A stretch of DNA of 29,889 nucleotides, from the NCBI GenBank assembly GCA_044345405.1, contig JBIJBE010000042.1, positions 1 through 29,889 on the forward strand, written 5' to 3'. Below are positions 1 to 29,889 of this stretch, one piece after another. The notes under the pieces are model-generated. The model did no database searches, was not told where the DNA came from, and saw nothing but the letters and a program-made list of their open reading frames with translations. Position 1 is the first letter of the stretch, and every line of letters begins with the position of its first letter. Origin of the DNA: Bdellovibrionota bacterium. GTDB lineage: Bacteria; Bdellovibrionota_C; UBA2361; OMII01. Both the position numbers and the translations under genes were made by a program.

Positions 1-410
1 CACCCAACACGGCGGTCAGGAATGACCGCCCTCCGTGATCACGGGTCGCACACGAGAGGGCTACCATTCCTGGTCGCCGGAATGTTGCGCTCCTGAAACA
101 ACCTTCGCCTCACCCAACACGGCGGTCGAGGACGACCGCCCTCCGTGATCACGGGTCGCACCTGGGAGGGCGACCATTCCTGGTCGCCGCAATGTTGCGC
201 TCCTGTAACCGCCTTCGCCTCACGCAACACGGCGGTCAGGAATGACCGCCCTCCCGATCTCGGGTCGCACCACGGGAGGGCGACCATTCCTGGTCGCCGC
301 AATGTTGCGCTCCTGTAACCGCCTTCGCCTCACGCAACACGGCGGTCAGGAATGACCGCCCTCCCGATCTCGGGTCGCACCTGAGCCGGTACAGTCCACG
401 GTCGCCGGAA
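1..410. repeat. 110-bp tandem array of paired inverted REP-like palindromes (BIME-like); units 1-110, 111-220, 221-330 and a partial, degenerate 331-410; probably continues beyond the window start
   Basis: Near-identical units recur every 110 bp. Each has GGCGGTC-AGGAAT-GACCGCC-CTCC and an inverted GGAG-GGCGACC-ATTCCT-GGTCGCC. Confidence 0.9.
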
Positions 411-438
411 TGCGCACGTGCATTTTGGTCGAGGCAAA

Positions 439-705
439 CTACCCCCGCGCCCTCAACACCCCAATCTCAACCAACAGCGCCGCGGCGGCTCTAAACAGTG
501 ACTCCGGTATCGAGGTCCCAACCTCGACATCATCGAGCAGCGCGCACATCTCCGGTTTCTCGACCACCGGGATACCGTATCTCCTCGCTACCTCGACCAT
601 ATGCGCGGCGATATCGAAATCTCCGCGAGCTACTACGGTGGGGGGTGCGCCTTCACCACTCGGAAAACCGAGCGCGAACGCCTGAGCGATATCTTTATGT
701 GTCAT
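439..705 (-). CDS. Stand-alone FlhB/SctU C-terminal (CC) domain protein (EscU/YscU/FlhB substrate-switch family)
   Basis: Re-started at MTHKDIAQAFAL. The sequence APPTVVARG...AAHMVEVARRYGIPVVEKP...VEVGTSIPESLFRAAAALL matches the FlhB-CC pattern APxVVAKG...IA...IP..E...IP..LY.AVA. Confidence 0.85.
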   Translation of the reverse strand: MTHKDIAQAFALGFPSGEGAPPTVVARGDFDIAAHMVEVARRYGIPVVEKPEMCALLDDVEVGTSIPESLFRAAAALLVEIGVLRARG

Positions 706-745
706 ACATTCATCACACAGAGCGCCGCTCCGTGAGTGGCCGCTC

Positions 746-3700
746 TTAACGAGAGGTTGGATTCGCTTTGAGCCTTTGAAGAACGGACTCAACGCTCCAT
801 ACTCCGAGTGGCTTCTCAAGGAAGCCCTCTTGAGGGGAGAGTGGATGAGCGACCGCGTCTCGTGGACCCGCGCTCAAAGCGACGATGCCGATATCGGGAA
901 ATCGCTCCCAGAGTTGCTTACAATCATCGAGGATACCTCTACCCACGACATCGAGATCAACGAACACACAATCCCAGGCGGCCGGGTCACGCTCCAGCAA
1001 CTCACGAGCCTGCGCGATATCGAAAACCGTCTTGGAGCGATAGCCCACTGATTCGAGAAGAGACGCGATAAACGGCTGAGAGCCCGTTTCCAATCCAAGA
1101 AGGAGCACTCCTCCCTTCATCGTACGACGCGGCCCCGCGTGTGGCGCGACCGGCACCACCTTATCCTCTGAAATCTGAAGCGGCAGGTAGATGCTAAAGG
1201 TCGAACCTTCGCCGACCTCTGACGATACCGTGATGAGACCGTTGTGCTGCTTCACGATGGAATACGCGGCGGAGAGTCCCAAACCTGAGCCACTTAGTCC
1301 CACGCCAGTGCCTGGATCCACGTTCTTGGTGGTGTAGAACGGCTCGAAGCACCGGAGCTGCTGCTCGGCGTTCATACCGTGCCCATTATCCTTCACATCA
1401 ACCCGTACATACACCCCGGGTGGAAGCTCAGGATCGACCTCAGCGGATCGCAATCGAACTCGGCTCACTACTATCGAAACCATTCCATCGCTCTTGCCCT
1501 CGATAGCTTCCTTCGCGTTCATGAGAAGGTTTGTGACTACCTGTTGAATCTGGCTTGGATCGAGGACAGCGTCCGGACAATCGGCGCACGGCTTCAAGTT
1601 AAACTCAACCCGCTTACCAAGGAGGCTACGATAGAGCTCTTGAGAATCGGTAATAAGCTTCGTAAGACTCACCCGTTGCCGCGTTCCCTGCCCCTGACTG
1701 GAGAAGTTAATGAGCTGCGACACGAGCGCGGCGCCGCGTTTAGCGGCATCGGTAATCATGCGAGCCGAATCGAGCGCGGGAGCTCCCTTGGGCAACTGCA
1801 TCTCAAGGAGGGCGACCTGTCCTAAGATCGCTTGCAACATGTTGTTGAAATTGTGCGCGACACCAGACGCGAGGAGACCCGCCATCCGCATCTTGAGCCC
1901 CTCGGCCATACGAGACTCAAAACGACGGGCCATTAAAACTTGCGCCATCTCATTTGCCATACTCGAGAGGAGGTGAAGACGAGCGTCCTTCGTCACAAGA
2001 TGCGGAATCGCCGGCTCTACAACCAGCACACCGATCACCTGTCCGAGCGAGACGAGCGGCACGATCACAAAGGTCTCAAGTTTTAACAGGGTGATGATCC
2101 GTTGAAGCCCGGAGCACTCCATCGTAGCGCCCGCTGGCACAACGACGGGACGTTGGGTCTTAATCGCCTCGTCAAGGAAGTCATGCTGGAGGCTTAATTC
2201 GATCTGCACCTCTTGAAGCTTTCGACGAACTCCCGTTCCGAATCCCGCTTTTCCAACGATGTGTGTTCCCTGTTCATTGGTAACACCAAACCATCCTCTG
2301 CGAAGGGTGAACTCCTGTTGCAGGATTGGGAAGGCATGCTCCGCGATCTCTCGTGGGGTTCGATATTTTCCGAGCTCATGACTGATACGGTAGAGCGCGC
2401 TCAACGTGTGACTCTGCTGGCGCTGCGCGTCAAAGAGATAGGTCTGCCGAACCGCGAGCGCTATCTGAGTTGCGGCGGCGGATACGAGCTCAAAATCGTT
2501 AGTCGTATAGGAATCACGCTCACGGGTGAAGAGAACAAGGATGCCATACACCTCATCATCAGCCATGAGAGGCATAAGGATCGCTGATTTTAAGCTCTCA
2601 ATCTTGGCGACCTTGGTATGAGCGCGAGGATGCTCTTGAATGTTTCCGAGCATCACTCCTTTCTTAGACGCGATGGTCTCTCGCAGCAGACTCGGCCCCT
2701 TCAAGACCCCATCCATATTCTCGATGTAGTTCTCAGAAAGTCCGTGAACCGCCACGAGCTCAGCCTCGTCCGTTTCGCGGTGATAGAAACATCCGTATCC
2801 ACTCGCGGAGCCCGTAGCTTTGAGAAGCGCGCGTAAGCCCCGCAGAACGACGAGCGCGGGGTCGGTCTGCCCCTGCAACGCTCGCGCGACCTCAAAGAGA
2901 GCCTCCACTCGAGCGTTCTGCGTCGTGAGAGCGTCCTGCACCCCACGTCGATCGGTAATGTCGATACCGAATCCCTCCCAACCAAGGAATCCTCCGTTGG
3001 TCGAGAACTGCGGCACCGCCCGCAACATGACCCATCGAACCTCACCAGTTTTCTGGTGAACCGCTCGAACCTCCTCACGGAGCTCACTGCGCTCAAGACG
3101 GAGACGCAAGATCCGTCGATGCAACGCGGCCTGGTCGCGGGGATCGATGATCCGCTCCCAGATTCGACTATTGTTCTTCATCTCAGCGGCGGTGATTCCA
3201 AGCATCGACTCCGCGTCGCCGAACACCTCGGTGATACCGAATTGCGCGTCCGTGATGATAATGAGAACATTTCCGTACTGCGCCATTCGCGAGTACTGAT
3301 TTCGAGACTCCTCGCTCGTGACGTGGCTTCGACTACCGGTCGCGGGAACACCAGCGGCGTCCACATTTGAGAGCGCGTGAGAGAGATCCTCGAACGCGAC
3401 GATCTCCTCCGGATGCCACCTGTGGTACGATCTCGTGAAGTAACACTCAACAATACCGAGAAGACGCCCCTGATCCATGAGTGGGAAGGCGCCATACGAT
3501 CGTACTTTGCGAACCGCCAGCTCAAGGGCAAGATCGTTTGGAACTCGCGCGCGCTGAAGGTCTTTGACAACGAAGGGAAGTGACCACGGCTGTCCTCGAA
3601 ACGCGGCCGCCCCGTTACGCACCTCGAAAATCGGGCTTTCGGCAAGCGCTTCGCCACCCTGCGAGAAGTGTCCCGTATGAAGACGTTCGGTGCGCCCGAT

Positions 3701-3838
3701 CGTAACGAGTACCTCGTCACAACTGAGCTGTCGTCCGATCGAATCCGCAAGCTGCGTCGCGAGATCGGACATCGACGAGTACGAGCTGCTCTCAAATCGC
3801 AGCCTCTTACCTCGAACATCTCCTACTTCAGACGCCAT
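746..3838 (-). CDS. Cytoplasmic hybrid sensor histidine kinase (GAF-PAS-GAF-GAF-HisKA-HATPase-REC)
   Basis: H-box LLASGVAHNFNNML, N-box QQVVTNLLMNAKEA, G1 DVKDNGHGM, F/G2 FEPFYTTK...GSGLGLS. PAS/PAC segment VRWVMLRAVPQF...GFGIDIT, GAF-like segments, and a C-terminal receiver ending FLEKP. No obvious transmembrane helix. Confidence 0.92.
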   Translation of the reverse strand: MASEVGDVRGKRLRFESSSYSSMSDLATQLADSIGRQLSCDEVLVTIGRTERLHTGHFSQGGEALAESPIFEVRNGAAAFRGQPWSLPFVVKDLQRARVPNDLALELAVRKVRSYGAFPLMDQGRLLGIVECYFTRSYHRWHPEEIVAFEDLSHALSNVDAAGVPATGSRSHVTSEESRNQYSRMAQYGNVLIIITDAQFGITEVFGDAESMLGITAAEMKNNSRIWERIIDPRDQAALHRRILRLRLERSELREEVRAVHQKTGEVRWVMLRAVPQFSTNGGFLGWEGFGIDITDRRGVQDALTTQNARVEALFEVARALQGQTDPALVVLRGLRALLKATGSASGYGCFYHRETDEAELVAVHGLSENYIENMDGVLKGPSLLRETIASKKGVMLGNIQEHPRAHTKVAKIESLKSAILMPLMADDEVYGILVLFTRERDSYTTNDFELVSAAATQIALAVRQTYLFDAQRQQSHTLSALYRISHELGKYRTPREIAEHAFPILQQEFTLRRGWFGVTNEQGTHIVGKAGFGTGVRRKLQEVQIELSLQHDFLDEAIKTQRPVVVPAGATMECSGLQRIITLLKLETFVIVPLVSLGQVIGVLVVEPAIPHLVTKDARLHLLSSMANEMAQVLMARRFESRMAEGLKMRMAGLLASGVAHNFNNMLQAILGQVALLEMQLPKGAPALDSARMITDAAKRGAALVSQLINFSSQGQGTRQRVSLTKLITDSQELYRSLLGKRVEFNLKPCADCPDAVLDPSQIQQVVTNLLMNAKEAIEGKSDGMVSIVVSRVRLRSAEVDPELPPGVYVRVDVKDNGHGMNAEQQLRCFEPFYTTKNVDPGTGVGLSGSGLGLSAAYSIVKQHNGLITVSSEVGEGSTFSIYLPLQISEDKVVPVAPHAGPRRTMKGGVLLLGLETGSQPFIASLLESVGYRSKTVFDIAQARELLERDPAAWDCVFVDLDVVGRGILDDCKQLWERFPDIGIVALSAGPRDAVAHPLSPQEGFLEKPLGVWSVESVLQRLKANPTSR

Positions 3839-3857
3839 CGTTTCCTTACACTACACA

Positions 3858-4655
3858 TCAAAACTTTGGTAACCGCGTGGAGGTTTCCGTTAGTCTTCGT
3901 ATCACGAGGACCTTGGACTTCCTCACCTGTTTCTCTATCTCCGCCATCGCCATCACCTGGTGCTCATGTCGCCGAGCGGCGCGGAGATGAGGGTCCCCCT
4001 CACTCTCTTTGTATTCCTCCTTAACCTCTTCGAAGCTCATCCGGTTTTGCCGAATGAACCGTCGCCACGCCAGGAAGTAGGCGCATCCTCCGAGAACCAC
4101 AAGGGCACCAACACCCCGCGACATCGCGGAGATGAGATATCCACCGACCCCGGACACGATCCACCCACCCGGAGCGCGAAACAGGTGTGCCGCGTTCGAC
4201 AGATAGGACGTGAGGAGTGGGATCATCAACACTACGATCACCACCCCTCGAACCGATCCCAACGCCCCGTCCAACGCGCCTTCGCGCACACGGTTCACGA
4301 GCCCTCTCGGTTGGAGCCTTGAGAGGTCGGGAACGATCTGTTTCGGGGTAACGAGTCCCTTCGTTTGGAGGAGACTCGCGAGAACGCTCGCCACAGCCAC
4401 TGACCCGATACTCAGAAGAAGTAATGCTGCTACGAACAGCGCGGAGTACTTAAGGGTCAGGACGGGACTTAAAACCTTGAATTTAAACCATTGTATCAAG
4501 GTTCCGATCCTCACCCAAGGACGAGATACGAGGAAAAAAAGAAAGAGTCCAAGCCAACCCGCCGCAACCGTAACCATCCGACTTTTCACGGTTTTACCGT
4601 CGCGTCGAGCCTTCAGAAGCCTCGAAACCGAGGGAGGGAAGCGTTTTTCACTCAC
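3858..4655 (-). CDS. sctU: SctU/FlhB-family export switch protein, N-terminal membrane part plus CN linker only (no NPTH motif, no CC domain)
   Basis: GTG start at 4655 gives SEKRFPPSVSRLLKARRDGKTVKS (EKTExPT..L..AR..G motif), about four hydrophobic segments, then RMSFEEVKEEYKESEGDPHLRAARR. The protein ends shortly after KVLVI. Confidence 0.85.
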   Translation of the reverse strand: MSEKRFPPSVSRLLKARRDGKTVKSRMVTVAAGWLGLFLFFLVSRPWVRIGTLIQWFKFKVLSPVLTLKYSALFVAALLLLSIGSVAVASVLASLLQTKGLVTPKQIVPDLSRLQPRGLVNRVREGALDGALGSVRGVVIVVLMIPLLTSYLSNAAHLFRAPGGWIVSGVGGYLISAMSRGVGALVVLGGCAYFLAWRRFIRQNRMSFEEVKEEYKESEGDPHLRAARRHEHQVMAMAEIEKQVRKSKVLVIRRLTETSTRLPKF

Positions 4656-5439
4656 GTTCCCCCTCCCAAAGCCCCGGGTGCGCCTCAAATCCGGCCTGCT
4701 CGCCCCCAACACCAACCAACCACTCCCACGGCGCCACCACACGCGAGAACGCGTCCCGTGAGCAGGGAAGCCCATCGGTGAGCAATGCAACAAGAAGAAG
4801 GAAGAGCGCAAGCATCTTGAGGAGCGCCGCGGTTTGAGTGAAGGCGAGCCCACTCACAACACGAGAGAGGAATGCGCACACGATATCGATCAGGAGAAAC
4901 GCCCCAACCCAGACCGCGCAGAGACGCATCCCCTCCCCAAGTAGAAAGGCTCCACTTCTCGCCACTCCGAACAGAAACGAAGCATCGTGCACTGGCGAGC
5001 CAATGGGAATTGCCACGAAACTTCGAGCGAGCGCGCTCACGACGACCTCTAATCCACCGCACATCAGCGCCACGACCACACTGGCGCTCTTCGCCAACAC
5101 CGCCATGTCGGAGCTGCCGTGTCCCTGTAAGGGATCGAGCACAGCGGCGATCATCTGTCCCCGCGCCGTATCGATCAGTTCACCGACCATCTCGCTGATA
5201 TCGGCGACAAACCTCAGTGGCGCGCCGAGCACGAATCCGATTACAAACTCAGTTACGAGGGAAAGGGGAGAAATATCCTCAACGAGAGATCCCCTCGGAG
5301 CGAGAACGAAGCTAAGCCCTACCGCGATAAGAAACCGCGGCAGCGTGGAGAGCGCATCACCAAACGGCAGTGACACAAGACATCCGAAACACCGTAACGC
5401 GACCGCCGCGCACGCGAGGTCACACGGAGAAGCTATCAC
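4648..5439 (-). CDS. sctT: Type III export gate subunit SctT (FliR homolog)
   Basis: Highly hydrophobic. Motifs EFVIGFVLG, GELIDTARGQ..A.VLDP and LLIDIVCAFLSRV. Located between the sctS-like and sctU-like genes with overlapping stop/start codons. Confidence 0.85.
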   Translation of the reverse strand: MIASPCDLACAAVALRCFGCLVSLPFGDALSTLPRFLIAVGLSFVLAPRGSLVEDISPLSLVTEFVIGFVLGAPLRFVADISEMVGELIDTARGQMIAAVLDPLQGHGSSDMAVLAKSASVVVALMCGGLEVVVSALARSFVAIPIGSPVHDASFLFGVARSGAFLLGEGMRLCAVWVGAFLLIDIVCAFLSRVVSGLAFTQTAALLKMLALFLLLVALLTDGLPCSRDAFSRVVAPWEWLVGVGGEQAGFEAHPGLWEGERE

Positions 5440-5699
5440 AGCCCCCTCCGCCCGATCGTTTCAATCGAACGAAGCGATCGCTCAAACAGCTCACACACGG
5501 CGTCCCCCGCCCAACTTCCCGCGACGATCACAAGCGCTATAAAGGTCACGAGCCGAACGAGATGGGCGACGCTCTGCTCCTGAATCTGCGTCACCGCTTG
5601 AAGCATCGCCACGCACCCAGCGGCAAAAGCGATCGCAGCCATCGGAATCCCCGAGAGGTAGATAACGATCATGAGGCTATCAAGAACGAGAGTGTGCAT
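5436..5699 (-). CDS. sctS: Type III export gate subunit SctS (FliQ homolog)
   Basis: 87 aa with two hydrophobic segments and the signature LQAVTQIQEQS. Confidence 0.9.
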   Translation of the reverse strand: MHTLVLDSLMIVIYLSGIPMAAIAFAAGCVAMLQAVTQIQEQSVAHLVRLVTFIALVIVAGSWAGDAVCELFERSLRSIETIGRRGL

Positions 5700-5706
5700 A
5701 CACGCC

Positions 5707-6357
5707 TTACCGATAGGAGGTAATGAGACCCTTGGCTAACAAGAGCCACCCATCCGTTGAGACGAAGAGAAGGATCTTCAGCGGCAGGGAGACCGTGTTC
5801 GGACTCATCATCGTAAGCCCGAGCGCGACGAGAAGATTCCCCACGATAAGATCGATAGCGAAGAACGGGATGAGAAGGATGAACGCTATGAGAAACCCCT
5901 TCTTTATCTCGGAGAGAACGAACGCCGCCATCGCCGTCGAAAGGGAGATTTTTTCATCTACCGGCGTCCCCTGGTCATTGGTGGCGAGACGTTGAAAGGT
6001 CTTCACCTCTCGCTCTCCCGCGTGCGCAAGGAGAAATTCCCGCCACGGCGCTACGACCTTCTCACCGCGCTTGAGCACTTCCGCGAACGCTCCCTCTCGG
6101 ACATCCGAGATCGTGACCTGATTGAAAGCTGCAAGCGTTTGGTGGATCACCGGTTGCATAACCGAGAGTGACATCACCATAGAGAGCGCCATCACCAACG
6201 AGGAGCTTGGGGCTTGCTGCGTACCGAATCCGCTCCGCAAGAGACTCAACACGATTGAGAACTTGAGGTAACAGGTGCCAAGCGCGATGAGGATCGGTAC
6301 CAATCCGATGGCGAGCGAAACGAGGAGAAGGGTTTCAGGCGATAACGTTTTCATCAT
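5707..6357 (-). CDS. sctR: Type III export gate subunit SctR (FliP homolog)
   Basis: Start MMKTLSPE (6357 or 6354) after GGGAGGAGG. Motifs GTCYLKFSIVLSLLRSGFGTQQAP, AFVLSEIKKGF, IPFFAIDLIV and MMSPNTVSLPLKILLFVSTDGW. No N-terminal signal peptide. Confidence 0.92.
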   Translation of the reverse strand: MMKTLSPETLLLVSLAIGLVPILIALGTCYLKFSIVLSLLRSGFGTQQAPSSSLVMALSMVMSLSVMQPVIHQTLAAFNQVTISDVREGAFAEVLKRGEKVVAPWREFLLAHAGEREVKTFQRLATNDQGTPVDEKISLSTAMAAFVLSEIKKGFLIAFILLIPFFAIDLIVGNLLVALGLTMMSPNTVSLPLKILLFVSTDGWLLLAKGLITSYR

Positions 6358-7282
6358 CCTCCTCCCTTGGTTGTCGAGCTCTGCGAAGGAATCCAGAGAG
6401 CGCACCTCGCATGGCCAGATCTCGACGAACCTCGAAGCCACCGATCGTGATCCCACTCTCTGACAGGCGCCTCATAATCCCGTATCTCTCCCCCTCGAGC
6501 GTACGAACAAGGGACGGACTCGCGGCCTCCATCACGATCCCAACTCGACCCGGCGCGGATGTTTCAAGCCGACAGGCGATCGGCGCTCCCCCGCTCTCCA
6601 TCCGCATCAGCAACGCCGCTCCATTTTTTCCCTCCTCACTCTCAACACCCTGCAGCGAAACCGCGATCGTCTCAGGGCGATACCTGTGCGCCTCAACCGC
6701 GTCATGTGAGCGCGTCTCAGCGCAGTGCGAGGTCACATACACGGGAGAAACGACGGGGGGATAACCATCCCGACTCGGCATCTCTCTCCGACTCCTTTCA
6801 TCACGCACCGAATCGTGGGGCGCCCGCTCAGCTCGGCGACCAGTCAACGACACGCGGCGAGCGAGAGACACCTCCAGAGCCTCCTCCCCGAGTCGCTCGG
6901 CGCTCTTGTGGGCGCGAATCGCGCGCTCCTTCGCGCGTGCCCTCTCAAAGGCAGACAGGACGCACTTCGCTTTCATGACCCGGGCGATCTGATGCTGAAC
7001 CTCTCCGGCGACCTTTCGGTGTTCTCCCGTGGCCTTTGAGAGGTCGTGGTGCGCCTGCAGAGCGCGACTCAACGCCACGGAGTGCGCTCCCCCTCGTGTC
7101 ACCTTGCCAGCCGTCACCTTTGACGCGTGCGCAATCGCGCGCCAAAAGCGTTCCTCCCGTTCACGCACCTTTTCGCGAGCGTGCCCATCTCTGGCTCTCG
7201 CCTGTCCAAGCGATACCACCTCCCGCTGGTACTCCCCCGCCACCTGCGCGCTCTTCGCCTGTACTAGAGCTCCTCGAATCAT
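6335..7282 (-). CDS. Putative SctO/FliJ-like coiled coil fused to an SctP/FliK-like C-terminal (ruler/T3S4) domain
   Basis: Start MIRGALVQ after GAGGAG. The N-half is a charged coiled coil ending AFERARAKERA...ERLGEEALE. The C-terminus IACRLET...VGIVMEAASPSLVRTLEGERYGIMRRLSESGITI resembles FliK-C. Position immediately upstream of sctR supports this. Confidence 0.5.
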   Translation of the reverse strand: MIRGALVQAKSAQVAGEYQREVVSLGQARARDGHAREKVREREERFWRAIAHASKVTAGKVTRGGAHSVALSRALQAHHDLSKATGEHRKVAGEVQHQIARVMKAKCVLSAFERARAKERAIRAHKSAERLGEEALEVSLARRVSLTGRRAERAPHDSVRDERSRREMPSRDGYPPVVSPVYVTSHCAETRSHDAVEAHRYRPETIAVSLQGVESEEGKNGAALLMRMESGGAPIACRLETSAPGRVGIVMEAASPSLVRTLEGERYGIMRRLSESGITIGGFEVRRDLAMRGALSGFLRRARQPREEDDENVIA

Positions 7283-7289
7283 CGGCTCC

Positions 7290-7586
7290 TCACTGCGGCT
7301 GCTGTAATTTGCGAAGTGAGGCGACACCGCTCTCCGCGATCTTCGAGACAACCTCAACACGGAGTTGATACCGGGTAACATCCATCTGAAGGCGGAGTAG
7401 CTCGGTCAGCTGACGGGCGCTCTCTGGAGCCGTTGGGGGCTTGGATGTGGAGGACGAGATATATGTCGAAACTCGCTTCACGATCTCCTGCCAACCTCCG
7501 GCATGGGAATCGTTAGTCGGGGCGACCACCTCGGCGATCTGAGCGCTTGAGCCCACCGAAGCGGGTTGGTGTAGTGTCGTTCTCAT
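7290..7586 (-). CDS. SctI/PrgJ/HrpB2-like inner-rod (or needle-family) protein
   Basis: Start MRTTLHQ after AAGGGAG. C-terminal helix ELLRLQMDVTRYQLRVEVVSKIAESGVASLRKLQQPQ fits the inner-rod pattern LL.LQ....Y....EL.SK......V..L...Q. Confidence 0.6.
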   Translation of the reverse strand: MRTTLHQPASVGSSAQIAEVVAPTNDSHAGGWQEIVKRVSTYISSSTSKPPTAPESARQLTELLRLQMDVTRYQLRVEVVSKIAESGVASLRKLQQPQ

Positions 7587-7610
7587 GGATACTCCCTTAC
7601 AAACGTCCAT

Positions 7611-7637
7611 GTATCGGAAGCACCGGGCCAGAGTTGT
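7611..7637 (-). promoter_or_regulatory. Possible sigma-28 (FliA)-type promoter for the export-gate cluster
   Basis: Minus strand reads ACAAC-N14-TCCGATAC, about 25 nt upstream of the 7586 start. The -10 is good and the -35 only partial. Confidence 0.4.
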
Positions 7638-7757
7638 GTGATGGAGCACCGACTGAGAAGAAATCTCTCTTTTCCTGGGCCCGACTTCTCAGTAGTCTAG
7701 GGGAGCGGTGCGCTTTAACCGCCCCTATTTACACAGAATTTCCATCCGGATATCGCG

Positions 7758-9200
7758 ATGACGCTCGACCCTGTACTCAACTCGAAGATCATTGAAATGG
7801 GCCGTCACATATTCGCCGACCTCGGCGACACGGACCCGTCTCTCCTCGATCCCCGCTACCTCAATTCACTCCTTATGCGGTGGTCGATGAGCCAACCGGA
7901 GTTCAAGGTCAATCTCTTTAGACTCGTTGACGTACTCCCAACATTACAATCGAATGAAGCGATAGCTGAACACGTCCGGGAATACCTCATCCCTCCGGCG
8001 AACAAGATGCACCCGTCCCTCGGGTGGTTCATCAATCTCTGTAAAAATCCCCTCCTCGCGAACGTCGCCGCCTTCATGGTGCGACAGGGGGTCAAGCAGA
8101 TGGCGAGTATGTTTATCGCGGGCGAGTCCCCAACCTCAGCGCTACCCGTTCTTCAACGGCTTCGCGACGAGAAATACTCCTTCACCGTCGATCTCCTTGG
8201 TGAGTTCTGCGTGTGCGAAAAGGAGGCGAAGGAGTATCAGGACCGGTACCTCGATGCGATAGAAACGTTCGGCGCGACGATTCCAACGTGGAAAGAAGGA
8301 GCGCCTCTCATCTCGGGACATCCAGGTGAGACGAGCCCGGTGTGCGTATCCGTTAAACTCTCGGCGCTCTACTCTCAGACAAACGTTCTTAATTTTGAGC
8401 GAAGTGTCGCCGTCCTGAGCGAGCGACTCGCTGAGATCGCTCGAAGGGTCAAACACTACGGCGCCTTGATGTACGTCGACGCTGAGGACTCTGGGAACAA
8501 CTCGATCATTTACGAGGCCTTCAAGCGAACGTTCGGTTCGCAGGAGTTCCTCGATATCCCCTACCCCGGCATCGTTATCCAAGCGTACGCGAAAAACTCC
8601 GAAGCCCGCGTCGATGAGATGCTCGCGTTCGCGCGACAACGGGGCGCTCCGATCGCGATTCGATTGGTAAAGGGAGCCTACTGGGATTTCGAGCGTGTTG
8701 TGAGCAGTCAGAACGATTGGGAGTTTCCACTCTGGACGAAGAAGCAATCATCCGACGCGCACTACGAGCACCTTACCCGAAAGCTTCTCGATAACCGCGC
8801 GGTGTGCCTCCCCGCCTTCGGATCACACAATATCCGATCGCTTGCGCACGCATGCTGTTACGCCGAGTCGATCGGGCTCACCGAGAAGGATTTCGAGATC
8901 CAGGTTCTCTACGGCATGGCGGAGCCTATCGCGAAGGCGTTCATGAAACGGGGCTACCTCGTTCGGATGTACGTTCCACTTGGGGAGCTCCTTCCCGGAA
9001 TGGGGTACCTCGTTCGAAGACTCCTCGAGAACACCTCAAACGAGTCCTTCCTACGCCACACCTTCTTCGATGAGGATGAGGTATCAACCCTGCTGAAAGA
9101 GCCCGTTCTACAACCTGAGGATGGCGGTCCATCTCACACCCAAGAGACCTCTACGATAGAGCCACCACCTGAGACGGAACCTCTCTACCAAAACAGCTAA
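7758..9200 (+). CDS. Proline dehydrogenase (N-terminal half of a PutA-type enzyme)
   Basis: FKVNLFRLVDVLP, FTVDLLGE, VSVKLSAL, VDAED, IRLVKGAYWD, FGSHN, EIQVLYGMAE, YLVRRLLENTSNESFLR. Confidence 0.93.
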   Translation: MTLDPVLNSKIIEMGRHIFADLGDTDPSLLDPRYLNSLLMRWSMSQPEFKVNLFRLVDVLPTLQSNEAIAEHVREYLIPPANKMHPSLGWFINLCKNPLLANVAAFMVRQGVKQMASMFIAGESPTSALPVLQRLRDEKYSFTVDLLGEFCVCEKEAKEYQDRYLDAIETFGATIPTWKEGAPLISGHPGETSPVCVSVKLSALYSQTNVLNFERSVAVLSERLAEIARRVKHYGALMYVDAEDSGNNSIIYEAFKRTFGSQEFLDIPYPGIVIQAYAKNSEARVDEMLAFARQRGAPIAIRLVKGAYWDFERVVSSQNDWEFPLWTKKQSSDAHYEHLTRKLLDNRAVCLPAFGSHNIRSLAHACCYAESIGLTEKDFEIQVLYGMAEPIAKAFMKRGYLVRMYVPLGELLPGMGYLVRRLLENTSNESFLRHTFFDEDEVSTLLKEPVLQPEDGGPSHTQETSTIEPPPETEPLYQNS

Positions 9201-9228
9201 TCCAATTTCAAACCAAGAGGACGACACC

Positions 9229-10830
9229 ATGACACAGCAACACCCATTCAAAAATGAGCCCCTCCTCGACTTTAGCGAGGAGCGCAATCGCCGCTCGGTA
9301 CACGAGGGACTCCGAGAGGTCGAGAGCCTCATAGCTAAGGGCGCCTTCTACGCGCGACCGATCATCAACGGCGAAGAGATCCGAAGTGGAGACACCTTCT
9401 CTCGCACCGATCCAAGTGATCACAGCGCGACCGTAGGTGTCGTTGAGTTCGCGGATATCAAGATGGCGGAGCGCGCGGTCGCGACGTGCGCTGAGGGGCT
9501 TCGCTCATGGCGCGCCACCTCAACCGAAGATCGCGCGAAGACCTTGAACCGAATGGCCTCCATTATGCGTGAGCGAAAGAGCCTCCTCACCGCCCTTATC
9601 ATTCGCGAGGTCGGCAAAACGTGGCGAGAGGCGGACGCTGACGTGGCCGAAGCGATCGACTTCTGTGACTACTACGCGGCTGAGATCCGTCGCATAGCGC
9701 CTCCACGTCTCACCGAACAGGTCATGGGAGAGGAGAACCACTATCTCTATCAGCCTCGTGGCGTCACGGTCGTCATCGCGCCATGGAACTTTCCCCTCGC
9801 GATCGCGTGCGGAATGGCTGTAGCGGCGCTCGTTACGGGAAATACCGTCATTCTTAAACCCGCTGAGCAATCGAGCCTTATCGGGCACCAACTCGCGCGC
9901 ATCATCCTTGAGGCGGGCGTTCCTAAAGACGCCTTCGCGTTCCTCCCCGGTAAGGGCGAAGAGGTCGGTCCATACCTCACAGGACACCCACAGGTCGCGA
10001 TGGTCGTATTCACCGGCTCTCGCCCTGTTGGACTCTCGATCGTTGAATCAGCGGCCAAGGTACACCCCGGGCAGCGCATGATTAAGAAGGTGGTGGCTGA
10101 GCTCGGTGGCAAAAACGCCATCATCGTTGATGAGGACGCGGACTTCGATGACGCGGTACGAGGTGTTCTCTCCTCGGCGTTCGGATTCGCAGGACAGAAG
10201 TGCTCCGCGTGCTCACGCCTCATCGTCGTCGGCAGCGCGTATGAACCGTTCATCGAACGGCTCGCCGCTGCGACACAGGATCTCATCGTTGGCATCGGAA
10301 GCGATCCATCAAGCTTCCTCGGGCCTGTCGTGGACCAAGAGGCGTATGACCGGATTACCTCTACGATCGCTTCAGGATCTGAGCAGCTCTCCCTCCTCGC
10401 GCAAGCCAAGGTGCCAGCGGAGATCTTTCAACGTGGAAACTTCATTCCACCAACGATCTTCCGAGACGTTCCCGCATCGCACAAGGTCTGGACCGATGAG
10501 ATCTTCGGACCGGTCGTCGCATGCATGCAGGCGCGCGATTTTGATCAGGCGCTCGAACTCGCAACGGCTTCAGAGTACGCGCTTACAGGAGGCGTCTTCT
10601 CTCGACATCCTCAAAACCTCGCGAAGGCCAAGGAGGATTTCCGTGTCGGAAACCTCTACATCAACCGGGGAATCACCGGAGCGCTCGTGGGACGGCAACC
10701 GTTCGGAGGGTTCCTCATGTCAGGGATCGGTTCAAAAGCGGGCGGCCCCGACTACCTCCTTCAGTTCATGGAGCCCCGCGTGGTAACCGAGAACACGATG
10801 CGTCGTGGATTCACCCCCGATATCGCGTAG
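9229..10830 (+). CDS. pruA: L-glutamate gamma-semialdehyde (P5C) dehydrogenase
   Basis: FKNEPLLDF, EAIDFCDYY, IAPWNFPLAI, FTGS, AELGGKN, GQKCSA (catalytic Cys), EIFGP, NRGITGALVGRQPFGG, KAGGPDYL. Has its own RBS AAGAGGA. Confidence 0.95.
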   Translation: MTQQHPFKNEPLLDFSEERNRRSVHEGLREVESLIAKGAFYARPIINGEEIRSGDTFSRTDPSDHSATVGVVEFADIKMAERAVATCAEGLRSWRATSTEDRAKTLNRMASIMRERKSLLTALIIREVGKTWREADADVAEAIDFCDYYAAEIRRIAPPRLTEQVMGEENHYLYQPRGVTVVIAPWNFPLAIACGMAVAALVTGNTVILKPAEQSSLIGHQLARIILEAGVPKDAFAFLPGKGEEVGPYLTGHPQVAMVVFTGSRPVGLSIVESAAKVHPGQRMIKKVVAELGGKNAIIVDEDADFDDAVRGVLSSAFGFAGQKCSACSRLIVVGSAYEPFIERLAAATQDLIVGIGSDPSSFLGPVVDQEAYDRITSTIASGSEQLSLLAQAKVPAEIFQRGNFIPPTIFRDVPASHKVWTDEIFGPVVACMQARDFDQALELATASEYALTGGVFSRHPQNLAKAKEDFRVGNLYINRGITGALVGRQPFGGFLMSGIGSKAGGPDYLLQFMEPRVVTENTMRRGFTPDIA

Positions 10831-10837
10831 GCACTTC

Positions 10838-11755
10838 ATGGCAGTTTCGACCCTCATGCTTCGTCATCGCGTCACGATCGTGAGCGCCTCCGTGGTTCTC
10901 GCTATTATGGCGATCTCCGCATGCGCTAAGCTCTCGCTCCTTCCCCGTCATCCGGAAGCTCGGGGAGCCGTGAGTAGACTACTGAGTGACGATCCGCTAC
11001 TTCAACGCGAAGCGCAGGTTGAGATTATGGCGCTTGGCGAAGGGGCGATGCCGGAGCTGCGGGAGCGATTTGGAGATGGCGCTCCCGAGGAGCGAAAGAA
11101 GATGGTCGAGATCGTCTCGACGATCGGAAAGCCGCAAGAAGTTGTACGGGATGTCTTTATAAAAGCAGGACGAGACTCCTCGCCAGCCGTTCGACAGGTC
11201 GTCGCGTTTCGCTCCGCGCAATTCCCCCAACTCCAGCGAGATCTCTTTTCCACCCTCCATACCTTAGCGTTTGACGCTACCCCCGAGGTACAAGCCGCGG
11301 CGATCACCACGATCGGAGGTTTCTCCGCTGAGAACTCCCTCACCGCAAGCGAACTTGAACAACTCATGCGCAGCGATTCCCCGATTGTGGTCGCTGCCGC
11401 CGTCACCGCGGCTCTGCCCCGCCCCGAGCAATCCCTCCAAGCGGTAACGATCGAAGTTCTGCCGGTGCTCGTAGGAGAGATTATGAATCCATCTCCCCTG
11501 ATTCGAGCGGCTGTCATAATCGCTATCGGAAAGTACGGTCCAGCCGCGAGTCCAGCCGCCCCTCCCCTCGCCGGAGCGCTCGAACACGATAAGGTTCCCG
11601 AGATCCGGTTACAGGCGGCGCTGGCTCTTATGAAGACAAAGATGCGTTCCGCTCGCGCGGTGGCGCTCCCGGCATTGCAAGAGTTTGCCAAGAGCCCGAA
11701 TCCCGCGCTGGCGGGGCCGGCGCAGCGGGTGCTGGAAAGTCGTCTCAACCCCTAG
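10838..11755 (+). CDS. HEAT-repeat protein, probable lipoprotein
   Basis: Hydrophobic N-region with lipobox-like ISA-C. Repeated motifs DSSPAVRQ, DATPEVQAAA, SDSPIVVAAA, NPSPLIRAA and DKVPEIRLQAA. Confidence 0.75.
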   Translation: MAVSTLMLRHRVTIVSASVVLAIMAISACAKLSLLPRHPEARGAVSRLLSDDPLLQREAQVEIMALGEGAMPELRERFGDGAPEERKKMVEIVSTIGKPQEVVRDVFIKAGRDSSPAVRQVVAFRSAQFPQLQRDLFSTLHTLAFDATPEVQAAAITTIGGFSAENSLTASELEQLMRSDSPIVVAAAVTAALPRPEQSLQAVTIEVLPVLVGEIMNPSPLIRAAVIIAIGKYGPAASPAAPPLAGALEHDKVPEIRLQAALALMKTKMRSARAVALPALQEFAKSPNPALAGPAQRVLESRLNP

Positions 11756-12543
11756 TCTATCGACTCGGTAGAGCTAATCCACTGCATGGAGCTATCAGCG
11801 TAGCTGAGCTCGGAGGAGCTGCTTATCTCAGATGAGGCGCTTTGCTCAGGTATCGCCGACGATTCGCTCAATTCAGACGAGGAGCTCACCTCCGAAGAAG
11901 AGCTCATCTCTGATGACTGATTTGTTTCTGATGAGGTGCTTATTTCCGACGAGCTACTTGATTCAGATGACCAACTTGATTCGGAGGTTGAACTTGATTC
12001 AGAAGTTGAGCTTGATTCGGAGGAAGAGCTCGTCTCCGATGATGAACTCGTTTCCGAGCTATCGCTGGAATCGGAACTAGAGCTCGAGATTTCCTCCGAT
12101 GAGTAGCTGGAATCGGAACTAGAGCTCGAGCTTTCTTCCGATGAGGAGCTGGAGTCAGAGCTTGAGCTGGAATCGGATGTTTCACTCGAGCTGGAGGATG
12201 ATGAGAACTCGGAGCTCGAGTCTGATGAGTCGCCTCCTGGATCTTCAAGGATAGGGGGAAGAATATCGATGCCAGCGGGTGGCCTCCACGTAAAATTACC
12301 AAGTGCGGGCAGAATCTCCTTTGTAATTCGAGAGGTAAAATCGTTTCCTATAACGGAAACAGTCGCGACCACGCCTATTCCTAGAATTCCTAATACCACA
12401 CAATATTCAGTCAAATTCGCACCCCGTTGCGAGCTCTGCTCGGAGCTCCGCGTCATGACACGCGGATGACGCTGAAAGCGTTCGCGCGCCGTTCGAGACG
12501 TCGGTCTTGTAAGGTATCGGATAAGAAATTTCGTCACTCCCAT
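11752..12543 (-). CDS. Flp/type IVb pilin-like protein with a long Ser/Glu-rich repeat tail
   Basis: RG|ANLTEY (E+5, Y+6) followed by hydrophobic CVVLGILGIGVVATVSVIG, then about 160 aa of Ser-rich hexapeptide repeats. The start could instead be the internal Met of MTRSS. Confidence 0.7.
   Translation of the reverse strand: MGVTKFLIRYLTRPTSRTARERFQRHPRVMTRSSEQSSQRGANLTEYCVVLGILGIGVVATVSVIGNDFTSRITKEILPALGNFTWRPPAGIDILPPILEDPGGDSSDSSSEFSSSSSSSETSDSSSSSDSSSSSEESSSSSSDSSYSSEEISSSSSDSSDSSETSSSSETSSSSESSSTSESSSTSESSWSSESSSSSEISTSSETNQSSEMSSSSEVSSSSELSESSAIPEQSASSEISSSSELSYADSSMQWISSTESID
11800..12230. repeat. Degenerate 18-bp (6-aa) and 42-bp coding repeats in the Ser-rich tail
   Basis: Units such as GATGACCAACTTGATTCG / GAGGTTGAACTTGATTCA / GAAGTTGAGCTTGATTCG. 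GCTGGAATCGGAACTAGAGCTCGAG occurs twice, 42 bp apart. Confidence 0.8.
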
Positions 12544-12688
12544 ACTCTTCCGTCTTGCTCCCTGGCTAGAACCAGAGGGGCGATTTACTGCGAGTTCGAT
12601 ACCACCACCGCCCGCGGTCTTTGGGGGTATCCAGGCCTCTTCGAGAGGCTGGACGGTTTACAGAGGCGCCCTGCGTTCCCCATCATCT

Positions 12689-12715
12689 GTATCGGCGCAT
12701 TCGCACATTGCTTGA
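12689..12715 (-). promoter_or_regulatory. Sigma-28 (FliA)-type promoter upstream of the pilin-like gene
   Basis: Minus strand reads TCAAG-N14-GCCGATAC, near consensus T(A/C)AAG-N14-GCCGATAA. Confidence 0.7.
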
Positions 12716-13044
12716 AAGAAATAGGACTCGGCTAAGTCAAATAACCATGGTGCTAGGTCAATGGGCTTGGAAGTATCCGTGTAACTGGCTAATATCAGGG
12801 AAATGCCGAAAGGCGACTCCGGTGCTCAAGAGCCTCACTTGGGGCTCTTTTCAGGGGCCATCGGGGCCATATACACCAACAAGCCCTTGCTTCGTTTGTG
12901 GGTGGAAACTCATGTCGAACATTCGTATCAGTCACGACCTTCACACTTTTTAAAAGTCGCAAAGTCGTGGCGGATACTACTTTGACGGTTCAACGCTGGA
13001 CTGAAAGCACCAGACGCCAATCAATTGGGGAGAGCAGGATACAC

Positions 13045-13791
13045 TCACCCAACGCAGACCCTTTGAGGCGCCCCGTGCTCATCGAGATCTGTCTGGCCAA
13101 CGAATGAAACCCGTCCGCGCCTTGTGGTCAAAAGCGAGCAGAGAGCGAGCGCATCCAGTGCGTCTGTAACATCAACATCTTTTGGATGAGAGGCTAGAAA
13201 AGTCTCTATGAGAGCATCGACGGCAAGACCCAGGCCAACGAGCGCCTCCCTCCGCATGTGAATTCCCTCAGGGGTCCGTTTAGACGGCAGAGGAGACGCC
13301 GTTGCGTGCAGAGCTCGAAAGGCTAATTCGGGGTGCCCTTCAGCCATACACTCGTGACGGGTGGGATCGGCTCGCAGGTAGAGATCAAGCTCCCGCATCT
13401 TAGGAAAGAGGTTCCAAGCCTGTTTGGAGACCCTACAATCTTGAATCCTCTCGTTAACCGCGCAGCACTCGGCATACGAATTCGTGTACACAGCGGCCCG
13501 GCTCGGAACGGAAAAGAACGTCGATCTCCTCGGGCCCAGGAGCTCTCGAGCCTGCGCATCACAGAATCTCCTTTCGTGGGACGGCAGTCCAATCGGCATA
13601 TCAATCAAAACGCGACACGGTGGGGGGAGAGGCACGTCAGCGATGGCGCGATAGAGTTGGAGAGAGATGTTGCCTCCAGCGCAGGTAGCGACCACCCAGC
13701 CTCCTCGAGCGCCATCAATTCCAACGAAGGTGGCCGTTGGAGCACTATCCCAAACAAGATGCGCAGAGTGTGGAGAATTGGATACGACCAT
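13045..13791 (-). CDS. DUF429 family protein (predicted RNase H-fold nuclease)
   Basis: FVGIDGARGGWV, VLIDMPIGLP, RFCDAQARELLGPRRSTFFSVPSR, SKQAWNL, EGHPEL, DALDALA. Confidence 0.85.
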   Translation of the reverse strand: MVVSNSPHSAHLVWDSAPTATFVGIDGARGGWVVATCAGGNISLQLYRAIADVPLPPPCRVLIDMPIGLPSHERRFCDAQARELLGPRRSTFFSVPSRAAVYTNSYAECCAVNERIQDCRVSKQAWNLFPKMRELDLYLRADPTRHECMAEGHPELAFRALHATASPLPSKRTPEGIHMRREALVGLGLAVDALIETFLASHPKDVDVTDALDALALCSLLTTRRGRVSFVGQTDLDEHGAPQRVCVG

Positions 13792-13848
13792 GAATTAGTG
13801 CGAATTCAACAATGAAAGCTCGTTTAAGTCACCACTCTCTGCCACTTT

Positions 13849-13877
13849 TTGCCCTTACCGGTCAAAAGCACTATACT
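13849..13877 (+). promoter_or_regulatory. Sigma-70-type promoter for dedA, probably giving a leaderless transcript
   Basis: TTGCCC-N17-TATACT with the ATG (13884) 6 nt downstream. Confidence 0.5.
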
Positions 13878-13883
13878 TATGGG

Positions 13884-14555
13884 ATGCTTGAAGCGCTCCT
13901 CGCATCACACGGTCTCGTGGCCTACCTCCTCGTAATCGCTATCCTTCTCGGGAGCGCGTTCGGGTTACCCGTACCGGAGGATCTCTCCCTCATCATCGCC
14001 GGTATCCTGGTAGCGTCAGAGAACGCGAACCTATGGATCATGCTCCTTACCTGCTACTTCGGTATCATCGCGGGCGATCTCATCATCTATCGACTTGGAT
14101 GGATGACGGGCCCACGACTGTTCAGAAAGCGGTGGGTTAAGAAGTACATGACCTCGTCGAAGCTCCAGAGTCTCCGGGCGAACCTTGAGAGGAAGACCTT
14201 CGTTACGATCTTTATCGCGCGACATCTGTTCTACCTGAGGACGATAACGTTTCTCGTGTGCGGCGCGGTGCGGGTTTCATTCACTCGCTTCCTTATCGCT
14301 GACGCGCTAGCAGCGCTCATTACGACACCCCTTATGCTCGGCATCGGCTACCTCTTCGGTCAGCACTACGACCACATCGTCGCGGTGGTAAAACAGGTCA
14401 AGCTGCTCCTCGTTCTTGTAGGCGTGGGAATAGCCGTGTACCTCTATTTCAGATTTAGAAAGAAGGTAGAGAGCCACGCTGAAGAGGCTGAGGATGAGGA
14501 GTTTGACGAGGAAGAGGAATCCTCAGAGGCCGAGGAGACCCCTACCATTCACTAA
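13884..14555 (+). CDS. dedA: DedA family membrane protein with acidic C-terminal tail
   Basis: GLPVPEDLSLIIAG, AGDLIIYRLG, IFIARHLFYLR, RFLIADALAA. Confidence 0.9.
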   Translation: MLEALLASHGLVAYLLVIAILLGSAFGLPVPEDLSLIIAGILVASENANLWIMLLTCYFGIIAGDLIIYRLGWMTGPRLFRKRWVKKYMTSSKLQSLRANLERKTFVTIFIARHLFYLRTITFLVCGAVRVSFTRFLIADALAALITTPLMLGIGYLFGQHYDHIVAVVKQVKLLLVLVGVGIAVYLYFRFRKKVESHAEEAEDEEFDEEEESSEAEETPTIH

Positions 14556-14665
14556 TCCGGCGCCTGTCTCCCTGATGAGTACGATCGAGACGTTCTAAAA
14601 GATCCGATAGCGACTCAAACCGCTCCCCTTTCAACGACCCGCTCGACCAGAGCCGCGTTTTTTTG

Positions 14666-14693
14666 TTGAGATCGAGCAACGGGCCGGTACAAT
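14666..14693 (+). promoter_or_regulatory. Sigma-70-type promoter, ATG 8 nt downstream
   Basis: TTGAGA-N16-TACAAT ahead of the ATG at 14702; no SD sequence. Confidence 0.45.
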
Positions 14694-14701
14694 CGCCGCG
14701 C

Positions 14702-15817
14702 ATGAACCCGGAGCTCTCACCATCCCCCCGAGACACTCCTCCCTCCCCTTCCCTGGGGCCCTCATTACCCGATTCTCATGCCCTGGAGGGAAAGCTTCCG
14801 CCTCCTCCCGTTGAACAGGGGCAACGACTAGCCTGCTTCGATAACGCATGGGAACTCCTTGAATCTCCCACGTTAGCCAATACGATTTTGGATCGGCACA
14901 AGATCCTGAGAGCGGGGCTCGTTCCAGACCCACCGAAGATCGGGGAGCTTGAACAAGCGACACTGCTCATCGAAGGGCTTGGACCCTTCATGTGTCGGGA
15001 TCGCCTGAGTGAGTTCTTCCGCTGGCAAGCGACCGCGACTCCCGAGGCTCCCCTCCACCGAACCTCTCGCATTATCGATGATAGAGCTTTAGAGGAAGAA
15101 TCCTCACTTTCCCGAATACCCTCAATCGCCAAAAGTATCGTTACCTCTGGCTTCGTTGATGCGACCATGGCGGGTGAAGCGCTCAGCTATCTTCATGAAG
15201 ATATCATCACCAAAAACCCTATATCCAAGGGAAGTTCCCTCCTCTCGATCGGATTAGCCGGAGCCGCCTATCACCTTCTCCCGCTACCACTAGCGTTAGC
15301 GTCAATGGTCGCGGCCGCGTTCGTGGTCCGATCATACCGAACAGCGAGCTGGGCACGGCATGAATACACGATCGGATACCTCCAAGAGGTCTTCGATACC
15401 CATCAAGCTTTATCTCGGGGGGAAGCTCCAACCATCATTGGGGCACTGCAAACACACTATACCTGGGAGGGAAATGAACGATTCCGAGCGGACGGTTATA
15501 TGATAGCTCGTACGCTCCGGCTTCTTGAGGTTCCAAGCGCTTCCATCCACGAGGCGTATGCGACCACCGCTTCAGTGGAGCTTCCGAATCAGCCCCTGAC
15601 TAACCTCCTGATGGAGAAGCTGAAGGCCGTTAATCTTAACGTTTCTGGTTGCCTCGCCGCTGAGTATTTCGAGTCCCACAAAAGCGGAAGTAGCCTGGCA
15701 AAGGTACTCGACGCCTTGAATGAATGTTACTTCATCTGGGGCAGAAGATTCGGACTGCTCTATCAGAACAAAATGATTGAGTTGCTCCAACCCGATGCCC
15801 GCCAAAAAGCTCGGTAG
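14702..15817 (+). CDS. Hypothetical protein with Pro-rich N-terminus and a central hydrophobic hairpin
   Basis: Long ORF filling the gap between dedA and the next gene. Hydrophobic stretch SLLSIGLAGAAYHLLPLPLALASMVAAAFVV. No family recognised. Confidence 0.65.
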   Translation: MNPELSPSPRDTPPSPSLGPSLPDSHALEGKLPPPPVEQGQRLACFDNAWELLESPTLANTILDRHKILRAGLVPDPPKIGELEQATLLIEGLGPFMCRDRLSEFFRWQATATPEAPLHRTSRIIDDRALEEESSLSRIPSIAKSIVTSGFVDATMAGEALSYLHEDIITKNPISKGSSLLSIGLAGAAYHLLPLPLALASMVAAAFVVRSYRTASWARHEYTIGYLQEVFDTHQALSRGEAPTIIGALQTHYTWEGNERFRADGYMIARTLRLLEVPSASIHEAYATTASVELPNQPLTNLLMEKLKAVNLNVSGCLAAEYFESHKSGSSLAKVLDALNECYFIWGRRFGLLYQNKMIELLQPDARQKAR

Positions 15818-15903
15818 CGCAACCTGCGCGCTTTGGTCGGGAATAGATCTCTTCTCCACATCCCTTTAGATCAAGAGCGGGGACCTGTGTACCATGCGAA
15901 CCT

Positions 15904-16929
15904 ATGTCCCCCACACAAACATCCCTTCACCAATCCCACCACGACCTCACGGCGCTTCGCGCCCCCTCTCTTCACGCCACCTTACGGAGAGAGAATGTCG
16001 ACCTCGCCTACCTCCTCGGCGCGTGGACCTCGATGACGGAGATCGGTGGACAGGATTGGCTCGCCATGTCGTTCACCTCGCAAGATCCCCGACAACTCAC
16101 CTTGCTCCAAGAACGGGTGGCTTCCCTTTTTGGCGAGGCCCCCTCATTTCAACCGTTCTCAATCCATGGAATCCCCTATCTCCGATTAAATGTCCCGAGC
16201 GTCGAGCTAGCGCAGCATGTGCGAGAGATAACCTCAGGAAACACTCGAATCCCCTGGGAACATCTCGGAACCGAGGCCGAGTGCGTAAGCTTCTTACAGG
16301 GACTATTCGACCACGGTGGATGGGTGTACACCGGAAAGTCGGGAGGGATAGGTTTTAATAAGAAAGACGGAGCGGATCTCCTTGCGGATCTCTGTCGAGT
16401 GTTCGCTCGCGCCGGGATCCTCCCCATCGTGGTAGACGGAGATGTTCCGAGTCTAAAATTAAAGGACCAGGCTGAGTGGAAAGGATTCGCCGACCGGATC
16501 GAGATCTCGATGCCGGACCGACGAGAGGCGGTGCAGAAGCTTCTCTCGCGCACATCTACGCGGGCCCACTATACCGCGGAGGACTATTCAAGCGTCATGG
16601 CGTTCGCAAACAGCCCCACACTGACTAACCGAGAGATCGGAGAGGCTACCGGAATCCCCCTAAACACCGCCAGAGGATGGTTACTGTACGGTCAAAAGCC
16701 TCCGGCGGTGAAACGTGAGGAGATGATTAAGGGGATCGAGAAAACCCTTGGATCGCCTGAGGTAGTGAACGCAGTGTATCGCATCCTGGGCGCCTCTTCA
16801 CCGCTTGCTCGAGAGTGCGGGGCGCCGGACAACTTCGCCAAGGTCAGAAATATTCTCGCGAATCTTCCTGAGGCGATAGAAGATCTCTATGGCGACGACG
16901 AGCTCATAGCCTCTGCGCTCTTAAGGTAG
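15904..16929 (+). CDS. Free-standing degenerate LAGLIDADG (DOD)-like protein with C-terminal helix-turn-helix
   Basis: Two LAGLIDADG-like helices, DLAYLLGAWTS and SFLQGLFDHGGWV, with typical intervening motifs (MSFTSQD..., RIPWEHL). HTH-like segment LTNREIGEATGIPLNTARGWL. Confidence 0.7.
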   Translation: MSPTQTSLHQSHHDLTALRAPSLHATLRRENVDLAYLLGAWTSMTEIGGQDWLAMSFTSQDPRQLTLLQERVASLFGEAPSFQPFSIHGIPYLRLNVPSVELAQHVREITSGNTRIPWEHLGTEAECVSFLQGLFDHGGWVYTGKSGGIGFNKKDGADLLADLCRVFARAGILPIVVDGDVPSLKLKDQAEWKGFADRIEISMPDRREAVQKLLSRTSTRAHYTAEDYSSVMAFANSPTLTNREIGEATGIPLNTARGWLLYGQKPPAVKREEMIKGIEKTLGSPEVVNAVYRILGASSPLARECGAPDNFAKVRNILANLPEAIEDLYGDDELIASALLR

Positions 16930-16942
16930 AGTGCTCTTTAGA

Positions 16943-16959
16943 GAGACCCACGAGGTCTC
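16943..16959. terminator. Short hairpin between convergent genes, possible terminator
   Basis: GAGACC-CACGA-GGTCTC; no clear U-tract. Confidence 0.3.
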
Positions 16960-16989
16960 CTCATCATGAAGTACTGATACGAGATCGTA

Positions 16990-17388
16990 TTACTTTGGCT
17001 TGCTCGGCACACAGATTCGTCGACGGGTGACACGACACTCATCACCGACGATGAAGTCGAGAACCGCGCCCCGAACTCCATCCCAGAAACCTGACTGAGA
17101 ACCGTGAATCTGATCGACGACCTTCACGGAGGTGCAGCCTACGGCGCAATCAGGAACCTTCTTGCCGTTCAGTTTTCCGATAGCGTCTTTGCACGCCTCA
17201 CCGAGGGTCATAAAATCCTCAAGGGAGGACCATGCGTGAATTTCAGGACTATCGCACTTCACCGGCGGTGGCGGCGCGGAAGAGGACGATGATGATGATG
17301 CGGATGAGCTATTTCGTTGCGCGAAGCTATCTGAGCAGATAAAGAATGTCGCCGCGACGAGAGCGAATAGTGTGATGGATAATTTCAT
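16990..17388 (-). CDS. Small secreted Cys-rich protein
   Basis: Signal peptide MKLSITLFALVAATFFICSDSFA, a Ser/Pro linker, then about 90 aa containing six Cys. Confidence 0.7.
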   Translation of the reverse strand: MKLSITLFALVAATFFICSDSFAQRNSSSASSSSSSSAPPPPVKCDSPEIHAWSSLEDFMTLGEACKDAIGKLNGKKVPDCAVGCTSVKVVDQIHGSQSGFWDGVRGAVLDFIVGDECRVTRRRICVPSKPK

Positions 17389-17421
17389 AGCATCCCCTGT
17401 ACCTGAGCTAATCCACAGGTA

Positions 17422-17449
17422 CATTCGGCGCATGAATGCGAACGCTTGA
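17422..17449 (-). promoter_or_regulatory. Sigma-28-type promoter for the Cys-rich secreted protein
   Basis: Minus strand reads TCAAG-N15-GCCGAATG, about 33 nt upstream of the start. Confidence 0.55.
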
Positions 17450-17522
17450 GTTCATTCGAAGCGGCTCAAAAGCACATGGAGATTCAATATCTTACGAACA
17501 TCAGTTCGGCGAGCAAGGAACC

Positions 17523-18623
17523 CTAGCTAGCGACGTAGGCGGCCATCTCACCGCCCAGCTTCTCCATCGCTCGTACGATCTCAAACTGAGTACGGGCCCG
17601 CTCTAAGTTCTGCTTCGGGCGATGAATCCGGAAGTAGGTGTCCCCCTGAAGATAATCGGTCAGGAATCGAACCCCAAGGATGAGAGCGAGCACACGAGGC
17701 GAAACCGAAAGAAGGGAGCGCTCCTTCGCGGTAAGCATCTCGCCCACCTCAGAGAGGTACCCATCGCAGATCGCGCGGTAGAGGTTCATATCAACCACAA
17801 CCTTGGAGAAATCCTGTTCATCTTCAGCGCACGGTACCGCGGTATTTCGCACGAGATCGCCGAAGTCAAACAGAGGCGTTCCCGCCATCGCGGTGTCGAG
17901 ATCGAGGAGACAGACCGCGGTATCACCAGCTGAGTTAAAGAGCACGTTATTGAGCTTCATGTCGTTATGCGACACACGGAGTGGGATCTCCCTCTTTTCA
18001 AGGGCTGCTATCAACGCCCCCCCGAGCTCTCGACGAGACTGCGCGAAGTCTATCTCACTCATCGCCTCACGAGCTCTTCCCTCGCGATCCTCTTTCAATG
18101 CCTTGGCGAAGGCGTCATACCGTCGGAGCCCGTGATGAAAATAGGGAATGGTATCTTTGAGACTTTCAGCCGATGTGTTGGAGAGCGCTCGCTGGAATCT
18201 ACCAAGAATGGCGGCCGCCTCGCGAGCGACGTGGGTACTCGGACACACATCGTAGGACACGGTGTTCTCGATATAGTCAAAGCTTCGCCAAAACTCACCA
18301 CCTTCATCTTGGAGGTACGAGGCTCCTTCCTTTGTGCGAATAAGGGTGAGCGTAGTTTCTCCTGGGACAACCGGTCGCCCGTGAAGATCCTCGCGAAGGG
18401 CGTCCGTCACTATCTCAAGGTTCCCCATGAGCGCTTCGATGTCGGTGAATATTCGGTGATTCACCGATTGGTGGATATACCGCTTACGAACACCACCGAC
18501 ATCCCAGTGACCGATATAGGTTCGGTTGATGTGACCACGCTTGAGCTCCTCCACACTGTGGAGCGTGCCGTTGATGTCGAACTGAGTCAGGATGTGAATG
18601 GGGACGTTCTTTGATTGCTCCAT
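17523..18623 (-). CDS. Aminoglycoside-phosphotransferase-fold kinase, N-acetylhexosamine 1-kinase (NahK)-like
   Basis: GHINRTY, TIPYFH, RVSHNDMKLNNVLF, LLDLDTAMAG, DFGDLVR, RFLTDYLQGDTYF, NLERARTQF. Confidence 0.85.
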   Translation of the reverse strand: MEQSKNVPIHILTQFDINGTLHSVEELKRGHINRTYIGHWDVGGVRKRYIHQSVNHRIFTDIEALMGNLEIVTDALREDLHGRPVVPGETTLTLIRTKEGASYLQDEGGEFWRSFDYIENTVSYDVCPSTHVAREAAAILGRFQRALSNTSAESLKDTIPYFHHGLRRYDAFAKALKEDREGRAREAMSEIDFAQSRRELGGALIAALEKREIPLRVSHNDMKLNNVLFNSAGDTAVCLLDLDTAMAGTPLFDFGDLVRNTAVPCAEDEQDFSKVVVDMNLYRAICDGYLSEVGEMLTAKERSLLSVSPRVLALILGVRFLTDYLQGDTYFRIHRPKQNLERARTQFEIVRAMEKLGGEMAAYVAS

Positions 18624-18645
18624 ACTTCGACCTTCCTCGTTCCCT

Positions 18646-20046
18646 CTATAACGCCGGTGCCGCCTCTGCGCTACCACTCGGAGAAACTCGAGGCGGCGTT
18701 GCCGAGCCACCTTCCCCCTCCTCACTTAGGAGACCATCCACGAACTCATCCACCGCGAACGGGAGCAGGTCTCGCGCCTTCTCCCCCACGCCGACGTAGA
18801 ACACGGGGATCTTAAGCTCCTGCGAGATCGCCACGATGATACCACCCTTCGGTGTTCCGTCGAGCTTCGTCACGACGAGACCGGTAAGCGGGGTGCTCGC
18901 GTTAAACTCACGCGCCTGGGAGAGCGCGTTTTGACCACTCACACCATCAACAACGAGTATCGTTTCGTGCGGGGCATCCGACACGTGTCGACGTATCGAG
19001 TTACGAACACCCTCAAGCTCCTGCATAAGATTCGATTTGGTGTGGAGTCGCCCAGCGGTGTCGATTAGCACGACATCAGCCCCCTGCTCCTTCGCGGCGA
19101 CCATCCCATCAAACACAACCGCCGCTGGCTTGGCGTTCTCCGCTCCACTATAGACGAAGAAACTGGAACGGGTGCCCCACTCTTTGAGCTGCTGCACAGC
19201 GGCTGCTCGGAAGGTATCCGCCGCGATAGCGACAACCTTCTTGCCCTGCTCCTGATAGCGAGTCGCTAATTTAGCGACCGTCGTTGTCTTTCCAACGCCG
19301 TTCACCCCCACCACGAGGATAACGAGTGGGTTCCCGACAGGCTCATACATCCGATGCTCCGTAGGCACCGGGATAAGCTCCTTACGAACTCCGTCCTTCA
19401 GGAGCTCACGGAGAGCTGTCTCGGTCACCTCCTGATTCTGGGAGGCCCGCTCCCGTACGGTGTTCACGAGTGCATCAGCGACCCGAGCGCCGACATCGCT
19501 CGTGATCAACATCTCCTCAAGGTCATCCAAACTGGCGAGGTCGACACTTTTGCGTCCGGTGAAGAGGTTCTTCAGCTTACCGAGAAGGCTCGTGCGGCTC
19601 TTCGCCATCCCCTTCGCGATCGTCGCGGCTTCAACCTGTGGCGCTACCGCTTTCTCGACAACAGGAGCTGGCTGTGGAGCGATCTCAACTGGCGTAGGCG
19701 CAACGAGCGCCTCAGGAGCTACAACAACTTCCGGAGCCGGCGGTGTAATGACGACTGCCTCCGGGGCCGTTATCTCAGCGACGGACGATGGAGCGGCCTC
19801 TACCTTCGCTCGGGCGCGTACCTCACGTCGCAGGTCCGCTACCTCGCGCGCGAGCTTTTCGATCTCCGCGTGGAGGAGAGAGAGCTCCTTCTCCGAAGAC
19901 TCACGAGCCCCCTTACCCTTGAGGGAGAGGATCCCGACGATGCAGTAGAGAAGAACCAAGGCGATGACGAGAAGCGATATCTCTATATCCACCGCCGCTA
20001 CGACTGAATCGATAACGGCATAAACGTTTTGCATATCGTCGAACAT
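18646..20046 (-). CDS. ftsY: Signal recognition particle receptor FtsY with N-terminal transmembrane anchor
   Basis: GVNGVGKTTT, DTFRAAA, DTAGR, TKLDGTPKGG, GVGE. Confidence 0.96.
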   Translation of the reverse strand: MFDDMQNVYAVIDSVVAAVDIEISLLVIALVLLYCIVGILSLKGKGARESSEKELSLLHAEIEKLAREVADLRREVRARAKVEAAPSSVAEITAPEAVVITPPAPEVVVAPEALVAPTPVEIAPQPAPVVEKAVAPQVEAATIAKGMAKSRTSLLGKLKNLFTGRKSVDLASLDDLEEMLITSDVGARVADALVNTVRERASQNQEVTETALRELLKDGVRKELIPVPTEHRMYEPVGNPLVILVVGVNGVGKTTTVAKLATRYQEQGKKVVAIAADTFRAAAVQQLKEWGTRSSFFVYSGAENAKPAAVVFDGMVAAKEQGADVVLIDTAGRLHTKSNLMQELEGVRNSIRRHVSDAPHETILVVDGVSGQNALSQAREFNASTPLTGLVVTKLDGTPKGGIIVAISQELKIPVFYVGVGEKARDLLPFAVDEFVDGLLSEEGEGGSATPPRVSPSGSAEAAPAL

Positions 20047-20057
20047 ACACCTACCAC

Positions 20058-20091
20058 CAAAAACAACCACACCGACGAGACGTCGGTGTGG
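20058..20091 (-). terminator. Intrinsic terminator-like hairpin between smc and ftsY
   Basis: Perfect 11-bp stem CCACACCGACG/CGTCGGTGTGG with a 3-nt loop, followed on the minus strand by TTGTTTTTG. Confidence 0.65.
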
Positions 20092-20154
20092 GGTGAGACA
20101 CTCTTCGCACGTCTCTACGGTATCCGCCTCCCGATCATGCCGGGCTGCGCTTGA

Positions 20155-23100
20155 TTATCCAGCGTGCTTCTCAGCGTCTTGCAAAGAAACCGTGAGCACC
20201 TTTGAGGCGCCAGGTTGCGGCATCGTCACACCAACGAGGGTATCAGCGGCCGCCATCGACGCCTTGTTGTGCGTAATCATCAGGAACTGGGTGCGAGCAC
20301 TCATCTCCTTAATGAACGCGACGAAGCGATGCACGTTAGCCTCATCAAGCGGAGCGTCAACCTCGTCCAGTACGCAGATCGGGCTTGGACGAACCATGAA
20401 CATACTGAATACAAGCGCGATAGCGCAGAGAGCCTTCTCTCCACCGGAGAGGAGATCGATGCTCTTAGGCTTCTTACCTGGAGGGCATACAAGGATCTCC
20501 ACACCGCTCTCAAGTGGCTTCTCTGGATTCTCAAGATGGAGTTCAGCTTTTCCACCGCCGAAGAGCTTCGGTCCAAATATCGCGAAGTTCTTGCTGATCG
20601 TCTCAAACGTTTGAATGAACCGACGAGCGCACGCCTCCTGAAGCTCAACGAGTGTAACTGAGAGGGTCTCGATCGCGCGAACGAGGTCCTCACGTTGCGT
20701 CGTGAGATCCTCAAGACGCTTCGCTTCAACCTCATGTTGCTCGATAACCGTAGGATCAACCTCACCCTCTCGCTCCAACCGTTGACGCATTCCGGTCACA
20801 CGAGCATCGAGCTCACGACGGGCGTGGTCTTGAAGCAACTCAGTGCTCTCTTGGCTCTGACGGATCTCCTCAAGCGCCTCCTCACCGAAGGACTCGCGAA
20901 GCACGCTCTCGGCGCTCCCAAGCTCTCCCTTGATTCGCTCACCCGCCATGCGCTCACGAACGAGTCGATCTCGAGCCGCCTCATGGCCTTGGCGCTTGAA
21001 CTCAAGATCTCGGAGAAGCTTCGTGACGCCATCACGAACACCTCGGCGCTTCTCCTCAACCTCACGAAGGTTAGCGGTAACCTCTTTGTACGCTTCCTCT
21101 ACCTCAGAGTTATCCTGCTGCTTGAGGGTCTCAATCTCTTCGGCGAGCTCAAGAATAGCCCCTTCGAGAGCGGCCATCTGAGAGCGAGCCTCTTCAGCCT
21201 GTGGCTCAATACGTTGCACATCAGCGTCGAGCTGATTGAGCATCTTCGACTCACTCGCCAAACGGCCACGGATCTCACCCTGACGGTTTGAGAGTTCACG
21301 GAGCCGTTGCTGCGCCTGTTGAATAGAACGCACGAGCTCCGCGTGGCGTCGCTCACACTCATTGAGTCGAGCGACGATAGCGTCACGCTCAGCGACGATC
21401 GTGTCGTACGCGCCCTGATTCTCTTCGATTATCGCCGTAGCTTCATCAACCTTGTTCTTGACCTGAATGATACCACCCTCGTGACGGAGGCTGTAGAAGC
21501 TCCATGGCGAGAGAAGGTCTCCTGTCTCTGTTACAACGACGAGGTCGATTGGTGGCTCACCCGAGGCACTCTGCGCCTCAGAGAACTTAATCGCGGTATC
21601 GAGATCCTGCGCGACCCACACGTTCGAGAGAAGTCGCTCAACGAGCCCCTTGCTCCAATCGGAGGTCTTGATGAAATCGAGAATAGGCGTGACCCCTTCA
21701 ATCGGGGTAATCGCACGCTCAGTCGCGCAAGGAGGCGGCACCTGCGCGAAGAGTCCAAGCCCGATCCCCTTCTTGTTCTGAGGGTCAGCTTTAAGGACCA
21801 TCTCTTGGAAGCTTCTCGCCACCTTCGTGACGTCATCAACAACCAAGAATGAGGCGCGTTCCGCGAGTACCGCCTGCAAACACTTCGCGTACCGATCGGG
21901 AACCGTAATTCCATCAACGAGGAGTTTGAAATCTCCCGTTACCTCGGCTGGCATCTTGAACTCGCCTCCGAGCGCTCGCTTGAGCTGTGTGAGCGGAGAC
22001 GCCGCGGTAAGTTGCGCTTGTAACGCCTCACGCCGGCTCTGCGCCGAGACGAGCTTATCGCGAAGCTCACGAATCGTGCGCTCCTTGTTGCGCTGATCCT
22101 CACGAAGTTGATTAATCTCTTGGGTAAGCTGCGCGAGTTCTTCCTCACCGGAGAGATCAAGGGAGGCCAATCCCTCCTCGATCTCCATCGCTTGCGCCTC
22201 AAGGTTTGAGAGCGCGTTCTGAGAATCCTGTCGTCGAGCGAGCAAGGTGTTCTTGCGCTCCTCAAGTCGAGCGATCTCGGTTGCGCGAGCCTGCATCACG
22301 GAGTTCAACTCTCGCAAGCGAGACTCACGAGTGTTGACCTCGCGTTGACGTCGATTCAACTCATCTCGCAACTGCTCGGCCTGGGTTCGGTAGAGCTCAA
22401 CCTCAGCATCGAATCGATTGCCCTCATCTCGGGACTCTTGCTCGATACGACGAGCCTCTTCAAGGGCGCCCTGAGCGACCTGCTCCTCGTGCTCTAGCTG
22501 AGCCGCTTTGTGCGCGCTCTCCCCAACTCGCTTGAGGAGTCGGAGCAAGGTGTCGGCGAAAAGCTCACGCTCAGCGACCTTCAACTCTTCTTTGATCTCA
22601 GCGCGAGCGATGGCGCGAGCGGCCTGACGCTTCAAGCTACCGACCTGTCGAGTTACCTCTTTGATAACGTCATCAAGACGCACAACCTGCGCGTTGGTGT
22701 CATCGACTCGCTTTGATACCGCGTTCATGTGCTCACGGAAGCCAGCGATGTGCGCGGCCTCCTCGATCACGATACGACGGTCATCGGGCTTCGCGGTAAT
22801 GATACGACCGATCTCACCTTGCGCGATGATCGTGTATCCTCGCGCGGCGAGTCCTACAACGCGGAAGAACTCTTTAATATCCTTGAGGCGACACGGAACC
22901 TTGTTGAGGAAGAACTCTGACTCGCCACTTCGATAGAGACGACGAGTGACTTGCACCTCAGTTACCGATTGAAGCCATGAGTACTTCGAGAGGGACGCGC
23001 GAATGTCGGAGAGGAAGTCACCGGTCACAACCTCGCCGGCGATCTCAATCCTGGCTGGCTTCTGTGGCGCTACTTGCTCAGGAGCTTCAGCGACTACCCC

Positions 23101-23604
23101 CTCACCTTCAGCAACCTGCTCAGCACCTTCGCCGCGCTCTTCCGTGGACGAAGCTTCCTGGGCGGACTCGTCGGTGGCACCCGCAACCTCGATCTGGTCC
23201 GTATTCTCTGGAGTGCCGCTAAGCAGCGATGGAGTAGCAGACGACTCAACGGCCGCAACATTCTCTTGCGCACCAGGCTCTACAACGTTGGCGGCCTCAG
23301 TTTGCTCGTAGTAGCTCAGAAGATCTTGAAAGAGCGTTCCTTTGTCGGCGCGGATAACGAGCGACACCTCGGCGAGACCGAGGGGACGGAACGATTCGGT
23401 TCCGTTGAAGATAACGTCCTCAAGGGTATCTCCTCGAAGGGAGGACGCGCGAGTCTCTCCAAGTACCCAACGAAGGGCGTCGATGATGTTTGATTTTCCG
23501 CAGCCGTTAGGTCCAACCACGCCGGTAATTCCCGACTCAAGGGGAAGAACCAGACGCTCCATGAATGATTTGAACCCGAAGATGTCTAAACGCTCTACTC
23601 GCAT
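20155..23604 (-). CDS. smc: Chromosome segregation ATPase SMC (atypical: acidic head insert, divergent hinge)
   Basis: GFKSF, Walker A GPNGCGKSN, Q-loop IIAQG, signature LLSGGEK, Walker B/D-loop VLDEVDAPLD, ITH, and long coiled coils around a central hinge. Confidence 0.95.
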   Translation of the reverse strand: MRVERLDIFGFKSFMERLVLPLESGITGVVGPNGCGKSNIIDALRWVLGETRASSLRGDTLEDVIFNGTESFRPLGLAEVSLVIRADKGTLFQDLLSYYEQTEAANVVEPGAQENVAAVESSATPSLLSGTPENTDQIEVAGATDESAQEASSTEERGEGAEQVAEGEGVVAEAPEQVAPQKPARIEIAGEVVTGDFLSDIRASLSKYSWLQSVTEVQVTRRLYRSGESEFFLNKVPCRLKDIKEFFRVVGLAARGYTIIAQGEIGRIITAKPDDRRIVIEEAAHIAGFREHMNAVSKRVDDTNAQVVRLDDVIKEVTRQVGSLKRQAARAIARAEIKEELKVAERELFADTLLRLLKRVGESAHKAAQLEHEEQVAQGALEEARRIEQESRDEGNRFDAEVELYRTQAEQLRDELNRRQREVNTRESRLRELNSVMQARATEIARLEERKNTLLARRQDSQNALSNLEAQAMEIEEGLASLDLSGEEELAQLTQEINQLREDQRNKERTIRELRDKLVSAQSRREALQAQLTAASPLTQLKRALGGEFKMPAEVTGDFKLLVDGITVPDRYAKCLQAVLAERASFLVVDDVTKVARSFQEMVLKADPQNKKGIGLGLFAQVPPPCATERAITPIEGVTPILDFIKTSDWSKGLVERLLSNVWVAQDLDTAIKFSEAQSASGEPPIDLVVVTETGDLLSPWSFYSLRHEGGIIQVKNKVDEATAIIEENQGAYDTIVAERDAIVARLNECERRHAELVRSIQQAQQRLRELSNRQGEIRGRLASESKMLNQLDADVQRIEPQAEEARSQMAALEGAILELAEEIETLKQQDNSEVEEAYKEVTANLREVEEKRRGVRDGVTKLLRDLEFKRQGHEAARDRLVRERMAGERIKGELGSAESVLRESFGEEALEEIRQSQESTELLQDHARRELDARVTGMRQRLEREGEVDPTVIEQHEVEAKRLEDLTTQREDLVRAIETLSVTLVELQEACARRFIQTFETISKNFAIFGPKLFGGGKAELHLENPEKPLESGVEILVCPPGKKPKSIDLLSGGEKALCAIALVFSMFMVRPSPICVLDEVDAPLDEANVHRFVAFIKEMSARTQFLMITHNKASMAAADTLVGVTMPQPGASKVLTVSLQDAEKHAG

Positions 23605-23829
23605 CGCAACTGCTATCGCTCAAAACTACACATATTAAAAGGGCCGACGGTTTTTGCTAAACCGAAGCGATCCCAAATCGACTCAAAACACCTTTTGAGG
23701 GAGAGGAATCCGGACGATGCTAGGTTTAACACTCTTAAAACAAGAAAGCACTACCCAGTTTGAGGAATTGGGCGGGGGGGCTGCCTCGCCGCCTGCTCTC
23801 GTAAGGCGAATGTCCCCCGCGATGCTTGG

Positions 23830-24034
23830 CATTCCGGCGACCAGTCTGCCCGCCGTAGCCCAGCGAAGGTGGGGAATGGTCGCCCTCCCACCTTTGCTAC
23901 CCGTGACGTCGGAGGGCGCGCATTCCTGCGCGCCACATCGTTACCGTGCGGCGAGATTGATTGGGATTGCGAGGCCATTCCGGCGACCAGTCTGCCCGCC
24001 GTAGCCCGGCGAAGGTGGGGAATGGTTGCCCTCC
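23830..24034. repeat. Cluster of three REP-like palindromes of the same family as 1-410; two carry a 29-bp nested hairpin insert
   Basis: 23836-23888 and 23982-24034 read GGCGACCAG[TCTGCCCGCCGTAGCCC(A/G)GCGAAGGTGGG]GAATGGT(C/T)GCCCTCC. An inverted copy GGAGGGCGCGCATTCCTGCGCGCC lies at 23911-23934. Confidence 0.85.
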
Positions 24035-24052
24035 GGGGCACAGGGGCACCCC

Positions 24053-24751
24053 CTACTCAGTTTTCACGGGCTCTTGAGGATCCTGCGGCTCTTCTTGGAC
24101 CTCGACCTCAGACACCTCCCCGGTGCCCAACACGGTTGACCCAATCCGCTTGGTAATGTCGGCCAACGTGCCGTGGTGCGGCATAAGGATAGCGAGCGAG
24201 TAATCGACCGCTGAGAGGTAGGAGAACGCCAGAGAAACGATAAGGATATTTAAGCCGATGAACTGCGCGGTGACGCGATACCCGAAGAAGCTAAAGGAGT
24301 AGTCGTACAGAAGAAGCGCCAAGATAGCGATCATCTGCAGCGCGCTCTTCACCTTTCCACCGGACTTAGCGGCAACGATAGTCCCATCCTTCGCCGCAAA
24401 CGCTCTCAGCCCCGTTATCCAAAGCTCCCGGGCAAGGATAAGGGTCACCATCCATCCTGGAACGAACGAGACGCAGTTGTCATCCCTCAGGGAGACCAAC
24501 ATAACGAGCGCCGCCATCACGAGGATCTTATCGGCGAGAGGATCGAAGAGCTTTCCGAAATCGCTAATCGCTTTATAGCGACGGGCGATATAGCCATCGG
24601 CGTAATCGGTGAGCGCGGCCAACGCAAAGATAATAGCGGCGATATTAAGCGAATTTCGGCTAGGCTCTATCAACACGGCAACGAACACCGGGATGAGGAT
24701 CAACCGGAGAAAGGTCAGCCAGTTAGGAATTCGTTTAAACCAGTTAGCCAT
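24053..24751 (-). CDS. pgsA: CDP-diacylglycerol--glycerol-3-phosphate 3-phosphatidyltransferase
   Basis: IPNWLTFLR, TDYADGYIARR...SDFGKLFDPLADK, RELWITGLR, GKVKS. Confidence 0.93.
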   Translation of the reverse strand: MANWFKRIPNWLTFLRLILIPVFVAVLIEPSRNSLNIAAIIFALAALTDYADGYIARRYKAISDFGKLFDPLADKILVMAALVMLVSLRDDNCVSFVPGWMVTLILARELWITGLRAFAAKDGTIVAAKSGGKVKSALQMIAILALLLYDYSFSFFGYRVTAQFIGLNILIVSLAFSYLSAVDYSLAILMPHHGTLADITKRIGSTVLGTGEVSEVEVQEEPQDPQEPVKTE

Positions 24752-25397
24752 GCGCTACGGCAGTATACTGCTTTTTCAGGTGCAGTACACGCCTGACGTA
24801 GTTCTGAGTCTCAGAATATGGCGGAATGCCGTTATAACGCTGCACCGGAACATCCCCGGCGTTATAGGCAGCAAGTGCATGGGACTCATTTCCGTACCGC
24901 TTGAGAAGCCGGGCGAGATACTGAGTCCCTCCATGAATGTTCAACTCCGGAACGAACGCGTTTCGAACCCCGAGCATTCGGGCGGTGCTCGGCATCAGCT
25001 GCATCAACCCCTGAGCCCCCTTTGGAGACACCGCTCTGGGGTTAAAGCCTGACTCGACGTGAATTACCGCTTTAATCAGATTAGGGTCTACACGATGTCT
25101 TCGGGCCGCATCGTGAATAGCTCGCTCATAAACGGCGGCCGAATGAAGACGCCGGCCACCCTTCATCCTGGTCTTTCGATAGTAACTAAAGCCATTAGCT
25201 CGGGCCGTGAAGATCTCAGCCTGCTCCCCCTCCTCCGGAGGTTTCGTCGTGAAACGAATAACTCCACCCGGCTCTCGAACAACGTAGATCTTCCCGTCCG
25301 CCGCGTGTCCCTCGGACGCCATCATCACGATGGCGACGAGGAGCCCGCAGAGTGATGGCAAGAAAGCCTGTGTCATGAGCATACGAACCTTATGCAT
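24744..25397 (-). CDS. Secreted lytic transglycosylase (SLT domain, DUF4124-like N-terminus)
   Basis: Signal-peptide-like N-terminus. AVIHVESGFNPRAVSPKGAQGLMQLMP, ALAAYNAG, GIPPYSETQNYV. Confidence 0.92.
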   Translation of the reverse strand: MHKVRMLMTQAFLPSLCGLLVAIVMMASEGHAADGKIYVVREPGGVIRFTTKPPEEGEQAEIFTARANGFSYYRKTRMKGGRRLHSAAVYERAIHDAARRHRVDPNLIKAVIHVESGFNPRAVSPKGAQGLMQLMPSTARMLGVRNAFVPELNIHGGTQYLARLLKRYGNESHALAAYNAGDVPVQRYNGIPPYSETQNYVRRVLHLKKQYTAVAHG

Positions 25398-25780
25398 ACC
25401 GTCGCCTTTGTCAGCCTTGTATCTCTTCGAACAAAACTTCCTGACGTCTTATCGCGAGCCCTTCGTTTTTGTTTCTTCGTCAACATAACGAACCGCCCGC
25501 GCGAAACAGCGCGTCCCGGGGATCCTCACCTGCACTACAATGGGGGTCTCGTGGGGCATACCGCCTCAGCACCGATCCTTCTGGAGGGACGAGCGGTATG
25601 TTCTTTCGATGCGCGCTCTCCCGAGGGAGTAGTATGAGAATTATGCAAACGGCAGTTGGCGGCGCAACTCCCTGGAAGGATGGCAGAAAAAGAGTATACC
25701 GATGGCTTGAATACGTGGGTGAACCTCCCCCCGCAACCCCCTTGCACGCCGATACCCATCGAGAGATGGCGCCGCCAAGA

Positions 25781-25814
25781 GAAAGACCCACAAGGGGCTC
25801 CTTATGGGTCTTTC
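25781..25814 (-). terminator. Terminator-like hairpin downstream of the last flagellin
   Basis: GAAAGACCCA...TGGGTCTTTC 10-bp stem about 20 nt after the stop codon at 25836. Confidence 0.65.
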
Positions 25815-25835
25815 GAGGACGAACTGAACGATCAG

Positions 25836-26696
25836 TTAGAATCGCAAAATTTGGAGCGCAAGGGCCGGCAACTGATTCGCCTGAGCCAACACCGCGGTGC
25901 CCGCCTGCTGCAGGATATTGAACCGAGTGAGATTCGCCGCCTCCTCAGCGACATCCACATCTCTAATCCGACTTTCCGACGCCTGAAGATTCTCCTTCGC
26001 GACGCCGAGCTTGGCCACGGCGGTCGCCAACCTTGATTCCACCCCACCAAGCGCTCCTCGTGCGGCTCCGACCGAGTAGATCGCCGAATACACCGCATCC
26101 AGCGCTAGACGGGCGGCGGTCGCGGCCTCCGCGTCTGTAGATGCGTTGACGGAGTACGTCAGGGCACCGGAAGCGTTCCCCAACCCGATCCCCTGGAGGG
26201 TGGCGAGTCGATTCACGTACGCTATCTGCGACGCTGTACCAGAACCTGTTCCGACCTGAATCGTAAGCTGGCTTTGCCCCGAAAGAAGCTTAATCCCATT
26301 AAATTCGGTCACAGCCGCTATACGCTCTATCTCCGAGCTCAGAGCGACAAACTCATTCGAAACAACCGAGCGTTGCGCTGAAGTTAGGGGACCATTCGCG
26401 GTTTGCGACGCAAGCTCAGCAAGGCGAGCAAGGATATTCGCGACCTCACCCAGCGCTCCATCAGCTATCGCGATAGTGGAGATACCGTCGTTCGTATTAC
26501 GAATCGCCTGCCCCGCGATACGGGACTGCGCCCGCAAGGACTCAGCGATGGCGAGACCGGCGGCGTCGTCTCCGCCGGATGTCACCCGGTGCCCAGAGCT
26601 GAGCTTGTTGAACGAATCGCTCAACTTCCCGCCCGTGGAATCTAAGCGACGTTGCGCTTGAAGAGCGGTCGTATTGCTTCCGATACTAATACCCAT
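25836..26696 (-). CDS. fliC: Flagellin (short, divergent paralog)
   Basis: LSSG.R.....DDAAGLAIAE, RNTNDGIS...IADGAL, ESRIRDVDVAEE, ILQQAGTAVLAQANQ; 286 aa. Confidence 0.95.
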   Translation of the reverse strand: MGISIGSNTTALQAQRRLDSTGGKLSDSFNKLSSGHRVTSGGDDAAGLAIAESLRAQSRIAGQAIRNTNDGISTIAIADGALGEVANILARLAELASQTANGPLTSAQRSVVSNEFVALSSEIERIAAVTEFNGIKLLSGQSQLTIQVGTGSGTASQIAYVNRLATLQGIGLGNASGALTYSVNASTDAEAATAARLALDAVYSAIYSVGAARGALGGVESRLATAVAKLGVAKENLQASESRIRDVDVAEEAANLTRFNILQQAGTAVLAQANQLPALALQILRF

Positions 26697-26747
26697 GGTC
26701 TCTCTAATCCCTTAAAACGCGTTACATAAGTCTACGGACGCTCACCT

Positions 26748-27605
26748 CTATCGCAGGAGCTGCAGCGCCAAGCTCGGTAACTGATTCGCTTGCGCGAGAA
26801 CCGCCGTACCGGCCTGTTGCAGGATGTTCAATCGAGTCAGGTTCGCGGCTTCCTCTGCTACGTCCACGTCTCGAATTCGGCTCTCCGCTGCCACAAGATT
26901 CTCTCTCGTCACACCAAGATTGGTGATCGCGGTGGAGAGTCGTGACTCAACTCCACCAAGAATTCCTCGTGACGCTCCAACCGAGTAAATAGCCGCGTAC
27001 ACCGCGTCGAGCGCCAGTCGGGCAGCCGTCGCCGCAGCCGCGTCAGACGCTCCGTTAATCGAGTAGGTCAACGCCCCAGAACTGCCACCAAGTCCGATCC
27101 CCTGCAGGGTCGCGAGCTGGTTGGTGTAGCCGATCTGTGATGACACACCAGAACCCGTTCCCACCTGAATCGTGATCGTGCTTGTTCCGGAGAGAAGCTT
27201 AATTCCGTTGAACTCGGTCACCGCAGCGATACGCTCAATTTCAGAACTTAACGCCACGAACTCGTTCGCCACCACAGAACGCTGCGTCGTACTCAAGGTT
27301 CCGTTCGCCGACTGCGACGCAAGCTCCGCGAGACGAGCGAGAATGTTACCCACCTCACCTAACGCGCCGTCCGCGATCGCGATCGTTGAGATTCCGTCGT
27401 TCGTGTTTCGGATCGCTTGGCTCGCGATACGAGACTGCGCCTTCAAGGACTCCGCGATAGCGAGTCCCGCCGCGTCGTCAGCGCCTCGGTTGATTCGGTA
27501 TCCCGAACTCAACTTGTTAAACGCTAGACTCAGCTTTTGGCCGGTGCCGTCCAAGCGCCGCTGCGCTTGAAGCGATGTGATATTACTTCCGATACTAATT
27601 GCCAT
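26748..27605 (-). CDS. fliC: Flagellin (short, 285 aa)
   Basis: Canonical N- and C-terminal flagellin motifs; RBS AAGGAAGG. Confidence 0.96.
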   Translation of the reverse strand: MAISIGSNITSLQAQRRLDGTGQKLSLAFNKLSSGYRINRGADDAAGLAIAESLKAQSRIASQAIRNTNDGISTIAIADGALGEVGNILARLAELASQSANGTLSTTQRSVVANEFVALSSEIERIAAVTEFNGIKLLSGTSTITIQVGTGSGVSSQIGYTNQLATLQGIGLGGSSGALTYSINGASDAAAATAARLALDAVYAAIYSVGASRGILGGVESRLSTAITNLGVTRENLVAAESRIRDVDVAEEAANLTRLNILQQAGTAVLAQANQLPSLALQLLR

Positions 27606-27878
27606 GACTACCTTCCTTGCTCGTGATAAAGCCCCAACGCCGTCTTAGTAGATATGTTCGTGGCCCCCTCGTCGTGAGGACGCGAACACTCGTTCCCACG
27701 CTCCTCAAGAGTCGCGAACAAAACACGACTTATAAAGACGGCGAGAACCTTCCTGCTGAAGCGATAGTATGAGGTGAAACGAACCGAGAACTACCTGAGG
27801 ACTTCGGTGAACTGCTACTGCAATAAACTTCGGCACTACGTTACTTCTCGGAGCTTCACTACTCTCGCTCCACAGATA

Positions 27879-27906
27879 GTTTCGGATCCTTTCGTGGAAC
27901 TCTTGA
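27879..27906 (-). promoter_or_regulatory. Probable sigma-28 promoter for flagellin 26748-27605
   Basis: TCAAG-N15-TCCGAAAC, identical in both repeat copies. Confidence 0.5.
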
Positions 27907-28086
27907 ATACAAAATGTTGTGGCAGAACAATAAATGGATCACGGAAACGGAAAGTCAGTGGGTTTCAAAAAGAGAGCGGACAGAACCGAGCAGAAAAAAA
28001 TATCTTCTCTCCGAGCTCGCCGCTCTCTTTGTGTTTCAACAATGTCCGAATACTCTTATGCGACAATCTGCACTGAGGACGGATTC

Positions 28087-28131
28087 AAAAAACGAGAGGC
28101 CCACCAGCGCGTTGACGCCAGCGAGCCTCTC
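28087..28131 (-). terminator. Intrinsic terminator after flagellin 28157-29014
   Basis: GAGAGGC...GCCTCTC stem followed on the minus strand by GTTTTTT. Confidence 0.7.
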
Positions 28132-28156
28132 ACATAATTGCGTAATCCAAATCCGC

Positions 28157-29014
28157 TTATCGCAGGAGCTGGAGCGCCAAGCTCGGCAGCTGGTTCGCTT
28201 GCGCGAGAACCGCCGTACCGGCCTGTTGCAGGATGTTCAATCGAGTCAGGTTCGCGGCTTCCTCCGCCACGTCCACGTCTCGAATTCGGCTCTCCGCTGC
28301 CACAAGGTTCTCTCTCGTCACTCCAAGATTGGTGATCGCGGTGGAGAGTCGTGACTCAACTCCACCAAGAATTCCTCGTGACGCTCCAACCGAGTAAATA
28401 GCCGCGTACACCGCGTCCAGCGCCAGTCGCGCCGCCGTCGCCGCAGCCGCGTCAGACGCTCCGTTAATCGAGTAGGTCAACGCGCCAGTGCCGTTACCGA
28501 GTCCGATTCCCTGCAAGGTCGCGAGCCGGTTGGTGTAGCCGATCTGTGATGACACACCAGAACCCGTTCCTACCTGAATGGTAATCGTGCTTGTTCCCGA
28601 CAGAAGCTTAATTCCGTTAAACTCGGTCACCGCAGCGATACGCTCAATTTCAGAGCTTAACGCCACGAACTCGTTCGCCACCACAGAGCGCTGCGTCGTG
28701 CTGAGCGTTCCGTTCGCTGACTGCGAAGCAAGCTCCGCGAGACGAGCGAGAATGTTACCCACCTCACCTAACGCGCCGTCCGCGATCGCGATCGTAGAGA
28801 TTCCGTCGTTCGTGTTGCGAATCGCTTGGCTCGCGATACGAGATTGAGCCTTCAAGGACTCCGCGATAGCGAGTCCCGCCGCGTCATCAGCGCCTCGGTT
28901 GATCCGGTATCCCGAACTCAACTTGTTAAACGCTAGACTCAGCTTTTGCCCGGTGCCGTCCAAGCGCCGCTGCGCTTGAAGCGATGTGATATTACTTCCA
29001 ACACTAATTGCCAT
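28157..29014 (-). CDS. fliC: Flagellin (short, 285 aa)
   Basis: Differs from 26748-27605 at only about five residues (I5V, NQL/NRL, GGSSG/GNGTG). Confidence 0.96.
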   Translation of the reverse strand: MAISVGSNITSLQAQRRLDGTGQKLSLAFNKLSSGYRINRGADDAAGLAIAESLKAQSRIASQAIRNTNDGISTIAIADGALGEVGNILARLAELASQSANGTLSTTQRSVVANEFVALSSEIERIAAVTEFNGIKLLSGTSTITIQVGTGSGVSSQIGYTNRLATLQGIGLGNGTGALTYSINGASDAAAATAARLALDAVYAAIYSVGASRGILGGVESRLSTAITNLGVTRENLVAAESRIRDVDVAEEAANLTRLNILQQAGTAVLAQANQLPSLALQLLR

Positions 29015-29287
29015 GACTACCTTCTTTGCTCGTGATAAAGCCCCAACGCCGTCTTAGTAGATATGTTCGTGGCCCCCTCGTCGTGAGGACGCGAACACTC
29101 GTTCCCAAGCTCATCGAAAGTCGTGAATAATACGCGACCGATGAGGACGGCGAGAACCTTTCTGCTGAAGCGATGGTATGTGGTGAAAGAAACCGAGAAC
29201 TACCTGAGAACTTCGGTGAACTGCTACTGCAATAAACTTCGGCACTACGTTACTTCTCGGAGCATCACTACTCTCGCTCCACAGATA

Positions 29288-29315
29288 GTTTCGGATCCTT
29301 TCGTGGAACTCTTGA
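29288..29315 (-). promoter_or_regulatory. Probable sigma-28 promoter for flagellin 28157-29014
   Basis: TCAAG-N15-TCCGAAAC. Confidence 0.5.
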
Positions 29316-29496
29316 ATAAAAAATGTTGTGGCAGAACAATAAATGGATCGTCGAAACGCAAAGTCAGTGGGTTTTACAAAGAGAGCGGCGAGCACCGGAA
29401 GAAGAACAAATATCTTCTCTCCGACCTCGCCGCTCTATTTGTGTTTTGACACTGACGGAGCATTCTTAAGGAACAACGAGTACTGAGGACGGATTC

Positions 29497-29542
29497 AATA
29501 AAACGAGAGGCCCACCAGCGCGTTGACGCCAGCGGGCCTCTC
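29497..29542 (-). terminator. Intrinsic terminator after the partial flagellin
   Basis: GAGAGGCCC...GGGCCTCTC stem followed on the minus strand by GTTTTATT. Confidence 0.7.
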
Positions 29543-29567
29543 ACATAATTGCGTAATCCAAATCCGC

Positions 29568-29889
29568 TTATCGCAGGAGCTGCAGCGCCAAGCTCGGCAG
29601 CTGGTTCGCTTGCGCGAGAACCGCCGTACCAGCTTGTTGCAAGATGTTCAATCGAGTCAGGTTCGCGGCTTCCTCCGCCACGTCCACGTCTCGAATTCGG
29701 CTCTCCGCGGCTACAAGGTTCTCTCTCGTCACACCAAGATTCGTAATCGCGGTGGAGAGTCGTGATTCAACTCCACCAAGAATTCCTCGTGACGCTCCAA
29801 CCGAGTAAATAGCCGCGTACACCGCGTCGAGCGCTAGTCGGGCAGCCGTCGCCGCAGCCGCGTCCGTAGCGCCGTTAATCGAGTACGTA
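29568..29889 (-). CDS. fliC: Flagellin, C-terminal part (truncated by window edge)
   Basis: The frame stays open to the window end: TYSINGATDAAAATAARLALDAVY...QANQLPSLALQLLR. Confidence 0.93.
   Translation of the reverse strand, partial: TYSINGATDAAAATAARLALDAVYAAIYSVGASRGILGGVESRLSTAITNLGVTRENLVAAESRIRDVDVAEEAANLTRLNILQQAGTAVLAQANQLPSLALQLLR

Follow-up and report, generated by a model that had tools for sequence, protein, structure and literature searches.

The question raised by this locus is what has become of a SctU whose membrane half and CC domain are encoded in separate open reading frames, with a sensor histidine kinase gene lying between them. To our knowledge, all characterised FlhB/SctU proteins self-cleave in the N|PTH loop. 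The window, meaning the whole 29,889-nucleotide stretch that was analysed, comes from a metagenome-assembled genome of an uncultured freshwater (lake) lineage, labelled Bdellovibrionota in NCBI records. An earlier note, made from the window alone, had proposed that SctU is split at the NPTH site, and the ORF positions and sizes that it gave are as described, as are the gaps of 19 nt from SctU N-half to kinase and 40 nt from kinase to CC ORF. Directly upstream of the N-half are sctR, sctS and sctT, as in the FlhB/SctU family (Table 1).

Table 1. Genes of the split-SctU cluster in the window, in order along the minus strand.
Feature	Position	Strand	Basis
ORF119, candidate inner-rod protein (SctI-like), first gene of the cluster	7290..7649	-	weak Pfam T3SS_basalb_I
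ORF348, candidate SctP/FliK-type length ruler with C-terminal T3S4 (substrate-switch) domain	6335..7381	-	
sctR (FliP family)	5707..6456	-	Pfam FliP, 169.8 bits
sctS (FliQ family)	5436..5699	-	Pfam Bac_export_3, 46.5 bits; best NCBIfam TIGR01403 SctS, under cut-off
sctT (FliR family)	4648..5439	-	Pfam Bac_export_1, 92.7 bits; best NCBIfam TIGR01401 SctT, under cut-off
SctU N-half, 265 aa (membrane domain, linker, CN segment)	3858..4655	-	Pfam Bac_export_2
Sensor histidine kinase, 1030 aa	746..3838	-	Pfam GAF, PAS_3, HATPase_c
SctU CC domain, separate 88-aa protein without PTH	439..705	-	Pfam Bac_export_2

The break in SctU is located precisely by the Bac_export_2 profile (PF01312; 335 positions, cut-off 24.4 bits). 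The N-half covers positions 2-255 (130 bits) and the CC ORF positions 262-333 (46.8 bits), so the break falls within the six profile positions that hold NPTH in FlhB, and the membrane and cytoplasmic parts of the profile are covered only when the two ORFs are taken together; mapping both on the HMM thus bears out a split at the NPTH site. The N-half terminates with QVRKSKVLVIRRLTETSTRLPKF and the stop codon, such that the beta-1 strand KVLVI is followed by a 13-residue tail with no NPTH, and the corresponding site in the flagellar FlhB of this genome has VIVTNPTHYAVALKY. The N-half stop codon occupies 3858-3860 and the CC start is 3152 nt downstream, so the two are not one polypeptide. FlhB, the N-half and the CC ORF are the only three Bac_export_2 matches in the genome, which leaves the N-half only one possible partner. 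A further proposal, that the M-T-H start of the CC ORF echoes the P-T-H end left by autocleavage, is rejected as coincidence: in a 23-row CC alignment the window alone has M-T-H there, and it sits six residues before the AFALGF strand, where in FlhB the distance is one residue.

The break is at the equivalent position in all 35 N-halves examined, and all 26 that were aligned end between 1 and about 22 residues past the strand matching FlhB DVIVT, which precedes NPTH. The NPTH motif itself is present in all 19 flagellar FlhB proteins of the same clade, but in none of the 35 N-halves and none of the 34 split CC ORFs. The arrangement recurs throughout the clade surveyed, 124 genomes of one class, and no SctU of this type with an unbroken frame was seen among them. 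In a first set of 41 genomes (its own, 24 of the same genus and 16 of other families) an N-half-type match is present in 37 and both halves lie on one contig and strand in 29; the N-half/CC pair is present in at least 19 of the 33 genomes taken from other orders of the class; and an N-half orthologue occurs in 43 of 50 further genomes, the open frames measuring 194-325 aa, no frame of 340 aa or more being among the orthologue matches listed for those 50. Lengths are similarly short among database homologues of the N-half (213-265 aa for 41 of 47) and among its best 150 representatives of 50%-identity clusters (all 217-290 aa). The split is thus old and conserved across the lineage, and is neither a recent disruption, as the earlier note had allowed it might prove to be, nor a misassembly.

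Gene order is similarly constant: of 35 loci, 34 have a kinase gene directly after the N-half and 34 have a CC gene downstream of it. Gaps from N-half to kinase range from -65 to +89 nt, apart from one of 1458 nt that arises only because the kinase is split into two ORFs, and gaps from kinase to CC range from -8 to +92 nt in all but five loci (L005-L007, L108 and L022). In three genomes (G005, G008 and G021) 2.5-3.6 kb containing opposite-strand ORFs intervene between kinase and CC, and the CC gene there probably has its own promoter. In one genome of the same genus (G024, 91% complete), N-half and kinase lie on a contig that ends 2 kb downstream, and no CC gene was found. All three genomes of family f3 (G026, G111 and G112) have no kinase orthologue and yet keep the two SctU genes, which are still adjacent, showing that the kinase is not needed to maintain the split.

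Purifying selection acts on both halves: dN/dS lies at 0.22-0.34 in the N-half and at 0.10-0.17 in CC, although dS is saturated in most of the CC pairs; in L103/L104, a pair without saturation, the values are 0.22 and 0.11 respectively. Docking of the halves, for which the earlier note had suggested a co-fold, is also predicted, with a geometry like that of cleaved fragments. Co-folding of N-half residues 196-265 with CC gives an ipSAE of 0.69 (runs of 0.69, 0.65 and 0.70) where the best of three controls reaches 0.01; of the pairs used to calibrate the tool, 58 of 80 solved complexes reached its mark, as did 2 of 110 mismatched ones. The runs agree in at least 86% of their contacts and partner pLDDT is at least 71, with the N-half chain at only 53-57. 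The predicted interface joins N-half residues 248-252 to CC residues 8-12 and 45-50, placing the KVLVI strand within the CC sheet, although the high score may reflect memory of the solved FlhB, YscU and EscU structures. In a CC tree of only 87 columns, with stand-alone proteins from this clade alone and none of the FlhX/YlqH sequences of other phyla, the split CC proteins (31 rows) form their own group with support of 94/94, and the clade's other stand-alone CC proteins (18 rows) form a separate one (98/97) that joins the FlhB CC domains at 94/94. The CC ORF thus lies outside the clade's stand-alone group, and is probably not the generic FlhX-type protein that the earlier note had considered; its best NCBIfam match is to the stand-alone family TIGR00789, at 51.8 bits under a cut-off of 117.35.

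The kinase has the domain order GAF-PAS-GAF-GAF, HisKA, HATPase_c and a divergent receiver-like C-terminus. Its GAF, PAS_3 and HATPase_c matches exceed Pfam cut-offs (76.4 bits for HATPase_c), HisKA scores 21 bits under a cut-off of 26.9 with the H-box GVAHNFNN present, and NCBIfam kinase families align to residues 601-1013. The description of this protein as a hybrid histidine kinase holds for the HisKA and HATPase_c domains. For the receiver there is no Pfam Response_reg match at E ≤ 0.01, but a profile of the C-terminal ~135 positions matches PDB receiver domains (best 2qxy, E 4.2e-5) and includes a nearly invariant Asp as well as a K-P motif, with G-L in the window for the usual acidic pair. 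The kinase has the lowest dN/dS in the cluster (0.03-0.045). In other orders of the class the kinases are 626-1077 aa long, and several end no more than ~50 residues after the ATPase domain with no receiver-like C-terminus. We infer that the kinase gene is a co-inherited, probably co-transcribed regulator.

Judged by its genes, the system is a non-flagellar, injectisome-type T3SS in a flagellated lineage and is distinct from a separate flagellar set. SctR matches the NCBIfam family NF009438 (EscR/YscR/HrcR) at 187.4 bits, exceeding the cut-off of 179. ORF119 heads the cluster, as a BLASTP match at E ≤ 1e-3, in 27 of 34 relatives' loci examined, and its Pfam match (E 8.4e-4, 20.2 bits) is under the cut-off of 32.4. 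The true start of ORF348 is probably near 7282, as homology to relatives begins near residue 34. Flg_hook is weak in four of five ORF348 orthologues scanned (E 4.8e-4 to 0.12, all under cut-off). A model of its last 120 residues (pLDDT 85) aligns best with the PscP switch domain (5cuk; VIA-align Z 7.2, rmsd 3.4, 80 aligned) and then with FliK-C (2rrl; Z 6.0, rmsd 2.7, 68 aligned), both below the Z of 8 under which, by the tool's own note, matches often arise by chance; the Foldseek E values are only 0.05 and 0.16. The remaining apparatus is spread over at least four other contigs, where a second, non-flagellar set includes SctV-like, YscJ-type lipoprotein, FliN-type and FHA/YscD-type proteins as well as a FliH-like gene, after which comes a second T3SS-type ATPase (a weak T3SS_ATPase_C match). 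Two-component parts occur in other apparatus modules (C18 has a REC-HisKA protein and C76 a single-domain REC). No secretin adjoins any inspected T3SS module, and the two secretin genes of the genome are on contigs without such modules.

We consider it probable that the sctU gene underwent an ancient fission at the autocleavage loop and that its two products reassemble as mature SctU. The N-half would supply the membrane domain and linker together with the CN segment as far as beta-strand 1, and the 88-residue product the remainder of the CC fold, with KVLVI inserting between two strands of the CC sheet in a post-translational, non-covalent strand complementation. The product would have the architecture of a mature self-cleaved SctU, and the chemistry of asparagine cyclisation, being no longer needed, would have been lost. 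The conserved unit consists of the SctI-like gene, the SctP-like (T3S4) gene, SctR, SctS, SctT, SctU-N, the kinase and SctU-CC, and may be transcribed together. In HrcU, binding of an early substrate and of the T3S4 protein requires the NPTH/PTH loop (PMC3040844), and as the loop is missing here the reassembled SctU may not switch in the classical manner. Across a whole lineage, a secretion protein that elsewhere cuts itself is encoded by two genes, with that of a sensor kinase between them.

An alternative raised in the earlier note, which we consider unlikely, is that CC is a regulated, exchangeable switch subunit whose supply or docking is controlled apart from the gate, for example by the intervening kinase. 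Were this so, the GAF/PAS domains would sense a cytoplasmic signal to which switching or gate opening responds, and in this lineage a two-component system, instead of a needle-length clock, would directly control a type III machine. The strong conservation of the kinase, its retention between the halves at 34 of 35 loci, the two-component parts of the other modules and the probable separate promoter of CC in three genomes are consistent with this reading. There is also a precedent in Yersinia, where YscU-CC dissociates and is secreted ahead of effector secretion (PMC3504009). Gene order alone is nonetheless weak evidence for binding, family f3 retains adjacent split genes with no kinase orthologue, and the kinases of other orders vary in length, several being without the receiver-like C-terminus.

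Fission with reassembly is also favored over two further readings. It is quite improbable that the N-half is a remnant of a dying T3SS and CC an unrelated FlhX/YlqH-type part that serves the flagellar FlhB, a relic that would fit the intact FlhB in the genome, the TIGR00789 match of CC (itself far under cut-off), the dispersed apparatus and the missing adjacent secretin. Decay is contradicted by dN/dS values well below 1 for both halves and all their neighbours and by maintenance of the arrangement over the 124-genome clade, and an unrelated origin for CC by the grouping of the split CC genes apart from other stand-alone ones and by the co-fold exceeding its controls. A chimeric join or a frameshift breaking one gene has a negligible probability. 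The MAG source, and a contig that stops 440 nt past the CC gene within a repeat, might suggest such an artefact, but independent contigs from four other lake-water runs (X8, X10, X17 and X20) span the two junctions and have no indels listed, 35 loci of different species have a like layout, and the 3-kb kinase between the halves is under strong purifying selection. We regard this explanation as refuted by the clade-wide recurrence and the four-run coverage.

No description of a naturally split SctU was found in the literature searched. The split SctU resembles the autocleaving FlhB/SctU proteins (YscU, EscU, HrcU and SpaS) in its Pfam family, its place beside sctRST, the order of its parts and, as modelled, a final architecture with the CN strand within the CC sheet. 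It differs in being encoded by two genes 3.1 kb apart, whereas these are made as a single precursor, and in the loss of NPTH, and hence of asparagine cyclisation and of a PTH N-terminus on CC. At the level of the whole system, the accessible parts of PMC3459982 and PMC12075869 describe the Myxococcus 'needleless' T3SS* and the Myxo NF-T3SS group, with a long-conserved T3SS-like basal apparatus in a non-pathogen, likewise non-flagellar and with no adjacent secretin. The present system differs in its SctI-like and SctP-like genes and several scattered loci, and those parts make no mention of a split SctU (PMC3459982, PMC12075869). FliR-FlhB fusions (NCBIfam NF009411) show that the structure of export-gate genes can be altered by fusion or fission, although they represent the opposite event, two subunits being joined with the FlhB cytoplasmic domain whole.

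Proteins of the FlhX (HP1575), YlqH and TIGR00789 (flhB_rel) type are known as extra copies alongside an intact FlhB. The CC protein described here is like them a short (80-95 aa) homologue of the FlhB C-terminus with no NPTH, but it is the sole CC available to a truncated SctU, is under the TIGR00789 cut-off, and groups in the tree apart from the clade's own stand-alone CC genes. In H. pylori, as PMC3040844 states with reference to Wand 2006, a homologue of CC is able to work in trans. A further parallel is HrcU split in the laboratory, in which residues 265-357 supplied in trans largely restored function with only partial complementation (PMC3040844). Both pair a gate protein lacking CC with a CC from a separate gene; the HrcU fragment begins with PTH, whereas the split described here is natural, PTH-less and selectively kept clade-wide.

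The FlhB/SctU-like gene of this contig is divided into an N-terminal membrane part (N-half) and a C-terminal domain (CC), which lie in a single minus-strand run with a histidine kinase gene between them and gaps of 19 nt (N-half to kinase) and 40 nt (kinase to CC). The coordinates and quoted sequence of the earlier note are correct, and Pfam searches map the break that it described onto the Bac_export_2 profile, of which the two products match successive portions. The databases label the two products only as 'flagellar biosynthesis protein FlhB' and '(type III secretion system) FlhB-like substrate exporter'. A 53-aa database product (P0230) matches the final 60% of the CC protein (439-705) exactly; some gene callers therefore start the gene at an internal Met and drop the first strand, and the nature of a CC called in this way would be hidden.

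Features of the SctU gene run in the window and of the other inspected modules on contigs of the same genome
Feature	Location	Strand	Remarks
ORF119	7649-7290	-	Run at low-coordinate window end
ORF348	7381-6335	-	Same minus-strand run at low-coordinate window end
FliP/SctR family	6456-5707	-	Minus-strand run
FliQ/SctS family	5699-5436	-	Minus-strand run
FliR/SctT family	5439-4648	-	Minus-strand run
FlhB/SctU-like N-half, 265 aa	4655-3858	-	Bac_export_2 positions 2-255 of 335, 130 bits (Pfam)
Kinase, 1030 aa	3838-746	-	Between N-half and CC
CC protein, 88 aa	705-439	-	Bac_export_2 positions 262-333, 46.8 bits (Pfam)
Locus L098	C18:17977-22179		Sigma factor, YscJ-like, FliN-like, x, SctV-like
Locus L100	C76:64119-69367		Two FHA/YscD-like, YscJ-like, x, FliN-like
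Locus L115	C22:42806-45200		FliH-like gene, T3SS ATPase
Locus L099	C67:44850-47060		Third FlhA-like beside Tad/T2SS-type ATPase and platform genes, Ser/Thr kinase

The break falls in the autocleavage loop. The flagellar FlhB of the same genome (contig C9) reads ...DVIVTNPTHYAVALKY... in this region; the N-halves end 1 to ~22 residues past the strand that matches its DVIVT (consensus SKVIVV, 26/26 aligned with this FlhB), and at the start of the CC proteins a short variable leader precedes A-x-A/G-L-x-Y, the strand located after NPTH in FlhB. The NPTH motif is present in 19/19 FlhB proteins from the same clade and in none of 35 N-halves or 34 split CC ORFs, the latter also lacking PTH throughout. 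No NPTH remnants were found behind the N-half stop codons of two relatives (G052 and G024), whose genome-scan extensions to profile positions 267-271 are alignment noise. The M-T-H start of the window CC, which had been read as an echo of P-T-H, is a coincidence: it occurs at that position only in the window among 23 aligned CC sequences, and it is out of register, six residues before the strand as against one in FlhB. Rejoining of the halves by a split intein or trans-splicing was rejected, since such short N-half tails and CC leaders leave no room for intein halves.

The split is neither a misassembly nor a recent disruption, either of which would have spoken against the earlier note. The 4.5-kb stretch is present in 24 listed lake-water metagenome runs, and contigs from four runs, none of them flagged as a possible source, bridge both junctions with no insertions or deletions listed (705-746 by X10 record 6 and X8 record 25; 3838-3858 by X10 record 8, X17 record 15 and X8 record 30), which contradicts an assembly artefact. 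Scans of 124 genomes, all those available for the phylum and all of one class, recover an N-half-type match in 37 of 41 genomes (the own genome, 24 of the same genus and 16 from other families of the order), with both halves on one contig and strand in 29 of the 41, mostly 3.1-3.4 kb apart. The same pair occurs in at least 19 of 33 genomes from other orders of the class, and an N-half orthologue with an open frame of 194-325 aa in 43 of 50 further genomes; none of the N-half-type matches in the 124 genomes has an open frame of intact-SctU length. Protein databases yielded 47 homologues of the N-half, of which 41 have lengths of 213-265 aa and six, at 350-367 aa, are weak matches (27-42% identity), and the best 150 representatives of 50%-identity clusters are all 217-290 aa and match to their last residues. 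A fused form was also sought among longer proteins with the CC as query, and the search was empty at E<=1e-5, a weak argument against its existence.

The gene order is likewise kept in relatives, a check that the earlier note had suggested. Among 35 loci (the window and 34 from relatives), 34 have a kinase gene immediately after the N-half and 34 have a CC gene downstream (33 by BLAST, L022 by profile), and spacing within the run is tight. At L016 the kinase after the N-half is shorter and only weakly related. The N-half-to-kinase gap is -65 to +89 nt except at L104, where it reads 1458 nt because the kinase there is two ORFs. These ORFs (L104:6677-9672, genome G015) encode 486 and 519 aa; the break reflects a frameshift or else a faulty assembly of G015. 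The kinase-to-CC gap is -8 to +92 nt except at L108 (266 nt), L022 (~2 kb) and L005-L007, the loci of G005, G008 and G021, where 2.5-3.6 kb with opposite-strand ORFs intervene; the CC gene is thus retained even when uncoupled from the kinase. Within the insert at L005:2490-5892 are two opposite-strand ORFs (281 and 328 aa) and one membrane-like ORF of 219 aa. In G024 the N-half and kinase are present, their contig stops 2 kb downstream, and no CC was found. Within positions 1-8000 of the window, scans gave 0 promoter-like sites, 7 terminator-like sites versus 7.0 expected (0 in the two gaps on the minus strand) and no Rfam match, and no RNA data covering 400-4900 are listed.

The genes of the run for which values follow all evolve with dN/dS well below 1. 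By the Nei-Gojobori method, applied to the window and four same-genus relatives, dN/dS is 0.22-0.34 for the N-half, 0.10-0.17 for the CC, with most CC pairs saturated at synonymous sites, 0.03-0.045 for the kinase and 0.09-0.21 for sctR; for L103/L104, the least diverged pair (dS 0.16-0.33), the values are 0.22 (N-half) and 0.11 (CC). When the window is compared with L101-L104, dS is clearly lower for the N-half gene (0.55-0.92) than for the adjacent sctR, sctS and sctT and the kinase gene (0.85-2.7), a difference that could be noise from a saturated estimate.

The CC could have belonged to the generic stand-alone CC proteins that accompany an intact FlhB. The own genome contains only three Bac_export_2 matches, namely FlhB, the N-half and the CC. 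In a tree built on 87 columns from 68 CC domains (excluding three near-duplicate rows), drawn from this clade only and without FlhX or YlqH from other phyla, 31 kinase-linked CC genes fall on one side of a branch with support of 94/94, while 18 other stand-alone CC genes fall on one side of another (98/97) and join 19 FlhB CC domains (94/94). Within this clade the split CC therefore forms a separate lineage, apart from the other stand-alone CC genes. Many relatives, and not the own genome, have a third FlhB-like gene that is N-only (profile positions 2 to ~235) and an extra stand-alone CC gene on another contig that groups with the flagellar FlhB CC (e.g. G025:C3:11489-12157 and G025:C1:29292-29504, L116); such a set may represent another split at a different place, or a spare of the FlhX type.

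Co-folding of N-half residues 196-265 (27-row alignment) with the CC (23-row alignment) gave a score of 0.69 (runs 0.69, 0.65 and 0.70) versus 0.01 for the best of three controls, with at least 86% of contacts in common among runs and partner pLDDT of at least 71. In calibration the mark was reached by 58/80 solved complexes and 2/110 mismatched pairs, counts that hold only roughly here because own alignments were used. The tightest contacts place N-half 248-252 (KVLVI) between CC 8-12 (AFALG) and CC 45-50 (IPVVEK), which we take to be the arrangement in solved cleaved FlhB, YscU and EscU structures, and the pass may for that reason reflect the model's memory of homologues. The co-fold, a check that the earlier note had suggested, indicates likeness to the cleaved structures and not binding.

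The kinase contains GAF, PAS, GAF, HisKA (below cut-off) and HATPase_c domains (Pfam) and an H-box, GVAHNFNN. Its last ~135 residues are not recognised by Pfam, but their profile matches receiver domains in the PDB (best E 4.2e-5, almost all top rows being receivers), with a nearly invariant Asp and K-P motif; the description 'hybrid' is therefore reasonable for the order to which the window belongs. In other orders of the class the kinases are shorter and in several cases stop soon after the ATPase domain. A direct role of the kinase in supplying or docking the CC is possible, and YscU-CC does dissociate and is secreted (PMC3504009). Against such a role, family f3 does without the kinase: no orthologue is present in its three genomes (0/3), where matches are of paralogue level (28-31%) as in the own genome, and in one of them (G026) the halves are adjacent, with a 4-nt overlap between the longest CC frame and the N-half stop. 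Loss of the kinase thus need not lead to re-fusion of the halves. Where it is kept, this unusually constant kinase between the halves points to a link, open to experiment, from two-component signalling to the type III export gate.

The split gene belongs to an apparatus separate from the flagellum. SctR scores above the cut-off of the EscR/YscR/HrcR model (NCBIfam), SctS, SctT and the N-half score best with Sct models and not flagellar ones, all below cut-offs, and ORF119 has a weak SctI match. ORF348 and its positional orthologues have weak FliK-C matches; its last 120 residues give a confident model (pLDDT 85) whose two best structural matches, with middling Z, are the PscP substrate-switch domain (Z 7.2) and FliK-C (Z 6.0), with Foldseek E-values of 0.05 and 0.16 and no PDB match at E<=0.001. 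The cluster thus seems to include a ruler-type partner for the switch. Outside its flagellar set the own genome has two more FlhA/SctV-type, two YscJ-type, two FliN-type and two FHA/YscD-type genes, a FliH-like gene with a second T3SS-type ATPase behind it, and several receiver proteins, among them a REC on C76 and a REC-HisKA on C18; all of these are on C18, C76, C67 and C22, whose listed loci are further modules of this second, injectisome-type apparatus, and two secretin genes are on contigs holding none of the inspected modules. Just downstream of the CC gene, at window 1-381, a 110-bp unit is repeated 3.5 times in tandem (92% matches, no Rfam match), and BLAST of window 1-440 against the own genome returns 475 rows, which pile up to ~100-114 deep on the unit. 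The contigs of other runs also break off at this repeat, where depth is 260-900 versus ~10 elsewhere, and it is probably the reason for the contig end. Elsewhere in the window are three flagellin genes in a row (25836-29014, minus strand; 286, 285 and 285 aa, with Flagellin_N and Flagellin_C) and, near them, an SLT transglycosylase gene (24744-25397).

To our knowledge NPTH autocleavage is regarded as a defining trait of all FlhB/SctU proteins, and its role is debated, the act of cleavage being set against the cleaved state. The data are most simply explained by a single old fission of SctU at the autocleavage loop, after which the two products would come together again as a counterpart of the mature protein. 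Neither a naturally split FlhB/SctU nor a T3SS in this lineage turned up in full-text literature searches; supplementary tables of T3SS surveys (e.g. PMC3459982), which such searches do not cover, could still contain cases. The finding also reveals that a flagellated freshwater lineage labelled Bdellovibrionota has an injectisome-like apparatus, which is conserved and dispersed. The clade is also a natural experiment, in which the cleaved state is fixed by gene structure and the NPTH/PTH loop discarded across at least 150 clusters at 50% identity, and this supports the view that the two-piece architecture alone is needed. It raises the new question of how a T3S4-type ruler acts on the switch without a PTH loop.

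Fission followed by reassembly fits laboratory work on HrcU, in which a C-terminal fragment works in trans; the authors conclude that what counts is the outcome of cleavage and not the event itself (PMC3040844). The same study shows that the T3S4 protein and an early substrate both bind HrcU through its NPTH/PTH loop (PMC3040844). The split SctU is without that loop, and this is a real difference between the two systems.
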